Source: Escherichia coli O127:H6 str. E2348/69 | Lineage (GTDB): Bacteria; Pseudomonadota; Gammaproteobacteria; Enterobacterales; Enterobacteriaceae | Assembly (NCBI RefSeq): GCF_000026545.1 | Contig: NC_011601.1 | Reading direction: 5' to 3' (one strand) | Length of the DNA: 64,000 nt | Part shown: positions 1-64,000 of the stretch, piece after piece | Layout of the letters: every line of letters starts with the position of its first letter | Numbering within the stretch: the first letter of the stretch is position 1 | Made by a program: the position numbers and the translations under genes | The notes under the pieces: generated by a model | The model's database searches: none | What the model saw: only the letters and a program-made list of their open reading frames with translations | Told to the model about the DNA's origin: nothing

Positions 1-13
1 AGGGAACAATCTC

Positions 14-901
14 ATGAAAACTGAACGAAAAAACGAGCATTACCTGGCGCTACAACAGGCGTTTGACGCGCCATGGCCTGGGCCTGTAGGAGAGTTAGTG
101 ATGCTGGAAAAAGGCAATATTCACCTGCAGATTTATCCGCATGATGGTGCCAGGATAACCTCGTTAAAGGCATTTGGTTCTGAAGTATTACGCCAATGGC
201 AGCCGCAGCGCAGAGCTTTTCAGTATAGCTGTTTCCCAATGGTGCCGTGGGCAGGGCGACTGGGGAATGCGACGCTGAATGCTGGTGGGCAATGTTATTC
301 TTTACCCGCCAATAAACCACCACATGCGTTGCATGGTATGGCTTGTTACTCAACGTGGGAAATCATCGACAAAACAGCAGATTCCCTGACTTTACGTATG
401 CCCCTGGCTTCACCGTGGCCCTGGCAAGGGGAAGTGATTCAGACTTTTTTGCTGGAGAACGATGCGCTGGTTTTGCAACTGGAAGTCCATTCATATGCCG
501 ATACATTCCCGGCCTCCGCAGGCTGGCATCCGTGGTTTGCGAAAAAGCTGACTCCGCAAAATACAGAATCGTTGCAGGTGCTTTTTGATGCGGACTGGCA
601 AGAAGAAGCGGGTAGTGATGAACTGCCAACTGGAAATCGTATCTCTCCTCAAGTTGGTCCCTGGGATGACTGTTTTGGTTTTTATGACGGGGTGAAGGTT
701 AAGTTACTGTGGCCTGGTAAACTCGCGATGACCATGACCTCTTCTGCAAACAGTCTGGTGGTATTTGATAAACAGCCCGATGCCACCTGTATTAACCCAC
801 TGACTCAGGCACCTAACGCAATAAATCTAACGCCGGAATTTGTGACACCAGATAAGCCGCTGGTCATCGAAACTCGTTGGCAATTTACACCTGAATCTTA
901 A
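14..901 (+). CDS. Aldose 1-epimerase (galactose mutarotase-like) family protein
   Basis: The ORF is 295 aa. It has mutarotase-fold signatures (PHALHGMACYSTW, a His-Gly...Trp element, and SAGWHPWF, a GWHPYF-like element). It sits where I expect yihW/csqR in K-12, so it is strain-specific. The assignment rests on motifs only. Confidence 0.7.
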   Translation: MKTERKNEHYLALQQAFDAPWPGPVGELVMLEKGNIHLQIYPHDGARITSLKAFGSEVLRQWQPQRRAFQYSCFPMVPWAGRLGNATLNAGGQCYSLPANKPPHALHGMACYSTWEIIDKTADSLTLRMPLASPWPWQGEVIQTFLLENDALVLQLEVHSYADTFPASAGWHPWFAKKLTPQNTESLQVLFDADWQEEAGSDELPTGNRISPQVGPWDDCFGFYDGVKVKLLWPGKLAMTMTSSANSLVVFDKQPDATCINPLTQAPNAINLTPEFVTPDKPLVIETRWQFTPES

Positions 902-911
902 CCATTCATCT

Positions 912-952
912 ATTGCGAAAAAGCCAGTGAAATTACTCTGCTTTTTCGCAAT
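912..952 (+). terminator. Perfect 13-bp inverted repeat downstream of the epimerase-like gene (possible terminator or operator)
   Basis: ATTGCGAAAAAGC (912-924) pairs with GCTTTTTCGCAAT (940-952) across a 15-nt loop. No T-run follows, so terminator function is uncertain. Confidence 0.35.
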
Positions 953-1041
953 CAGCATCACAAGATTACCCTTATTGCCACATAGCCAAACCCATCCTTT
1001 CCCGCTACAGTTAATTTCTTGTGGCGCGAAAGGAGGCAAAA

Positions 1042-1641
1042 ATGCTCTATATCTTTGATTTAGGTAATGTGATTGTCGATATCGACTTTAACCGTGTGCT
1101 GGGGGCCTGGAGCGATTTAACGCGTGTTCCACTGGCTACGCTTAAGAAGAGTTTCCACATGGGCGAGGCGTTTCATCAGCATGAGCGTGGGGAAATTAGC
1201 GACGAAGCGTTCGCAGAGGCACTGTGTCATGAGATGGCCCTGCCGCTAAGCTATGAGCAGTTCTCCCACGGTTGGCAGGCGGTATTTGTTGCGCTACGAC
1301 CGGAAGTGATCGCCATCATGCATAAACTGCGTGAGCAGGGGCATCGCGTGGTGGTGCTTTCCAATACTAACCGCCTGCATACTACCTTCTGGCCGGAGGA
1401 ATACCCGGAAATCCGTGATGCTGCTGACCATATCTATCTGTCGCAAGACTTGGGTATGCGCAAACCTGAAGCACGAATTTATCAGCATGTTTTGCAGGCA
1501 GAAGGTTTTTCACCAGACGATACGGTCTTTTTCGACGATAACGCCGATAATATAGAAGGAGCTAATCGGCTAGGCATTACTAGTATTCTGGTGAAAGATA
1601 AAACCACCATCCCGGACTATTTCGCGAAGGTGTTATGCTAA
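1042..1641 (+). CDS. yihX: Alpha-D-glucose-1-phosphate phosphatase, HAD family
   Basis: From [16 protein letters not shown] the protein matches recalled K-12 YihX (199 aa). It has the HAD DxG motif. The ORF-track start at 1021 is a GTG extension. Confidence 0.93.
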
Positions 1642-2507
1642 AAACCATTCAGGACAAAGCCAAGCATCGTACCCGTCCACTATGGGCCTGGCTAAAACTA
1701 CTCTGGCAACGCATTGATGAGGACAACATGACAACCCTGGCAGGTAACCTTGCCTATGTGTCGTTGCTCTCATTAGTGCCGCTGGTTGCCGTTGTTTTTG
1801 CGCTTTTCGCCGCTTTTCCCATGTTTTCCGACGTCAGCATTCAGTTGCGTCACTTTATTTTTGCCAACTTTCTGCCTGCTACTGGCGATGTTATCCAGCG
1901 ATATATCGAACAGTTTGTCGCCAATTCCAACAAAATGACCGCCGTCGGGGCGTGCGGGCTGATCGTCACGGCGTTATTGTTGATGTACTCCATCGATAGC
2001 GCGTTGAATACCATCTGGCGCAGTAAACGAGCGCGACCCAAAATTTACTCGTTTGCCGTGTACTGGATGATTTTAACGCTGGGGCCGCTGTTGGCAGGGG
2101 CCAGTCTGGCGATCAGCTCCTATCTGCTCTCTCTGCGCTGGGCGAGCGATCTCAATACTGTCATCGATAATGTGTTGCGTATTTTTCCGCTGCTGTTGTC
2201 GTGGATCTCTTTCTGGCTGCTGTACAGCATCGTTCCTACCATCCGTGTACCTAACCGCGACGCGATTGTCGGCGCGTTTGTCGCCGCGCTCCTGTTCGAA
2301 GCAGGAAAGAAAGGTTTCGCGCTTTATATCACCATGTTCCCATCATATCAGCTCATTTACGGTGTGCTGGCGGTGATCCCCATTCTCTTTGTTTGGGTCT
2401 ACTGGACATGGTGTATCGTCTTGCTTGGCGCGGAAATTACTGTCACTCTCGGGGAATACCGCAAATTAAAACAAGCTGCTGAACAAGAAGAAGACGACGA
2501 ACCATGA
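1635..2507 (+). CDS. yihY: Inner-membrane protein YihY (formerly rbn), BrkB-like
   Basis: The ORF is 290 aa and multi-pass hydrophobic. It matches recalled K-12 YihY, overlaps the yihX stop, and is syntenic. Confidence 0.92.
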
Positions 2508-2941
2508 TTGCATTAATTCAACGCGTAACCCGTGCCAGCGTCACCGTGGAGGGAGAAGTGACGGGTGAAATTGGCGCGGGACTTTTGGTGTTATTGGGTG
2601 TCGAAAAGGATGACGACGAACAGAAAGCAAACCGTCTGTGCGAGCGTGTGCTCGGCTACCGCATCTTTAGCGATGCCGAAGGCAAGATGAATCTCAACGT
2701 GCAACAGGCGGGCGGCAGTGTACTGGTGGTTTCCCAGTTTACCCTTGCCGCAGATACCGAACGGGGGATGCGCCCAAGTTTCTCCAAAGGCGCATCACCG
2801 GATCGCGCAGAGGCGTTATATGACTATTTCGTCGAACGCTGCCGTCAGCAAGAGATGAACACGCAAACAGGACGCTTCGCTGCGGATATGCAGGTATCGC
2901 TGGTCAATGATGGCCCCGTGACATTCTGGTTGCAGGTATGA
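2504..2941 (+). CDS. dtd: D-aminoacyl-tRNA deacylase
   Basis: The 145-aa protein begins [17 protein letters not shown] and matches K-12 Dtd. Its start overlaps the yihY stop in an ATGA junction. Confidence 0.96.
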
Positions 2942-3927
2942 GCCAGCTTCCAGGGTTGTCACGGGAAACAAGAGAGAGTATCGCTATGTATCACCTTCGG
3001 GTTCCACAAACAGAAGAAGAATTAGAGCGTTACTATCAGTTTCGCTGGGAAATGTTGCGTAAGCCCCTGCATCAACCAAAAGGTTCGGAACGCGACGCGT
3101 GGGATGCGATGGCGCATCACCAGATGGTCGTCGACGAGCAGGGTAATCTGGTAGCGGTAGGCCGACTGTATATTAATGCCGACAATGAAGCGTCCATTCG
3201 CTTTATGGCCGTTCATCCCGACGTGCAGGACAAAGGGTTAGGCACGCTGATGGCGATGACCCTGGAGTCGGTGGCACGTCAGGAAGGCGTTAAGCGCGTG
3301 ACCTGTAGCGCCCGTGAAGACGCGGTGGAGTTTTTCGCCAAGCTGGGGTTTGTTAATCAGGGAGAAATCACCACGCCAACCACCACGCCGATTCGCCATT
3401 TTTTGATGATTAAACCCGTCGCCACTCTGGATGATATTCTTCATCGCGGCGACTGGTGCGCCCAGCTCCAGCAAGCGTGGTATGAACATATCCCGTTAAG
3501 CGAAAAAATGGGTGTGCGCATTCAGCAATATACCGGGCAAAAATTTATCACCACCATGCCGGAAACCGGCAATCAGAATCCGCATCACACGCTGTTTGCC
3601 GGGAGTTTATTCTCGCTGGCTACGCTCACCGGTTGGGGGCTTATCTGGCTGATGCTGCGCGAACGCCACCTCGGCGGAACGATTATTCTGGCGGATGCGC
3701 ATATCCGCTATAGCAAACCGATTAGCGGTAAACCCCATGCGGTAGCCGACCTTGGTGCCTTAAGTGGCGATCTCGACCGTCTGGCGCGCGGACGAAAAGC
3801 GCGGGTACAAATGCAGGTCGAAATCTTTGGCGACGAGACGCCGGGTGCAGTGTTTGAAGGCACGTATATCGTTCTGCCCGCGAAGCCATTTGGCCCGTAT
3901 GAAGAGGGCGGGAACGAAGAAGAGTAG
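2938..3927 (+). CDS. yiiD: GNAT acetyltransferase / thioesterase-fold protein YiiD (FabY)
   Basis: The ORF is 329 aa with an N-terminal GNAT region ([15 protein letters not shown]). Length and sequence match recalled K-12 YiiD, and the gene is syntenic. Confidence 0.92.
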
Positions 3928-3944
3928 GGGCGTTTTACTTGACT

Positions 3945-3973
3945 GAAAAGGTTTTCAATCTGAAAACCTTTTC
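3945..3973. terminator. Bidirectional Rho-independent terminator between convergent yiiD and the esterase gene
   Basis: A perfect 12-bp stem pairs GAAAAGGTTTTC (3945-3956) with GAAAACCTTTTC (3962-3973) around a 5-nt loop. Confidence 0.7.
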
Positions 3974-3990
3974 TGGGCCCTGGTCCGGAG

Positions 3991-4941
3991 TTACCTTCCC
4001 GCTCTCCAGGCAACATCCCGTAGCGCCGATCGCGCAGCCTCACTGATACCACCTAACTGAAAAAATCCGTGGATAACGCCAAGGTAGCGTTGGCAGGTGC
4101 ATTGCACTCCTTGCCCTGTCATGCGGTGATACAACGCTTCACCTTCATCGCAAAGTGGGTCGTATTCAGCGGTAATGATATGTACAGGTGGCAATCCATT
4201 GAAATCATTGCGCCAAATAGGGCTGGCTTCAGGATGCCTGCGTTCAATGCCTGGCAGGTACATCTCAAAGCCGCTCAGTAAAGTGTCGCGTGTGATGATG
4301 TAATCGTGACCATTGCGTATGTAGCTTTCGAAATGCGCAGTCGCATCAAGCATAGGATAAATTAAGATGAGTTGTGCTGGTTGCCACTCGCCAGCACGCT
4401 TCAATCGCAAAGCAGTTACCTGCGCCAGATGCCCTCCCGCACTGTCACCGGCAAGAGTTATTCGTTGTTTATCAACGCCGAGTCGTTCGGCGTGTTGCCG
4501 GACTAATTCTGCACCTCGTTGTGCATCATCATGGGCGGCGGGGAAAGTATGTTCCGGTGCCAGCCGATACTGGACGGCAATAATCCGACATTGCCCGTAA
4601 TAGGCTAACTGGCGCAGCTGGTTGTCGTGAGTTGCGAACCCGCCGCTAACAAAACAGCCACCGTAGTAATAAATTATCGTCGGGAGTAATGTCGGGGCAT
4701 TCAGCGGTGACACTATTCGTAAGGTCATCCCTTCAAGTTCGATAGTCTGAATATCTACCCGCGTTTCTGTCTCACCCGCAAGGACAGCGCTGGCGATATA
4801 GCCCTCTCTGCGCTGCGTAATACTTTGTTGGCGCGATGAGGGGCGACCCGCAGCGATAAACTCTTCGACTAACTCTGCAATTCCTTTTTCCAGTGCCATA
4901 GTAGAACTCATTTTGCTGTATGAATGTACAGTTTTATACAC
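3991..4941 (-). CDS. Alpha/beta hydrolase, hormone-sensitive-lipase (Abhydrolase_3) family esterase/lipase
   Basis: The ORF is 316 aa. It has an oxyanion-hole-like IYYYGGCF (an HGGG variant), the nucleophile elbow GDSAGG, and the distal acid/His elements DPLCDEG and VIHGF. It is not in the K-12 yiiD-yiiE interval. The start could instead be M11 or M15. Confidence 0.8.
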   Translation of the reverse strand: MYKTVHSYSKMSSTMALEKGIAELVEEFIAAGRPSSRQQSITQRREGYIASAVLAGETETRVDIQTIELEGMTLRIVSPLNAPTLLPTIIYYYGGCFVSGGFATHDNQLRQLAYYGQCRIIAVQYRLAPEHTFPAAHDDAQRGAELVRQHAERLGVDKQRITLAGDSAGGHLAQVTALRLKRAGEWQPAQLILIYPMLDATAHFESYIRNGHDYIITRDTLLSGFEMYLPGIERRHPEASPIWRNDFNGLPPVHIITAEYDPLCDEGEALYHRMTGQGVQCTCQRYLGVIHGFFQLGGISEAARSALRDVAWRAGR

Positions 4942-4986
4942 CCGTTTTTACTGGATGGATACAGGGAAATTCACGGGCGTGAAAAA

Positions 4987-5006
4987 TCTGGAAAGCGCCT
5001 CGCAAA
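4987..5006 (+). promoter_or_regulatory. Conserved box, copy 1 (TCTGGAAAGCGCCTCGCAAA); sigma54-like GG-N10-GC spacing
   Basis: This is one of three near-identical boxes (4987, 6220, 6668), all in the same orientation. It lies about 120 bp upstream of higB-like. Confidence 0.4.
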
Positions 5007-5073
5007 TGTAAAGACAAACCCGGCAGAGACGTGGTTTTGCTGGAGCACTATCAGTAAGCTAGTGGTTTCAAGG

Positions 5074-5090
5074 GTACGTCAATGACGTAC
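5074..5090. promoter_or_regulatory. Perfect palindrome GTACGTCA-A-TGACGTAC, candidate HigA-type operator
   Basis: It has 8-bp perfect arms around one central nucleotide and lies 38 bp upstream of the toxin ATG. Type II TA operons are typically autoregulated at such palindromes. Confidence 0.45.
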
Positions 5091-5127
5091 AAAAAGGATT
5101 GTTACTCTAAGCCAATGGCGTATAATT

Positions 5128-5439
5128 ATGCTCTTCATCGAAACGGAAATTTTTACTGAAGATGTTCAAAAACTGCTGACCGACGATGAATTCAGTCGTT
5201 TTCAGTTTTTCCTGGCCTTGAATCCTGACTATGGTGAGGTAATACCTGAAACTGGTGGGTTAAGAAAGGTTCGATGGGTGTCAGGAGGAAAGGGGAAACG
5301 TGCTGGTGTCAGGGTTATTTACTTTCATCAGGTTAAACATTATGAGATCAGATTACTGCTTATTTATCGTAAGGGTATTAAAGATGATCTGTCTCCCCAG
5401 GAAAAAGCAATGCTCCGGTTGTTAAATACGAGGTGGTAA
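5128..5439 (+). CDS. Type II toxin, HigB-2 / RelE-superfamily (toxin-first architecture)
   Basis: The protein is 103 aa. The core ETGGLRKVRWVSGGKGKRAGVRVIYF closely resembles recalled Vibrio HigB-2 (GTGGLRKIRVASKGKGKRGGSRIIYY). Its stop TAA is followed directly by the antitoxin ATG. Confidence 0.8.
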   Translation: MLFIETEIFTEDVQKLLTDDEFSRFQFFLALNPDYGEVIPETGGLRKVRWVSGGKGKRAGVRVIYFHQVKHYEIRLLLIYRKGIKDDLSPQEKAMLRLLNTRW

Positions 5440-5730
5440 ATGGATAAGGCACTTTTTGAGCGGTTGACTCACAGCATGGCCCAGATGAATGAAATTATTG
5501 AAGGAACGCGACAGCCTTCGCGGACTTTTGAAGTTGATGCTATGAAAATCAAAGAAATACGCCGCGCTTCAGGGTTGTCACAATCTAAATTTGCCGATCT
5601 TATTTCTGTAAGCGTAGACACGTTGCGTAACTGGGAGCAGGGGCGACGTTCACCGACCGGGCCTGCAAAGGCTTTGCTGCGAGCGATTGCCAATGATCCG
5701 CAACATGTGCTGCAAGCACTTAACCGTTAG
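5440..5730 (+). CDS. Type II antitoxin, HigA-2-like XRE-family helix-turn-helix protein
   Basis: The protein is 96 aa. Its C-terminal HTH segment (IRRASGLSQSKFADLISVSVDTLRNWEQGRRSP) is XRE-like. It lies immediately downstream of the toxin. Confidence 0.8.
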   Translation: MDKALFERLTHSMAQMNEIIEGTRQPSRTFEVDAMKIKEIRRASGLSQSKFADLISVSVDTLRNWEQGRRSPTGPAKALLRAIANDPQHVLQALNR

Positions 5731-6219
5731 AGGCATGGTTATGCCATACAGAAAGCACCAGCATTCAGAACTCCTGTGAAAGCGGCGTAGTGCCACCTGC
5801 TCAGGAGTTTTGCTATGACCCGTAATCGTGCTGACCGTTGCCACCCTATGATGCGATTAAAAAAACTCATCGTCGCGCCGATGATTGACGTCAATGCTAT
5901 CGGATGATGTCAGGGGTGTTCCGGAAGGAATTCCTTGTTTCCCGAACTGTTACCAACAAAATTATAACGATGAGCAAGTTAAGACCGGTTGGTAGCAGTA
6001 CTGACCGGTCTGTGATGGATGATTAATTTCACCTTAAATCCGGGTGCTGTTAGGATGCTGACATTTTTCGGCTACACCATTCAGATTATGCAATTAAAGA
6101 TCCAATCAAAAAATAAACATCCCTGTATATAATATATTCATAGCACCTATAATTCATTTTGGGCGATAACTAAACCATTTTTGAGTAACAAATGAAACAA
6201 CTGCAACGGACTTATTATT

Positions 6220-6240
6220 TCTGGAAAACGTCTCGCAAAA
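6220..6240 (+). promoter_or_regulatory. Conserved box, copy 2 (TCTGGAAAACGTCTCGCAAAA)
   Basis: This is the same box as at 4987 and 6668. It lies about 95 bp upstream of the yiiE ATG. Homology with copy 3 extends upstream about 25 bp (AACTGCAAC...). Confidence 0.4.
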
Positions 6241-6334
6241 ACAAAACAATATGAAAAAATCCGCTTTCGTTAATTAACTTTCCGGCGTAATTTTCGCACA
6301 TACATTAATGAGTAATATATGTAAGGTGGTGGTA

Positions 6335-6553
6335 ATGGCGATGAATACGGTTTTTCTTCATTTATCAGAAGAGGCAATTAAACGGCTGAACAAGCTTCGG
6401 GGATGGCGTAAGGTTTCGCGCTCTGCAATTTTACGCGAAGCGGTAGAGCAATATCTGGAGCGGCAGCAATTTCCGGTGCGTAAGGCAAAAGGCGGCAGGC
6501 AAAGGGACGAGGCAGTTGGTGTTGAAGAACTATGTAAGCAGCATAAGGAATGA
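6335..6553 (+). CDS. yiiE: CopG/ribbon-helix-helix family putative transcriptional regulator YiiE
   Basis: The 72-aa form starts MAMNTVFLHLSEEAIKRL, with an AAGGTGG Shine-Dalgarno 6 nt upstream. It is RHH-like (beta-strand then helices). Position and length match recalled K-12 yiiE. Confidence 0.85.
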   Translation: MAMNTVFLHLSEEAIKRLNKLRGWRKVSRSAILREAVEQYLERQQFPVRKAKGGRQRDEAVGVEELCKQHKE

Positions 6554-6667
6554 CAAAAAGATTTTTTCATTCTTGAATATAAAAACAAAAAACCAGATGA
6601 CCTTATTCTGGTATTAATACAAGGTTGTTTTACTTGAACTTATAATAACTGCAACTGTTACATCATA

Positions 6668-6688
6668 TCTGGAAAACGCCTCGCGAAA
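6668..6688 (+). promoter_or_regulatory. Conserved box, copy 3 (TCTGGAAAACGCCTCGCGAAA)
   Basis: This is the third copy of the box. It lies downstream of yiiE and faces the 3' end of convergent fdhE, with no plus-strand ORF after it. Confidence 0.35.
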
Positions 6689-6776
6689 TACGAGAGATTT
6701 TGCGGGAATAGCAGGTGTCGTCACACCCTATGAGCTGTAATCCGGGCGACCAGCGCCACCCGGAAAACGTCAGAGA

Positions 6777-7706
6777 TTACTCCCCTTCACCCGGAAACAG
6801 GAACGGGTTAATGGAACTACGGGCATAGCCTTCTTGCTCCATTCGCGCGTCCAGTACCAGAGAGGCGAGGTCATCTGCCACGGCTTCAACTTTCGGTTCT
6901 TTTTCCTGATAAAGAATCTTCAGGTAAGTGCCGCAGTCATCGCAGCTTTCGGCTTTAATCGCGGCCTGTTCGTCATCCAGCGACCAGTAATGCAGTTTGC
7001 CGCTCTGTTCACAGTTGCTGCATTTTACGCGCACTACGTGCCATTCAGTTTCACACAGGTTGCAGCGCAGGTAACGCAGACCCTGAGTGGTGCCAATTTG
7101 CACCATGCTGGACACCGGCATAGAGCCACATACCGGGCAATATTGACGTTGTTCGCCGTATTCAGCGCGGGCTTTGCCGGGGATCAGATTAGCCATCTGC
7201 GCCCAGTAGAGCGACAGCGCAGCCCAGATAAACGGCGCTTTATCGCTGCTGACGGACGAGAAATCAGAGGCAAACAGCGCGCTGGCCATATCTTCCAGCT
7301 CCTGAGTCGATGCCTTCTCCAGATTCTCAATCACTGCCAGCGCCGGGCCGCTCATTTCAGGTTTCAGCTCAGCAATTAGCGCCATCAGCAGCTTTTGCCA
7401 GTGCTTATCACGCGGCAGAACGTGAATATCCAGCGGGGGCTTGCCCTGTGCGCTGGCTTCTTTAATGCGCGCGGTCAGATCCATCTCCAGCGGATGGTCG
7501 TACAGCACCACTTCCTGGGCGTGGGCGATAAGCGCAGCAAAGCGCAGGTAATCACCCAGCGGATTATTTTCTGCCAGCTCGCGCAGACGCTCGGCGCGGC
7601 GGTTGTATAAATTCTTGAGCCGAGGGAACAATAACGGCGGAATCATATCCGCCGTACGTTTCTCGCTCGAACCCAGCTCATCTTGCGGGATTATGCGAAT
7701 ACTCAT
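6777..7706 (-). CDS. fdhE: Formate dehydrogenase formation protein FdhE
   Basis: The protein is 309 aa with four CxxC pairs ([27 protein letters not shown]). It matches K-12 FdhE and is syntenic. Confidence 0.96.
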
Positions 7707-8338
7707 TCAGCTTTCTTTTCCGTTGTCTTGCGGACCTCACGGTACCAGCGCGGGTGATGTTTCTTTGCCCAGGCGCTGGTCACCCATCCTTCCACCATGG
7801 CGGTAATCGTGCCTTTCACCCAAAGGGCGGCGTAGATATGCACCATGATAACCACAATTAACGCCACTGCGGCAAATGAATGCAGCATTAACGCGAATCG
7901 GATCACCGGGATTGAGAAAGCAGGCGCAAAATAAGGACGCCAGATAATCACGCCGCTCACCAGCAGCAGAACCAGGAAAATAATCGCCGCCCAGAAAACG
8001 CATTTCTGACCGAAGTTATAACGCCCGGTGTCACCTACTTCCTCGTTGACGACGATCTTACGAATATTCTTCGCCCAAAAGATATCATCCCGATTGATTA
8101 GGTTGTGATGCCAGTAACGGAAAAACATGATGATGAACGAGGCAAACATAACCACGCCGACAAACGGGTGCAGAATGCGCGCCAGCTGCGGTGTGCCCAT
8201 GATTTGCATCAACCAGTTGAAGGACGGGAACAAAAAGCCCAGCCCGCTCACCGCCGCCAGGATGAAGCAGAAGGCGGTGATCCAGTGGTTGATACGTTCC
8301 GGCGCGGTGTAGCGCACGATGGTGTCACGTCGTTTCAT
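7703..8338 (-). CDS. fdoI: Formate dehydrogenase-O, cytochrome b556 gamma subunit
   Basis: The 211-aa protein has four TM segments. It matches K-12 FdoI and its boundaries overlap fdoH and fdhE. Confidence 0.95.
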
Positions 8339-9237
8339 TTGCGCTCCTCGTCTTTCTCTTCGTGCAGATTATTCTCTTCCTCATCCGCACGGTTCGGACC
8401 GACACCCACGTAGTGGAAGATACTGGCTGCGAAGGTAGCCGCAAAGCCAACAGCTGCGAGCGGTTTCCAGATGCCTTTCCAGAATTTCACGGTTTCGCTG
8501 ATTTCCGGGTTCTCCGGCAAGCCATGATACAGATTTGGCTTGTCAGCATGGTGCAGCACGTACATAACATGTGTACCACCGACGCCTGCCGGGTCGTACA
8601 AACCCGCATTGTCGTAACCACGGGTTTTCAGCTCCGCCACGCGCTCGCTCGCCAGCGTTTTCATCGACTCTTTCGTACCGAAGTGAATCGCGCCCGTTGG
8701 GCAGGTCTTCACGCAGGCCGGTTCTTGCCCAACCACCACGCGGTCAACGCACAGCGTACATTTGTAGACGCGGTTGTCTTCCGGGTTGAGGCGCGGAATG
8801 TCGAACGGACAGCCCGCAATGCAATAACCGCAGCCGATGCACTGCTCGGACTGGAAGTCGACGATACCGTTGGAATACTGAATAATTGCCCCTTCCGCCG
8901 GGCACGCTTTCAGGCAGCCTGGATCGGAACAGTGCATACAGCCGTCTTTGCGGATCAGCCATTCCAGTTTGTCGTTCTGCTCCACTTCCGAGAATCGCAT
9001 CACCGTCCACGATTTGGCACTTAAATCATTGGGGTTGTCGTACACCCCAATGTTATTGCCGACGGTATCGCGAATGTCGTTCCACTCTGAACACGCCACC
9101 TGACAGGCTTTACAGCCGATACAGGTGGTAACGTCGATGAGTTTCGCCACTTCTTCCTGGAAGTCCCGCGCCTGAGGCGCGGGGGTCAGACCGTTAGTCG
9201 CGGAACGACGAATGATATCTTGCGATTGATAAGCCAT
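8335..9237 (-). CDS. fdoH: Formate dehydrogenase-O, Fe-S beta subunit
   Basis: The 300-aa protein has multiple CxxCxxCxxxCP ferredoxin motifs and a C-terminal TM anchor. It matches K-12 FdoH. Confidence 0.96.
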
Positions 9238-9249
9238 ATGTCGTCTCCG

Positions 9250-12200
9250 TTACACCTTTTCCACATTCACAAGGAAGGACTTAAACTCCGGCGTCTGCGT
9301 GTTCGCATCACCGACGAATGGCGTCAACGTATTGGCAATAAAGCCTTTTTTCGCAACACCTTCATAGCCCCAGTGAATCGGAATACCGATGGTATCGATA
9401 TCTTTGCCGTTTGCTTTCAGCGTGCGAATACGTTTGGTCACTACCGCTTTGGCTTTGATATAGCCACGGTTGGAGGAGACTTTCACAGTATCGCCCTGGG
9501 CAATGCCAAGTTTATTCGCCAGCGACTCCCCGATTTCCACAAACTGCTCTGGTTGCAAAATCGCATTCAACAGCGCGTGTTTGGTCCAGTAGTGGAAGTG
9601 CTCGGTCAGACGATAGGTGGTTCCGACATACGGGAACTTATCGGCTTTACCCAATGCTTCGGCGTCGTCTTTAAAGATACGCGCAGCCGGGTTCGAGATA
9701 ACGTTTGGATGCAGCGGGTTAGTTCCCAGCGGCGTTTCAAACGGCTCGTAGTGTTCCGGGAACGGACCTTCCGCCATCTTATCGAGGGCAAACAGACGTC
9801 CCATGCCTTCCTGCTGCATGATAAACGGCCCTACGCCGCTGCCCGGAGGCGCTGCGCTGTAGTCCGGAATATCCCAGCCGGTCCACTTAGTGCCGTCCCA
9901 TTTCAGCAACTGACGCTTCGGATCCCATGGGTTACCCTGCGGATCTGCGGAGGCGCGGTTATACAGAATGCGGCGGTTTAGCGGCCATGCCCATGCCCAG
10001 CCCAGCGTGTTACCGAGGCCAGACGGATCGGCGTTATCACGACGCGCCATCTGGTTGCCTTCCGGCGTCCAGCTACCGGCGAAAATCCAGCAGCCACAGG
10101 AGGTTGTACCGTCATCGCGCAGTTGGGCGAACGAGCTAAGTTGTTGGCCTTTCTTGACGATAACCGCACCGGTTGCCGGGTCGGTAATATCGGCCAGCGC
10201 TTTGCCGTTGCTCTCCATTGCCACTTCTTCTGAAGATGGCTCATGCGGAATGGCGTAGTTCCAGGTCATGTTCAGCACCTGGTCCGGGTTCGCGCCACCC
10301 TGTTCGGCATACATCTTGCGCAAGCGCAGGAAGATACCGGAGAGGATCTCGCCATCAGTCAGCGCAATCCCCGGGGCGTCCGCACCTTTCCAGTGCCACT
10401 GTAACCAGCGACCTGAGTTAACGATAGAACCGTTCTCTTCCGCGAAGCAGGTCGATGGTAGACGGAACACTTCGGTCTGGATCTTCGACGAGTCAACTTC
10501 GTTCAGCTCACCGTGGTTCTGCCAGAAGTTAGAGGTTTCAGTGTTCAGCGGGTCGATAGTCACGAGGAATTTCAGCTTCGACAGACAGCCGATCACTTTG
10601 TTTTTGTTCGGGAATGAGGCAACAGGGTTAAAGCCCTGGCAGATATAGCCATTGACCTTGCCTTCTTTCATCATCTCGAAGTATTGCAGGACGTCGTAGC
10701 CTTTATCCCACTTCGGCAACCAGTCAAAGCCCCAGCTATTTTCCGCCGTCGCTTTATCACCAAAGAAGGCCTTCATCATAGAGACGAAGAATTTCGGGTA
10801 GTTGCCCCAGTAGTTTACCTGGCCTTCCAGCAGCGGTTTTGGCGTGTTGGCGGTAAGGTAGGTTTGCAGATCGGTCTGCTTCTCGCTTGGCAGCGTCATG
10901 TAACCTGGCAGGCTCTGCGACAGCAGCCCCAGGTCGGTCAGCCCCTGAATATTGGAGTGACCGCGCAGGGCGTTAACGCCGCCGCCAGCCATCCCCATAT
11001 TGCCGAGCAGCAACTGGATCATCGCCATCGTACGGATGTTCTGCGCACCGATGGAGTGTTGCGTCCAGCCGAGCGCGTAAAGGAACGAGGCAGTTTTATC
11101 GTGAGCACTGGTTTCGGCGATGTATTCGCAGACTTTCAGGAATGCGTCTTTTGGCGTACCACAGATGTTTTCAACCACATCTGGCGTGTAGCGGGAAACG
11201 TGCTGTTTCAGCAAGTTCCACACGCAACGTGGATGTTGCAGGGTAGTATCGCGTTTGGCGAAGCCGTTTTCGTCCAGTTCGTAAGTCCAGGTGGACTTAT
11301 CGTACTTGCGTTTTTCCGCGTCGTAGCCGGTGAACAGGCCATCTTCAAAGCCGTAATCCTCACGCACGATCAGGCTAGCGTTGGTATAGGCTTCGGTGTA
11401 TTCGCGGTTGAATTTTTCATTGTTCAGCAGGTACAGCAATACGCCTGACAGGAAAGCAATGTCAGTACCGGAACGGATAGGGGCATAGTAGTCAGCCACC
11501 GCCGCTGTACGTGTAAAGCGAGGATCGATCACAATCAGCTTCGCGCCGTTGTGAATTTTGGCTTCCATCGCCCAGCGGAACCCGACCGGGTGAGCTTCAG
11601 CGGCGTTACCGCCCATCACCACGACGAGGTTGGCATTCTTGATGTCGACCCAGTGGTTGGTCATCGCACCGCGACCAAATGTTGGAGCAAGACTTGCTAC
11701 CGTTGGTCCGTGTCAGACACGCGCCTGGTTGTCGACCGCGAGCATACCCAGCGCGCGGGAGAATTTTTGCGTTAAATAGCCGGTTTCGTTACTCGACGCG
11801 GAAGCACACAGCATCCCGGTGGAGAGCCAGCGGTTAACAGTCACGCCTTCGGCGTTTTGCGCAATGTAGTTCGCATCGCGGTCTTCTTTCATCAGTTTGG
11901 CGATGCGATCAAACGCCTCTTCCCAACTGATTTGCTGCCATTTATCAGAACCTGGCGCACGGTATTCCGGAAACTTCAGGCGGCTTTCGGAGTGGATGAA
12001 ATCCACCAGGCCAGCGCCTTTCGGACAAAGTGCTCCGCGGTTGACCGGGTGATCCGGGTCACCTTCGATATGGAAGATAGATGCTTTGGCGTTTTTTGCT
12101 CCGTCACCGAGGCTGTACATCAACAGCCCACAGCCTACGGAACAATAGGTGCAGGTATTACGGGTTTCGCGGGTGCGCAGCAGTTTATACTGCCGGGTTT

Positions 12201-12300
12201 CCGCGAGTGCTACGCTGGGTGCAAAACCCAGTGCCGCTGCCGTGGTGCCTGCCATACCGCCAGCGCAGATCTTAAAGAACTGCCTTCTGCTGACCTGCAT
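9250..12300 (-). CDS. fdoG: Formate dehydrogenase-O catalytic alpha subunit (selenoprotein; in-frame TGA = Sec196)
   Basis: Track ORFs 11713-12300 and 9250-11664 are in the same frame. Translation reads ...DNQARV-TGA-HGPTVASLAPTFGRGAMTNHW. A twin-arginine signal (SRRQFFK) is present. The total of 1016 codons matches K-12 FdoG. Confidence 0.95.
11672..11715 (-). other. Selenocysteine codon (TGA at 11713-11715) plus SECIS hairpin
   Basis: The minus-strand RNA is UGA CAC GGACCAACGGUAGCAAGUCUUGCUCCAACAUUUGGUC. GACCAA pairs with UUGGUC and AGCAA with UUGCU around a GUC apical loop. The hairpin lies immediately 3' of the UGA, as in the E. coli fdhF/fdnG SECIS. Confidence 0.8.
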
Positions 12301-12493
12301 GGATTGCTCCTTGTTTCGACATTGTCACGTCCCATTTACATTCGCTTGCTGCGTGTGCAGGGAGTGGGAGTTATTTTTCTTTGCGGAAGGGGCCGCAAAG
12401 GTCCAGAATTGGCTCAATTTCCCTCCATCCAGGAAGGGTTTGTAACAGAATACCATAATGTTGGTGTGTGTGTTCTTATCTGGTTAATAGAAA

Positions 12494-13330
12494 GTGAAAA
12501 AAACACAGCAAAAAGAAATCGAGAATGTGACAAATATCACAGGTGTTCGTCAAATTGAGTTATGGCGGCGTGATGATTTACAACACCCACGGTTAGATGA
12601 GGTGGCGGAAGAAGTTCCCGTTGCGCTGGTCTACAACGGCATTTCGCATGTGGTGATGATGGCGTCGCCCAAAGACCTTGAGTACTTTGCGCTCGGTTTT
12701 TCGCTTTCCGAAGGAATTATCGAAAGCCCGCGCGATATCTTCGGCATGGATGTCGTTCCTTCCTGTAATGGCCTGGAAGTACAAATTGAGCTTTCCAGCC
12801 GCCGCTTTATGGGGTTGAAGGAACGCCGCCGGGCGCTGGCGGGACGTACGGGCTGTGGCGTATGCGGTGTAGAACAGCTTAACGATATCGGTAAACCGGT
12901 GCAGCCGCTGCCGTTCACCCAGACGTTTGATCTCAACAAACTGGATGATGCATTACGTCATCTCAATGATTTCCAGCCAGTGGGGCAACTGACTGGTTGT
13001 ACTCACGCCGCTGCATGGATGTTGCCATCTGGCGAACTGGTCGGCGGGCATGAAGACGTGGGTCGCCATGTGGCGCTGGACAAACTGTTAGGCCGCCGGT
13101 CACAAGAAGGGGAAAGCTGGCAGCAAGGTGCGGTGCTGGTTTCCAGCCGTGCCAGTTATGAAATGGTGCAAAAGTCGGCGATGTGCGGCGTAGAGATTTT
13201 GTTTGCGGTGTCTGCCGCGACCACACTTGCTGTAGAAGTGGCTGAGCGCTGTAATCTGACGCTGGTGGGCTTTTGTAAACCGGGTCGGGCAACGGTTTAT
13301 ACCCATCCGCAGCGTTTGGTTCATAATTAA
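12494..13330 (+). CDS. fdhD: Sulfurtransferase FdhD (formate dehydrogenase maturation)
   Basis: The protein is 277-278 aa with a GTG start and the conserved GRTGCGVCG motif. It matches K-12 FdhD and is divergent from fdoG. Confidence 0.95.
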
Positions 13331-13336
13331 AGAAAT

Positions 13337-13372
13337 ACCGCAATTCTGATTCTGGATTGCGGTTTTATTTTT
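13337..13372 (+). terminator. Rho-independent terminator of fdhD
   Basis: The stem pairs ACCGCAAT (13337-13344) with ATTGCGGT (13356-13363). TTTTATTTTT follows. Confidence 0.7.
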
Positions 13373-13640
13373 CTATTAAATAATCCTCAATATATTATTC
13401 AGCATTTAAATAATAATTTCACCACAATAAATTATCTCGTTAATTCCGGTTTATATCGATATACTCCGGTCGCATTAATCCTTTAAGAATTAATCATTAT
13501 TTATATAAGACATTTTGTTTTAATCATCGCGTCAATAAATAAATGTTTCTGATGAGTGAATGCAAATAACAAACCTTGCACCGGTTGTAAAAACAGCAAT
13601 GTATTTTCAATAGTGGGTGATGGATTATGAGTATTGAAAA

Positions 13641-15476
13641 ATGAGTACATTACAGTTACCTGGCAGTTCATATTCTACTGAAGTTAATTTAAACGGCTTA
13701 ATTGAGGTGCTCAGTAAGCACCTTTACTCTACCCCCGTGGTCGCCGTGCGCGAGCTGGTGCAGAACGGACACGATGCGATCGTGCGCCGCAGGATTGAGC
13801 AGCCCGATGCGCCAAAGGATAACCAAATTCGTGTGGTGGCAGACGTGGCGAAGTCCACCATCACCATTACCGATACCGGTGCGGGTTTGACAGAAAGCGA
13901 AATTCACGGCTTCCTGGCAACAGTGGGCGTGGGTTATACCCGAATGTTGCGCCAGCAGGATGACAACACCGGTTTAATTGGTATGTTCGGCCTTGGTTTC
14001 TTGTCAGCATTTGTACTTGCAAAAGAGGTCACGGTGTTGACCACATCCTGGCAAACGCCGGATCAGAGCTGGAAATACCACTCTACCGACGGGCAAAAAT
14101 ATACCGTTACGCCGCATCAGTCCTCGGAAACGGGAACGCAGGTGATTCTGACGCTCAAAGAAGAGTACAGCCATCTGGCGAGTAACAATTTGCTGAACCG
14201 CGTTCTTTCCCGCTACTGTGTATTGCTGCACGAACCGGTCTATGTCGGCGATGCCAGCGAGCCGGTAAATAAACTTCAACCACCGTGGCGTGAAGTTGCC
14301 CCCGAAGGCGTAACCATACACCGCGCGCTGGTACAGCGTAAAAATCTCGCCTTTGCCGCCCAGTTTGAATCCTCCTTCGAACCGATTTGCACCATTCCGG
14401 TGGTGCCAGCGGGAATGAGCGACGCGGTTGGGATTTTATGGATTCAGGATGGCGCGACCTACGGCACCAGCGATAACCGCAACCTGTCGTTGTTTTTGCG
14501 CGGCATGTTACTGGATGATGAAGCGCGTGAGTTGTTACCGCCCTGGGCCGGATTTATTGGCGGCGTGATTGAGTCATCGAAACTGACGCCGACGGCGAGC
14601 AGGGAAGATCTCCAGCGGGATGCAACCTGGGTTGCGGTACAGGAGGCGTTAAAAGAGGCGCTGATTTCTGGTTTGTCCGATCTCGCACAAAATCAGCCAG
14701 AAATCTGGCGGCGGGTATTAATGCGCCACAACGAAGCGTTGCTGGGTGCGGCCTTGTGTGATGACCGTCTGTTTGATTTGCTCAAAGATCGCTTGCAGGT
14801 GCCAACGTCAAAAGGGGCGCTGCTGGCGAAGGATTTACGCGTTAATAACAGCATTCATATTCTGTTAAGCCGCGACGGCGGTTTTGAAGAGATGTTGTTC
14901 CATATTCTGCAACGGCCTGTAGCCCGTGGCGATCGCTATGCGGTGGTGCCATTTTTACGCCGTTGGGCGCTGTTATATCACTGCCGGATTGTCGAAGTCG
15001 GTACGCAAACGGGTAATGAGCAGTTGTTCAGCCTGGCAGAATTACCCAAAGAGCAGGTGGCTTATCTGGAAGAGCATCTCTGCGACGGCGAGCAATTAAT
15101 TATCTCACGCTTCGAACCCGCCGTTTTACCGTTAGTGGTTACACCAGACCGCGAAGCAGAATTAAAACAAATTCTCGAACAGGATGACGCAGATAAACGC
15201 ATCAGTACCGCAGCGTTAATGCTGGCGCGGCAATTTACCTCGCAAATCCAAAAATCTAAAACTTCAAGTCTGTATATCAACCTTAATAACCCCTGTGTCA
15301 TGCAACTGGTGACGGCCTTACAACACCATCAACAGCCAGCGGCAGCATTACGGTTATTAAAATCGCTGAAAGTGATTTTGTGCTCCAGCGGTAATAAAGA
15401 ACAGCAGTGGGATTTACACCAGGCACTGGAAGATTTTACTCAGGTTATTCCTGTCTTAATTAATCAAGGAAAATAA
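13641..15476 (+). CDS. Hsp90/HtpG-family paralog (GHKL ATPase), full length
   Basis: The 611-aa protein aligns by eye to E. coli HtpG along its whole length. Matches are STE14 (catalytic Glu), RELVQNGHDA (N-box, against RELISNASDA), DTGAGLT (G1, against DNGVGMT), GMFGLGFLSAF (G2, against GQFGVGFYSAF) and LTPTASREDLQ (middle-domain catalytic Arg loop, against LPLNVSREILQ). It is too divergent to be htpG itself, which maps elsewhere. Confidence 0.85.
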   Translation: MSTLQLPGSSYSTEVNLNGLIEVLSKHLYSTPVVAVRELVQNGHDAIVRRRIEQPDAPKDNQIRVVADVAKSTITITDTGAGLTESEIHGFLATVGVGYTRMLRQQDDNTGLIGMFGLGFLSAFVLAKEVTVLTTSWQTPDQSWKYHSTDGQKYTVTPHQSSETGTQVILTLKEEYSHLASNNLLNRVLSRYCVLLHEPVYVGDASEPVNKLQPPWREVAPEGVTIHRALVQRKNLAFAAQFESSFEPICTIPVVPAGMSDAVGILWIQDGATYGTSDNRNLSLFLRGMLLDDEARELLPPWAGFIGGVIESSKLTPTASREDLQRDATWVAVQEALKEALISGLSDLAQNQPEIWRRVLMRHNEALLGAALCDDRLFDLLKDRLQVPTSKGALLAKDLRVNNSIHILLSRDGGFEEMLFHILQRPVARGDRYAVVPFLRRWALLYHCRIVEVGTQTGNEQLFSLAELPKEQVAYLEEHLCDGEQLIISRFEPAVLPLVVTPDREAELKQILEQDDADKRISTAALMLARQFTSQIQKSKTSSLYINLNNPCVMQLVTALQHHQQPAAALRLLKSLKVILCSSGNKEQQWDLHQALEDFTQVIPVLINQGK

Positions 15477-15477
15477 A

Positions 15478-17784
15478 ATGGATACATGGGAGTGGTACAA
15501 CAAATATAGTCAAGAGTTGCGTGATGCCGGGCAAGAATATATTCCGCAGCTTATTGATGATTTTTCAGAAAGTGTTTTGCACCTACAAATAGAAAAATGT
15601 GATTCGCTATTGCCGGAAATGAAAGCACTGAATCAAGTCGCCAAAAATCCGTGGCTGGAAATATTTATTGGTCACTGGGAAATGCGTCATCGCCTGACTA
15701 ACTATGAAGAAGGTGAAAAGGTGCTGCCAGACGTGGTAGCGCTGTTTGAAAAAGCGCATCGGGAAGAGGCGAAAGATTGCCCGCAATCTATCTGCGTTAC
15801 CCAGGATTTATCAGCCTGCTACGAAAATATTGACGCACCAGGCTGGGCGAATGAACGCATGGCGGTGTGTGAAGAAACCATCGCGCGCATTGATCCGACC
15901 TGGAGCTGTTTTCAGTGTTTGTCCACTGAATATGCCAGCGCACTGATAGATTCCAAAAGAACAGAGGAGGCACTGGCTTATCTGGATCGGCAAATCGACG
16001 CAGTTAAAGCAGCCGGGAAAGATGATATTGATCCATTACTTTATACTCGCGCCGATATTCTGATTGAACTTCAGCGTTATGATGAAGCACGCAAATTGAT
16101 TGATGAGCTGACAGAAGCCAATGATTACTGGGGCCGCGACCGCATTAGTAATCACCTAAAAAAACTGTACATCATGGCGTTATGCGGGCAGGACGAAGAA
16201 GTCTGGGAGGAATTACCGCGTTGGTCCGATCTGACTCCGCATTCATGGGGGTCATGGCTGAAAATCATTACTGTGTTACTTCCCCGTCATCCACAAAGAA
16301 ACAACTGGCAACTGGCGCGCATCATCCAGAAAATGCTGGAGCAACGTTCACAGGCCGGGGCGCATCGAAAAGTGGTTAATCTGGCAAAACTACAAATCAC
16401 CCTGGCGCTGGAGCGTGAATCCGTCTGGGTTGCCAAAATAGCGATGAAACTGGCCCAGCGACACATGCCAAAATTACGCGCGTTACTGGGCGTCGATCGC
16501 GAGTTTCTCGAACTTAGCGAAAAAATCGCCACCAAAGAAGCAGAGTTGCTTGCTCGTCCGGTTGTAGAAGTACCTGAAAATAGCGACGAAGAAACGCAGC
16601 CAGATCCAGAAAAAGACGTCGAAATATTCCGCCGCGCTTATCTGAACACACCAGACGATGCAGAGTTACTGGGCAAACTGGTCAATGCGTTAAATGCCTG
16701 TAATGCGATTAATGAGTCAATTGAACTTCTGCAACGCTATGTTGAAAGCCACCTCCATGAAGATAATGGTCTTTGCTTCGATCTGTTGGATTTATTGCTC
16801 CACCGTGACGATCTGCAAACCATTGAGCACCTGGCGAAGCAGTATGAACAGGCGGGGCTGCTACATATGGCCTTGTGGTTCCGGGCGCGAGTGATCAACC
16901 AACAGGAAGACTGGAGTGAACTGGAGTCGATTGGACAACAGTTGCTGCAAAACGAAAAAGGGCGTGAGTGGGTTGGCGTTTATCGCATGTGCTCCTGGGC
17001 AGCACAAAAACAGGAAGCCTGGGATCGACAGCTGGATTATTTACAACAATTGCAGCAACTGATGATTAGCCGTGAAGAAGATATTCGTAATCTCCAGTGG
17101 GATATCATGGCGACCGCCAGCATCCTGCAACAATGGGATTTGGTTCGTGCTATTGCTGCTGAACTGGAAATCGAACTCACGGAAGGTGAAGGTTTTATTG
17201 ACGAAAAATGGGGGCTGCTAAACATTCGCTTCCGGGAAAATTATGAATACCGCTATTACTATGCTCAACGTATTGGGCCGGTAACCGCAAGGATCATTGA
17301 GCCAACTTACCGGACCGATTATCCGCAACATGTTGATGAGGTTGTGGTATTCGATGCAGAAATGTTGAATACCCGACCAGAGGATGAGGAAGAGCAGAAG
17401 AATTTCACTCCGCTTTATGGGTGCCTGAAAACCATTATCCCGACCGAATACGGCGAGTCCTGGTTCTGCGAAGGTGTCATGCCTGGTGAAGAAGAGTTTA
17501 ATACTTTCCGTGAGGCGCTCCGTGAACGAAACTGGTACTACTGGAGCAACAGTAATGACGACTATACGTTAACGGACAGTCATCAAGGAGAAGGCGCTGA
17601 GCCGCTGTCTGCATTCTATTTTGTTATCAGTGCGCCGCGTTCAGTTTCTAAAGGTGATATCGACAAGACCTTGCACGAATTGACCGCTGACTGGAAACAT
17701 CCGTTGTGCTGGTGGCGTCTTGCCAAAGAAGCCGGGGCGAATGAAGAGAAACATGCTGCTATTGCCGAGAGATATGGAATGTAA
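15478..17784 (+). CDS. Large helical-repeat (TPR-like) protein with Cys cluster and C-terminal domain of unknown function; partner of the Hsp90 paralog
   Basis: The 768-aa ORF starts 1 nt after the upstream stop (TAA A ATG), implying translational coupling. About 560 aa are Leu/Ala/Glu-rich helical hairpin-like segments (for example EEALAYLDRQIDAVKAAG and YDEARKLIDELTEAND). Cysteines at 101/106/114/131/144/147 include a CxxC. An acidic linker spans 361-380 and an aromatic-rich C-terminal segment spans about 575-768. I recognised no catalytic motif. Confidence 0.7.
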   Translation: MDTWEWYNKYSQELRDAGQEYIPQLIDDFSESVLHLQIEKCDSLLPEMKALNQVAKNPWLEIFIGHWEMRHRLTNYEEGEKVLPDVVALFEKAHREEAKDCPQSICVTQDLSACYENIDAPGWANERMAVCEETIARIDPTWSCFQCLSTEYASALIDSKRTEEALAYLDRQIDAVKAAGKDDIDPLLYTRADILIELQRYDEARKLIDELTEANDYWGRDRISNHLKKLYIMALCGQDEEVWEELPRWSDLTPHSWGSWLKIITVLLPRHPQRNNWQLARIIQKMLEQRSQAGAHRKVVNLAKLQITLALERESVWVAKIAMKLAQRHMPKLRALLGVDREFLELSEKIATKEAELLARPVVEVPENSDEETQPDPEKDVEIFRRAYLNTPDDAELLGKLVNALNACNAINESIELLQRYVESHLHEDNGLCFDLLDLLLHRDDLQTIEHLAKQYEQAGLLHMALWFRARVINQQEDWSELESIGQQLLQNEKGREWVGVYRMCSWAAQKQEAWDRQLDYLQQLQQLMISREEDIRNLQWDIMATASILQQWDLVRAIAAELEIELTEGEGFIDEKWGLLNIRFRENYEYRYYYAQRIGPVTARIIEPTYRTDYPQHVDEVVVFDAEMLNTRPEDEEEQKNFTPLYGCLKTIIPTEYGESWFCEGVMPGEEEFNTFREALRERNWYYWSNSNDDYTLTDSHQGEGAEPLSAFYFVISAPRSVSKGDIDKTLHELTADWKHPLCWWRLAKEAGANEEKHAAIAERYGM

Positions 17785-17881
17785 GCGGCACTAACGTTTG
17801 TCCGACTCTGGTGTAGCTGAACGGTGAAATCCCAGGTCGGACAACAAACCGTACTAACGGGGGGCCCAAAAATTGTGTCTC

Positions 17882-19630
17882 TCACCCCTGACGAAGTAAC
17901 GCCATAAACGCTTCATACCCTGTTAACCTGGCAATAGTTTCCGCCGGATGCTGACACAGGACGCTGGCAAGATAGCTGAATATTTTCAACTCGTGACGCG
18001 CATCGGCGGCGGCACAGGCGATCAACACGTGGTTAATGACTTCGTTATTCACCTCGATCGGGTGGGCGAGGGTAATAAAAAATCCACGAAAACGTCGCTC
18101 CTGCTCGCTCCAGCAATGTGGGATGGCGAGGCGATTAACAATCAGGTTTTCACCTTCGCCTTCGCGGGCGATGATGCGTTGTGCTTCATCGGTGGTAATA
18201 TGGTGTTGCGTCACTAATTGCGCACAAATTTGCCGGGTAATATGTTGCCAGCTTTCACCGCGTACATTCGAATAATGAAAACTTCCGGGGGCAGAGAAAA
18301 AACGCTCCGGTTGCTGGCGAATAAATGCCGTCGCCAGAAAATGTTTTATTTGTTCGATACCGGCAGCCGTAATGATATTTTTTACGGTGATGTAATTATT
18401 TACCGCGTCATCCAGTAAATAATGGCTGTTGTTAATGATCAATAACGGCTCAATTTCTTCGCGAATGGCAACAAGTTCGCTTAAGCTACGGGCAATAATC
18501 ACCCGACAATTTAAAACATCGCGCTCAATGGCGAGCTGATTAATAGTGGCAATCGCGTTCTGATCAGAGAGCAAAATGATCGGCTGGCGTTCGTTTTGAT
18601 GCCGTTCCAGCGCACAGGCAAAATACAAACCGATCAGATCGCTGTCGAAAAGGGGAATATCGAGTTGTTCACGCAGTAGCGTAATAAAGTGCAGACTCAT
18701 ATCAAAGGCCGCAGGCCAGGCGGCTTTCAGGTTATTCATGCTGCTTTGGCGGTGCTCACCAATCCACACCGGCGCGGCAAGGCAACGTAATAAATGCCCG
18801 GTAATATTCTCAACCAGCTGCGTATCAATAATATTCAATGACGCGATGCCCGGCACCCTTTGCAGCAACCCCTGCACATTATCGGCAGAAATTACCTGTG
18901 CTTGCTGATGCTGTTTCTCTATCAAACCTGTCAGGGTTCTTACAGCGTTATCACCAAGAAACATGCCGCTTTGTTCAACGATTTGTTTTATCTCGTCACC
19001 GGGATATTGCGGCCACTCATCGGTCAGTTGATTACGCAGGGCGTAAATAGCCAGTATCAGGCTGGAGAGATAATCACCCTGCATAAGCGGCAAGCGGTGT
19101 TGGTTGTCGCAGGCTGTGGATAAATGCTGAAGGTTGTCTCGTGTTACGCCAGCCAGAGGAATTAAAAACGGATCTTTGCGCAGCAAGTTCGCCAGCAAAA
19201 TAACGCGTTTCTCTTCTGTCTCATCAATGAAATGGCCCAAACCGGGGCGACTGGCCAGGCAGCAAGTGCGCTCATAACGTTGCTTTAATCGTGGCAGACG
19301 CTCTGCGACCCACGTTTCTGGCAAATTAAGCGCCGAGGCGAGCTGCGCACGGGGAGTAAAGGTATTCAGTAATAACAACGCCAGCAGCCGATCGTCGTTA
19401 TCGTGCTTTTGCAGCAACTGAAAAAAGCTGCGGCGCTCGAAGATTTCCAGCTGATAGCCCGCACTACCACTGGCAGAAATGCGGGCTTTGCCGTTAAGGG
19501 TAAAGTTGAGATAGTCAATATCACGCAGTATGGTCCTGCCAGAAACGCCAGTCTGTTGCGCCAGCTCACCAGGCGTGCGCGGCTGTTGCTCCAGCAGATC
19601 GACAATCTTTAACTGGCGTTCGTTTAGCAT
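17882..19630 (-). CDS. frvR: PTS-regulatory-domain transcriptional regulator FrvR
   Basis: The 582-aa protein has an N-terminal HTH (GVSGRTILRDIDYLN). It matches recalled K-12 FrvR and is syntenic with frvABX. Confidence 0.92.
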   Translation of the reverse strand: MLNERQLKIVDLLEQQPRTPGELAQQTGVSGRTILRDIDYLNFTLNGKARISASGSAGYQLEIFERRSFFQLLQKHDNDDRLLALLLLNTFTPRAQLASALNLPETWVAERLPRLKQRYERTCCLASRPGLGHFIDETEEKRVILLANLLRKDPFLIPLAGVTRDNLQHLSTACDNQHRLPLMQGDYLSSLILAIYALRNQLTDEWPQYPGDEIKQIVEQSGMFLGDNAVRTLTGLIEKQHQQAQVISADNVQGLLQRVPGIASLNIIDTQLVENITGHLLRCLAAPVWIGEHRQSSMNNLKAAWPAAFDMSLHFITLLREQLDIPLFDSDLIGLYFACALERHQNERQPIILLSDQNAIATINQLAIERDVLNCRVIIARSLSELVAIREEIEPLLIINNSHYLLDDAVNNYITVKNIITAAGIEQIKHFLATAFIRQQPERFFSAPGSFHYSNVRGESWQHITRQICAQLVTQHHITTDEAQRIIAREGEGENLIVNRLAIPHCWSEQERRFRGFFITLAHPIEVNNEVINHVLIACAAADARHELKIFSYLASVLCQHPAETIARLTGYEAFMALLRQG

Positions 19631-20706
19631 TAATCCACCTGACGGAACTGGCTAAACGCGTTGACTTTCTCCGCAGTTAAGGTCGTCAGAAAATCCCGTA
19701 TCAGCATGAGCAGAGCATCGTAATCGGCTTTTGAAATCATGCCGCTGTTAGCGTGCAGATAACGAGTTGGCAGACACAGCGCAACAACCGGACGCCCGCC
19801 GCCCATTACGTTGTAGCGCCCGCCATCCGTCGCACCGGTTTTCATGGTGGAAAATTGCAGCGGTAAATCATTCTGCGTGGCACAGCTTTTTAACGCCACC
19901 ACCAGCTTCTGGTTGGGGAAGTAGCGTTTATCAAACAGCATCAGCCCCGGCCCCTGGCCCAGTTTTAGCGGGTATTTAATGTTATCAATGCCCGGAACAT
20001 CGCCTGCGACGGCGGTATCCAGCACGATCACAACATCCGGTTTAATGTGTTCCGCCGAGGTTTGCGCCCCGCGCAGGCCAACTTCTTCTTCCACACTGCC
20101 AACGCCATACAGCGTAATTTCGGGATTATTCACCGTCTGCAATAGCTCAGCCATCATTGCGCAGCCGATGCGGTTATCCAACGCCTTGCCGACCACTTTA
20201 TCTTCGCCCCAGCAGGCAAAATTGGCTTCCGGGCTAATAAAATTACCAATTTCCACGCCGCATTTTTCCGCTTCTTCGCGGCTGTTCGCGCCAATATCAA
20301 TGAACATCTCATCAAATGACAGCGGTTGTTGCTTTTGCTTTTCGGTTAACGCATGTGGCGCGACGGAACCAATCACACCAAGGATTTTAAATCCCTTGTG
20401 TGTGCGTATGGTTACCCGGTGGTTGAGCATCGACTGATTCCACCAGCCACCAATGGTGGTGAAACGCAGAAAACCGCTCTCGTCGATGTGGGTGACCATA
20501 AAGCCGACTTCATCCATATGCCCGACAACGGCAACTTTTGGACCTTTATTCCCCTTACGGGCAACAAAGCTGCCCAGACCATCAAAGGTGATCTCATTAA
20601 TGCAAGGTTCCAGCGTGTTTATCAGAATGTCGCGAACTTCCTGTTCATCGCCGCTAACGGCGCTGGCTTCGCACAACTGTTGCAGTAACTCAATGTTCAT
20701 GGACAA
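19630..20706 (-). CDS. frvX: M42-family aminopeptidase/endoglucanase-like protein FrvX
   Basis: The track form is 358 aa. The K-12 form (356 aa, MNIELLQQL) would start at 20700. The metal-ligand region VVGHMDEVGF is present. The gene is syntenic. Confidence 0.92.
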   Translation of the reverse strand: MSMNIELLQQLCEASAVSGDEQEVRDILINTLEPCINEITFDGLGSFVARKGNKGPKVAVVGHMDEVGFMVTHIDESGFLRFTTIGGWWNQSMLNHRVTIRTHKGFKILGVIGSVAPHALTEKQKQQPLSFDEMFIDIGANSREEAEKCGVEIGNFISPEANFACWGEDKVVGKALDNRIGCAMMAELLQTVNNPEITLYGVGSVEEEVGLRGAQTSAEHIKPDVVIVLDTAVAGDVPGIDNIKYPLKLGQGPGLMLFDKRYFPNQKLVVALKSCATQNDLPLQFSTMKTGATDGGRYNVMGGGRPVVALCLPTRYLHANSGMISKADYDALLMLIRDFLTTLTAEKVNAFSQFRQVD

Positions 20707-22141
20707 GCTCCTGTTGTGCGGCTTTCGCTTTGCGGCGTAACCACAATCCTTTCAGGACGATAATGAATGAAATGTTCAGCGCCAGACCAATCGCCAGCAC
20801 CAGATAAAACGAACCTACCGGCGACATCAGGCCGATCAGCGGGTCAAAGATACCTAAACCCGGTGCCAGACGTTTGATTCCGAAAGCGATCACCAGCACG
20901 CCGGTAATGCCGCCCGCCAGCGTATTGGCGGTAATCATCGGCAACGGAGCTGCCAGAGCGTAAGGAATAGCTGGTTCGGTTGCGACTGTGGCACCGACCA
21001 CAATGGCACTACTGGCAGCCTCTTTTTCCTGTTGAGTAAACAGTTTGGGCGCAATGAACGTCGCAAGACCCGACGCGACGGGCGGCATCAGCGCGACAAC
21101 GCCGACGATGGCGTACCAGTCATAAATGTGTTTTTCCAGCAGCGAGAAGCAGAAGAACCAGGCAGTTTTGTTGATGGGGCCGCCCATATCGAACGCCAGC
21201 ATCGCACCAACCAGAAACGCCGCCGCAAACTTCATTGACGGAGGAATAGTATTCAGGAAGTGCAGCAGCCCGCCCATGAGGTCGGACATCACCGGCCCGA
21301 TAACGTAGTAAGTGAGCACGCCAAAAACCAGCAGAGTAACGAACGGGATCAGCATTGAACCGAGCAGCGGTTGTAATGCTTTGCCAAGGCGCACTTTGCG
21401 GAACCAGAAGACGAAGTAGCCAATTGCCAGCCCCAGCACCACCGCACCGAGGAAGCCCGCGCCAGACTGGGTGCCGAGCAACGCTTTGTCGTTCGCCAGA
21501 TAGCAAACCAGAAACGCCGGAGCGAAAGCGGGTTTATCGGCAATCGACGAGGCAATATAAGCGCCCATGATGGGGATCATAAAGGTGAAGCCGAGATAAC
21601 CGATGGATTCAACCACCCAGGTAAACGACGGCGCGCCTTTCGACATATCGGTATACGGCAAACCGAACTGCACCAGCATGTTGGCAAGCGCCACCAGAAT
21701 ACCGCCGCCGATGACAAACGGCAGTGCCGCAGAGACGCCCGCCATCAGGTGGCTCATCACGCTGCCGCTTTGTACTTCCTGTTTGCCGAGCTTTACGCCG
21801 CTATCTGCGGCAAAAAGCTGCGAGTTTGTCGGTAATTCACTGAAAATCTGGTCGATATTTTTCAACGCCTGGGAGATGGCAATCTCATAAACCTTCTTCC
21901 CGGCAAACCGCGCGCGATCGTCGCCGCTCAGACCACGCCCGGTGGCGAGAATCACGTAATCGGCAGCGGCAATCTCTTCGCTGGATAAGCGGTTTTCAAC
22001 GCCGCTTGATCCTTGAGTTTCCACTTTAATGGTATAGCCGAGAGAACGGGCTTTCTGTTCCAGGGCTTCCGCCACCATGTAGGTGTGAGCGATCCCGGCA
22101 GGGCAGTTGGTGATCGCGACAATACGTAAGGATGACTCCAT
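20690..22141 (-). CDS. frvB: PTS fructose-like enzyme IIBC component
   Basis: The 483-aa protein has an N-terminal IIB domain (ITNCPAGIAHTYM) and a polytopic IIC domain. It matches K-12 FrvB. Confidence 0.94.
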   Translation of the reverse strand: MESSLRIVAITNCPAGIAHTYMVAEALEQKARSLGYTIKVETQGSSGVENRLSSEEIAAADYVILATGRGLSGDDRARFAGKKVYEIAISQALKNIDQIFSELPTNSQLFAADSGVKLGKQEVQSGSVMSHLMAGVSAALPFVIGGGILVALANMLVQFGLPYTDMSKGAPSFTWVVESIGYLGFTFMIPIMGAYIASSIADKPAFAPAFLVCYLANDKALLGTQSGAGFLGAVVLGLAIGYFVFWFRKVRLGKALQPLLGSMLIPFVTLLVFGVLTYYVIGPVMSDLMGGLLHFLNTIPPSMKFAAAFLVGAMLAFDMGGPINKTAWFFCFSLLEKHIYDWYAIVGVVALMPPVASGLATFIAPKLFTQQEKEAASSAIVVGATVATEPAIPYALAAPLPMITANTLAGGITGVLVIAFGIKRLAPGLGIFDPLIGLMSPVGSFYLVLAIGLALNISFIIVLKGLWLRRKAKAAQQELVHEH

Positions 22142-22151
22142 CGCTACGTCC

Positions 22152-22598
22152 TTATGAGCTGAGGGTTTGATTTAACAAAGCAAGCACCTGGTCGGCGTCG
22201 CCCTGTCGCAGTTGGTTGATAAAATCCTGGTGGATAATTTTGCGACATAGTGTGCCGATGAGTTTGACCTGATCCTCTTCGCCGCTTTGCGGTACGCCGA
22301 GGCAGATCCAGCAATTGACGTCTTCGCCATCGCTGGCTTGCCAGTCAATGGCTTGTGTTTTACGTGCGAACAGCACGAACGGTTGTTTAACGCAGGCGCT
22401 TTTACCGTGCGGTACGGCGATGCCGGAACCAAAACCGGTGGAGTGCATTTTTTCGCGCAGTAGTAACGTTTGCAGGAATTGGTGTGAGTCGGTGATAAAA
22501 CCGTTTTGTAACGCTATTGTCGCCAGTTGCTTCAGAATGGAATAAGCGCCGTTGCCCTGAATATTCAGGTCAATACAGCTTGCAGTAAGTGCTGCCAT
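22152..22598 (-). CDS. frvA: PTS fructose-like enzyme IIA component
   Basis: The 148-aa protein has a PTS EIIA type-2 His region (GIAVPHGK). It matches K-12 FrvA. Confidence 0.94.
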   Translation of the reverse strand: MAALTASCIDLNIQGNGAYSILKQLATIALQNGFITDSHQFLQTLLLREKMHSTGFGSGIAVPHGKSACVKQPFVLFARKTQAIDWQASDGEDVNCWICLGVPQSGEEDQVKLIGTLCRKIIHQDFINQLRQGDADQVLALLNQTLSS

Positions 22599-23073
22599 TA
22601 TCAGACTCCATGAAAAATATTTCAGTTAATTGTAATCGCGGGGCGGGTTTGTGATGAGCGCGGATATGTCACGAAGTCGCGACAATATAAAGCAGAGTGA
22701 AAGGTAAAATTTGCGGTACCAGACACATATCAGTAGATAAAATAAACTTTGTGAATAAAGTATTATTATTTAATGATTTTGTGAATGTTTAAATGCCCAG
22801 GATATCTTGCCATAACGTTATTTATATTTGTGGCTTATGAGTCAGCGTGAATTATATCTAATATTTTTTACGATATTTAGTTAAAAACGGCACTATTGTT
22901 ATATTCCTCACATTCCAGGAAATCAGCGGATTTACTCATATTATGCAGCGGGATACTATCCATCGGCCTGCTGAAGTTGGATTAAAAATTCGAAAGTGCA
23001 CACCTTATATTTCTCTATATACGTATTCCTTTTGGAAAGCGTAGGGTCTCCTTTATTTCAGGGAACGTAAATA

Positions 23074-24468
23074 ATGAAAAAATCGACATTATCTTTAGCC
23101 ATCGGTTTATTATTGGCATGTAGTACCGGTATGGCAAAAACACAGCATTTAACGCTGGAACAACGCATGGCATTGCTGGAAGAACGCCTGGAAGCGGCAG
23201 AAATGCGGGCAGCAAAAGCAGAGGGGCAGGTTAAACAGCTTCAGACACAACAAGCCGCCGAGATCCGCGAAATTAAGATCGCACAGGGCAACACGCCGGT
23301 AAACGGTCAATCAACGACGGAGTCAGAGAAGAAAAACGCCACCCCGCCTAATCTCCTGCTTTCAGGGTATGGCGATTTAAAAATCTACGGTGACGTAGAA
23401 TTTAATATGGATGCGGAAAGTAATCATGGCCTGCTGGCAATGACCAACGCTGATGTGAATAGCGATCCCACTAATGAACAGTGGAATCTCAATGGTCGTA
23501 TTCTGTTAGGTTTTGATGGTATGCGAAAACTGGATAATGGCTATTTCGCTGGGTTCTCCGTACAACCGCTGGGGGATATGCACGGTTCAGTAAATATCGA
23601 TGATGCGGTTTTCTTCTTTGGCAAAGAAAACGACTGGAAGGTCAAAGTAGGCCGTTTTGAAGCCTACGATATGTTCCCGCTGAATCAGGATACCTTTGTT
23701 GAACATTCCGGTAATACTGCGAACGATCTTTATGACGATGGCAGCGGTTATATCTATATGATGAAAGAGGGCCGCGGGCGTTCTAACGCTGGCGGTAATT
23801 TCCTCGTCAGCAAACAACTCGATAACTGGTATTTTGAATTAAACACGTTACTTGAAGACGGAACATCTTTATATAATGACGGTAATTATCATGGACGCGA
23901 TATGGAGCAGCAGAAAAATGTTGCTTATCTGCGTCCGGTAATTGCCTGGTCGCCGACGGAAGAATTCACCGTTTCCGCAGCGATGGAAGCGAACGTAGTA
24001 AATAATGCTTATGGTTATACCGATAGCAAGGGTAATTTTGTCGATCAGTCCGATCGTACCGGCTATGGTATGAGCATGACCTGGAATGGCCTGAAAACGG
24101 ATCCGGAAAATGGCGTCGTGGTTAATCTTAATACCGCCTATTTAGATGCTAATAATGAGAAAGATTTCACTGCCGGGATTAACGCGCTGTGGAAACGTTT
24201 CGAGCTGGGTTATATCTACGCACATAATAAGATTGATGAATTTAGTGGCGTGGTTTGTGATAACGATTGCTGGATTGATGATGAAGGAACATACAACATT
24301 CACACCATTCATGCGTCTTATCAGTTCGCTAATGTGATGGATATGGAGAACTTTAATATTTACCTCGGCACGTATTACTCCATTCTGGATAGCGACGGCG
24401 ATAAGATACACGGCGACGATAGTGATGACCGTTACGGCGCACGCGTTCGCTTTAAATACTTCTTCTGA
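23074..24468 (+). CDS. Outer-membrane glycoporin, ScrY/BglH/RafY-like (N-terminal coiled coil plus beta-barrel)
   Basis: The protein is 464 aa with a signal peptide (MKKSTLSLAIGLLLACSTGMA). The coiled-coil segment LTLEQRMALLEERLEAAEMRAAKAEGQVKQLQ resembles the BglH/ScrY N-terminus. Alternating beta-strand patterns are present and the C-terminus ends ...RFKYFF with an aromatic residue. The gene is absent from the K-12 frvA-rhaM interval. Confidence 0.75.
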   Translation: MKKSTLSLAIGLLLACSTGMAKTQHLTLEQRMALLEERLEAAEMRAAKAEGQVKQLQTQQAAEIREIKIAQGNTPVNGQSTTESEKKNATPPNLLLSGYGDLKIYGDVEFNMDAESNHGLLAMTNADVNSDPTNEQWNLNGRILLGFDGMRKLDNGYFAGFSVQPLGDMHGSVNIDDAVFFFGKENDWKVKVGRFEAYDMFPLNQDTFVEHSGNTANDLYDDGSGYIYMMKEGRGRSNAGGNFLVSKQLDNWYFELNTLLEDGTSLYNDGNYHGRDMEQQKNVAYLRPVIAWSPTEEFTVSAAMEANVVNNAYGYTDSKGNFVDQSDRTGYGMSMTWNGLKTDPENGVVVNLNTAYLDANNEKDFTAGINALWKRFELGYIYAHNKIDEFSGVVCDNDCWIDDEGTYNIHTIHASYQFANVMDMENFNIYLGTYYSILDSDGDKIHGDDSDDRYGARVRFKYFF

Positions 24469-24508
24469 TGAAAGGGCGGTGCTGGATATTATCCGGCACC
24501 GCAACTCA

Positions 24509-24823
24509 TTAAGGCAGGTAAAACACTTCTTGCAGTTCGCTACTGACTGGGCTGTTATCCGCATTAGCGGGCATAACGTCGATCATATATTTCCACCAAC
24601 GTTGGCAAACATCTGTACTGGCAACCGCATTCCACCGCTCTTCAGATTCAATCTCTATCGTGGCAAATAGCAGATTACGCGCTTTGTCGAGATAGATGGC
24701 GTAGTTATGCGCACCGTGAGATTTCAGCACTGCTTCCAGTTCCGGCCAGATGGGATTATGCCGACGCTGATACTCTTCGTGGGCGTCGGGGTTTACCTGC
24801 ATGACAAAGGCTTTGCGGATCAT
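24509..24823 (-). CDS. rhaM: L-rhamnose mutarotase
   Basis: The 104-aa protein begins [22 protein letters not shown] and matches K-12 RhaM (YiiL). Confidence 0.95.
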
Positions 24824-24832
24824 GTTTGCTCC

Positions 24833-25657
24833 TTACAGCGCCAGCGCACTGGCGAGTGGTGTAACGCCGAAACGCTGGCCGAGCGCTATCAACTCTTCAC
24901 GACTGATGGTCTGTTTCATGCCGCCCATCGAATAAACCTTCACTAATACTTGTGCTGATTTTTCTGCGGTGTCGATTAAACCGAATGTTTCATCCAGTGT
25001 CGGACCGCTGCCGAAGACGCCGTGGAAGGGCCACAACACCAGCGAATGTTTTTGCATTTCCTGTGCGGTCGCCTGGCCGATTTCGTCCGTGCCGGGCACC
25101 ATCCACGGCAGAATTCCAACGCCATCCGGGAACACTACCAGACACTCGGTGCTGCCTTCCCAAAGCTGGCGAGTGAAGACCGCGGTGTCGTTTTCCAGTA
25201 CGTAGGTAAGGGCGATCAGGTTGGTGGCATGGCAGTGCATGATCACCCGATCTTTACCGTTGGTGGCTTTAATGCGCTCGCAATGAGAGAGAAAGTGAGC
25301 CGGAAGTTCGGATGTCGGGACGGCTTCGTTGGTTAACCCCCAGAGAATATGGTAGCCCGCGCCGTCGCTGTCGACTTTTACGACGCCTAAGTTAGCCGCA
25401 GGATCAAGCTGGACGTTACGGAAGAATTTGCCGGAGCCGGTGACAATAAACGGTGTATTTGCCAGTAAAGGCATGGGCTGGCTGAGCGGGATATAGCGCG
25501 GTTGTGCATGAAAGTTGCCGTGATAAGGCGCGATATCGGCGTCATCCAGGCGCAGCGTCAGGTTACCACCATTGCGCTCGTCCCAGCCTTTCAGCCAGGC
25601 ATCGGTGGTGGCTTTGATCATTCCCTGGACAAACCAGGACTGGGTTATGTTTTGCAT
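24833..25657 (-). CDS. rhaD: Rhamnulose-1-phosphate aldolase
   Basis: The 274-aa protein matches K-12 RhaD and is syntenic. Confidence 0.96.
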
Positions 25658-25694
25658 GTTCTGTGTTCCTGTTAATTGGACGTCCGTGCCTGTT

Positions 25695-25843
25695 GCCGGA
25701 TGTACGATCTGTAGGCCGGATAAGGCACTCGTGCCGCATCCGGCATTTGAGCAGGATGCCTGATGCGACGCTGTCGCGTCTTATCAGGCCTACAACTATT
25801 GCCGACCCGTAGGCCGGATAAGGCACTTGTGCCGCATCCGGCA
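25695..25843. repeat. REP/BIME cluster (3-4 REP units) between rhaD and rhaA
   Basis: GCCGGATG...GTAGGCCGGATAAGGC...GCCGCATCCGGCA and CCTGATGCGACGC...CTTATCAGGCCTAC units recur in alternating orientation. Confidence 0.9.
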
Positions 25844-25847
25844 GTGT

Positions 25848-28860
<3,013 letters not shown>

Positions 28861-29697
28861 ATGACCGTATTACATAGTGTGGATTTTTTTCCGTCTGGTA
28901 ACGCGTCCGTGGCGATAGAACCCCGGCTCCCGCAGGCGGATTTTCCTGAACATCATCATGATTTTCATGAAATTGTGATTGTCGAACATGGCACGGGTAT
29001 TCATGTATTTAATGGGCAGCCCTATACCATCACCGGTGGGACGGTCTGTTTCGTACGCGATCATGATCGGCATCTGTATGAACATACCGATAATCTGTGT
29101 CTGACCAATGTGCTGTATCGCTCGCCGGATCGATTTCAGTTTCTCGCCGGGCTGAATCAGTTGCTGCCACAAGAGCAGGATGGGCAGTATCCGTCTCACT
29201 GGCGCGTTAACCACAGCGTATTGCAGCAGGTGCGACAGCTGGTTGCACAGATGGAACAGCAGGAAGGGGAAAATGATTTACCCTCGACCGCCAGTCGCGA
29301 GATCTTATTTATGCAATTATTGCTCTTGCTGCGTAAAAGCAGTTTGCAGGAGAACCTGGAAAACAGCGCATCACGTCTCAACTTGCTTCTGGCCTGGCTG
29401 GAGGACCATTTTGCCGATGAGGTGAATTGGGACGCTGTGGCGGATCAATTTTCTCTTTCATTGCGTACGCTGCATCGCCAGCTTAAGCAGCAAACGGGGC
29501 TGACGCCTCAGCGTTACCTGAACCGCCTGCGACTGATGAAAGCCCGACATCTGCTACGCCACAGCGAGGCCAGCGTTACTGACATCGCCTATCGCTGCGG
29601 ATTCAGCGACAGTAACCACTTTTCGACGCTTTTTCGCCGAGAGTTTAACTGGTCACCGCGTGATATTCGTCAGGGACGGGATGGTTTTCTGCAATAA
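28861..29697 (+). CDS. rhaS: AraC-family activator RhaS
   Basis: The 278-aa protein has a cupin N-terminus and a double HTH C-terminus. It matches K-12 RhaS. Confidence 0.96.
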
Positions 29698-29770
29698 CGC
29701 GAATCTCCTCAACGTATTTGTACGCCATATTGCGAATAATCAACTTCGTTCTCTGGCCGAGGTAGCCACG

Positions 29771-30619
29771 GTGGCGCATCAGTTAAAACTTCTCAAAGAT
29801 GATTTTTTTGCCAGCGACCAGCAGGCAGTCGCTGTGGCTGACCGTTATCCGCAAGATGTCTTTGCCGAACATACACATGATTTTTGTGAGCTGGTGATTG
29901 TCTGGCGCGGTAATGGTCTGCATGTACTCAACGATCGCCCTTATCGCATTACCCGTGGCGATCTCTTTTATATTCATGCTAACGATAAACACTCCTACGC
30001 TTCCGTTAACGATCTGGTTTTGCAGAATATTATTTATTGCCCGGAGCGGCTGAAGCTGAATCTTGACTGGCAGGGAGCGATTCCGGGATTTAGCGCCAGC
30101 GCAGGGCAACCACACTGGCGCTTAGGTAGCGTGGGGATGGCGCAGGCGCGGCAGGTTATCGGTCAGCTTGAGCATGAAAGTAGTCAGCATGTGTCGTTTG
30201 CTAACGAAATGGCTGAGTTGCTATTCGGGCAGTTGGTGATGTTGCTGAATCGCCATCGTTACACCAGTGATTCGTTGCCGCCAACATCCAGCGAAACGTT
30301 GCTGGATAAGCTGATTACCCGGCTGGCGGCTAGCCTGAAAAGTCCCTTTGCGCTGGATAAATTTTGTGATGAGGCATCGTGCAGTGAGCGCGTTTTGCGT
30401 CAGCAATTTCGTCAGCAGACTGGAATGACCATCAATCAATATCTGCGACAGGTCAGAGTGTGTCATGCGCAATATCTCCTCCAGCATAGCCGCCTGTTAA
30501 TCAGTGATATTTCGACCGAATGTGGCTTTGAAGATAGTAACTATTTTTCGGTGGTGTTTACCCGGGAAACCGGGATGACGCCCAGCCAGTGGCGTCATCT
30601 CAATTCGCAGAAAGATTAA
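29771..30619 (+). CDS. rhaR: AraC-family activator RhaR
   Basis: The 282-aa form starts from GTG at 29771 ([13 protein letters not shown]), the start I recall for K-12. The track ORF extends upstream to 29660 and overlaps rhaS. Confidence 0.9.
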
Positions 30620-31650
30620 TTCGCCATGCCGATGCCGACGATGTTAGCGGCGACAATAATCACCACACAACCGAGGCTCAACACCGTTACCGGACGGCGT
30701 CCTGCATTGTTCCACTCTTTCAGCACCAGCCCGACGATACCGCCGCACAATACATAGAAGCTCATATGCAGCATCCAGCTGATGTAGTCATACTGCGCCG
30801 GAATGCGGGCGTGGCCCCAGGCATAGAAAAAGAATTGCAGATACCACATCAACCCGCCCAGTGCTGAGAGTAACACATTGTGAATGATCAGCGGTTTTGC
30901 CAGCGAGAAGTCGGCTTTTAGCGACAAATCTTTCACTTTTGCCAGACGAATGAAGCAGAAGCCGAGGTTGATGATTGCGCCGCCGCCCATGATGACAACA
31001 TAGCTTGGCAGAGCGACATACAGGGGATCGACGCCCAGCGCGGCAGCGGCTTCATGCATCGGTTTTGCGGCGTTCATCGCAAAGGACATCCCGGCAGAGA
31101 AAATGCCGCACATCACCGCCAGCACCAGCCCTTTTTTCAGATTGAACTCTTCGGCTTTAATGCCCATCTTGCGCTCTTTCAACTGCCCGGCGCGAGTTAC
31201 AATCCCTACGCCAATCAGCGCCACCAGAACGCCGAGCAACGTCATGCGTCCGCCTTCGGTATTAATCAGCACATCGAAATTGCCGTTGATAATTGGCGTC
31301 ATCAGCGTACCGACAATCAACGTAATGCCAATGGCGATGCCAATTCCCATCGACATGCCGAGATAACGCATGGTCAGGCCGTAGTTGATATTACCGATCC
31401 CCCACATAGCGCCGAACAGAAAAACAGGCAGCAGCGTAGAGAGACTAAACGAGCTGTAATACGCCCAGAAATTCGGTAGTAACAGGGCGCTGATGGCCCA
31501 CGGCAGGATAATCCACGAAACAATCCCACCGACTGACCACATGGTTTCCCATGACCATTTTTTTACTTTTTTGAACGGAGCGTAAAAACAGGCTGCACTG
31601 GCCGCGCCGATCAAATGCCAAAATATCCCCATCGTAATCGCGTTACTCAT
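30616..31650 (-). CDS. rhaT: L-rhamnose-proton symporter
   Basis: The 344-aa form starts at [13 protein letters not shown]. It has ten TM segments and matches K-12 RhaT. Confidence 0.95.
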
Positions 31651-31842
31651 CTTCTTATCCTCATCATTTTTTCGTCGCGTCACATCTCCGACGAGATGAG
31701 TGTAAAAATTGAGCTGTCGATTAACCTTTCGCCTGTTGCCGCCGCTGCCGATTTACTGGCAATCACGGCATTAAGTGGGTGATTTGCTTCACATCTTGGG
31801 CATTTTCCTGCAAAACCATACCCTTATGAAAAGTACGGCATT

Positions 31843-31861
31843 GATAATCATTTTCAATATC
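31843..31861 (+). promoter_or_regulatory. Fur box in the sodA promoter
   Basis: GATAATCATTTTCAATATC resembles the Fur consensus GATAATGATAATCATTATC. A TATAAT sits at 31873-31878, just downstream. Confidence 0.7.
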
Positions 31862-31935
31862 ATTTAATTAACTATAATGAACCAACTGCTTACGCGGCAT
31901 TAACAATCGGCCGCCCGACAACACTGGAGATGAAT

Positions 31936-32556
31936 ATGAGTTATACCCTGCCATCCCTGCCGTATGCTTACGATGCCCTGGAACCGCACTTCGATAAGCA
32001 GACCATGGAAATCCACCACACCAAACACCATCAGACTTACGTCAACAACGCCAACGCGGCGCTGGAAAGCCTGCCAGAATTTGCCAACCTGCCGGTTGAA
32101 GAGCTGATCACCAAACTGGACCAGCTGCCAGCAGACAAGAAAACCGTACTGCGCAACAACGCTGGCGGTCACGCTAACCACAGCCTGTTCTGGAAAGGTC
32201 TGAAAAAAGGCACCACCCTGCAGGGTGACCTGAAAGCGGCTATCGAACGTGACTTCGGCTCCGTTGATAACTTCAAAGCAGAATTTGAGAAAGCGGCAGC
32301 TTCCCGCTTTGGTTCCGGCTGGGCATGGCTGGTGCAAAAAGGCGATAAACTGGCGGTGGTTTCTACTGCTAACCAGGACTCTCCGCTGATGGGCGAAGCC
32401 ATTTCTGGCGCTTCCGGCTTCCCGATTCTGGGCCTGGATGTGTGGGAACATGCTTACTATCTGAAATTCCAGAACCGCCGTCCGGACTACATTAAAGAGT
32501 TCTGGAACGTGGTGAACTGGGACGAAGCAGCGGCACGTTTCGCGGCGAAAAAATAA
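31936..32556 (+). CDS. sodA: Manganese superoxide dismutase
   Basis: The 206-aa protein begins [20 protein letters not shown] and has the metal-ligand motif DVWEHAYY. It matches K-12 SodA. Confidence 0.97.
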
Positions 32557-32612
32557 TCATTTGCCGCCTGCTGCAATGAGGCGTTTACGCCGCATTGCAG
32601 CTTAAAAAATGA

Positions 32613-32639
32613 ACCATCGCCAACGGCGGTGGTTTTTTT
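32613..32639 (+). terminator. sodA Rho-independent terminator
   Basis: The stem pairs ACCATCGCC with GGCGGTGGT (one G-U pair), followed by TTTTTT. A second hairpin (CTGCAATG...CATTGCAG) precedes it. Confidence 0.8.
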
Positions 32640-32815
32640 GTGATCAATTTCAAAATAAAAACAATGATCCGATAAAAATAAAACAGCGTTTCAATTGGTG
32701 TGGTTTTGATCACTTTTATTGATCAAATGAATGTCTATCTTCGTTTCCATCAACACTGATGCTCCGTTGAGGAATGACGCATCAGCCCTTAAAAATATGC
32801 CGACAGGTGATGGAA

Positions 32816-33799
32816 ATGCAGATAAAACGCTCGATTGAGAAAATCCCGGGGGGGATGATGCTCGTCCCGCTATTCCTTGGCGCACTGTGCCACACCTTCT
32901 CGCCGGGGGCGGGGAAATATTTTGGATCATTCACCAACGGGATGATTACCGGTACGGTGCCCATTCTGGCGGTGTGGTTTTTTTGCATGGGGGCGTCAAT
33001 AAAATTAAGCGCGACGGGAACGGTACTGCGTAAATCCGGTACGCTGGTGGTAACTAAAATTGCCGTCGCGTGGGTGGTTGCGGCAATTGCCTCGCGCATT
33101 ATTCCGGAACATGGTGTTGAAGTTGGATTTTTTGCCGGACTTTCAACGTTGGCGCTGGTGGCGGCGATGGATATGACCAACGGCGGACTTTACGCTTCCA
33201 TCATGCAGCAGTACGGCACAAAAGAAGAAGCTGGGGCATTTGTGTTGATGTCGTTGGAGTCCGGGCCGCTCATGACGATGATTATTCTGGGCACTGCCGG
33301 GATTGCCTCGTTTGAACCGCATGTTTTCGTCGGCGCAGTATTGCCGTTCCTGGTGGGCTTTGCCCTGGGGAACCTTGACCCTGAGTTACGAGAATTTTTT
33401 AGCAAAGCGGTGCAGACGCTGATTCCATTCTTTGCCTTCGCATTGGGCAATACCATTGATTTGACTGTAATTGCCCAGACAGGTTTGCTGGGGATCCTGT
33501 TGGGTGTGGCAGTAATTATCGTGACCGGTATTCCGTTGATTATCGCCGATAAATTGATTGGCGGTGGCGATGGCACTGCCGGAATTGCCGCTTCCAGTTC
33601 CGCAGGGGCCGCGGTAGCGACACCTGTGCTGATTGCAGAAATGGTGCCTGCGTTTAAACCTATGGCTCCGGCAGCAACTTCGCTGGTCGCGACGGCGGTC
33701 ATTGTGACTTCGATTCTGGTGCCAATTCTTACCTCTATCTGGTCACGTAAAGTCAAAGCCAGAGCGGCGAAAATCGAAATTTTAGGTACGGTGAAATAA
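32816..33799 (+). CDS. kdgT: 2-keto-3-deoxygluconate permease
   Basis: The 327-aa form starts at [13 protein letters not shown]. It is polytopic and matches K-12 KdgT. Confidence 0.94.
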
Positions 33800-33947
33800 A
33801 CCAACTTCCTTAATCCCCACAGCCGGATGAACTAACGTTCGTCTGGTTTTCAATTGCGTTTCTGCCTGGATACTTACCGCGAAAACAGCACGCCTGACAT
33901 AAAATAAATATGGTCTAATGGGGAAATTTCTCGTGGAGAGGGAACAG

Positions 33948-34622
33948 ATGCGATATCCGGTTGATGTATACACAGGCAAGATTCAGGCTTATCCCGAAGG
34001 CAAACCCAGCGCAATTGCCAAAATCCAGGTTGATGGTGAGTTGATGCTGACGGACCTGGGGCTGGAAGGTGACGAACAGGCGGAGAAAAAGATCCACGGC
34101 GGGCCAGACAGAGCGCTGTGTCATTATCCTCGTGAGCATTATCTCTACTGGGCGCGGGAATTTCCGGAACAGGCGGAGCTGTTTGTTGCGCCTGCGCTTG
34201 GCGAAAATCTCTCAACCGACGGTCTGACGGAAAGTAATGTTTATATTGGTGATATTTTCCGCTGGGGAGAGGCATTAATTCAGGTCAGCCAGCCACGCTC
34301 ACCTTGCTATAAACTCAATTACCATTTTGATATCAGCGATATAGCGCAGTTGATGCAAAACACGGGTAAAGTGGGGTGGTTGTATAGCGTAATTGCACCA
34401 GGGTTGGTATCTGCTGATGCGCCACTGGAGTTGGTTTCCCGTGTCAGCGATGTGACCGTGCAGGAGGCTGCCGCCATCGCATGGCATATGCCGTTTGATG
34501 ACGATCAGTATCACCGTTTACTCTCCGCCGCAGGGTTATCGAAAAGCTGGACGCGAACGATGCAAAAGCGCCGACTGAGCGGCAAGATCGAAGATTTTTC
34601 CCGCCGGTTGTGGGGAAAATAA
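33948..34622 (+). CDS. yiiM: MOSC-domain protein YiiM (N-hydroxylaminopurine detoxification)
   Basis: The 224-aa form starts at MRYPVDVYTGKIQ and matches K-12 YiiM. Confidence 0.93.
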   Translation: MRYPVDVYTGKIQAYPEGKPSAIAKIQVDGELMLTDLGLEGDEQAEKKIHGGPDRALCHYPREHYLYWAREFPEQAELFVAPALGENLSTDGLTESNVYIGDIFRWGEALIQVSQPRSPCYKLNYHFDISDIAQLMQNTGKVGWLYSVIAPGLVSADAPLELVSRVSDVTVQEAAAIAWHMPFDDDQYHRLLSAAGLSKSWTRTMQKRRLSGKIEDFSRRLWGK

Positions 34623-34632
34623 CCCCCGGAGT

Positions 34633-34716
34633 GTAGGCCTGATAAGACGCTATCAGCGTCGCATCAGGCATCCTGCTCAAATGCCGGATGCGGCGTAAAC
34701 GCCTTATCCTGCCTAC
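34633..34716. repeat. REP pair (BIME) between yiiM and cpxA
   Basis: The units are GTAGGCCTGATAAGACGC...GCGTCGCATCAGGC and GCCGGATGCGGCGTAAACGCCTTATCCTGCCTAC. Confidence 0.9.
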
Positions 34717-34727
34717 AAATGCGGAGT

Positions 34728-36101
34728 TTAACTCCGCTTATACAGCGGCAACCAAATCACCAGCCGTAAACCGCCCAGCGGGCTGTCTTCTGCCTTCACC
34801 CAGCCACGATGCTGCTGAATGGCGGTTTCTACAATCGCCAGCCCCAAACCTGTACCGCCAGATTCACGATCGCGTGCTTCATCGGTCCGATAGAATGGAC
34901 GGAAAATCTGTTCGCGATCTTCCGGGCTAACGCCAGGACCATCGTCGTCCACCGTAATGGTGATACCGTCTTTATCTACCGCAAAGCCCACTTCAATCTT
35001 CGTATGGGAATAACGCAGAGCATTACGAACAATGTTTTCCAGCGCACTTTCCAGGGCGTTCGGGTTGCCGTACAGCGGCCACGGCCCAGGTGGGAAGTTA
35101 ACCGTCAACGACTTGCCCATTTGCTCGGCTTCGAACGCCGCGTTATCCAGCACTTCACTCCACAACTGGTTGGCTTTGATGGTCTCGCTAACCAGCGCAT
35201 TTTTCTGCTGATTACGTGACATCACCAACAGATCGTTGATCATGCTGTCCAGACGTTGCGCTTCGGTTTCAATACGCTCCAGTTCCTTGCTTTCACCGCT
35301 ACGACGGCGCAGTAACGCCGTACCCAGTTGCAGACGCGTCAGCGGGGTGCGCAGTTCGTGAGAGATATCAGAAAGTAGACGCTGCTGAGAGGTCATCATG
35401 CGCTCCAGCGCGGTGACCATCTGGTTAAAACTGGCACCGGCGGCAAGGAATTCCTGTGGCCCCGCTTCCAGTTCCGGGTGCTGGCGTAAGTTTCCCTGGG
35501 CAACTTCATCGGCAGCGTTTTTCAGCTTACGCGCCGGTTTTGCCAGACTCCAGGCCAACCACAACAGCAGCGGCGTACTGACCAGCATGGTGACAATCAG
35601 CAGTAATAGCGGGCGGTCAAACAGTAAGTTGATGAAATCGGATTGAGAACTGCTGGCCGGACGAATCAGATAAAGTTGGTAATTATCTTCGCCATCACGC
35701 ACGGAGAACGGACCGACCAGTTCCACGCGGCCATACTTTTTCTTCTGCGGATGATCGGCGTTATCGGCCTGACCAATAAAGTTACGAATGATCTGCATTT
35801 CGCTGCGTTCAGCGCCGATCACGCGGCCTTCGGTGGTCACCAGTAACAAACGCTGTCCTGGCGGTGCCCACTTATCAATCGCCCGGAACAGACGCCGCCA
35901 CCACATTAAATCGTTGGGCGGATCGTTCGCCAGCTCCGCTTCGACATGCTGCTCAATCATCAGACCCTGACGCTGTTCGCTATCCAGAAGCTCGGTCATC
36001 TGGCGTGAATCGAGCTTGGGTAACATCAAAACCAACATCAACACCAGCGCCAGCGTCAGCCAGAAGATGGCGAAGATGCGCGCGGTTAAGCTGCCTATCA
36101 T
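34728..36101 (-). CDS. cpxA: Envelope-stress sensor histidine kinase CpxA
   Basis: The 457-aa protein has the H-box SHELRTPLTRL and GHKL boxes. It matches K-12 CpxA. Confidence 0.97.
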   Translation of the reverse strand: MIGSLTARIFAIFWLTLALVLMLVLMLPKLDSRQMTELLDSEQRQGLMIEQHVEAELANDPPNDLMWWRRLFRAIDKWAPPGQRLLLVTTEGRVIGAERSEMQIIRNFIGQADNADHPQKKKYGRVELVGPFSVRDGEDNYQLYLIRPASSSQSDFINLLFDRPLLLLIVTMLVSTPLLLWLAWSLAKPARKLKNAADEVAQGNLRQHPELEAGPQEFLAAGASFNQMVTALERMMTSQQRLLSDISHELRTPLTRLQLGTALLRRRSGESKELERIETEAQRLDSMINDLLVMSRNQQKNALVSETIKANQLWSEVLDNAAFEAEQMGKSLTVNFPPGPWPLYGNPNALESALENIVRNALRYSHTKIEVGFAVDKDGITITVDDDGPGVSPEDREQIFRPFYRTDEARDRESGGTGLGLAIVETAIQQHRGWVKAEDSPLGGLRLVIWLPLYKRS

Positions 36102-36796
36102 GAAGCAGAAACCATCAGATAGCCGCGACCACGCAGGGTTTTAAACCACGGGTGACCATCTTTACGATCCGGCAGTTTACGACGCAGGTTGGAAATGTGC
36201 ATATCGATAGCGCGGTCGAAAGGCGTCAGGCGCTTGCCCAGCACTTCCTGGCTTAAATGCTCACGGGAAACCACCTGACCCAGATGCTGTGCCAGCAAAT
36301 AGAGCAGGGTAAACTCAGTACCGGTTAACTCCAGTGTTTGCCCGTCGAAGCTGGCTTCCTGGCGACCAGGATTGAGACTTAAGGCATCAACTTCCAGTGT
36401 CGGTGAACCGTTGTCGTTGTTTTGCTGTTGTTCGCTCCAGTGCGAACGGCGCAGGATCGCGCGAATACGTGCCACCAGCTCACGATCATTAAACGGTTTT
36501 GGGAGATAGTCATCTGCGCCCAGCTCAAGCCCGAGAACGCGATCAAGTTCACTGCCGCGCGCCGTCAACATAATGACAGGCGTCTGGTGTGTCTGGCGAA
36601 GTGCTTTTAATGTGTCGATACCATTTTTCTTCGGCATCATTACATCAAGCAAAAGTAAATCAATGCTGTCGTCCAGAAGATCAAGCGCCTGTTCCCCATC
36701 GTGGGCAACAATCACGTTGAAGCCTTCCATCTCGAGCAGCTCCTTTAATAGGGAAGTCAGCTCTCGGTCATCATCAACTAACAGGATTTTATTCAT
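36098..36796 (-). CDS. cpxR: Response regulator CpxR (OmpR family)
   Basis: The 232-aa protein begins MNKILLVDDDRELTSLL and matches K-12 CpxR. Confidence 0.97.
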   Translation of the reverse strand: MNKILLVDDDRELTSLLKELLEMEGFNVIVAHDGEQALDLLDDSIDLLLLDVMMPKKNGIDTLKALRQTHQTPVIMLTARGSELDRVLGLELGADDYLPKPFNDRELVARIRAILRRSHWSEQQQNNDNGSPTLEVDALSLNPGRQEASFDGQTLELTGTEFTLLYLLAQHLGQVVSREHLSQEVLGKRLTPFDRAIDMHISNLRRKLPDRKDGHPWFKTLRGRGYLMVSAS

Positions 36797-36851
36797 TGTT
36801 TAAATACCTCCGAGGCAGAAATTACGTCATCAGACGTCGCTAATCCATGAC

Positions 36852-36866
36852 TTTACGTTGTTTTAC
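36852..36866 (-). promoter_or_regulatory. CpxR-P binding box GTAAA-N5-GTAAA in the cpxR/cpxP divergent region
   Basis: The minus strand reads GTAAAACAACGTAAA, matching the tandem-pentamer consensus. A further GTAAA lies at 36897-36901. Confidence 0.8.
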
Positions 36867-36945
36867 ACCCCCTGACGCATGTTTGCAGCCTGAATCGTAA
36901 ACTCTCTATCGTTGAATCGCGACAGAAAGATTTTGGGAGCAAATG

Positions 36946-37446
36946 ATGCGCATAGTTACCGCTGCCGTCATGGCCTCAACGCTGGCAGTCAGTTCATTAA
37001 GCCACGCTGCTGAAGTCGGTTCAGGCGATAACTGGCATCCGGGTGAAGAACTTACGCAGCGCAGTACGCAGAGCCATATGTTCGACGGCATAAGTTTAAC
37101 CGAACATCAGCGTCAGCAGATGCGAGATCTTATGCAACAGGCCCGGCACGAACAGCCTCCTGTTAATGTTAGCGAACTGGAGACAATGCATCGCCTTGTC
37201 ACCGCAGAAAATTTTGATGAAAACGCTGTGCGTGCACAGGCAGAAAAAATGGCGAACGAGCAAATAGCTCGTCAGGTTGAGATGGCAAAAGTCCGCAACC
37301 AAATGTATCGCCTGTTAACGCCGGAGCAGCAAGCGGTTTTAAACGAGAAACATCAACAACGAATGGAGCAGTTGCGCGACGTGACGCAATGGCAAAAAAG
37401 TTCATCGTTGAAGCTATTGAGTAGTAGCAACTCACGTTCCCAGTAG
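36946..37446 (+). CDS. cpxP: Periplasmic Cpx pathway inhibitor/adaptor CpxP
   Basis: The 166-aa form starts at [15 protein letters not shown]. It has two LTxxQ motifs (LTEHQ, LTPEQ) and matches K-12 CpxP. Confidence 0.96.
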
Positions 37447-37451
37447 TAAAC

Positions 37452-37512
37452 CCTGTTTTCCTTGCCATAGACACCATCCCTGTCTTCCCCCACATGATGT
37501 GGGGGTTTTTTT
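37452..37512 (+). ncRNA. cpxQ: CpxQ sRNA (processed cpxP 3' UTR) including the cpxP terminator
   Basis: The 3' UTR ends in the hairpin CCCCCACA-TGA-TGTGGGGG (37487-37505) followed by TTTTTTT. CpxQ is known to derive from this 3' UTR in E. coli and Salmonella. The 5' end given is approximate. Confidence 0.6.
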
Positions 37513-37593
37513 ATCCTCAATTTGCCTGCTGCTTAATGCATTGCAGATGATTTGCTTCCGTTATACTACCGTCAGTTGATAGCGGGAGTATTT

Positions 37594-38496
37594 ATGAATC
37601 AATCTTATGGACGGCTGGTCAGTCGGGCGGCGATTGCTGCGACGGCGATGGCTTCGCTGCTATTGCTGATTAAAATTTTTGCATGGTGGTATACCGGGTC
37701 GGTGAGTATTCTCGCCGCGCTGGTGGATTCGCTGGTGGATATCGGCGCGTCGTTGACGAATTTACTGGTGGTGCGATATTCCCTGCAACCTGCCGACGAT
37801 AATCACTCGTTTGGTCACGGTAAAGCTGAGTCTCTCGCGGCGCTGGCGCAAAGTATGTTTATCTCCGGTTCGGCACTATTCCTGTTTTTGACGGGTATTC
37901 AACATCTGGTATCTCCAACACCGATGACAGATCCAGGCGTCGGGGTTATCGTGACAATTGTGGCGCTAATTTGTACGATTATCCTTGTCTCGTTTCAGCG
38001 TTGGGTGGTGCGCCGGACGCAAAGCCAGGCGGTGCGGGCTGATATGCTACATTACCAGTCTGATGTTATGATGAACGGCGCAATTCTGCTGGCGCTGGGG
38101 TTGTCCTGGTACGGCTGGCATCGCGCCGATGCTCTGTTTGCATTGGGGATCGGCATCTATATTTTATATAGCGCGTTACGCATGGGATATGAGGCGGTAC
38201 AGTCATTACTGGATCGCGCATTGCCTGATGAGGAACGGCAAGAAATTATTGATATCGTGGCTTCCTGGCCGGGTGTTAGCGGCGCTCACGATCTTCGCAC
38301 GCGGCAGTCAGGGCCGACCCGCTTTATTCAGATTCATTTGGAAATGGAAGACTCTCTGCCTTTGGTTCAGGCACATATGGTGGCGGATCAGGTAGAGCAG
38401 GCTATTTTACGGCGTTTTCCGGGATCGGATGTGATTATCCATCAGGACCCCTGTTCCGTCGTACCCAGGGAGGGTAAACGGTCTATGCTTTCATAA
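37594..38496 (+). CDS. fieF: Cation-diffusion-facilitator Fe/Zn efflux pump FieF (YiiP)
   Basis: The 300-aa form starts at [13 protein letters not shown] and matches K-12 FieF. Confidence 0.95.
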
Positions 38497-38676
38497 TCAG
38501 TATAAAAGAGAGCCAGACCCGCATTTTGTGTATAAAATACCGCCATTTGGCCTGACCTGAATCAATTCAGCAGGAAGTGATTGTTATACTATTTGCACAT
38601 TCGTTGGATCACTTCGATGTGCAAGAAGACTTCCGGCAACAGATTTCATTTTGCATTCCAAAGTTCAGAGGTAGTC

Positions 38677-39639
38677 ATGATTAAGAAAATCGGTGTGTTG
38701 ACAAGCGGCGGTGATGCGCCAGGCATGAACGCCGCAATTCGCGGGGTTGTTCGTTCTGCGCTGACAGAAGGTCTGGAAGTAATGGGCATTTATGACGGCT
38801 ATCTGGGTCTGTATGAAGACCGTATGGTACAGCTAGACCGTTACAGCGTTTCTGACATGATCAACCGTGGTGGTACGTTCCTCGGTTCTGCGCGTTTCCC
38901 GGAATTCCGCGACGAGAACATCCGCGCCGTGGCTATCGAAAACCTGAAAAAACGTGGGATCGACGCGCTGGTGGTTATCGGCGGTGACGGCTCCTACATG
39001 GGGGCAATGCGTCTGACCGAAATGGGCTTCCCGTGCATCGGCCTGCCGGGCACTATTGACAACGACATCAAAGGCACTGACTACACGATCGGTTTCTTCA
39101 CTGCGCTGAGCACCGTTGTAGAAGCGATCGACCGTCTGCGTGACACCTCTTCTTCTCACCAGCGTATTTCCGTGGTGGAAGTGATGGGCCGTTATTGTGG
39201 CGATCTGACGTTGGCTGCGGCCATTGCCGGTGGCTGTGAATTCGTTGTGGTTCCGGAAGTTGAATTCAGCCGTGAAGACCTGGTAAACGAAATCAAAGCG
39301 GGTATCGCGAAAGGTAAAAAACACGCGATCGTGGCGATTACCGAACATATGTGTGATGTTGACGAACTGGCGCATTTCATCGAGAAAGAAACCGGCCGTG
39401 AAACCCGCGCAACTGTGCTGGGCCACATCCAGCGCGGTGGTTCTCCGGTGCCTTACGACCGTATTCTGGCTTCCCGTATGGGCGCTTACGCTATCGAGCT
39501 GCTGCTGGCAGGTTACGGTGGTCGTTGCGTAGGTATCCAGAACGAACAGCTGGTTCACCACGACATCATCGACGCTATCGAAAACATGAAGCGTCCGTTC
39601 AAAGGCGACTGGCTGGACTGCGCGAAAAAACTGTATTAA
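38677..39639 (+). CDS. pfkA: ATP-dependent 6-phosphofructokinase I
   Basis: The 320-aa form starts at [23 protein letters not shown] and matches K-12 PfkA. The track ORF has a 32-codon 5' extension. Confidence 0.97.
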
Positions 39640-39694
39640 TGATTTCGGAAAAAGGCAGATTCCTTTAGCCTGAAACCGATGACAGAAGCAAAAA

Positions 39695-39794
39695 GGCCTG
39701 ATGCGCTTCGCTTATCAGGCCTACATGAATTCTGTAATCTATTGAATTTGCAAACTTTTGTAGGCCGGATAAGGCGTTTGTGCCGCATCCGGCA
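39695..39794. repeat. REP pair (BIME) between pfkA and sbp
   Basis: The units are GGCCTGATGCGCTTCGCTTATCAGGCCTAC and GTAGGCCGGATAAGGCGTTTGTGCCGCATCCGGCA. Confidence 0.9.
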
Positions 39795-39958
39795 TGGACA
39801 AAGCGCACTTTGTCAGCAATATGAGGCGGATTTCTTCCGCCTTTTTAATCCCCCAACATATACTCGCAAGTTATAGCCAATCTTTTTTTATTCTTTAATG
39901 TTTGGTCAACCTTCTGGCACGCTTTGCTCATCACAACACAACATAAGAGAGTCGGGCG

Positions 39959-40948
39959 ATGAAAAAGTGGGGCGTAGGGTTAACATTTTTGCTGGCGGCA
40001 ACCAGCGTTATGGCAAAGGATATTCAGCTTCTTAACGTTTCATATGATCCAACGCGCGAATTGTACGAACAGTACAACAAGGCATTCAGCGCCCACTGGA
40101 AACAGCAAACTGGCGATAACGTGGTGATTCGTCAGTCACACGGTGGTTCAGGCAAACAAGCGACGTCGGTAATCAACGGTATTGAAGCTGATGTTGTCAC
40201 GCTGGCTCTGGCCTATGACGTGGACGCGATTGCTGAACGCGGGCGGATTGATAAAGAGTGGATCAAACGTCTGCCGGATAACTCCGCACCGTACACTTCC
40301 ACCATTGTTTTCCTGGTACGTAAGGGTAATCCGAAGCAGATCCATGACTGGAACGATCTGATTAAACCGGGTGTTTCGGTGATCACGCCTAATCCGAAAA
40401 GCTCTGGTGGCGCGCGCTGGAATTACCTGGCAGCCTGGGGCTACGCGCTGCATCACAACAACAACGATCAGGCAAAAGCACAGGATTTTGTTCGTGCACT
40501 GTATAAAAACGTCGAAGTTCTGGATTCTGGCGCGCGCGGATCCACTAACACTTTTGTCGAGCGCGGAATTGGCGATGTACTGATTGCCTGGGAAAATGAA
40601 GCTCTGCTGGCAGCGAATGAACTGGGGAAAGATAAATTCGAAATCGTTACGCCGAGTGAGTCTATCCTCGCAGAGCCAACCGTGTCGGTGGTCGATAAAG
40701 TGGTCGAGAAAAAAGGCACCAAAGAGGTGGCGGAAGCCTACCTGAAATATCTCTACTCGCCAGAAGGTCAGGAAATTGCAGCGAAAAACTACTACCGTCC
40801 GCGCGACGCTGAGGTAGCGAAAAAGTACGAAAATGCGTTTCCAAAATTGAAGTTATTCACCATTGATGAAGAGTTCGGCGGCTGGACGAAAGCGCAAAAA
40901 GAGCATTTTGCTAACGGCGGTACGTTCGATCAGATCAGCAAACGCTGA
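39959..40948 (+). CDS. sbp: Periplasmic sulfate-binding protein
   Basis: The 329-aa protein has a signal peptide and matches K-12 Sbp. Confidence 0.96.
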
Positions 40949-41054
40949 TTTCCCCAGGATAATTATCAAGCCCGGTGGTTTCTCGCGACTGGGTTTTTTA
41001 TTTGTCACGATTTTGCGTTACCCTTGCATCTCTTTGAGGTACAGGGAAAAAAAG

Positions 41055-41810
41055 ATGAAAAAAGCGGGTCTTCTTTTTTTGGTGATGATAGTTATCGCCG
41101 TTGTGGCTGCCGGTATTGGTTACTGGAAATTAACCGGTGAAGAGTCAGACACGTTACGTAAGATTGTTCTTGAGCAATGTTTGCCCAACCAGCAGGAAAA
41201 CCAAAACCCGTCGCCATGTGCGGAAGTCAAACCCAACGCCGGATACGTGGTTTTAAAAGATCGTCATGGCCCACTGCAATATCTGTTGATGCCAACGTAC
41301 CGTATTAACGGTACTGAAAGCCCATTGTTGACCGATCCGTCAACGCCTAATTTTTTCTGGTTAGCCTGGCAGGCGCGTGATTTTATGAGCCAAAAATACG
41401 GCCAGCCTGTTCCCGATCGCGCGGTATCTCTGGCGATCAACTCCCGGACCGGGCGTACGCAAAACCATTTTCATATTCATATTTCTTGTATTCGTCCTGA
41501 TGTGCGCGAACAACTGGATAACAATCTGGCGAACATCAGTAGCCGCTGGTTGCCACTGCCAGGTGGTTTGCGTGGGCATGAGTACCTGGCGCGTCGGGTA
41601 ACGGAAAGCGAACTGGTACAACGCAGCCCATTTATGATGCTGGCGGAAGAAGTGCCTGAGGCGCGGGAACATATGGGAAGCTACGGGCTGGCGATGGTAC
41701 GGCAGAGTGATAACTCATTTGTATTGCTGGCGACACAACGAAATCTACTGACGCTGAACCGTGCTTCAGCCGAGGAAATCCAGGATCATCAGTGTGAGAT
41801 TTTGCGTTAA
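41055..41810 (+). CDS. cdh: CDP-diacylglycerol pyrophosphatase
   Basis: The 251-aa form starts at [13 protein letters not shown]. It has an HIT-like HFHIHIS motif and matches K-12 Cdh. Confidence 0.95.
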
Positions 41811-41832
41811 GGCGAGGAGTTTAGGAAAGTAA

Positions 41833-41855
41833 GTGCCGGATATGAAATCCGGCAC
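41833..41855. terminator. Bidirectional terminator between convergent cdh and tpiA
   Basis: The stem pairs GTGCCGGAT with ATCCGGCAC around the loop ATGAA. Confidence 0.7.
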
Positions 41856-41864
41856 CTGTCAGAC

Positions 41865-42632
41865 TTAAGCCTGTTTAGCCGCTTCTGCAGCTTTAACGAT
41901 CACGGCGAAAGCGTCAGCTTTCAGAGAAGCACCGCCAACCAGCGCGCCGTCGATGTCTGGCTGAGCAAACAGTTCTGCAGCGTTAGACGCGTTTACAGAG
42001 CCGCCGTACTGAATGATCACTTGTTCAGCGATGTTAGCGTCAACTTTAGCAATGTGGTCACGGATGAATTTGTGAACAGCCTGTGCCTTAGCCGGAGTTG
42101 CAGATTTGCCAGTACCGATTGCCCATACAGGTTCGTAAGCGATAACCGCACCTTCGAATGCCGCAGCACCCTGAGTTTTCAGTACCGCGTCGATCTGACG
42201 TGCACAAACTTCTTCAGTTTTGCCCGCTTCGTTTTCCGCTTCGGTTTCACCGATGCACAGAACCGGAGTCAGTCCCTGCTCTTTCAGCACCGCGAATTTT
42301 TTCGCGATCAGTTCGTCAGATTCTTTGTGGTAAGTACGACGTTCAGAGTGGCCGATGATGATGTACTGTGCGCCGATGTCTTTCAGCATAGCAGCAGAGG
42401 TTTCACCGGTGAATGCGCCGGACAGGTTCAGGTCCACGTTTTGCGCACCCAGCATGATGTGGCTGCCTTCAGCTTCACGCTTCGCCATATCGATGTACAT
42501 TTCCGGTGGTGCGATTGCAACCGCACAGCCAGCAACACCTGCCAGCTCTTTACGCAGGTTAGATACCAGCTCGTGAACCATGTGGCGGCTGCCGTTCAGT
42601 TTCCAGTTACCCATCACTAAAGGATGTCGCAT
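41865..42632 (-). CDS. tpiA: Triosephosphate isomerase
   Basis: The 255-aa protein begins [14 protein letters not shown] and matches K-12 TpiA. Confidence 0.97.
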
Positions 42633-42739
42633 TTTAATTCTCCACGCTTATAAGCGAATAAAGGAAGATGGCCGCCCCGCAGGGCAGCAGGTCTGTGAAA
42701 CAGTATAGAGATTCATCGGCACAAAGGCTTTGCTTTTTG

Positions 42740-43339
42740 TCATTTATTCAAACCTTCAAGCGATTCAGATAGCGCCAGCTTAATCGGTTCAACAGCGAAG
42801 GTCAGCCCCTTTTCGCCGTTGTCCGCGACAACATAACGCAGTGCACCTTCTGTCTCGGTGTAATAACGTTTGTTTTTCCCCGCCGTTAGTAGCGACTGCA
42901 GTTTTTTCTGGCTTTGAGTTTTGGTCATTAATGGGGTGAGTGTGCGGATCACCGCTGCCATGTATGCCTGAGCTTTCGTTTTCGCGGCTTTTTGCTCTGG
43001 CCCCTGGATGGGTAGCCAGGTTATTTGAATGCTTTTGATTTTTAAGGTACCGCGCTCCAGTGCAGTAGAAGCATACAAGTTCTCGTTAATTTTACTTGCT
43101 GCACGAGTGAGATTGGCTTTGTCGGGACTGCTGTCGATGGCACGAAATTCGTTCAGTGGCAGGCTGGGATTCTGGCTGTTAAAGTCTTCTCGAAACTGGC
43201 TGATGGAGAGATCGAAAGTAGGGGCTCCAGCCAGCAGATAAGGCGCGGTCGTTGCCGTATCTGGTGTTTGTGCATGCGCCGTTGTTGTAACGGTTAATGC
43301 AGAACATAAGAGAAAAAACAGCGTACACCCTGGCTTCAT
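42740..43339 (-). CDS. yiiQ: DUF1454 periplasmic protein YiiQ
   Basis: The 199-aa protein has a signal peptide and matches recalled K-12 YiiQ. It is syntenic. Confidence 0.9.
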   Translation of the reverse strand: MKPGCTLFFLLCSALTVTTTAHAQTPDTATTAPYLLAGAPTFDLSISQFREDFNSQNPSLPLNEFRAIDSSPDKANLTRAASKINENLYASTALERGTLKIKSIQITWLPIQGPEQKAAKTKAQAYMAAVIRTLTPLMTKTQSQKKLQSLLTAGKNKRYYTETEGALRYVVADNGEKGLTFAVEPIKLALSESLEGLNK

Positions 43340-43439
43340 TGACAGTACCTTTTGTTATGACTGGCTCCGATTAAAACGATATCTGTCGCCCTTGTCAAAA
43401 GGGTAGAATCCTGGAAAAGACAACCATCAAGGAACTTAC

Positions 43440-43880
43440 ATGACCATACAGCAATGGTTATTCTCATTTAAAGGGCGTATTGGACGCCGTGATTTCTGGA
43501 TTTGGATAGGCCTGTGGTTCGCAGGCATGCTGGTGCTTTTCTCACTGGCGGGTAAAAATTTACTTGATATTCAGACCGCGGCGTTTTGCCTTGTGTGCTT
43601 GCTTTGGCCAACAGCGGCAGTAACCGTTAAGCGCTTGCATGATCGCGGGCGTTCCGGCGCATGGGCATTTCTGATGATTGTGGCGTGGATGCTGCTGGCG
43701 GGTAACTGGGCAATTTTACCGGGTGTCTGGCAATGGGCGGTGGGGCGTTTTATCCCGACATTGATTCTGGTGATGATGCTTATCGATCTTGGTGCGTTTG
43801 TTGGCACACAAGGCGAAAATAAATATGGTAAAGATACCCAGGATGTGAAGTATAAAGCCGACAATAAATCAAGTAATTAA
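43440..43880 (+). CDS. yiiR: DUF805 inner-membrane protein YiiR
   Basis: The 146-aa protein contains GRIGRRDFW, typical of DUF805, and is syntenic. Confidence 0.9.
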   Translation: MTIQQWLFSFKGRIGRRDFWIWIGLWFAGMLVLFSLAGKNLLDIQTAAFCLVCLLWPTAAVTVKRLHDRGRSGAWAFLMIVAWMLLAGNWAILPGVWQWAVGRFIPTLILVMMLIDLGAFVGTQGENKYGKDTQDVKYKADNKSSN

Positions 43881-44091
43881 CCTTTAATATATCTCTTACT
43901 GCTATTTTTTTCCGGGATTGTTATTTCCACGATGCAAGTGACAATGCCCGGAAAATCCTTCTGAACTCTTCACCTTAAGCAATATCAAAAAAAATGGTAA
44001 TCCATAAGATCATTACTTGTTTGTTCTTCCTTTAACGGCGCATTATTCTTAAGTCGTAATCGACAGAGAGGCGAATATACAGAGGTGCCCT

Positions 44092-44391
44092 ATGAAAGAT
44101 GTCGTAGATAAATGCAGTACTAAAGGATGTGCGATTGATATCGGTACGGTGATTGATAACGACAACTGTACCAGTAAGTTTTCGCGCTTTTTTGCCACCC
44201 GCGAAGAAGCTGAGTCCTTTATGACCAAACTGAAAGAGCTTGCCACCGCTGCATCCTCTGCGGATGAAGGGGCCAGCGTGGCCTATAAGATTAAGGATCT
44301 GGAGGGGCAAGTTGAGCTTGATGCGGCCTTCACCTTCTCATGCCAGGCCGAGATGATTATTTTTGAGTTATCACTGCGTTCGTTAGCTTGA
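44092..44391 (+). CDS. yiiS: UPF0381 protein YiiS
   Basis: The 99-aa protein is syntenic, lying immediately upstream of uspD. Confidence 0.88.
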
Positions 44392-44417
44392 TGGAGTTGC
44401 TTTAGAAGGAGTTAAAT

Positions 44418-44846
44418 ATGGCTTATAAACACATTGGCGTGGCAATTTCCGGGAATGAAGAAGATGCCTTACTGGTGAATAAAGCCCTGGAGCTCGCCAG
44501 ACATAATGACGCTCACCTGACGTTAATTCATATTGATGATGGCTTAAGCGAGTTGTATCCGGGTATCTACTTCCCTGCAACAGAAGATATTCTTCAATTG
44601 TTGAAGAATAAGTCGGATAACAAGCTGTATAAACTGACGAAAAATATTCAATGGCCGAAGACAAAACTGCGTATTGAACGCGGAGAAATGCCGGAAACAC
44701 TGCTGGAAATTATGCAAAAAGAGCAGTGCGACCTCCTTGTCTGTGGTCATCACCACTCATTTATCAACCGTTTGATGCCGGCATATCGCGGGATGATCAA
44801 TAAGTTGAGTGCGGATCTCTTGATCGTGCCGTTTATCGACAAGTAA
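44418..44846 (+). CDS. uspD: Universal stress protein D
   Basis: The 142-aa protein begins [20 protein letters not shown] and matches K-12 UspD. Confidence 0.95.
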
Positions 44847-44850
44847 CCGC

Positions 44851-45597
44851 TTACCAGTAATGCTCCGCTGTCATATGGCCCGGTCGGCGACGTAAATGTT
44901 TCGTCATCTGCCGGGTCTCCTTCAGCAACTGTTGTGTATCGCGCACCATCTGTGGATTGCCGCACAGCATCACATGGCTGGTTTCTTTATTCATCGGCAG
45001 GCCAACCGCGCTTTCCAGTTCACCACTTTCAATTAACGCCGGTAATCGCCCAGTGAGCGAACCCGCAGCCGTTTCCCGACTGACCACCGTCTGAATGCGC
45101 AGTTTCCCCTCGTAGCGTTTTTCCAGTTCCTGCATCAGAGGTAGATAGCTTAAGTCGGCGGCATATCGTGCGGCGTGAACCAGCACCATGTTTTTGAAGC
45201 GTTCTAAATCTTTGCCCAATTGCAGAATCGATAAATAAGGGCCAATCGCTGTACCGGTTGCCAGCATCCATAGCGTTTCGCAATCTGGTACTTCATCCAG
45301 CACAAAGAAGCCAGCGGCTTCGCTAACCACCTGCACTTCATCGCCCGGTTTCAGTGCCGCCAGTCGCGGGCTTAATTTGCCATCGGGGACGGTGACCAGG
45401 TAAAACTCCAGATCCGGATTATCGGGCGAGTTAACATAGGAGTAGGCGCGCTGAACGCGTTCGCCTTCAATTTCAAGGCCAAGTTTGGTGAATTGCCCGG
45501 CGGTAAACGGAAGCACGGGAGCGTGAACGGTGAGACTAAACAGGGCGTCGGTCCAGTTCTGCACTTTAGTGACTTTGCCTGTTACCCAATCAGCCAT
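44851..45597 (-). CDS. fpr: Ferredoxin/flavodoxin-NADP+ reductase
   Basis: The 248-aa protein begins MADWVTGKVTKVQNWTDALFSL and matches K-12 Fpr. Confidence 0.96.
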   Translation of the reverse strand: MADWVTGKVTKVQNWTDALFSLTVHAPVLPFTAGQFTKLGLEIEGERVQRAYSYVNSPDNPDLEFYLVTVPDGKLSPRLAALKPGDEVQVVSEAAGFFVLDEVPDCETLWMLATGTAIGPYLSILQLGKDLERFKNMVLVHAARYAADLSYLPLMQELEKRYEGKLRIQTVVSRETAAGSLTGRLPALIESGELESAVGLPMNKETSHVMLCGNPQMVRDTQQLLKETRQMTKHLRRRPGHMTAEHYW

Positions 45598-45643
45598 GTT
45601 TTTCTCCTGTTTTGATTGACTTGCCTTATCTTCGTTCTCCGAA

Positions 45644-45673
45644 CAAAAAAATTCCAGTCCCGAAGGACTGGAA
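45644..45673 (-). terminator. glpX Rho-independent terminator
   Basis: The minus strand reads TTCCAGTCC-TTCG-GGACTGGAA followed by TTTTTTT. Confidence 0.8.
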
Positions 45674-45693
45674 GGCTCAATCGATCAAATCAC

Positions 45694-46704
45694 TCAGAGA
45701 ATGTGCACCTGCATTTCCGGGTCTTTACGATCCAGATAGTGGATGGACTGAATGCGACGAATGGTGCGTGATTTACCACGGATCAGCAGCGTTTCGGTAG
45801 TCGCGATATTGCCTTTGCGGCTAATGCCTTCCAGCAGATCACCTTTGGTGATGCCGGTGGCAGAAAAGATGACGTTGTCGCTGCGCGCCATATCGCCCAA
45901 ACGCAATACTTTACCGGCTTCGATGCCCATCGCTTTGCAGCGTGCCAGCTCCTGCTCGCCAATGCGACGATTCTCTTCGTTGTCGCCTTTGACGTCATGA
46001 CGTGCCAGCAGACGACCATTCATGTCGCCATCTAATGCGCGGATCACCGCCGCAGAAACCACGCCTTCCGGCGCGCCGCCAATGCCGTACAGTACATCGA
46101 CTTCACTGTCCGGCATACAGGTGAGAATTGAGGCCGCCACATCGCCATCCGGAATAGCAAATACGCGTACGCCGAGTTGTTGCATTTCTGCGATAACGGC
46201 ATCGTGGCGCGGTTTTGCCAGAATCGTTACCGTCAGTTCGCTCAACGGTTTGCCGAGCGCCGCCGCAACATTGCGCAGGTTATCCGCCAGCGGCAGGTTC
46301 AGATCAATGGTGCCTTTGGCTCCCGGTCCGACGATCAGCTTCTCCATATACATATCTGGCGCGTTGAGGAAACAGCCTTTATCGCCTACTGCCAGCACCG
46401 CCAACGCGTTAGCCTGGCCCATCGCCGTCATGCGCGTGCCTTCAATCGGATCAACAGCAATATCTACCGCGTCGCCGCGACCAGTACCGACTTTTTCACC
46501 AATGTAGAGCATCGGTGCTTCGTCGATTTCACCTTCACCAATGACGATGGTGCCGTCAATGTTGACCTGGTTGAGCATAATACGCATGGCGTTTACCGCC
46601 GCGCCGTCCGCGGTGTTTTTATCGCCGCGTCCTAACCATTTGTAGCCAGCCAGCGCCGCTGATTCGGTGACGCGGGAAAATTCGATGGCAAGTTCTCGTC
46701 TCAT
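45694..46704 (-). CDS. glpX: Class II fructose-1,6-bisphosphatase
   Basis: The 336-aa protein begins MRRELAIEFSRVTESAALAGY and matches K-12 GlpX. Confidence 0.96.
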   Translation of the reverse strand: MRRELAIEFSRVTESAALAGYKWLGRGDKNTADGAAVNAMRIMLNQVNIDGTIVIGEGEIDEAPMLYIGEKVGTGRGDAVDIAVDPIEGTRMTAMGQANALAVLAVGDKGCFLNAPDMYMEKLIVGPGAKGTIDLNLPLADNLRNVAAALGKPLSELTVTILAKPRHDAVIAEMQQLGVRVFAIPDGDVAASILTCMPDSEVDVLYGIGGAPEGVVSAAVIRALDGDMNGRLLARHDVKGDNEENRRIGEQELARCKAMGIEAGKVLRLGDMARSDNVIFSATGITKGDLLEGISRKGNIATTETLLIRGKSRTIRRIQSIHYLDRKDPEMQVHIL

Positions 46705-46810
46705 AGCAAACTCTAAGCAGTAAGGAATGGCGCGAAGTGTAGCACAGGGGAAGGGCGGGATTATTGATGTGTGCGGGGTTGCCCCCGCACGGTTTCAGAG
46801 TCTGCGTGAT

Positions 46811-46866
46811 GCCGGATGTGTATCCGACTCGTAGGCCTGATAAGACGCGCAAGCGTCGTATCAGGC
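46811..46866. repeat. REP element(s) between glpX and glpK
   Basis: The element reads GCCGGATGTG...GTAGGCCTGATAAGACGCGCAAGCGTCGTATCAGGC. Confidence 0.85.
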
Positions 46867-46874
46867 AATCATTA

Positions 46875-49251
<2,377 letters not shown>

Positions 49252-49627
49252 AATCGGATCCTGAAGAGTTAATGTTTGTTGTATGCGTGAAAGTCACGGA
49301 CCTCCACGATGCTTGTAGGCATGCTGTAAACTTATCGTTAACGAGCAAAAACGAGAAATATCGAACTTAAAATGTGTGTGCTTCGTCATAAAATGAGCGT
49401 TATCGCGCCATTTGTTCCATCTGATTGTACATGATGCATGTCTGTTAGATCATTCGCGCAACAAATTTATTAACATTTTCGATTGGTGTGGATTATGTCA
49501 CCAGGAGAAGGATGAAAAGTGTAGCAAACCGTAATCTGCAAGGCGTGCCGCTGGACAGCGATGGCGCGGCTTCATACAATCGGAGCTAACTAAAGTGCGC
49601 TCGTATTTATTAAGGCGTCACCGGTAA

Positions 49628-49921
<294 letters not shown>

Positions 49922-49976
49922 TTACACTTCATCTTTCGCGTAATTTCTTTACTGTGTAGGCCAACAGGTAACGCAG

Positions 49977-50002
49977 AAAAAAGGCACCTTGCGGTGCCTT
50001 TT
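49977..50002. terminator. Bidirectional terminator between convergent zapB and rraA
   Basis: The sequence is AAAAAAGGCACC-TTGC-GGTGCCTTTT, with an A-run and a T-run flanking the GC stem. Confidence 0.8.
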
Positions 50003-50005
50003 CTA

Positions 50006-50491
50006 TCATTCAATATCCAGCGGATCTTCTGAAAGAATAATCCCGGTATTGTCGGCATAAAGATGGTCGCCGGAGAAGAAGGTGACACCGCCAAAATTGA
50101 CGCGGACATCGCTTTCGCCAATGCCTTCGCCAGCGGCACCAACCGGAATTGCCGCCATCGCCTGGATGCCGATATCCAACTCTTCCAGGTCATCTACCTG
50201 ACGCACCGCGCCGTAAATGACCAGACCTTCCCATTCATTTTGTACTGCCAGACGCGCCAGTTCAGCATCGACCAGTGCGCGACGAACAGAACCTCCGCCA
50301 TCGACGACAAGAACACGACCACGGCCATTCTGTTCGAGCAGATCGTACAGCAACCCGTTGTCCTCGAAACATTTTACCGTGATTATTTGTCCGCCAAACG
50401 ACGCCCGTCCGCCAAAGTTGGAGAACAGCGGTTCCACGACGTTAACATCTTCTTGATAGATGTCACAAAGCTCGGAAGTATCGTATTTCAT
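50006..50491 (-). CDS. rraA: RNase E inhibitor RraA
   Basis: The 161-aa protein begins [23 protein letters not shown] and matches K-12 RraA. Confidence 0.96.
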
Positions 50492-50583
50492 AGGCTTAAC
50501 ATTCAGTTGCTGCGAGAATTTTCAGTATATCGCGCTATGTGGGCTGTTGGCAAAATCATCAATTGTTAATTGATATTTGTCAG

Positions 50584-51510
50584 TTATGCTGCCCACTGGC
50601 TTAGGAATATCCCTAAAACAAACAGCAGGTTAGTCAGTAACGCTCCTTTGACAGTGCGTTCCAGCATTGGTCGCATCGCCACCGGGTCCATTTCGCGCAT
50701 CACATAACGAGCTTGCTTCACCAGCAACGGTGCCGCCAGCAGGAACAGCCAGCCCCACAGGCTATGCAGCGAAAAGAGATTAAACAGCGCCAGACACACC
50801 AGAGAGCCCATCAGCAGGCAGGCATGATAACGACGTGCGTTTACTGCGCCTAAGCGCACCACCAGCGTGTTTTTGCCGTTTTCGCGGTCGCTATTGATAT
50901 CACGCAGGTTATTAATGTTCAGTACTGCCGTTGCCAGCAGGCCGCATGCGGTTGCCGGAAGGATCAGTGCCGGAATCAATGTATGAGCCTGTAAATACCA
51001 GCTCCCCATGACGCTCAACCAGCCAAAGAAAACCAGTACGGAAATATCACCCAAACCGATATAACCATAAGGACGATTGCCCACGGTGTAGGTGATAGCG
51101 GCAATGATCGACAACCCACCAAGAATCAGGAAACCGACAAAATCGGCCAGCGTATGGCACGCCACTGCAACCAGTGCCAGCCCGGAAAGACAGATGAGCA
51201 CAACGGTAATAATGAGCGCCCGTTTCATCTCTTGCTGGGTAATGACCCCTTTTTGCATGCCGCGTAGCGGCCCAATGCGGTCAGGTTTATCGCTGCCTTT
51301 TACCGCATCGCCGTAATCATTGGCGAGGTTAGAAAGGATCTGTAATAGCCCGGCGGTAATCAATGCCAGCAGGGCGACCAGTGGATCGAAGTGACCTTGC
51401 CACCATGCCAGCGCCGTCCCGACGATAATTGCAGCAAAGGCGAGGGGGAGGGTTTTAGGTCGTAAACTTTCCAGCCACGCCTGAGTTCGGCTAATTTGTT
51501 GTTCAGTCAT
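50584..51510 (-). CDS. menA: 1,4-dihydroxy-2-naphthoate octaprenyltransferase
   Basis: The 308-aa form starts at MTEQQISRTQAWLESL. It is a polytopic UbiA family member with the NDYGD motif and matches K-12 MenA. Confidence 0.95.
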   Translation of the reverse strand: MTEQQISRTQAWLESLRPKTLPLAFAAIIVGTALAWWQGHFDPLVALLALITAGLLQILSNLANDYGDAVKGSDKPDRIGPLRGMQKGVITQQEMKRALIITVVLICLSGLALVAVACHTLADFVGFLILGGLSIIAAITYTVGNRPYGYIGLGDISVLVFFGWLSVMGSWYLQAHTLIPALILPATACGLLATAVLNINNLRDINSDRENGKNTLVVRLGAVNARRYHACLLMGSLVCLALFNLFSLHSLWGWLFLLAAPLLVKQARYVMREMDPVAMRPMLERTVKGALLTNLLFVLGIFLSQWAA

Positions 51511-51576
51511 AATACGCGCCAATAAAAATGGGGCCTTTCAGCCCCATCAAACAATGATGAAAATGATTGAACGCGA

Positions 51577-52908
51577 TTATAGGATAAAACGGCTCAGATC
51601 TTCATCTGCCACCAACGCATCCAGATGTTTGCTCACATAATCTGCGTCAATAGTGATAGTTTGACCGCTTAAATCGCTGGCGTCGTAGGAAATCTCTTCC
51701 ATTAAACGCTCCAGAACGGTATGTAAACGACGAGCACCGATGTTTTCGGTAGATTCGTTCACCTGCCATGCCGCTTCCGCGATGCGCTTAATACCGGAGT
51801 CGGTAAACTCGATATTTACGCCTTCAGTCGCCATCAGTGCTTTGTACTGCACGGTAATAGAGGCATTCGGCTCGGTCAGAATACGCTCGAAGTCGCTGGT
51901 GGTCAGTGCCTGCAGCTCAACGCGGATTGGCAGACGACCTTGCAGTTCCGGGATCAGGTCAGACGGTTTCGCAATCTGGAACGCGCCAGAAGCGATAAAC
52001 AGAATGTGGTCAGTTTTGACCATCCCGTGTTTGGTGGAAACAGTGCAACCTTCTACCAGCGGCAGCAGGTCACGCTGAACGCCTTCACGAGAAACATCCG
52101 GACCGGAAGACTCGCCGCGCTTACAGATTTTGTCGATTTCGTCGATAAACACGATCCCGTGCTGCTCAACAGCGTCGATAGCATCTTGCTTCAGCTCTTC
52201 CGGGTTCACCAGTTTCGCCGCTTCTTCTTCAATCAGCAGCTTCATGGCGTCTTTGATTTTCAGCTTACGCGCTTTTTGCTTCTGACCGCCCAGGTTCTGG
52301 AACATGGACTGCAGCTGGCTGGTCATCTCTTCCATGCCCGGAGGAGCCATAATTTCAACGCCCATCGGTGCTGCGGCAAGATCGATCTCGATTTCTTTGT
52401 CATCAAGCTGGCCTTCACGCAGTTTTTTGCGGAATGCCTGACGAGCAGCGGACGGTTCCTGCTGCTGTTCGGTCTGTCCCCAGTTGTTTTTAGCAGGTGG
52501 GATCAGCACGTCGAGAATACGTTCTTCTGCCAGTTCTTCAGCGCGATAACGGTTTTTCTCGATAGCCTGGACGCGTACCATTTTCACGGCGGCATCGGTC
52601 AGATCGCGAATAATAGAATCCACTTCCTTACCGACATAGCCCACTTCGGTGAATTTGGTCGCTTCAACTTTGATGAACGGCGCATTCGCCAGCTTAGCCA
52701 GACGACGGGCGATTTCAGTTTTACCGACACCGGTCGGGCCGATCATCAGGATATTTTTCGGGGTCACTTCATGGCGCAGCTCTTCGTTGAGCTGCATGCG
52801 ACGCCAGCGGTTACGCAGAGCAATCGCCACGGAACGCTTGGCGTTGTCCTGGCCGATGATGTGCTTATCCAGTTCGCTGACGATTTCGCGTGGGGTCATT
52901 TCAGACAT
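51577..52908 (-). CDS. hslU: AAA+ ATPase subunit of the HslUV protease
   Basis: The 443-aa protein has the Walker A motif GPTGVGKT and matches K-12 HslU. Confidence 0.97.
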
Positions 52909-52917
52909 GGGAGATCC

Positions 52918-53448
52918 TTACGCTTTGTAGCTTAATTCTTCGATGGTGTGGAAATGGTTGGTATAGATGCAAATGTCGCCTGCAATATCCAACGCCTTTT
53001 CAGCAATTTCACGGGCGCTAAGTTCAGTGTTTTCTAACAGCGCGCGCGCCGCAGCCTGGGCGTAAGGGCCGCCAGAGCCGATAGCAATAAGATCGTTTTC
53101 TGGCTGCACCACGTCACCGTTACCGGTGATGATAAGCGATGCAGTTTCATCCGCGACTGCCAGCAGTGCTTCAAGTTTGCGCAGCATGCGATCGGTACGC
53201 CAGTCTTTCGCCAGCTCAACGGCGGCTTTGACCAGATGGCCCTGATGCATTTCCAGTTTACGTTCAAACAGTTCGAACAGCGTAAAAGCATCCGCAGTAC
53301 CGCCCGCAAAGCCCGCGATGACTTTGTCGTTGTACAGACGGCGGACCTTTTTCACGTTGCCTTTCATTACGGTATTGCCCAACGTGGCCTGACCATCACC
53401 AGCGATGACCACATGGCCGTTACGGCGTACGCTTACTATAGTTGTCAC
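52918..53448 (-). CDS. hslV: Peptidase subunit of the HslUV protease
   Basis: The 176-aa protein begins [11 protein letters not shown], with the N-terminal Thr nucleophile. It matches K-12 HslV. Confidence 0.97.
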
Positions 53449-53517
53449 GAGCTGACCCCTTGGTTACGAATACAGAGTACAAACCCCGTACAAAAGTACG
53501 GGGCATAATGCAATTAT

Positions 53518-53544
53518 AGATGGGGGGGATTTTGAGGGTTTCAA
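53518..53544 (-). promoter_or_regulatory. Sigma32 heat-shock promoter of hslVU
   Basis: The minus strand reads TTGAAA-N13-CCCCATCT, against the sigma32 consensus CTTGAAA-N13-15-CCCCATnT. It overlaps the ftsN stop. A CCCCGTAC-TTTT-GTACGGGG hairpin lies just downstream at 53484-53503. Confidence 0.8.
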
Positions 53545-54425
53545 CCCCCGGCGGCGAGCCGAATGCAGTTTGTATGACCCGCCATCTTCAAGCGATTGAG
53601 GGTGCTGTCTGCGTTCTCTTTGCCTTTCACCGGGCCAATCACCACACGATTCCAGCCATTGTTGGTGGTAATTTTTGAGTCAAAGCCTTCGAACGCCAGC
53701 TGAGCACGTACCGTCTCTGCCTGTTCCGCGCCTCTGAACGAACCGCACTGCACCATCCAGCGGCGTTCGTCTTTTTTCTCCGCCGTCGGTTTTGGCGCGT
53801 CAGCGGCACGAGCAACCGGCGCAGCTTGCTGCGGCTTCGACTGCGCGGTCGTGTGCGCAGGGGTTTGCAGCAGATCCTGGTACGGCTGCTGAGTAGAAGC
53901 CGGTTTAGACTGGCGCGGTTGCGCCTGTACCGGCGCGGCTTGCGACGTACGCGTCTGCTGCTGCCAGCTTTGTTCAGTCGTACGCGACTGCTGAGCCAGG
54001 CGTTGCTGCTCCGCTAATTGCTGCGCCTGACGCTGGCGCATATCAGCCTGCATTTGCTCAAGAAGCTGGCGTTGTTCTGGTGTCAGTTGCTCCGGCGTTT
54101 TCACTTCACCACCGGCAGAAGGTTCTGTAGGCGCACGCACACCCGGCTGGCGACTTTCCAGCTCTTTGATGTAGCGCCAGCGTTCTTCTGGTTTTGGTGG
54201 TAGTCCGTTTCCGGTCACTTTCTGGCTTTGCAGCGTCTCGGACTCTTCTTTCTTGTGATGCGTAATGAAGTACAGACCACCGATAAAGGTCACAAGAACG
54301 GCGGCAGCAATAGCGACCATAGCGGGAGAAACCGCAGGCAGATTTCGTTGCTTTTTCCGTGAGGTGCTCTTTTTTCGCCGCGAAGGTGCCGGTTGGCTGC
54401 GGCGTACATAATCTCGTTGTGCCAC
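53541..54425 (-). CDS. ftsN: Cell-division protein FtsN (SPOR domain); 294 aa, shorter than the recalled 319-aa K-12 form
   Basis: The sequence matches K-12 FtsN at the N-terminus, the TM segment, the essential region (WRYIKELE) and the C-terminal SPOR domain (RWMVQCGSFRGAEQAE). It lacks about 25 aa of the Gln-rich linker. Confidence 0.93.
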   Translation of the reverse strand: MAQRDYVRRSQPAPSRRKKSTSRKKQRNLPAVSPAMVAIAAAVLVTFIGGLYFITHHKKEESETLQSQKVTGNGLPPKPEERWRYIKELESRQPGVRAPTEPSAGGEVKTPEQLTPEQRQLLEQMQADMRQRQAQQLAEQQRLAQQSRTTEQSWQQQTRTSQAAPVQAQPRQSKPASTQQPYQDLLQTPAHTTAQSKPQQAAPVARAADAPKPTAEKKDERRWMVQCGSFRGAEQAETVRAQLAFEGFDSKITTNNGWNRVVIGPVKGKENADSTLNRLKMAGHTNCIRLAAGG

Positions 54426-54516
54426 TATCGTTTCGCTGTATTTATTCGTTCGTCAGCCCGCCATGTTACTTAAGCGGCGGGCCTTTGACCAGTCACGGCA
54501 GTCTTAAAGGTTTACT

Positions 54517-55542
54517 TTAAGGTAACGCGCGTGTTGATCCCCGGATGATAAGTTCGCAGTCCATTAAACGAGAGCCACTGCCAACGTGTTGCCCCTGCAT
54601 TTGATCAAGCAATAACAGCATAGCTTCCCGACCGATTTCGTAACGCGGCTGCGCGATGGTTGTCAGCGGCGGATCACAAAATTGCGTCAGGTCGATGTTA
54701 TCAAAACCGATTATGGAAAGGTCTTCCGGTACTTTCAGCCCCTGGCGTTTTGCCTGCGAAAGTGCGCCGAGCGCCATCACATCGCTATGGCAGAAGACAG
54801 CAGTAGGCGGTTGTGGAAGATCAAGCAGCTGTTGCATTGCTTTGCTTCCGGCTTCGAAGGTGAAGTCGCCACGGGCGATGTATTGCGGATCAACCATAAT
54901 GCCGCAGCGACGCAGCGCCTGAACGTAGCCTTGCAGGCGGTAGTGACACAGCGGCATCTCTTCGGGACCGGCTATACAGCCAATCCGTTTATGCCCTTGC
55001 TCATATAAATAATTTACTGCATCAAATGCGGCGGTCAGATTGTCGATATGAACTGTAGGCAGCTCCAGTTCCGGTGCAAATTCGTTCGCCATCACCATCG
55101 GCGGCAGATTACGCTGTTCCTCAATGCTGGCATCAAACGGCAGCCTTGAACCCAGCAGCAACATGCCATCAATTTGCTTGGTGATGATCAAATCGATAAA
55201 GGTTTTTTCCTGCTGATTTTGATGCGCACAGTCGCCAATCAGCACCAGATATCCGTGATTTGCCGCCGTAACTTCGATACCGCGAATAATTTCGCTAAAG
55301 AAAGGGTCGCAGATATCCGGGACAATCACCAGAATAGTGCGGGATTCATTACGCTTGACGTTGCGCCCCATAGGCTGTGGTAAATAACCCACTTCCCGGG
55401 CCGCTTTTTCAACCCGATTACGAGTGGTCTGGGAGACTTTATCGGGATTCATTAATGCTCGGGAGACGGTCGCTGTAGAGACTTTTGCCTTGAGGGCAAC
55501 GTCTTTCATGGTCGCGGCAGTTTCCTGCTTCTTCGCTTTCAC
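54517..55542 (-). CDS. cytR: LacI-family repressor CytR
   Basis: The 341-aa form starts from GTG at 55542 (M-KAKKQETAATMKDVA) and matches K-12 CytR. Confidence 0.95.
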   Translation of the reverse strand: MKAKKQETAATMKDVALKAKVSTATVSRALMNPDKVSQTTRNRVEKAAREVGYLPQPMGRNVKRNESRTILVIVPDICDPFFSEIIRGIEVTAANHGYLVLIGDCAHQNQQEKTFIDLIITKQIDGMLLLGSRLPFDASIEEQRNLPPMVMANEFAPELELPTVHIDNLTAAFDAVNYLYEQGHKRIGCIAGPEEMPLCHYRLQGYVQALRRCGIMVDPQYIARGDFTFEAGSKAMQQLLDLPQPPTAVFCHSDVMALGALSQAKRQGLKVPEDLSIIGFDNIDLTQFCDPPLTTIAQPRYEIGREAMLLLLDQMQGQHVGSGSRLMDCELIIRGSTRALP

Positions 55543-55697
55543 ACTCACTCCTCGCCTGGCACGTCAGGCGTACTACATCCATGTTTACTTCACATCGGCA
55601 ACATTTTTAGCAGATAGCGCGTGAAAACGGTTACAGAATTTTCATGAAAAGTGTGATGAATATTGAATTTTTCGATCCGCCTCGCATCGTGAGCGGT

Positions 55698-58055
<2,358 letters not shown>

Positions 58056-58059
58056 TTAG

Positions 58060-58311
<252 letters not shown>

Positions 58312-58323
58312 GACCGGATTTCC

Positions 58324-58351
58324 GAAAAAAGCGCCGCACGGCGCTTTTTTT
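58324..58351. terminator. rpmE terminator (bidirectional with convergent yiiX)
   Basis: The sequence is AAAAAAGCGCC-GCAC-GGCGCTTTTTTT. Confidence 0.85.
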
Positions 58352-58371
58352 GTGCCTGAATTTTGGTCGTA

Positions 58372-58980
58372 TTACCAGGAAAACAGCGGCCATTCTTTGG
58401 CGACCGTGGTGAGTTGTGGCGCGTCGAAAACGGCTTGTGGTGAAACTACCGTTTCCTCAAGCGGAATATTTTTGCCGTAGCGTTCTTTGAGCTTTGCCTG
58501 AACCAGCGGGTTACTAAGATCGAACTCTTTCAGCTTCTGCTGCTCGCCCACACGCATTCCCAGCGCATTCTGGTAGACCTTCCACACCACTTCCGAACAG
58601 TACTGGCGATCGTCGCTCCATGAGAAGCTGAAGTCATACGATTTACCGAGATAACGTTTTGCCGTTTGCGCCAGTTTTTGCTGTTGTTCAACACTCAGTC
58701 CGCCTTCAACGCGGCGAACAACGTATTTGCCCTTTTCACCATGGGCGATCCACTGCTTGAGTGGGGTGTATTTCACCGGGCCGACCGCTTCAAAAACGTA
58801 GGGCTTTTTGTTACGCATCACCAGCATACCGGTGTGGCTGTAATCGGAATGGGTCGCCAGTTGGATCGCTTTACTTTGCGATGAGCGAGAGATTTGAAAG
58901 ATGATGTCGCCAGTTTGCGGCTGCCAGGCAAAGGCAGGCACAGAAACCAGCAGGCTGAGGATCAGTAGCCTGATTTTCAT
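58372..58980 (-). CDS. yiiX: Permuted NlpC/P60-like putative peptidoglycan peptidase YiiX
   Basis: The 202-aa protein has a signal peptide. It matches recalled K-12 YiiX and is syntenic. Confidence 0.9.
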   Translation of the reverse strand: MKIRLLILSLLVSVPAFAWQPQTGDIIFQISRSSQSKAIQLATHSDYSHTGMLVMRNKKPYVFEAVGPVKYTPLKQWIAHGEKGKYVVRRVEGGLSVEQQQKLAQTAKRYLGKSYDFSFSWSDDRQYCSEVVWKVYQNALGMRVGEQQKLKEFDLSNPLVQAKLKERYGKNIPLEETVVSPQAVFDAPQLTTVAKEWPLFSW

Positions 58981-59039
58981 CGTTAAACGTCCATGTATGA
59001 AAAAAGCGGCTGGTTAACTCCGCGCCGCTCTTTTCCGCT

Positions 59040-59357
59040 TTAGTATTCCCACGTCTCCGGGTTAATCCCCATCTCACGCATGATCTCTTTTGCCGCTTCC
59101 GGGATTTCGTCGCTGCGCTCTTTACGCAGGTCGGCATCATCCGGCAAAGGTTGCCCGGTAAAGGCATGCAGAAACGCTTCGCACAGCAGCTCGCTGTTGG
59201 TCGCGTGACGCAGGTTGTTCACCTGACGACGCGTGCGTTCATCGGTGAGGATTTTTAACACCTTAAGAGGAATGGAAACCGTAATTTTTTTGACTTGTTC
59301 ACTCTTCTTGCCGTGCTCAGCGTATGGGCTGATATATTCGCCGCTCCATTCAGCCAT
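59040..59357 (-). CDS. metJ: Methionine repressor MetJ
   Basis: The 105-aa form starts at [30 protein letters not shown] and matches K-12 MetJ. The track ORF has a 46-codon upstream extension. Confidence 0.97.
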
Positions 59358-59546
59358 GAGATACTTAATCCTCTTCGTCAATAAATTGAGGCCAGACCAC
59401 ACAATTAATATGGGTACTGACCGTAAACCCGCATAGTTTACCGTACAGGCGTTACCGTGACATCGTGTAATGCACCTGTCGGCGTGATAATGCATATAAT
59501 TTTAACGGCTATTTGAGATTTGCTCAATCTATACGCAAAGAAGTTT

Positions 59547-59578
59547 AGATGTCCAGATGTATTGACGTCCATTAACAC
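59547..59578. promoter_or_regulatory. Tandem MetJ operator (four 8-bp met boxes) in the metJ/metB divergent region
   Basis: The boxes are AGATGTCC AGATGTAT TGACGTCC ATTAACAC, against the met-box consensus AGACGTCT. Confidence 0.8.
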
Positions 59579-59633
59579 AATGTTTACTCTGGTGCCTGAC
59601 ATTTCACCGACCAAGCCCAGGGAACTTCATCAC

Positions 59634-60794
59634 ATGACGCGTAAACAGGCCACCATCGCAGTGCGTAGCGGGTTAAATGACGACGAACAGTATGGTTGCG
59701 TTGTCCCTCCCATCCATCTTTCCAGTACCTATAACTTTACCGGATTTAATGAACCGCGCGCGCATGATTACTCGCGGCGCGGCAACCCAACGCGCGATGT
59801 GGTTCAGCGAGCGCTGGCAGAACTGGAAGGCGGTGCTGGTGCAGTACTTACTAATACCGGCATGTCCGCGATTCACCTGGTAACGACCGTCTTTTTGAAA
59901 CCTGGCGATCTGCTGGTTGCGCCGCACGACTGCTACGGCGGTAGCTATCGCCTGTTCGACAGCCTGGCGAAACGCGGTTGCTATCGCGTGTTGTTTGTTG
60001 ATCAAAGCGATGAACAGGCATTACGGGCAGCGCTGGCAGAAAACCCCAAACTGGTACTGGTAGAAAGCCCAAGTAATCCATTGTTACGCGTCGTGGATAT
60101 TGCGAAAATCTGCCATCTGGCAAGGGAAGTCGGGGCGGTGAGCGTGGTGGATAACACCTTCTTAAGCCCGGCATTACAAAATCCACTGGCATTAGGTGCC
60201 GATCTGGTGTTGCATTCATGCACGAAATATCTGAACGGTCACTCTGACGTGGTGGCAGGCGTAGTGATTGCTAAAGACCCGGACGTTGTCACTGAACTTG
60301 CCTGGTGGGCAAACAATATTGGCGTGACGGGCGGCGCGTTTGACAGCTATCTGCTGCTGCGCGGGTTGCGAACGCTGGTGCCGCGAATGGAGCTGGCACA
60401 GCGCAACGCGCAGGCGATTGTGAAATATCTGCAAACCCAGCCGTTGGTGAAAAAACTGTATCACCCGTCGCTGCCGGAAAATCAGGGGCATGAAATTGCC
60501 GCGCGCCAGCAAAAAGGCTTTGGCGCAATGTTGAGTTTTGAACTGGATGGCGATGAGCAGACGCTGCGTCGTTTCCTGGGCGGGCTGTCGTTGTTTACGC
60601 TGGCGGAATCATTAGGGGGAGTGGAAAGTTTAATCTCTCACGCCGCAACCATGACACATGCAGGCATGGCGCCAGAAGCGCGTGCTGCCGCCGGGATCTC
60701 CGAGACGCTGCTGCGTATCTCCACCGGTATTGAAGATGGCGAAGATTTAATTGCCGACCTGGAAAATGGCTTCCGGGCTGCAAACAAGGGGTAA
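59634..60794 (+). CDS. metB: Cystathionine gamma-synthase
   Basis: The 386-aa form starts at MTRKQATIAVRSGLNDDEQYG. The PLP-lysine region CTKYLNGHSD is present. It matches K-12 MetB. Confidence 0.97.
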   Translation: MTRKQATIAVRSGLNDDEQYGCVVPPIHLSSTYNFTGFNEPRAHDYSRRGNPTRDVVQRALAELEGGAGAVLTNTGMSAIHLVTTVFLKPGDLLVAPHDCYGGSYRLFDSLAKRGCYRVLFVDQSDEQALRAALAENPKLVLVESPSNPLLRVVDIAKICHLAREVGAVSVVDNTFLSPALQNPLALGADLVLHSCTKYLNGHSDVVAGVVIAKDPDVVTELAWWANNIGVTGGAFDSYLLLRGLRTLVPRMELAQRNAQAIVKYLQTQPLVKKLYHPSLPENQGHEIAARQQKGFGAMLSFELDGDEQTLRRFLGGLSLFTLAESLGGVESLISHAATMTHAGMAPEARAAAGISETLLRISTGIEDGEDLIADLENGFRAANKG

Positions 60795-60796
60795 AA

Positions 60797-63229
60797 ATGA
60801 GTGTGATTGCGCAGGCAGGGGCGAAAGGTCGTCAACTGCATAAATTTGGTGGCAGTAGTCTGGCTGATGTGAAGTGTTATTTGCGTGTCGCGGGCATTAT
60901 GGCGGAGTACTCTCAGCCTGACGATATGATGGTGGTTTCCGCCGCCGGTAGCACCACTAACCAGTTGATTAACTGGTTGAAACTAAGCCAGACCGATCGT
61001 CTCTCTGCGCATCAGGTTCAACAAACATTACGTCGTTATCAGTGCGATCTGATTAGCGGCCTGCTACCCGCCGAAGAAGCCGATAACCTCATTAGCGCTT
61101 TTGTCAGCGATCTTGAGCGCCTGGCGGCGTTGCTCGACAGCGGTATTAACGATGCGGTGTATGCGGAAGTGGTGGGCCACGGTGAAGTGTGGTCGGCGCG
61201 CCTGATGTCTGCGGTGCTTAATCAACAAGGGCTGCCATCGGCCTGGCTTGATGCCCGCGAGTTTTTACGCGCTGAACGCGCTGCGCAACCGCAGGTTGAT
61301 GAAGGGCTTTCGTACCCGTTGCTGCAACAGCTACTGGTACAACATCCGGGCAAACGTCTGGTGGTGACCGGGTTTATCAGCCGTAACAACGCCGGTGAAA
61401 CGGTGCTGCTTGGGCGTAACGGTTCCGACTATTCCGCGACACAAATCGGTGCGCTGGCGGGTGTTTCTCGCGTAACCATCTGGAGTGACGTCGCCGGGGT
61501 ATATAGCGCCGACCCGCGTAAAGTGAAAGATGCCTGCCTGCTGCCGTTGCTGCGTCTGGATGAAGCCAGCGAACTGGCGCGTCTGGCGGCTCCCGTTCTT
61601 CATGCCCGTACTTTACAGCCCGTTTCTGGCAGCGAAATCGACCTGCAACTGCGCTGTAGCTACACGCCGGATCAAGGTTCCACGCGCATTGAACGCGTGC
61701 TGGCCTCCGGTACTGGTGCGCGTATTGTCACCAGCCATGATGATGTCTGCTTGATTGAGTTTCAGGTGCCCGCCAGCCAGGATTTCAAACTGGCGCATAA
61801 AGAGATCGACCAGATCCTGAAACGTGCTCAGGTGCGCCCACTGGCGGTTGGCGTGCATAACGATCGCCAGTTGCTGCAATTTTGCTACACCTCAGAAGTG
61901 GCCGACAGTGCGCTGAAAATCCTCGACGAAGCGGGATTACCTGGCGAACTGCGCCTGCGTCAGGGGCTGGCGCTGGTGGCGATGGTTGGGGCGGGCGTCA
62001 CCCGTAACCCGCTGCATTGCCACCGCTTCTGGCAGCAACTGAAAGGCCAGCCGGTCGAGTTTACCTGGCAGTCTGATGATGGCATCAGCCTGGTGGCAGT
62101 ACTGCGCACCGGCCCGACCGAAAGCCTGATTCAGGGGCTGCATCAGTCCGTCTTCCGCGCGGAAAAACGCATCGGCCTGGTATTGTTCGGTAAGGGCAAT
62201 ATCGGTTCCCGCTGGCTGGAACTGTTCGCCCGTGAGCAGAGTACGCTTTCGGCACGTACCGGCTTTGAATTTGTGCTGGCAGGCGTGGTGGACAGCCGCC
62301 GCAGCCTGTTGAGCTATGACGGGCTGGACGCCAGCCGCGCGTTAGCCTTCTTCAACGATGAAGCGGTCGAGCAGGATGAAGAGTCGCTGTTCCTGTGGAT
62401 GCGCGCCCACCCGTATGATGATTTAGTGGTGCTGGACGTTACCGCCAGCCAGCAGCTCGCTGACCAGTATCTTGATTTCGCCAGCCACGGTTTCCACGTC
62501 ATCAGTGCCAACAAACTGGCAGGAGCGAGCGACAGCAATAAATATCGCCAGATCCACGACGCCTTCGAAAAAACCGGGCGTCACTGGCTGTACAATGCCA
62601 CTGTCGGTGCGGGTTTGCCGATCAACCATACCGTGCGCGATCTGATCGACAGCGGCGATACCATTTTGTCGATCAGTGGGATCTTCTCTGGCACGCTCTC
62701 CTGGCTGTTCCTGCAATTCGACGGTAGCGTGCCGTTTACCGAACTGGTGGATCAGGCGTGGCAGCAGGGCTTAACCGAGCCTGACCCGCGTGATGACCTT
62801 TCCGGCAAAGACGTGATGCGCAAGCTGGTGATTCTGGCGCGTGAAGCGGGTTACAACATTGAACCGGACCAGGTACGTGTTGAATCACTGGTACCTGCCC
62901 ATTGCGAAGGCGGCAGCATCGACCATTTCTTTGAAAATGGCGATGAACTTAACGAGCAGATGGTGCAACGACTGGAAGCGGCCCGCGAAATGGGGCTGGT
63001 GCTGCGCTACGTGGCGCGTTTCGATGCCAATGGCAAAGCGCGTGTGGGCGTGGAAGCGGTGCGTGAAGACCATCCGCTGGCATCACTACTGCCATGCGAT
63101 AACGTCTTTGCCATCGAAAGCCGCTGGTATCGCGACAACCCGCTGGTGATCCGCGGGCCAGGTGCAGGGCGCGACGTCACCGCCGGGGCGATTCAGTCGG
63201 ATATCAACCGGCTGGCGCAGTTGTTGTAG
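60797..63229 (+). CDS. metL: Bifunctional aspartokinase II / homoserine dehydrogenase II
   Basis: The 810-aa protein matches K-12 MetL and starts 2 nt after the metB stop. Confidence 0.97.
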   Translation: MSVIAQAGAKGRQLHKFGGSSLADVKCYLRVAGIMAEYSQPDDMMVVSAAGSTTNQLINWLKLSQTDRLSAHQVQQTLRRYQCDLISGLLPAEEADNLISAFVSDLERLAALLDSGINDAVYAEVVGHGEVWSARLMSAVLNQQGLPSAWLDAREFLRAERAAQPQVDEGLSYPLLQQLLVQHPGKRLVVTGFISRNNAGETVLLGRNGSDYSATQIGALAGVSRVTIWSDVAGVYSADPRKVKDACLLPLLRLDEASELARLAAPVLHARTLQPVSGSEIDLQLRCSYTPDQGSTRIERVLASGTGARIVTSHDDVCLIEFQVPASQDFKLAHKEIDQILKRAQVRPLAVGVHNDRQLLQFCYTSEVADSALKILDEAGLPGELRLRQGLALVAMVGAGVTRNPLHCHRFWQQLKGQPVEFTWQSDDGISLVAVLRTGPTESLIQGLHQSVFRAEKRIGLVLFGKGNIGSRWLELFAREQSTLSARTGFEFVLAGVVDSRRSLLSYDGLDASRALAFFNDEAVEQDEESLFLWMRAHPYDDLVVLDVTASQQLADQYLDFASHGFHVISANKLAGASDSNKYRQIHDAFEKTGRHWLYNATVGAGLPINHTVRDLIDSGDTILSISGIFSGTLSWLFLQFDGSVPFTELVDQAWQQGLTEPDPRDDLSGKDVMRKLVILAREAGYNIEPDQVRVESLVPAHCEGGSIDHFFENGDELNEQMVQRLEAAREMGLVLRYVARFDANGKARVGVEAVREDHPLASLLPCDNVFAIESRWYRDNPLVIRGPGAGRDVTAGAIQSDINRLAQLL

Positions 63230-63239
63230 TGATTATTGA

Positions 63240-63269
63240 ACAAAAGCTGGCAGTTGCCAGCTTTTGTTG
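63240..63269 (+). terminator. metL Rho-independent terminator
   Basis: The stem pairs ACAAAAGCTGGCA with TGCCAGCTTTTGT around the loop GT. It is a perfect 13-bp stem ending in a T-rich tract. Confidence 0.8.
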
Positions 63270-63446
63270 TCACCCCTAAACCTCTTCCTGGGGAAGTGGT
63301 GATTGATTGTCATTTTGCCTTTGGTCAGTGCCCCCGGTAATAAGGGGGCTTTTGTGTTGAGCGATGAAGTAACAGAGTGAATGGTGAAGTTATTAATGAC
63401 AATTACAAAATGACATTAAGTAACAATATCTAAAATGTCACCTAAT

Positions 63447-64000
63447 TTAAAATTGATAACCAATAGTAGTATAGGTTCCCCATCCTGTATTTTTTAATTC
63501 AAATGGACCATCTCCGAAGTTAACCTTCTCTCCCGCATTCCATTGTCCACCGTTGTGAAAATAACGTAGTGTAAATGCAAATTTCCAGTGTTCATATAGA
63601 AGGGAAAGGATATGGCTTGAAGCAATAGCATTACTGGTTCGTTTATTATTGTGTGACTTGTCCGCAAGATCGGAGCCAAAATCAAAGTTAGTAAAACTAT
63701 TGTATACCAATCGTCCTCCGAATAAATTTGTAAGAGGGATGCTATATTTTATTTTGAATCGATATCCGTCCCATTCATTTTCATTAGCGGCACCATAGTT
63801 TTGCCACTGATACTTGGCGTATATATTGGCAGAAAGCTTAATTGGTAGACCCGTGTCGATATCTGTACCAAGCCCCATATACCATGTACTTTGCCGGGAT
63901 GACTGGTTGTCACCCATATCATAGACATAGTTGTTTGCAATGAACCATTCTTTAAATGGGCCGAACGCAAGATTTAATCCGGTCAATTTGTCAATGGAAA
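63447..64000 (-). CDS. Tsx-family nucleoside-specific outer-membrane channel paralog (N-terminus beyond the window edge)
   Basis: The C-terminal 180+ aa align closely to recalled E. coli Tsx: [18 protein letters not shown]...[18 protein letters not shown]...[26 protein letters not shown]...IGYQF. The reading frame is still open at position 64000. The gene is convergent with metL, where K-12 has the metF promoter. Confidence 0.85.

Follow-up and report, generated by a model that had tools for sequence, protein, structure and literature searches.

A repeated 20-bp box beside toxin-antitoxin-type genes of Escherichia coli O127:H6 E2348/69 is a likely CRP-S site

Locus organization and box copies

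The window analyzed here, a 64-kb stretch of DNA that matches E. coli E2348/69 at 100%, contains near its start an esterase gene on the minus strand, followed by box 1, the higB-like and nadS genes (5128-5730), box 2, yiiE, box 3 and fdhE (6777-7706, minus strand). The coordinates of these and of the predicted regulatory features are compiled in Table 1. A pattern search of the window with the 20-bp TCTGGAAARCGYCTCGCRAA returned exactly three matches, all on the plus strand, against 0.02 expected, and this number was reached in none of 100 shuffles, confirming the repeated box that an earlier note had described. The starts given there for the copies (4987, 6220 and 6668) were correct, and the ends given for copies 2 and 3 lay one base too far. 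The additional similarity of about 25 bp upstream of copies 2 and 3 (AACTGCAAC..G....AT.AT) was likewise recovered; it is absent at copy 1, which sits halfway between two divergent promoters, that of the esterase and that of higB-nadS.

Table 1. Coordinates of genes, boxes and predicted regulatory elements in the window
Feature	Position	Strand	Description	Basis
Alpha/beta hydrolase (Abhydrolase_3 esterase)	3991..4899	-	divergent from box 1	PF07859, E = 2e-68; RefSeq
LexA-type SOS box	4916..4931		CTGTATGAATGTACAG; overlaps predicted esterase start region	pattern match
Predicted -10 TATAAA, esterase promoter	4933..4938	-	48 nt from box 1; predicted start near 4926, site centre near -70.5	inferred
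Putative CRP-S site 1 (22 bp)	4986..5007	+	box 4987-5006 = aTCTGGAAAGCGCCTCGCAAAt	exact pattern match; core 10/10 vs E. coli CRP-S motif
Predicted -10 TAAGCT, distal (P1) higB-nadS promoter	5055..5060	+	48 nt after box 1; predicted start near 5067, site centre near -70.5	inferred
Perfect palindrome	5074..5090		GTACGTCA-A-TGACGTAC; between predicted P1 and proximal promoter-like site	read from sequence
Proximal promoter-like site	5099-5126	+	TTGTTA-16-TATAAT	promoter scan
higB-like RelE-family toxin	5128-5439	+		Pfam RelE (weak); RefSeq
NadS/Xre HTH antitoxin	5440-5730	+		Pfam HTH_3; RefSeq
Putative CRP-S site 2	6219..6240	+	box 6220-6239 = TCTGGAAAACGTCTCGCAAA; 115 bp upstream of yiiE	pattern match; core 10/10
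Predicted -10 TAATTT, distal (P1) yiiE promoter	6288..6293	+	48 nt after box 2; predicted start near 6300	inferred
yiiE, orphan RHH (CopG/VapB-like) antitoxin-type gene	6335..6553	+		Pfam RHH_1, E = 1.5e-11
Putative CRP-S site 3	6667..6688	+	box 6668-6687 = TCTGGAAAACGCCTCGCGAA; yiiF-upstream site, yiiF absent	core 9/10

The position of the LexA-type SOS box is kept in all loci that have the esterase. The yiiE gene is SlyA-induced and H-NS-bound; about 600 bp separate box 2 from an RpoS gSELEX peak located between yiiD and yiiE.

In strains of the K-12 type, copy 3 is followed 113 bp downstream by yiiF. This gene is absent from E2348/69, the sequence of which diverges from that of K-12 immediately after ...CGCCTCGC. 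Copy 3 is thus orphaned by the deletion of yiiF, in agreement with the previous suggestion that it represents an orphaned promoter element.

Conservation and distribution of the box

E. coli genomes carry between 1 and 4 copies of the box, with a median of 2; it is a locus-specific element rather than a generic repeat. Its 20 bp are invariant in at least 8 unrelated intergenic contexts from more than 10 genera, with identity falling to background at both edges. True occurrences, including all intergenic, context-conserved matches, are limited to the Enterobacteriaceae, and matches beyond this family are at about chance level, located in coding sequence or carried by contaminant contigs. A mobile-element end and a phage or plasmid element were rejected because the box has a low copy number and no inverted repeats, and because hardly any phages, viral contigs or true plasmids carry it. 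Site 1 is kept at the equivalent position, between diverged flanking sequences, in Citrobacter, Enterobacter, Klebsiella, Phytobacter and Salmonella, and variants of site 2 in other strains retain TGGA and TCGCA with an altered spacer.

Boxes 2 and 3 precede genes for ribbon-helix-helix (RHH) proteins, and in six other genera the box precedes vapB, as would be expected of an operator for YiiE/YiiF-type RHH proteins, which the earlier note had offered as an alternative. The genomic contexts make this reading very unlikely. An identical box adjoins Gp49/HTH, RelBE, CcdAB and HigB/Xre cassettes that carry no RHH gene, and the box is also found by a PTS gene, by c4 RNA modules and at the empty, cassette-free site L016. 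Furthermore, YiiE shares only 41% identity with YiiF and has other residues in the DNA-reading beta-strand, yet the box is common to both. The box also has no repeat symmetry, and separate palindromes or inverted repeats close to the start codons constitute better candidates for antitoxin operators.

Similarity to CRP-S sites

The E. coli CRP-S motif, 5'-TGCGA-N6-TTCCA-3', has been described as asymmetric, with an orientation that is irrelevant with respect to the promoter and with class I-like distances (PMC6728893). Positions 3-18 of the box in copies 1 and 2 (TGGAA-N6-TCGCA) are the exact reverse complement of this motif (10/10). Scored against T4G5C6G7A8-N6-T15(T/C)16(C/G)17C18A19, in which one or both halves have C6/G17 instead of T6/A17, boxes 1 and 2 agree at all 10 core positions and box 3 at 9. 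The A19 of box 3 is replaced by G at the junction, and the exact core pattern misses this copy. The box 3 allele is also found in E. ruysiae (L006), and in K-12, which carries boxes 2 and 3, the yiiE and yiiF boxes both match the core at 10/10. Enterobacteriaceae half-sites without C6 have been reported to carry G6 (PMC1635313), and the TGGAA half of the box is of this G6 type.

The box is also similar to the sites of K-12 competence promoters, with identities of 17/20 to that of sxy (TTCGGAAAGAGCCTCGCAAA), 16/20 to that of comEA/ybaV and 15/20 to that of ppdD. None of about 1,900 random 210-nt segments of the window exceeded 14/20 at its best match. The 10-mer GCCTCGCAAA is common to the box and to the sxy, comEA and ppdD sites, and the two halves of the sxy-promoter site, TGCGA and TTCCG, have been tested by mutation (PMC6728893). 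The asymmetry of the motif is equally apparent in the variation of the box: the TCGCA half is near-invariant (with a single variant, TCGTA), and TGGAA is replaced by TGGAT or TGGAC. Orthologous variants (TGGAT-GCCGTC-TCGCA, TGGAA-AGCGGC-TCGCA in Klebsiella and TGGAC-AATGCC-TCGCA) retain the half-sites and leave the spacer free, and the box is found in both orientations relative to neighbouring operons. Sxy and CRP-S promoters have been reported only from a gamma-proteobacterial sub-clade that includes the Enterobacteriaceae (PMC6957337), and the box occurs in Sxy-encoding gamma-proteobacteria.

Taken together, these data suggest that the three boxes are probably copies of a known element, the CRP-S site, the docking site for the cAMP receptor protein and the competence co-activator Sxy. 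The case is made here by motif identity, similarity to validated sites, conservation and spacing, and by the finding that neither sigma-54 nor a YiiE operator accounts for the boxes; from this we infer CRP/Sxy binding at the boxes, the P1 promoters with their starts, and activation.

The AGCGCC spacer and the leading TC of the box are conserved beyond what CRP contacts alone would explain, which may reflect Sxy contacts or common descent. Since spacer and flanks vary less than those of typical CRP sites do, and since geometry is not uniform over all contexts, the box could instead be the site of a different regulator and merely resemble CRP-S. We regard this as unlikely, given that all 10 core positions match the CRP-S motif, that three independent competence promoters reach 15-17/20, far above chance, and that the reported properties of CRP-S sites apply to the box in its asymmetry and free orientation and, on the predicted -10 hexamers, would apply in its class I distances as well. 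Among other regulators, SlyA was rejected because its consensus TTAN6TAA does not fit the box, and mismatches likewise spoke against PhoB, OmpR, CpxR, MarA/Rob, Ada, PurR, Cra, GalR, TyrR, FadR, IHF, Fis and the P1 C1 operator. A full-text literature search for the box sequence returned no paper, and we found no paper in the open literature that ties yiiE or yiiF to Sxy. Sinha et al. 2009 reportedly lists 34 CRP-S units.

The earlier note had read the boxes as sigma-54 (RpoN) promoters, in which the RpoN holoenzyme would bind through TGG at -24 and GC at -12 and begin transcription about 12 nt further on. The GG-N10-GC spacing is indeed present in the boxes, TCGC at -12 is also found in glnAp2, and the bipartite conservation of the box superficially resembles -24/-12 elements. 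Nonetheless, with a position weight matrix (PWM) built from 135 RpoN ChIP-seq sites, on which true sites have a median of about 14.4 bits and a 5th percentile of 9.7, boxes 1, 2 and 3 scored 5.3, 7.1 and 1.6 bits, respectively; no more than 2 of the 135 true sites fall below any of the boxes, whose scores are equalled at over 100 positions of the window. The main tables and supplements of the RpoN ChIP-seq data show no peak at yiiE/yiiF in K-12, though this strain has boxes 2 and 3, and RpoN gSELEX shows none at the K-12 boxes. In addition, what is conserved in the box (CAAA following GC, and TGGAA) does not correspond to sigma-54 positions, the relBE and ilvY-ilvA cassettes have the box facing away from the operon, there is no conserved upstream activator site, and the mapped yiiF start of Klebsiella pneumoniae belongs to a sigma-70 extended -10 promoter. 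A role as sigma-54 promoter is thus extremely improbable.

Predicted promoters and spacing

A sigma-70 promoter within the box was rejected, as on both strands the -35-like box sequence lacks a consistent, suitably spaced -10. Candidate -10 hexamers lie at fixed distances from the box. A TAnnnT hexamer begins at box position 67-69 in all four higB contexts and in 9 of 9 vapB/yiiF/yiiE contexts; that of the predicted yiiE P1, at position 69, falls inside a block (G.GTA..TT) conserved in the vapB/yiiF/yiiE upstream alignment. On the esterase side, TATAAC/TATAAA is conserved and its spacing to the box is constant across genera, with the box-to-hexamer distance fixed at 47-48 nt on either side. 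When all contexts are compared, the starts of TAnnnT fall into three groups, at box positions 58-62, 67-69 and 79-82, implying predicted site centres at about -60 to -63.5, -68.5 to -70.5 and -80.5 to -83.5 (near -61, -70.5 and -81.5), with approximately one helical turn between groups. The relBE cassette departs from this arrangement, its box being only 25 nt from TATAAT; the resulting centre near -47.5 is neither a class I nor a class II position. In class A loci, no TAnnnT is found at class I distance towards the Gp49 toxin gene.

The perfect palindrome downstream of the predicted higB-nadS P1 is a probable antitoxin operator. The only mapped start of an orthologue is that of K. pneumoniae yiiF, the promoter of which lies about 90 bp downstream of the box; proximal and measured without Sxy, this start fits a P2. 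Transcription start tables (Cappable-seq, SMRT-Cappable-seq and Conway 2014) yielded nothing usable.

The distance from the box to downstream start codons is constant at 98-145 nt and, as previously noted, copy 2 lies inside a 20-codon ORF (6192-6254), which would be compatible with a transcribed 5'-leader RNA element or a small peptide. The ORF is present around copy 2 and is not conserved at the other copies, and a leader peptide was rejected because reading frames differ between contexts. Against a leader RNA, an Rfam scan of the region yielded only noise, the box is inverted in two cassette types, and the mapped Klebsiella orthologue start lies downstream of the box. We therefore consider a leader element or peptide exceedingly unlikely, and the preference of the earlier note for a DNA- or RNA-level element over a peptide is upheld, the box being a promoter-associated element at the DNA level.

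Recombination at the box

The duplication of the box around inserted cassettes shows that it also acts as a recombination junction. E. coli box 1 retains the esterase-side flank, and box 3 the vapB-side flank, of a single ancestral box, with 1.2-2 kb of inserted DNA carrying box 2 between them. In Citrobacter, Phytobacter and Escherichia, cassette content switches no further than about 10 bp past the box, and the end of the yiiF deletion coincides with the exact edge of box 3. These observations could indicate that the box is primarily an att-like junction at which cassettes are inserted or exchanged, giving box-cassette-box arrays, and that regulation is secondary. This possibility appears quite unlikely, since no recombinase is associated with the box, nor is there an inverted-repeat core. 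The relBE and Gp49 cassettes, moreover, contain the box internally, with 100-110 bp between it and the cassette end, and their empty sites have no box; at copy 3, another island is inserted 25 bp upstream of the box rather than at it. Resemblance to integron-like attC/attI sites is equally lacking, with no inverted repeat, no integrase annotated nearby and the internal position in two cassette types. Recombination would also leave unexplained why the box matches the sites of sxy, comEA and ppdD, none of which borders a cassette.

Proposed regulation

As CRP-S sites, the boxes probably place small toxin-antitoxin-type genes under competence control. In the mechanism that we propose, cAMP-CRP would occupy the asymmetric box productively only together with Sxy (TfoX). 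Upon Sxy accumulation, CRP-Sxy at the box would make a class I contact with the alpha-CTD of RNA polymerase and switch on weak sigma-70 promoters whose -10 is separated from the edge of the box by about 48 nt, which places the site centre near -70.5. Box 1 would probably be shared by two divergent promoters, that of the SOS-boxed esterase to the left and the distal higB-nadS promoter to the right, and box 2 would serve the distal yiiE promoter. Box 3 would formerly have served yiiF, an orphan VapB orthologue, and would be a relic in E2348/69. The antitoxin-type genes would retain a proximal promoter and their own palindromic operator, leading to a two-promoter layout as for hicAB and similar to that of H. 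influenzae toxTA.

A broader interpretation, which we advance tentatively, is that the box is a portable CRP-S module travelling with addiction and immunity cassettes and wiring them, together with the SOS-boxed esterase, into the Sxy regulon, with its 20-bp identity serving as a homology anchor for tandem insertion. The cassettes concerned comprise vapBC, two higBA types, relBE, ccdAB and P1-like c4 RNA modules, and are distributed Enterobacteriaceae-wide.

If the CRP-S assignment is true, yiiE, yiiF, higB-nadS and the LexA-boxed esterase, all otherwise uncharacterized, enter the small E. coli Sxy/CRP-S regulon. To our knowledge, competence-linked control of toxin-antitoxin genes has so far been known for hicAB and toxTA, and it would widen to at least 5 further toxin-antitoxin families in more than 10 genera. 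It would also provide a testable answer on when silent, H-NS-covered cassettes get expressed. Furthermore, the 10-mer shared with the competence promoters may help define what Sxy adds to DNA recognition by CRP.

Comparison with known systems

The CRP-S site type is already known, and the boxes at these toxin-antitoxin-type genes are likely to represent added copies of it. The closest relative is the CRP-S site of sxy (tfoX) (Jaskolska & Gerdes 2015; Sorensen et al. 2019, PMC6728893), with 17 of 20 positions in common (TTCGGAAAGAGCCTCGCAAA versus TCTGGAAAGCGCCTCGCAAA for the box). Both have the same asymmetric halves, with the TCGCA half promoter-proximal in sxy as in the higB, yiiE and yiiF boxes, and the TAnnnT hexamer of sxy, TAAGTT, lies at almost the same offset. 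In contrast, the weak half reads CGGAA (TTCCG on the other strand) in sxy and TGGAA in the box, and the sxy site drives sxy autoregulation, whereas the boxes adjoin accessory cassettes. The sxy site is experimentally tested, and the boxes are known from sequence.

In E. coli K-12 hicAB, according to the account of Turnbull & Gerdes 2017 given in PMC6957337, a distal P1 is CRP-S/Sxy-dependent and unrepressed by the antitoxin, and a proximal P2 is antitoxin-repressed. Like the layout predicted for the present loci, hicAB is a toxin-antitoxin operon with a distal CRP-S promoter and a proximal promoter beside the start codon. Its site, which we read as TGCAA-ATTAGC-GCGCA, differs in matching the box at only 12/20, and its toxin and antitoxin belong to other families. 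The toxTA operon of Haemophilus influenzae (HI0660/HI0659) is a horizontally acquired, toxin-first type II toxin-antitoxin operon with a CRP-S promoter (Black et al. 2020, PMC6957337). Its toxin (119 aa) and antitoxin (98 aa) resemble in size the class A box neighbours, a Gp49-like toxin of 119 aa and an HTH antitoxin of 99 aa. Pasteurellaceae CRP-S sites are, however, palindromic (TGCGA-N6-TCGCA), and the locus and lineage are unrelated.

Sigma-54 -24/-12 promoters share with the box a compact, asymmetric element with GG and GC 12 bp apart, and differ from it in which positions are conserved; the box, moreover, fails the PWM and has no ChIP-seq or gSELEX signal in K-12. The lac promoter and other canonical CRP (CRP-N) class I promoters have in common with the box a 22-bp CRP-type site, a centre at least one helical turn upstream of -61.5, as predicted for the box, and, as proposed here, AR1/alpha-CTD activation. 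The box differs in carrying G17 for A17 in one of its halves and in having no G7 in the second, so that CRP alone should bind it poorly and Sxy would be required.

The repeated box matches the CRP-S motif

Searching the window, a 100% match to its source strain E. coli E2348/69, with the degenerate 20-mer TCTGGAAARCGYCTCGCRAA returned three matches where 0.02 were expected, confirming the repeated box described in the earlier note. Copies 2 and 3 have about 25 bp of additional upstream similarity in common, and copy 1 shares the box alone. The local gene order is fabY, esterase, box 1, toxin and NadS/Xre antitoxin, box 2, yiiE, box 3 and fdhE. The box is locus-specific, with one to four copies per E. 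coli genome; those of K-12 MG1655 lie at 4079176-95 and 4079614-33.

Features of the box region and its surroundings
Feature	Position	Strand	Remark
Abhydrolase_3 esterase	3991-4899	-	
LexA-type SOS box	4916-4931		CTGTATGAATGTACAG
Predicted esterase -10	4938-4933	-	TATAAA
Box 1	4987-5006	+	pattern match
Palindrome	5074-5090		GTACGTCA-A-TGACGTAC
Proximal promoter-like site	5099-5126		TTGTTA-16-TATAAT
RelE-like toxin and NadS/Xre antitoxin	5128-5730		
Box 2	6220-6239	+	pattern match
RpoN-like 17-mer	6282-6298	+	CCGGCGTAATTTTCGCA
yiiE	6335-6553		
Box 3	6668-6687	+	pattern match
fdhE	6777-7706	-	
Best RpoN matrix match	8169-8185	-	CTGGCGCGCATTCTGCA

CRP-S sites, which require the co-activator Sxy (TfoX) besides cAMP-CRP, are asymmetric, with one conserved and one weaker half-site; the E. 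coli motif is quoted as 5'-TGCGA-N6-TTCCA-3', and it operates in both orientations through class I-like activation (Sorensen et al. 2019, PMC6728893). Box positions 3-18, TGGAA-N6-TCGCA, are the reverse complement of this motif. Copies 1 and 2 match its core at 10/10 positions and copy 3 at 9/10, because its last core base is altered at a deletion junction. The box agrees at 17/20 positions with the K-12 sxy promoter site TTCGGAAAGAGCCTCGCAAA, whose halves TGCGA and TTCCG are those mutated and tested (PMC6728893), at 16/20 with the comEA/ybaV site TCCTGAAGCCGCCTCGCAAA and at 15/20 with the ppdD site TCTTCGTAACGCCTCGCAAA, compared to a best match of at most 14/20 in about 1,900 random 210-nt window segments. 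The 10-mer GCCTCGCAAA is common to the box and all three sites. Natural variants at orthologous positions (TTTGGATGCCGTCTCGCAAA, TTTGGATGCAGTCTCGCAAA, TTTGGAAAGAGTCTCGCAAA, TCTGGACAATGCCTCGCAAA and, in Klebsiella, TATGGAAAGCGGCTCGCAAA) point to a bipartite constraint, keeping TGGA and CTCGCAAA and altering the six bases in between; the box spacer shows more conservation than contacts with CRP would explain. On sequence grounds, we identify the three boxes as predicted CRP-S sites, additions to a known class that are new or at any rate had gone unrecognised.

Arguments against RpoN and YiiE as ligands

The boxes had earlier been read as sigma-54-like promoters. With an RpoN weight matrix made from 135 ChIP-seq sites (Bonocora et al. 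2015), true sites score 6.8-20.3 bits (median 14.4), against 5.3, 7.1 and 1.6 bits for boxes 1, 2 and 3, values that 107 to 708 window positions reach or exceed. The matrix performs as expected, since its best match in the window, inside fdoI, is the published intragenic RpoN site IS47. Neither the ChIP-seq main tables and supplements nor the RpoN gSELEX screen report a peak at the K-12 MG1655 boxes, those at yiiE/yiiF that the note had proposed checking. These low scores and missing K-12 peaks led us to reject sigma-54 promoters. Separately, the 17-mer at 6282-6298 scores 12.96 bits, far above the boxes. The sequence is identical in K-12, for which no RpoN peak has been reported at this position. 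Since the -10 hexamer predicted for the distal yiiE promoter overlaps the 17-mer, the match is probably due to chance.

A scan sampling one genome per species located exact copies of the box at about 40 loci in enterobacteria, and other exact matches were at about chance level, within coding sequence or on contaminant contigs. It occupies at least eight unrelated intergenic contexts, and sequence identity drops to background precisely at its edges. Next to the esterase it precedes vapB-vapC (Citrobacter, Enterobacter, Superficieibacter, Klebsiella), a higB-like pair (Escherichia, C. amalonaticus, Salmonella), or a LysR gene or nothing (Phytobacter). Elsewhere it is found before a Gp49-like toxin and HTH antitoxin near infA-clpA, with relBE between nrdG and cybC, with a Gp49/HTH pair between ilvY and ilvA, and with ccdAB, rhuM, a PTS gene adjoining yfhM, or P1-type C4 antisense RNA modules. 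The antitoxins of these cassettes come from unrelated DNA-binding families. YiiF itself is an orphan VapB orthologue, 66% identical to a Klebsiella protein paired with VapC; with YiiE it shares only 41% identity. Moreover, palindromes beside start codons are better antitoxin-operator candidates than the box: a perfect 8-1-8 palindrome (5074-5090), likely the operator of the NadS/Xre antitoxin, lies just upstream of TTGTTA-16-TATAAT, and the inverted repeat ATATAC-TGGAG-GTATAT lies at vapB/yiiF start codons. The diversity of contexts and antitoxin families, together with these separate palindromes, speaks against the alternative that the box is an operator for YiiE, which we rejected.

Several further observations concern these loci. 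Rfam C4 antisense RNAs (P1/P7 immunity type) lie 150-170 bp from the box (L005 806-889, L021 3759-3845, L013 1718-1804, L036 4948-5033), each followed by a 145-151 aa ORF without Pfam match. At loci where the box accompanies a Gp49-like toxin and HTH antitoxin (class A), ATTGCTGGATAAAA, resembling the P1 C1 operator, and a LexA-like CTGT-N8-CCAG adjoin it. E. coli yiiE-yiiF-fdhE intergenic sequence on contigs labelled Bacillus coahuilensis, Enterobacter sp. (239 bp), Clostridiales, Veillonella parvula MAG and Robinsoniella (L019, L038, L039, L052, L058) most likely represents assembly contamination; these carry the yiiF-upstream region, except L039, with an E2348-type box 3 junction. Ewingella, an Enterobacterales MAG and a Comamonadaceae MAG (L022, L064, L066) also have the exact 20-mer, there within a conserved coding sequence that is probably DNA polymerase II; this is coincidental and has no connection with the intergenic boxes.

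Predicted promoter geometry on both sides of the box

At all esterase loci the box starts 47-48 nt from a conserved minus-strand TATAAC/TATAAA hexamer. At all vapB, yiiF and yiiE loci a conserved TA..TT hexamer (TATGTT, TATTTT, TACTTT, TAATTT) lies 48 nt from the box end, and an extended -10, TGATATACT, at 76-77 nt; higB contexts present TAAGCT, TAAGGT or TAGAGT at the same 48-nt offset. Assuming transcription starts 7 nt past the hexamer, the box would be centred near -70.5 on either side. Over all contexts taken together, the starts of TAnnnT hexamers fall into three groups, at box positions 58-62, 67-69 and 79-82, which correspond to centres of about -60 to -63.5, -68.5 to -70.5 and -80.5 to -83.5; no class I-distance TAnnnT hexamer was found towards the class A toxin gene. 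In the relBE cassette the box is merely 25 nt from TATAAT.

The one start determined experimentally, for K. pneumoniae yiiF, precedes the ATG by 4 nt and belongs to the proximal extended -10 promoter (Kim et al. 2012, Table S4); the Klebsiella box is 119 bp upstream of this ATG. The transcript is nearly leaderless. The vapB/yiiF genes begin within ATATAC-TGGAG-GTATAT with TGATATACT ahead (L084 2540-2565; L009, L018, L028, L033, L037, L043), a repeat that has decayed in K-12 yiiF (TGATATTGG).

On the esterase side, the LexA-type SOS box lies between the predicted -10 and the ATG. Such a box follows the TATAAC/TATAAA hexamer at all esterase loci, with its location conserved across Citrobacter, Enterobacter, Klebsiella, Phytobacter and Salmonella, and this conserved position suggests that the Abhydrolase_3 esterase may be SOS-regulated.

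Loss of yiiF and possible recombination at the box

In K-12-type strains box 3 sits 113 bp upstream of yiiF, a gene absent from E2348/69 and E. ruysiae, where divergence starts right after ...CGCCTCGC; box 3 is therefore orphaned here, as had been suspected. At the indel junction the window (6684-6715) reads CGCCTCGC followed by GAAATACGAGAG and the K-12 sequence downstream of yiiF (L002 4300-4335) GTAACGCG followed by GAATACGAGAG, both containing a CGC(G) microhomology. E. ruysiae (L006) carries the window allele. In E. coli TO148 (L080 5590-7533), a two-gene minus-strand island (DUF6708 and hypothetical proteins) separates yiiE from the region upstream of yiiF; on the right it ends 25 bp before box 3.

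Other genera have a single box between esterase and vapBC. E. coli keeps the esterase-side flank at box 1 and the vapB-side flank at box 3, with higBA, box 2 and yiiE in the intervening 1.2-2 kb. Because cassette content changes within about 10 bp past the box and the yiiF deletion also ends there, the box behaves as a recombination junction too. However, the relBE and Gp49 cassettes contain the box internally and their empty sites lack it, and the TO148 island is inserted 25 bp away from box 3, on its upstream side. In our reading, recombination follows from shared homology and is not the primary function of the box.

Predicted regulation and known systems

As CRP-S sites, the boxes would be bound by cAMP-CRP-Sxy upon Sxy accumulation, and the bound complex would recruit RNA polymerase to weak flanking promoters; the predicted distal start positions are about 5067, 6300 and 4926. 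Box 1 probably serves the esterase promoter and a predicted distal higB-nadS promoter, box 2 would serve yiiE, and box 3 would formerly have served yiiF and now be a relic. This layout resembles that of hicAB, in which the distal promoter P1 is CRP-S/Sxy dependent and the proximal P2 is repressed by the antitoxin (PMC6957337), with a predicted distal P1 here, and is also akin to H. influenzae toxTA, likewise under CRP-S control (PMC6957337).

Follow-up and report, generated by a model that had tools for sequence, protein, structure and literature searches.

A conserved gene pair at the fdhD-yiiG locus of Escherichia coli E2348/69 couples an Hsp90 paralog with a TPR- and Cys4-containing protein: a candidate two-component chaperone

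In most Escherichia coli genomes the gene yiiG lies between fdhD and frvR. In the same position the O127:H6 strain E2348/69 carries two plus-strand genes, of which the first encodes a second Hsp90-family protein, besides the canonical HtpG whose gene we take to lie elsewhere on the chromosome, and the second a large helical-repeat protein, here called the partner. Why should a bacterium tie a second Hsp90 to a protein of this kind? The first-pass annotation of a 64,000-nucleotide stretch of this chromosome (the window) proposed that the cassette is an anti-phage or conflict system in a variable hotspot. The question has a wider bearing on Hsp90 biology. HtpG is stated to have no co-chaperones, co-chaperones of Hsp90 are stated to be restricted to eukaryotes, and bacterial Hsp90 is presented as a "co-chaperone-free" model (PMC9478669; excerpts of PMC3708813). 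A bacterial Hsp90 paralog tied to one TPR/Cys4 partner would be a direct and testable counter-example to this view.

The Hsp90-like gene (13641-15476, 611 aa) and the partner gene (15478-17784, 768 aa) were taken from the list of open reading frames; coordinates are those of the window, and the genes and segments described below lie on its plus strand. In the E2348/69 sequence the stop codon of the Hsp90-like gene is followed by a 1-nt spacer and then by the ATG of the partner gene, and in other genomes the two genes either lie a short distance apart or overlap. The two genes are a translationally coupled operon pair, as tightly joined as was first described. Upstream, fdhD ends at 13330 and is followed at 13337-13363 by an intrinsic-terminator-like hairpin and T-run (a 10-bp stem with five G-C pairs and the tail TTTATTTTTC), which putatively marks the upstream limit of the cassette transcription unit. 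Since this hairpin begins at 13337, the position at which the first-pass annotation started the cassette is that of the fdhD terminator. The leader itself (13364-13640) is AT-rich, with 277 bp where about 270 bp had been estimated and a GC content of 0.30-0.35 against about 0.50-0.55 in the flanks; its sequence is nearly identical among Escherichia species and contains a palindrome at 13446-13469. Mini-ORFs in the leader abut the Hsp90-like start codon, and one of five codons at 13627-13644 (ATG AGT ATT GAA AAA TGA), which is kept in the leaders of Escherichia and Salmonella, has a stop codon that overlaps the Hsp90-like ATG, suggesting possible termination-reinitiation coupling to the Hsp90-like gene. 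The leader matched no Rfam family, and a simple scan of its plus strand found no sigma-70 consensus promoter. As had been noted, mobile-element genes are lacking at the flanks: the 6 kb to each side of the cassette have no annotated integrase or transposase, and there is no tRNA between positions 8000 and 24000 of the window.

The description of the first gene as a complete second Hsp90-family GHKL ATPase is well supported. Two Pfam models score above cut-off, HATPase_c_3 with 38.5 bits and HSP90 with 32.9 bits (cut-off 24.4, residues 274-353). From its N-terminus the protein consists of a GHKL ATPase domain (about residues 14-200), a middle domain that contains the catalytic Arg, and a C-terminal region that has diverged. 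The closest solved structures are those of TRAP1 and HtpG (E about 1e-30 to 1e-27). Alignment to solved Hsp90s is confined to residues from about 10 to 360, the C-terminal third being divergent; residues from about 385 to 611, where a C-terminal dimerisation domain would be expected, match the NF010683 profile but none of the C-domains of solved Hsp90s. Alignment to TRAP1 identifies the Bergerat-fold motifs: E38 and N42 in RELVQN (the catalytic Glu and the Mg-binding Asn; codons for E38-L-V-Q-N42 at 13752-13766), D78 in DTGAGLT, and the glycine motif GLIGMFGLGF. R321 of the SREDLQ motif (codon 14601-14603) aligns with LSRELLQ of TRAP1, where the motif is SRExLQ and the yeast equivalent is R380; this is the counterpart of the Hsp90 middle-domain Arg that contacts the ATP gamma-phosphate. 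Among the catalytic residues originally named, N42 is retained, while E14 is replaced by E38 and R322 by R321. E38, N42, D78, GxxGxG and R321 are invariant in the Hsp90-like family, the invariance of E38, N42 and R321 being read from a 17-sequence family alignment. Judged by these alignments, the protein is a full Hsp90-family ATPase in which all catalytic residues are conserved.

The protein shares family membership, domain order, Bergerat motifs and the middle-domain catalytic Arg with canonical HtpG (NF003555), on whose equivalog model it scores 198.4 bits, under the curated cut-off of 371. Its best NCBIfam model is NF010683, 'HSP90 family protein' (the PRK14083 equivalog), with a full-length alignment covering residues 13-571 of 611; in this it resembles the divergent bacterial Hsp90 paralogs called HtpG groups B and C, reportedly described by Chen et al. 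in 2006 and by Stechmann & Cavalier-Smith in 2004. The score of 287.7 bits is below the NF010683 cut-off of 455, and hence the protein belongs to a related but separate clade. Ancient, short Hsp90 paralogs are recognised in Gammaproteobacteria (excerpts of PMC1525184), and groups B and C are defined by phylogeny only and explicitly left out of functional study (excerpts of PMC3708813); the excerpts of these two papers report no partner gene for either group. For divergent paralogs so long ignored, the pair offers a concrete functional handle.

The partner was first described as a very large TPR-like repeat protein. The TPR assignment holds, given a match to Pfam TPR_19 above cut-off and a helical-repeat structure confidently predicted by AlphaFold, but a description as TPR-only does not, since the protein also has a Cys4 region and a C-terminal alpha/beta domain. 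Residues 1-360 form an N-terminal helical-repeat array and residues 361-376 an acidic, disordered linker. Next comes a canonical TPR array (377-562; 16606-17163), which is delimited by profile matches and helix pattern, and last the alpha/beta domain (579-768; 17212-17781). Over residues 378-533 the family profile matches TPR proteins of consensus and engineered design as well as the TPR region of OGT. The most conserved segment lies at 15778-15918 and reads C101-P-Q-x2-C106 ... D110 ... D119 ... C144-x2-C147, its residues being 99-100% conserved among 249 partner sequences with a median identity of 31%. At least 95% conservation is seen for H66, C101, Q103, C106, D110, D119, C144, C147 and E151. 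The four cysteines, with H66, are predicted to form a metal site. The same constellation could instead be an active site rather than a structural metal site, in which case the partner would be more than an adaptor. No enzyme-like fold was detected in any partner domain.

The two genes are found together far beyond close relatives of E2348/69. In all 93 loci retrieved with the partner the Hsp90-like gene is directly upstream, and in all 78 retrieved with the Hsp90-like gene the partner is downstream, with gene order unchanged. The partner profile matches about 600 clusters (50% identity) at E ≤ 1e-30, and nearly all of the best 150 matches are full-length (716-801 aa). The pair ranges over Gamma- and Betaproteobacteria and Myxococcota; further pairs come from Myxococcota and metagenomes, with partner identity as low as 27-31%. 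One distant actinobacterial homolog of the partner, in Nonomuraea (26% identity), lacks an Hsp90-like gene within 6 kb. The pair is syntenic throughout Xanthomonas and Stenotrophomonas, and within the enterobacteria it occupies one region in several genera, so that the 'variable hotspot' of the first-pass annotation is not supported. Its neighbours in 23 independent contexts are housekeeping genes that differ between lineages. The pair is chromosomal and mostly vertically inherited. Furthermore, it is under purifying selection, as is fdhD: dN/dS is 0.03-0.05 for the Hsp90-like gene, 0.05-0.09 for the partner and 0.03-0.06 for fdhD, and between-species dS of the pair is of the same order as that of fdhD. 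A literature search found no paper on the pair, and PADLOC, Pfam and NCBIfam contain no family specific to the partner, in line with the earlier impression that this is not a named system. The pair is a real, conserved and uncharacterised two-gene unit with reciprocal obligate co-occurrence.

We hold with moderate confidence that this unit is a dedicated two-component chaperone machine, consisting of an Hsp90 paralog and its adaptor. The paralog would be the catalytically competent component, distinct from canonical HtpG, and the co-translated partner its adaptor or co-chaperone. The N-terminal Cys4(+His) module and the helical and TPR arrays of the partner would bind the Hsp90-like dimer, a specific client, or both, and the C-terminal alpha/beta domain would provide a second protein-binding surface; hydrolysis of ATP by the Hsp90-like protein, through E38, N42, D78 and R321, would drive remodelling or assembly of the client. 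We infer that the two proteins bind each other, the partner in the role of adaptor rather than client. More tentatively, and with some doubt on our part, the partner may be the first co-chaperone or adaptor of Hsp90 in bacteria, a Cys4 metal-binding TPR scaffold that docks without a MEEVD tail and delivers a specific client, and whose activity the redox or metal state of the site may gate. Should the partner prove to be an adaptor, partnerships between Hsp90 and adaptors arose independently of, or before, eukaryotes.

Unlike htpG, the Hsp90-like gene always comes with one specific partner. In UNC-45 and Sgt1-Rar1 of eukaryotes, TPRs stand beside further client modules, helical or zinc-binding. 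Like the Hsp90-TPR systems of eukaryotes (Hop/Sti1, PP5, Tah1, Sgt1-Rar1, UNC-45 and Tom70), the pair couples an Hsp90 ATPase with a TPR-containing, multi-domain, non-enzymatic putative adaptor. Nevertheless, beyond generic TPR the partner has no relationship in sequence or fold to the named co-chaperones, and the Hsp90-like protein lacks the conserved MEEVD-type tail that engages the TPR carboxylate clamp. Its last 30-50 residues vary in length and sequence and contain no MEEVD-like or acidic terminal motif; hence, the eukaryotic mode of TPR docking cannot apply. Where eukaryotic Hsp90 draws on a shared pool of adaptors, the present arrangement is an operon-encoded, one-to-one gene pair, with a linkage that is genetic. 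A bacterial analogy may be HscA/HscB, an Hsp70 paralog and its J-protein that act in Fe-S cluster assembly: there too, a second copy of a general chaperone stands beside its own specialised co-factor, which by analogy would suggest a role outside heat shock and a narrow set of clients. The chaperone family is a different one, however, and no client-pathway genes are linked to the Hsp90-like pair because its neighbours differ in every lineage.

The strongest alternative reverses the roles, making the partner the client: a Cys4 metalloprotein with a function of its own, as sensor, enzyme or scaffold, for which the Hsp90 paralog would serve as its own foldase or metallation chaperone. Such a reading suits a large protein of several domains, whose strongest conservation lies not in the TPR grooves but in the Cys/His/Asp/Glu/Gln constellation at residues 59-151, a pattern that a catalytic or cofactor site could show; and a chaperone-first gene order with tight coupling would suit co-translational capture, much as in dedicated chaperone-client operons. 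The Nonomuraea homolog without an adjacent Hsp90-like gene also suggests a stand-alone role. Set against this are the lack of an enzyme-like fold in any partner domain and an AlphaFold model that is very confident and composed of regular repeats, hardly the appearance of a protein that is difficult to fold. Obligate reciprocal pairing fits client and adaptor alike and therefore does not discriminate between them. On balance we consider the partner unlikely to be the client.

A second alternative gives the pair a regulatory function, in which a GHKL conformational timer of the kind found in MutL, MORC or histidine-kinase-like proteins would, jointly with a Cys4/TPR partner that senses redox state or metal, control signalling in biofilm formation or stress response. 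The Cys4 motif may be likened to redox- or zinc-switch sites such as those of Hsp33 and ZAS-type proteins. Physiological data that might bear on such a role come from Pseudomonas aeruginosa, in which PA1068 and PA1069 are probably the orthologs of the pair, PA1069 being that of the partner, to judge by gene context and a sentence in one paper; both are still labelled 'uncharacterized' in 2026. PA1069 is described as operonic with an Hsp90 gene and is detected as protein (PMC4053335; PMC5541441). The protein responds to Ca2+ and biofilm growth (PMC4053335), the gene is activated by AmrZ (PMC3946381), and the product was co-immunoprecipitated with the biofilm stress protein BatR (PMC13411936). 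These data are screens, however, and none is specific to the pair. In addition, the whole Hsp90-like protein, middle-domain motifs included, aligns with Hsp90 proper rather than with any other GHKL family, and neither protein has a DNA-binding, kinase, phosphatase or cyclase output domain, leaving a regulatory switch improbable. [quoted passage not shown] The Hsp90 paralog thus appears not to be heat-induced, on this indirect evidence. The pair is present in EPEC E2348/69, in P. aeruginosa (probably as PA1068/PA1069), in S. maltophilia, in Xanthomonas plant pathogens and in a minority of E. coli; these are tractable and clinically relevant organisms, so genetics and biochemistry are feasible at once.

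The defence reading, according to which the repeat protein senses a phage component and the GHKL ATPase transduces the signal or executes growth arrest, has several features of the E. coli locus in its favour: the layout of an ATPase with a repeat-scaffold protein, the AT-rich leader, a patchy distribution (254 of 5,426 E. coli genomes, or 4.7%), a short direct repeat that brackets the insertion, and a recombination mosaic, in which dS between two strains rises from 0.015 in fdhD to 0.15 in the Hsp90-like gene and 0.43 in the partner. PADLOC added weak matches to TmtA and a type II restriction enzyme, confined to the level of the GHKL domain; for the ATPase the similarity is generic and at most 22.7 bits, and for the partner no family was matched. 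An N-terminal GHKL ATP-binding domain is what the Hsp90-like protein has in common with GHKL defence proteins (TmtA, MzaB and the BbrUII/HgiDII-type restriction enzymes of PADLOC), whose matches span only about 100-190 of its N-terminal residues. It falls well short of the cut-offs of such families, with 38 bits for BbrUII (cut-off 550) and 10.6 for MzaB (cut-off 850), and the locus contains no other component of these systems. The enrichment beside known defence genes that might have been expected is not seen: 125 flanking ORFs from the 23 contexts are mostly housekeeping, and PADLOC matches among them are about as many as the ABC-transporter and dynamin-like neighbours. No copy lies on a viral contig, the few plasmid or phage database records being chromosome-sized or whole-genome-shotgun contigs; no nuclease, protease, NADase, pore or other effector fold occurs in either protein; and a literature search on Hsp90-like defence systems found none. 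With syntenic inheritance in Xanthomonas and Stenotrophomonas and a proposed sensor that evolves under constraint, with no gene-wide diversifying selection, we regard an anti-phage or conflict function as very improbable. This negative outcome matters for the discovery of defence systems: a layout of this kind does not suffice to name one, and it was the distribution beyond E. coli that overturned a first impression of defence.

In E. coli the pair is dispensable, the cassette being absent from 95% of genomes. All 254 copies have at least 80% of the cassette matched and are single-copy and chromosomal. The K-12-type position of yiiG was correctly given in the first-pass annotation, but general replacement of yiiG by the cassette is not what we find: the order is fdhD-pair-yiiG in strain 1380, in four other Escherichia species and in Superficieibacter, and probably also in Salmonella, where the pair is in the same chromosomal region. 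Comparison of the junctions in E2348/69, strain 1380 and the cassette-free SFE8 showed that in yiiG-retaining genomes the cassette lies between the two copies of an imperfect direct repeat, about 22 bp long, which duplicates the 3' end of fdhD. The left copy is the fdhD 3' end seen from the cassette side (CCGCAGCGTTTGGTTCATAATTAA, 13307-13330); the right copy (CCGCAAAGGTTGAACTATTAATT) is kept in strain 1380 and other Escherichia species and lost in E2348/69. We read this repeat as the putative footprint of an old insertion with no surviving mobility genes. The cassette would have entered Escherichia long ago, at the fdhD 3' end, and most E. coli would later have lost it, or would carry an inherited allele without the cassette. 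The junction without yiiG seen in E2348/69 is found in no more than 6 of the 5,426 E. coli genomes, the other arrangement sampled keeping yiiG; it is a lineage-specific stretch of 97 bp between the partner stop and the frvR stop (17785-17881), which replaces yiiG and contains the inverted repeat GTCCGAC...GTCGGAC.

The window, which is 100% identical to the EPEC strain E. coli E2348/69, carries a real, conserved and undescribed module of an Hsp90 and a repeat protein, formed by an Hsp90-like gene (plus strand, 13641-15476, 611 aa) and a partner gene (plus strand, 15478-17784, 768 aa). ORF analysis of the window places one base between the stop codon of the first and the start codon of the second, and the two are coupled as an operon. 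The fdhD 3' end lies at 13330, a terminator-like hairpin follows at 13337-13363, and the 277-bp leader has a GC content that falls to 0.30-0.35, compared with approximately 0.50-0.55 in the flanks. The RefSeq annotation around the pair consists solely of fdoGHI-fdhD on the upstream side and frvRXBA on the downstream side, and the two products are named 'ATP-binding protein' (Hsp90-like) and 'tetratricopeptide repeat protein' (partner); a search for tRNAs within 8 kb of the pair found none. Given these ORFs, leader and flanks, the first-pass annotation was accurate in describing two tightly coupled genes behind an AT-rich leader, with no flanking tRNA or mobility gene.

The product of the first gene belongs to the Hsp90 family. 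Pfam HATPase_c_3 and HSP90 match above cut-off; among curated models, NF010683 ('HSP90 family protein', aligned at residues 13-571) scores highest, with 288 bits where the cut-off is 455, and the canonical HtpG model NF003555 yields 198 bits where 371 are required. TRAP1 and HtpG are the nearest solved structures (E ~1e-30 to 1e-27, residues 10-360 aligned). Alignments with TRAP1 and with the family show that the catalytic residues are intact and invariant, namely E38 and N42 (RELVQN), D78 (DTGAGLT), GLIGMFGLGF and R321 (SREDLQ), by which the ATPase looks fully competent. The Pfam matches, the NF010683 alignment and these residues bear out the earlier description of a complete Hsp90-family ATPase; E14 and R322, which it named as catalytic, were mis-numbered, the alignment giving E38 and R321. 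The C-terminal tail is variable in length and sequence, with no MEEVD-like motif in the family alignment, and docking of the partner through a MEEVD/TPR clamp was rejected because the tail is not conserved.

The partner has no match in PADLOC or NCBIfam, and only weak TPR matches in Pfam. A very confident structure model built from 41 homologs (mean pLDDT 92) comprises a helical-repeat array (residues 1-360), a short disordered acidic linker (between residues 360 and 377), a canonical TPR array (residues 377-562) and a separate alpha/beta domain (residues 579-768). Its original description as a TPR-like repeat protein captures the modelled arrays, but omits the alpha/beta domain and a conserved cysteine region. 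Conservation peaks at residues 59-151 (249 family members, median identity 31%), where W59, H66, C101-P-Q103, C106, D110, D119, C144 and C147 are 99-100% conserved among the 249 sequences. The spacing Cys-x4-Cys ... Cys-x2-Cys points to a putative site for a metal, either Zn or Fe-S. An exhaustive profile search found ~600 clusters at 50% identity matching the partner (E<=1e-30), and its homologs, full-length and of very uniform length (~750-790 aa), occur in Enterobacterales, Pseudomonas, Xanthomonas, Stenotrophomonas, Acinetobacter, Psychrobacter, Rhodocyclales and Myxococcota.

The pairing of the two genes is real in both directions. An Hsp90-like gene stands directly upstream of the partner, on the same strand, in 93/93 partner-bearing loci (80 found by scanning species-representative genomes, plus 13 individual loci), while a reverse scan of the Hsp90-like clade in metagenomes found the partner downstream in all 78 of the 78 loci with enough downstream sequence. 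The proposed co-occurrence and gene order are thus upheld across genomes, and the association is obligate and reciprocal. The two genes overlap or are set apart by a short spacer, and the pairing holds down to 27-31% partner identity; the Hsp90-like protein evolves more slowly (51-64% identity, compared with 27-42% for the partner). A homolog search with the Hsp90-like protein itself gave no breadth, its best 120 matches all being near-identical Escherichia sequences. The lone exception found is a Nonomuraea homolog of the partner (26% identity), which is flanked by dapF on one side and a short-chain dehydrogenase gene on the other; no Hsp90-like gene occurs within 6 kb of it.

On metagenome contig L178 (4015-6739) the two genes lie ~2.7 kb apart rather than the usual <150 nt, which suggests an insertion between them. 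The 90%-identity cluster of P0021 (P. aeruginosa, 764-aa partner) includes 611-636-aa 'ATP-binding protein' entries that are the Hsp90-like protein; some deposits may join the two genes by read-through or fusion, or the mixture may be a clustering artefact. Locus L090, labelled Nocardiopsis yanglingensis A18 (Scaffold2), has a pair with Stenotrophomonas-like identities and exact Stenotrophomonas flanking gene clusters, and the assembly is probably contaminated or mislabelled.

The best fit to these observations, which we hold with middling confidence, is a dedicated Hsp90-paralog machine in which the Hsp90-like ATPase would remodel a specific client and the partner would assist it, as adaptor or co-chaperone, through its Cys4/helical module, TPR array and C-terminal binding domain. 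The two proteins would then interact physically, and the pair would be a case of a bacterial partner dedicated to an Hsp90 chaperone; Hsp90 co-chaperones are stated in the field to be eukaryote-only (PMC9478669). That the partner is instead a private client of the Hsp90-like protein is rather unlikely, and the adaptor role is presumed in preference to it. A regulatory switch formed by the pair is more doubtful still.

Literature searches for a bacterial Hsp90 co-chaperone, or for a paper on the pair as a unit, returned nothing specific, and one on the name "Hsp90xo" only a genome announcement; the pair had been called undescribed, and we found no publication on it as a unit. Chen et al. 2006 (PMC1525184) record divergent bacterial Hsp90 paralogs from phylogeny, and Press et al. 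2013 (PMC3708813) explicitly leave them out of functional work. In P. aeruginosa the locus order is LysR, the pair, then braG...braC...flgB, and on gene context and PMC4053335 the pair is most likely PA1068/PA1069; cluster names, consulted for direct confirmation, gave only "hypothetical protein". The large size of the P. aeruginosa clusters suggests that the pair is widespread in that species, where, as in S. maltophilia and Xanthomonas, it looks core-like. The hypothetical protein PA1069 is described as "operonic" with a gene for Hsp90 (PMC4053335), has been found as protein (PMC4053335, PMC5541441) and is reported to be induced by Ca2+ and/or biofilm growth (PMC4053335). Heat shock lowers PA1069 ~4-fold and raises htpG (PMC4957987). 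PA1069 is activated by AmrZ (PMC3946381), and was still an "Uncharacterized protein" in a July 2026 listing (PMC13411936).

The least probable reading is that proposed in the first-pass annotation, an anti-phage or conflict system, which is rejected as the leading explanation by PADLOC, synteny, mobile-element searches, dN/dS and fold searches. PADLOC offered nothing for the partner and only GHKL-domain-level matches for the ATPase. The pair is syntenic over dozens of Xanthomonas and Stenotrophomonas species, where a radA-like gene (Zn_ribbon_LapB, AAA_25 and ChlI domains) lies upstream, and its context is non-mobile and housekeeping: among 125 ORFs that flank it in 23 independent contexts are CstA, Mqo, IMPDH, ExoVII, MraW, RNase E/G and ABC transporters. 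PADLOC matches among these ORFs were about as numerous as the ABC-transporter and dynamin-like neighbours, lending no support to enrichment beside defence genes. No relative was encoded on any viral contig. Three "plasmid" matches comprise NZ_CP131792.1 (P. aeruginosa, 847 kb) and NZ_LT559118.1 (Nonomuraea, 11.85 Mb), both from PLSDB, and a 29-kb Xanthomonas record; the sole "phage" match, AFYI01000005.1 from INPHARED, is a 156-kb Salmonella whole-genome-shotgun contig. The PLSDB and INPHARED entries (H37, H39 and H40) are mislabelled and would give rise to false 'mobile element' matches. Both genes are under purifying selection (dN/dS 0.03-0.05 in the ATPase gene and 0.05-0.09 in the partner gene; 0.03-0.06 in fdhD), with no gene-wide diversifying selection in the partner, the proposed sensor. 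An effector fold was sought in both proteins and found in neither, and a literature search for an Hsp90-like defence system found nothing.

In Cronobacter (loci L004-L006, 4894-5596) the pair is immediately preceded by two toxin genes of the hok/gef type (PF01848) and followed, a few kb away, by a LeoA-like pair of dynamin-like GTPases. No other conflict-type neighbours were seen, and these do not recur in other lineages.

The first-pass annotation was half right: its conserved, undescribed module stands, its defence role and yiiG replacement do not. E2348/69 does lack yiiG, with 97 bp of unrelated sequence where the gene stands elsewhere, but only 6 genomes share this arrangement. The order fdhD-pair-yiiG occurs in E. 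coli strain 1380, E. ruysiae, E. whittamii, two further Escherichia sp. and Superficieibacter, so that simple replacement of yiiG is rejected, and Salmonella Infantis SARB27 has the pair within the same fdoG-fdhD...rha region. The cassette is present in 254/5,426 complete E. coli genomes (each match at least 80% coverage, single-copy and chromosomal), as several haplotypes 93-95% identical to the E2348/69 version. The right junction of yiiG-retaining genomes repeats the fdhD 3' end in degenerate form, CCGCAAAGGTTGAACTATTAATT, compared with the functional CCGCAGCGTTTGAGCAATTAATT of cassette-free strains, and the junction comparison shows the cassette side providing a replacement fdhD end. An old insertion into the fdhD end left this repeat as its footprint; cassette-free E. 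coli may have lost the cassette precisely, or may carry an allele into which it was never inserted. Between Escherichia species, the pair genes (dS 0.15-0.63) and fdhD (dS 0.23-0.58) show synonymous divergence of comparable magnitude, as would be expected had the pair diverged along with the chromosome. When E2348/69 is compared with strain 1380, dS is 0.015 for fdhD, 0.15 for the Hsp90-like gene and 0.43 for the partner, a steep rise that shows recombination within the locus. On its yiiG-frvR side, strain 1380 has just 85% identity to ordinary E. coli. Recombination has brought divergent alleles, perhaps of cryptic-clade origin, into the region.

An RNA element in the leader was rejected, Rfam giving no match even at E<=1. 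A near-perfect palindrome, CCGGTTTATATCGATATACTCCGG (13446-13469), lies in the AT-rich leader, is kept across Escherichia species and is a candidate operator for some regulator. A five-codon uORF (MSIEK*, 13627-13644), preceded by a plausible Shine-Dalgarno sequence (GGTGA), has a stop codon that overlaps the ATG of the Hsp90-like gene; the equivalent upstream ATG in Superficieibacter is in frame with the main ORF, which makes the assigned start codon, or any coupling mechanism, tentative. An extra leader element of ~120 bp (…GAATCCCCAGGAGCTTACATGAGTAAGTGACTGGGGTGAGCGA…) occurs in Escherichia sp. E1V33 (L015:7850-8166) and Salmonella Infantis (L097:4850-5165), and we take it to resemble the ERIC/IRU enterobacterial repeat; its shared relative position indicates that the leader tolerates insertions. 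Upstream, the fdoG region (minus strand, 9250-12300) appears as two ORFs (9250-11664 and 11713-12300) compared with one 3,051-nt RefSeq CDS, a split due to the known in-frame UGA selenocysteine codon. RefSeq calls this alpha subunit 'fdnG / formate dehydrogenase-N subunit alpha' despite its position in the fdo operon.

Follow-up and report, generated by a model that had tools for sequence, protein, structure and literature searches.

Introduction

Bacterial Hsp90 (HtpG) is usually said to act without dedicated co-chaperones; none is known for HtpG, and its clients are poorly known. Its gene, htpG, belongs to the core genome of E. coli. The eukaryotic Hsp90 that works with TPR co-chaperones (Hop/Sti1, PP5, FKBP51/52, and CHIP) carries a MEEVD tail, and mitochondrial TRAP1 is a eukaryotic organellar relative with no TPR partner encoded alongside it. 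Here we describe a different arrangement, found in a window of 64,000 nucleotides (the whole stretch of DNA analysed) from E. coli O127:H6 str. E2348/69: a gene predicted to encode an Hsp90-fold ATPase of 611 aa, followed directly by the gene of a TPR protein with which it is inherited as a pair.

The resemblance to E. coli HtpG is extensive. The predicted three-domain fold, the catalytic glutamate, the Mg-binding asparagine, the adenine-binding aspartate, the glycine boxes, and the middle-domain arginine are shared, the lengths are close (611 against 624 aa, the latter confirming the figure in the original prediction), and neither protein has an EEVD tail. HtpG differs, however, in having a longer, lysine-bearing ATP lid and a C-terminal third that cannot be aligned to the new protein, and in lacking a dedicated partner gene, which the Hsp90-like clade always has. 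Among solved structures the best match is TRAP1 (E = 2e-30, aa 10–359); the catalytic arginine is aligned and the predicted model superposes on closed-state TRAP1, although identity in structural alignments is only 18–20%.

Gene and upstream region

The open reading frame runs from an ATG at 13641 to a TAA ending at 15476 on the + strand, exactly as first predicted, and its assignment to an Hsp90-fold ATPase comes from the translation and from family and structure matches. The product is 100% identical to WP_000105780.1 of E. coli E2348/69, which RefSeq names only “ATP-binding protein” because no curated model covers the clade. Labels for clade members vary between “ATP-binding protein,” “molecular chaperone HtpG,” “Hsp90xo,” and “hypothetical protein,” with “Hsp90xo” serving as the name of the clade in some genome annotations.

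Upstream lies an AT-rich intergenic region (13374..13640, +; GC 36–37% against about 50% in the flanks), the presumed promoter of the pair, which starts just past a terminator-like hairpin of fdhD (13337–13373) and is conserved across Escherichia species but not in Superficieibacter. A search for a sigma-70 promoter upstream of the pair on the + strand gave no convincing match.

A separate Hsp90 clade

The best-scoring curated model is NCBIfam PRK14083 (NF010683, “HSP90 family protein”), which matches aa 13–571 with E = 1.7e-85; at 287.7 bits the protein nevertheless stays below the curated cut-off of 455, as do three other clade members tested (241–283 bits) and relatives at about 30% identity. 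The HtpG model (NCBIfam NF003555/PRK05218 equivalog) gives 198.4 bits against a cut-off of 371, with the match limited to aa 14–385, and judging from these sequence scores the protein should not carry the HtpG name. Alignment to the broader family profiles bears out membership of the Hsp90 family: Pfam HATPase_c_3 matches aa 32–174 above its cut-off, and Pfam HSP90 matches aa 274–353 with 32.9 bits against a cut-off of 24.4. Sequence matches to TRAP1 and HtpG structures reach E = 1e-27 to 2e-30. In hhalign the probability against HtpG is 99.85%, with about 25% identity over aa 13–406 and no sequence alignment past aa 406.

The AlphaFold model of the monomer (pLDDT 82) extends the comparison. 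Its best Foldseek matches are full-length HtpG, Hsp90, TRAP1, and Grp94 (E = 1e-32 to 1e-28), with about 650–680 aligned columns against full-length Hsp90 chains and TM values of 0.61–0.68 to closed-state structures. In the model, then, the Hsp90 fold spans the full length and all three domains are present, as had been thought plausible; the C-terminal part of that fold is read from the predicted structure and not from alignment to the HtpG sequence. The domains, all on the + strand, are an N-terminal GHKL (Bergerat-fold) ATP-binding domain (about aa 1–210, 13641..14270; Pfam HATPase_c_3 and the HtpG residue map), a middle domain (about aa 211–480, 14271..15080; Pfam HSP90 match), both with approximate boundaries, and a C-terminal domain (about aa 481–611, 15081..15476), the presumed dimerisation module, where the model aligns to full-length Hsp90 and PRK14083 reaches aa 571.

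By sequence comparison the protein belongs to a separate Hsp90 clade with an ancient split from HtpG and is no recent htpG duplicate. The term “paralog” used in the original prediction holds in the sense of that ancient split only, the clade standing apart and its member here scoring below both NCBI Hsp90 cut-offs. The distribution of the clade is patchy and covers several bacterial phyla. Chen et al. (2006; PMC1525184) sorted bacterial Hsp90s into groups A, B, and C by phylogeny and four length-variable regions, placed E. coli HtpG in “Group A,” and described shorter variable regions for Group C; the 611-aa protein stands clearly outside Group A, and its lid is shorter than that of HtpG. The neighbours of P0198, a relative that does not belong to the clade, are different and unrelated.

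Catalytic residues

Conservation was assessed in 51 relatives at 43–54% identity, plus two near-identical Escherichia copies. Eleven positions are invariant in the 51 family members: E38, N42, and D45 (nt 13752–13775, +); D78, G80, and G82 of the D-x-G-x-G box (nt 13872–13886, +); G114, G117, and G119 of the G-x-x-G-x-G box (nt 13980–13997, +); G165; and R321. The first nine of these correspond in HtpG to E34 (in R-E-L-I-S-N), N38, and D41, to D80, G82, and G84, and to G121, G124, and G126, so the N-box, G1 box, and G2 box picked out from the translation were correctly placed. Downstream, G165-T166 corresponds to HtpG G173-T174 and Q325 to Q340; T166 is found in 39/51 members and Q325 in 50/51.

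In the middle domain, the catalytic loop T318-A-S-R321-E-D-L-Q325 (+ strand) has T318, A319, S320, R321, and E322 invariant in the 51 sequences. In alignments R321 (nt 14601–14603) pairs with R336 of HtpG, which corresponds to the catalytic-loop arginine R380 of yeast, and with R417 of zebrafish TRAP1.

The strings on which the original prediction was built are all in the translation (YSTE at 11–14, RELVQNGHDA at 37–46, DTGAGLT at 78–84, GMFGLGFLSAF at 114–124, TASREDLQ at 318–325, and the C-terminus VLINQGK), but two of its five motif assignments need changing. The catalytic glutamate had been taken to be E14, which in three independent alignments (phmmer-TRAP1, hhalign-HtpG, and MAFFT) pairs with the glutamine of “FQxE” (HtpG Q10), in a family column that is mostly Q or R; the catalytic residue is E38, which had been given no role beyond opening the N-box. 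The catalytic loop was recognised correctly, but its arginine was numbered R322, one too high, residue 322 being the glutamate. The other three assignments were right.

Compared with HtpG, the ATP lid lacks about 5 residues and has V97 in place of the lid lysine (HtpG K99), differences that may give the ATPase other kinetics. The lid region has low pLDDT in the model, in keeping with a mobile lid. An EEVD or EVD ending is found in 0/51 members, in which the tails are not conserved; the lack of a MEEVD-like tail noted from the single sequence thus extends to the family, and eukaryote-style TPR docking through a carboxylate clamp is therefore excluded. Outside the motifs the protein had been called highly divergent, which is true against HtpG at about 25% identity but not within its own clade, where conservation is even and strong in all three domains and clade-specific motifs, invariant and absent from HtpG, are spread along the protein. 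Hydrolysis of ATP and dimerisation are what this set of residues and domains would lead one to expect.

The partner protein

The partner gene (15478..17784, +) starts one base past the stop codon of the Hsp90-like gene and encodes 768 aa (WP_000382016.1, “tetratricopeptide repeat protein” in RefSeq). An inverted-repeat terminator read by eye after the partner gene was not confirmed by the repeat tool at its thresholds. The most conserved part is an N-terminal module (aa 1–160, 15478..15957, +), in which 44/160 columns reach 90% conservation or more; elsewhere the figure is 9–16 per 200. It carries the invariant motifs C101-P-Q-S-x-C106 (nt 15778–15795, +) and C144-x-x-C147 (nt 15907–15918, +), whose cysteines are present without exception in sets of 26 and of 48 sequences; this Cys4 arrangement may bind a metal (Zn) or act as a redox site. 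We infer that the module is the likely contact surface for the Hsp90-like protein. A TPR-type alpha-superhelix follows (15958..17163, +) and forms, together with the N-terminal module, a helical solenoid of aa 1–562. The downstream gene of a distant family member encodes only 352 aa, homologous to partner aa 1–352 (hhalign 99.9%) with both Cys motifs included; the N-terminal half is the core of the partner.

The C-terminal alpha/beta domain (about aa 563–768, 17164..17781, +), delimited by predicted secondary structure and confidence, has a conserved P-E-D-E-E-E stretch, in which P, E, and D are invariant, and a conserved end, (I/V)-E-R-Y-G-L. Neither Pfam, searched with the cropped domain and 15 homologues, nor a profile search of solved structures assigned it to a family, the former giving no match and the latter only MlaC at E ≈ 0.7.

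No sequence homology of the partner to eukaryotic co-chaperones was detected in Pfam or among solved structures, and the partner is far larger than these, with its Cys4 module and unmatched C-terminal domain. Its likeness to MalT domain III, AimR, Rap, NprR, and PlcR, at 9–12% identity, is that of the general repeat fold, and unlike such ligand-sensing TPR proteins it lacks a DNA-binding, phosphatase, or STAND ATPase domain.

Linkage and distribution of the pair

The link between the two genes is strict: a partner gene of roughly 770 aa lies directly downstream in every locus checked, wherever the sequence is long enough to tell. It is immediately 3′ in 79/80 related loci from Gamma-, Beta-, and Deltaproteobacteria, Acidobacteria, Chloroflexi, and Fibrobacterota, the sole exception ending at a contig edge, and also in three more distant members (Archangium, Parabeggiatoa, and one metagenome-assembled genome). 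Between the two proteins, pairwise distances are correlated (r = 0.91, 325 pairs). No third conserved neighbour was found, the surroundings in 29 loci from about 28 genera being varied housekeeping genes. The specialised role originally suggested for the Hsp90-like protein fits this linkage to one partner gene, while a client or signalling role would be a step further.

In E. coli the pair is accessory, present in 254/5426 complete genomes (4.7%); the other 95% lack it, and it is therefore dispensable there. It is present or absent as one segment of 4.5 kb adjoining fdhD. The possibility that the pair replaces yiiG was rejected since other carriers have the order fdhD–pair–yiiG–frvR; E2348/69 has additionally lost yiiG. 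The pair adjoins fdhD in Superficieibacter as well and lies a few genes downstream of it in Salmonella. A link to molybdoenzymes or Fe-S proteins, whose genes lie near the pair in E. coli, Archangium, and Parabeggiatoa, was also rejected: Fer4 families occur only twice among 106 neighbours in the 29 loci, and nothing recurs. So was a mobile element, the locus having no annotated transposase or integrase and the junction comparison giving only a clean segment boundary. Among 72,556 plasmid records the pair appears in 3, and among phages in one, a Salmonella genome contig; these hits are mis-filed chromosomal records.

Elsewhere the pair is at one conserved locus in 16 species of Xanthomonas and at another, near radA, in more than 25 genomes of Stenotrophomonas, and it appears to be core in both genera; it is also found in some Pseudomonas aeruginosa. 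All carriers keep a canonical htpG too, which in Variovorax is directly beside the pair. Comparison of sequences points to strongly purifying selection on the Hsp90-like gene, with dN/dS of 0.05 against other Escherichia species and 0.02–0.03 against Superficieibacter; values for the partner gene are 0.07–0.08.

Discussion

We put at roughly 60% the probability that the 611-aa protein is a functional, ATP-hydrolysing Hsp90-type clamp forming half of a dedicated two-protein machine. The Hsp90-like protein would then be no general stress chaperone like HtpG, and the machine would be self-contained, made of the Hsp90-like ATPase and the co-transcribed 768-aa partner. The Cys4 N-terminal module of the partner would most likely dock on the Hsp90-like dimer, with the TPR superhelix and the C-terminal alpha/beta domain most likely holding or acting on a specific client; alternatively, the superhelix and C-terminal domain would themselves be remodelled as ATP drives the clamp shut. 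It is the gene linkage that suggests contact of one protein with the other; a dedicated client would be expected of such a machine, and an enzymatic or effector role of the unclassified C-terminal domain is possible. In the papers searched we found no study of the pair or the clade, and no biochemical or genetic data for any member.

Read more ambitiously, the clade could be a bacterial Hsp90 obligatorily paired with a TPR co-chaperone, with docking that does not use MEEVD and with the Cys4 site coupling the cycle to metal or oxidative status. We hold this only tentatively and consider it doubtful as a whole.

The pair might instead be a regulatory switch in which ATP use only controls the partner, the sole “client,” with Cys4 sensing redox or metal. 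The one-to-one linkage with no other conserved gene, the invariant Cys4 motif, the clade-specific motifs kept all along the Hsp90-like protein, and the conserved ERYGL end and acidic PEDEEE stretch of the partner would all suit such a switch, and in nothing do the present data tell it apart from an adaptor model. We recognise in the partner no DNA-binding, kinase, or cyclase domain that could serve as output, however, and we think the switch unlikely.

Less probable again is an anti-phage or conflict system, with the TPR superhelix as phage sensor, the Hsp90-like ATPase as switch, and the partner C-terminal domain as effector. This would account for a compact two-gene operon that is patchy in E. 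coli (254/5426, as a 4.5-kb segment) and for a solenoid whose best structural matches include MalT domain III, AimR, Rap, and NprR. The N-terminal ATPase region also has PADLOC-DB 2.0 matches to TmtA and to a type II restriction enzyme, but these are weak (best E = 5e-6, to TmtA) and extend no further than the generic ATPase fold, and no match was obtained for the partner. A search for signatures of a nuclease, TIR, protease, or other effector found nothing, no defence family recurs among the neighbours in the 29 loci from about 28 genera, and the DefensePredictor paper has no mention of the pair. Near-absence from plasmid and phage records, synteny and apparently core status in Xanthomonas and Stenotrophomonas, and dN/dS of 0.05–0.08 with no sign of diversifying selection all argue against defence.

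A redundant second copy of HtpG, next to a functionally unrelated TPR gene, would explain the shared fold and catalytic residues and would match the label “molecular chaperone HtpG” given by some sources. We regard it as very improbable: identity is only about 25%, the C-terminal third cannot be aligned by sequence, the score is under the HtpG model cut-off, the partner is invariably there and inherited along with it, the clade has invariant motifs of its own that HtpG lacks, and canonical htpG is retained in all carriers. A decaying duplicate or pseudogene, already judged unlikely in the original prediction, is refuted by dN/dS of 0.02–0.05, invariant catalytic residues, the absence of stop codons from the four copies translated for dN/dS, protein matches from end to end in 80 related loci, DNA matches showing both genes at full length in 254/254 E. 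coli carriers, and annotation of both as intact, with no pseudogene flag, in the four carriers inspected.

The pair is apparently core in plant pathogens (Xanthomonas) and opportunists (Stenotrophomonas). The two-gene system could show how an Hsp90 clamp couples to an adaptor or client, and tractable hosts carry the pair: enteropathogenic E. coli E2348/69, Xanthomonas, Stenotrophomonas maltophilia, and some Pseudomonas aeruginosa. The inconsistent public annotation would be mended by defining a family that takes in the two genes together. Should the more tentative reading of an obligate TPR co-chaperone prove true, a self-contained Hsp90/TPR machine would be widespread in Proteobacteria and other phyla, and the textbook view of a bacterial Hsp90 without co-chaperones would be overturned.

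Catalytic residues and fold of the Hsp90-like protein

The Hsp90-like gene (window 13641–15476, +; WP_000105780.1, called only “ATP-binding protein” in RefSeq) is intact, with 611 codons, and every motif string quoted in the original prediction can be found in its translation. We mapped these motifs from three independent alignments (phmmer to TRAP1, the mitochondrial Hsp90; hhalign to HtpG; and MAFFT with HtpG added), which were concordant; the 51-sequence family profile matches E. coli HtpG with an hhalign probability of 99.85% (aa 13–406 to HtpG 9–434). In the ATP site, E38, N42, D45, and D78 correspond to HtpG E34, N38, D41, and D80, G80/G82 to G82/G84, G114/G117/G119 to G121/G124/G126, and G165-T166 to G173-T174, while in the middle domain R321 is HtpG R336 (R417 in zebrafish TRAP1) and Q325 is Q340. 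All are invariant in the 51 sequences, barring T166 (39/51) and Q325 (50/51). The residues originally listed do align to Hsp90 catalytic positions, aside from two slips: E14, proposed as the catalytic glutamate, aligns with the Q of Hsp90 “FQxE” (HtpG Q10) in a column that is mostly Q or R in the family, the catalytic position being E38, and the middle-domain catalytic arginine is present but is R321, not R322. Relative to HtpG, the ATP lid is shortened by about five residues and has an invariant signature of its own, L-A-T-V-G-x-G-Y-T-R, with V97 in place of the HtpG lid lysine K99.

Sequence similarity to HtpG ends at about residue 406 in hhalign, and the NCBIfam model PRK14083 covers residues 13–571. 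The AlphaFold2 model (51 homologues; pLDDT 82, pTM 0.74) has full-length HtpG, Hsp90, TRAP1, and Grp94 as its top Foldseek matches (E = 1e-32 to 1e-28), with alignments of some 650–680 columns and TM of 0.61–0.68 against closed-state structures. These full-length matches argue that the N-terminal, middle, and C-terminal domains, earlier considered plausible, are all Hsp90-like in the predicted fold. The absence of a MEEVD-like tail, noted originally for this protein, holds across the family, with an EEVD-type end in 0/51 members.

Position among bacterial Hsp90s

With 198 bits on the HtpG model, below the cut-off of 371, the protein is not HtpG. It also fails the “HSP90 family protein” model PRK14083 (288 bits, cut-off 455), and three further clade members scored below both cut-offs. 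HMMER, run exhaustively against 1.84 billion cluster representatives, returned ~55 full-length clusters at 36–52% identity, beyond which identity falls to ~30%. Bacterial HtpG has been divided into groups A, B, and C, with additional “HSP90-like” proteins noted (Chen et al., 2006, PMC1525184); the protein is clearly well separated from group A.

On one metagenome contig, the gene (2040–3890) for an Hsp90-like protein at a greater distance (31% identity) is flanked by unannotated genes at 353–1984 (543 aa) and 3877–5127 (416 aa), the latter overlapping its stop codon; the resemblance of both flanking proteins to the partner family is only marginal. Dedicated partners may also exist for other non-canonical Hsp90-like proteins.

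Gene layout and linkage to a TPR partner

The partner gene (15478–17784, +; 768 aa; WP_000382016.1, RefSeq “tetratricopeptide repeat protein”) starts one base past the Hsp90-like stop codon. Upstream, a terminator-like hairpin belonging with fdhD (13337–13373) is separated from the Hsp90-like gene by a 270-bp AT-rich spacer. A five-codon mini-ORF, “MSIEK” (ATG AGT ATT GAA AAA TGA; 13627–13644, +), preceded by a good Shine-Dalgarno-like GGTGATGG, overlaps the Hsp90-like ATG with its TGA (ATGA), which suggests that the two may be translationally coupled by termination-reinitiation. In Superficieibacter electus, from which Escherichia differs here by a one-base gap, the mini-ORF ATG shares the reading frame of the Hsp90-like ATG and would extend the protein by five residues. 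Elsewhere in the window, the formate dehydrogenase-O alpha subunit gene appears broken by ORF listing (11713–12300 and 9250–11664, −) at an in-frame TGA (11713–11715, −; ...A-R-V-TGA-H-G-P-T); RefSeq gives a single 3051-nt CDS across it, and the TGA encodes selenocysteine, as expected, and does not mark a pseudogene.

Scanning one genome per species gave 80 Hsp90-like loci, from Xanthomonas, Stenotrophomonas, Lysobacter, and other Lysobacterales, Pseudomonas, several Enterobacterales, Variovorax, Rhodocyclaceae, Holophaga, Desulfovibrio, Chloroflexi, and Fibrobacterota. A partner homologue lies directly downstream in 79 of them, and the remaining locus ends at a contig edge; in Archangium, Parabeggiatoa, and one metagenome-assembled genome, whose Hsp90-like proteins are more distant, a 760–780 aa gene likewise occupies this place. 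Pairwise distances of the two proteins are correlated (r = 0.91, 325 pairs), the partner evolving ~1.5 times as fast. No third conserved gene was found at related loci, and no Pfam family recurs among 106 flanking genes taken from 29 loci (ABC_tran in 5, all others ≤2). At one of these 29 loci only, in Variovorax sp. H27-G14, the two Hsp90 types are adjacent, the nearest upstream ORF (contig 3005–5110) being canonical htpG (Pfam HSP90, E = 1.4e-129). Phytobacter ursingii has, ~1.4 kb downstream of the pair (contig 11516–13807), a GTPase P-loop protein of 764 aa that resembles a bacterial dynamin-like protein and is not conserved at other loci.

The confident AlphaFold model of the partner (pLDDT 92.6, pTM 0.80) consists of a helical solenoid (aa 1–562) followed by an alpha/beta domain (aa ~579–768). 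By far the highest conservation is in the first 160 residues, which contain the invariant motifs C101-P-Q-S-x-C106 and C144-x-x-C147, resembling a putative four-cysteine metal or redox site. The gene downstream of a family member at 36% identity, more distant than the others, encodes just 352 aa, homologous to partner residues 1–352 with the two Cys motifs retained (hhalign 99.9%, E = 1e-32), so the N-terminal half is the core module, to which the remainder was added. The C-terminal domain has no sequence match in Pfam or PDB. It carries a PEDEEE stretch (window 17377–17394), in which P, E, and D are invariant, and ends in (I/V)-E-R-Y-G-L (17764–17781), an end shared by most of 48 homologues; acidic loops and termini conserved in this way are typical of docking elements.

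Inheritance and selection

The pair occurs in 254 of 5426 complete E. coli genomes, always on the chromosome (query coverage of the DNA match ≥80%; among the matches listed, 40/40 cover 100%). Most carriers have the order fdhD-pair-yiiG-frvR, whereas in K-12 yiiG follows fdhD directly (fdhD-yiiG-frvR), which makes the pair a 4.5-kb presence/absence segment, with its left junction in the last fdhD codons. In E2348/69 yiiG is additionally gone, with no remnant within the window (13331–17881 compared with other carriers); in four other carriers it lies between the partner gene and frvR. The pair adjoins fdhD in Superficieibacter and lies a few genes downstream of it in a Salmonella Infantis genome, which suggests a chromosomal polymorphism of long standing within Enterobacteriaceae. 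Across 16 Xanthomonas species and >25 Stenotrophomonas genomes it occupies a single conserved locus per genus, near radA, and is therefore vertically inherited there. The E2348/69 allele (13641–17784) is rare, with 3 of the 254 genomes at least 99% identical and 238 at 90–95% DNA identity. Its divergence is far deeper than that of neighbouring fdhD, whose protein is identical in E2348/69 and two sampled carriers, suggesting that the alleles are old or were imported from other lineages of Escherichia.

Comparison with other Escherichia species gives a dN/dS of 0.05 for the Hsp90-like gene and 0.07–0.08 for the partner, and comparison of the former with Superficieibacter gives 0.02–0.03. None of the four copies used contains a stop codon and the pair is intact in four sampled E. 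coli annotations, giving no sign of pseudogenisation. This purifying selection also counts against the pair being a defence system, a reading which we weighed seriously because of the patchy E. coli distribution and the sensor-like TPR fold of the partner, and which we consider quite unlikely: PADLOC gave weak matches to the generic ATPase fold only and none for the partner, no effector signature was found in the pair, the genes beside it are housekeeping genes, and plasmid and phage collections contain it in mis-filed chromosomal records only.

A predicted dedicated chaperone machine

Conservation, predicted fold, and selection together support the main inference of the original prediction, namely that this is an apparently active Hsp90 with a specialised role, not a copy in decay. 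Most likely, the Hsp90-like protein would form an ATP-driven dimer onto which the N-terminal module of the partner docks, acting with the partner, or upon it, as a dedicated chaperone machine. A literature search, whose coverage omits many subscription-journal papers, retrieved no publication dealing with the pair. The neighbourhood has yielded a more interesting result than the ORF itself: this is a distinct Hsp90 clade, obligatorily paired with a large Cys4-TPR protein.
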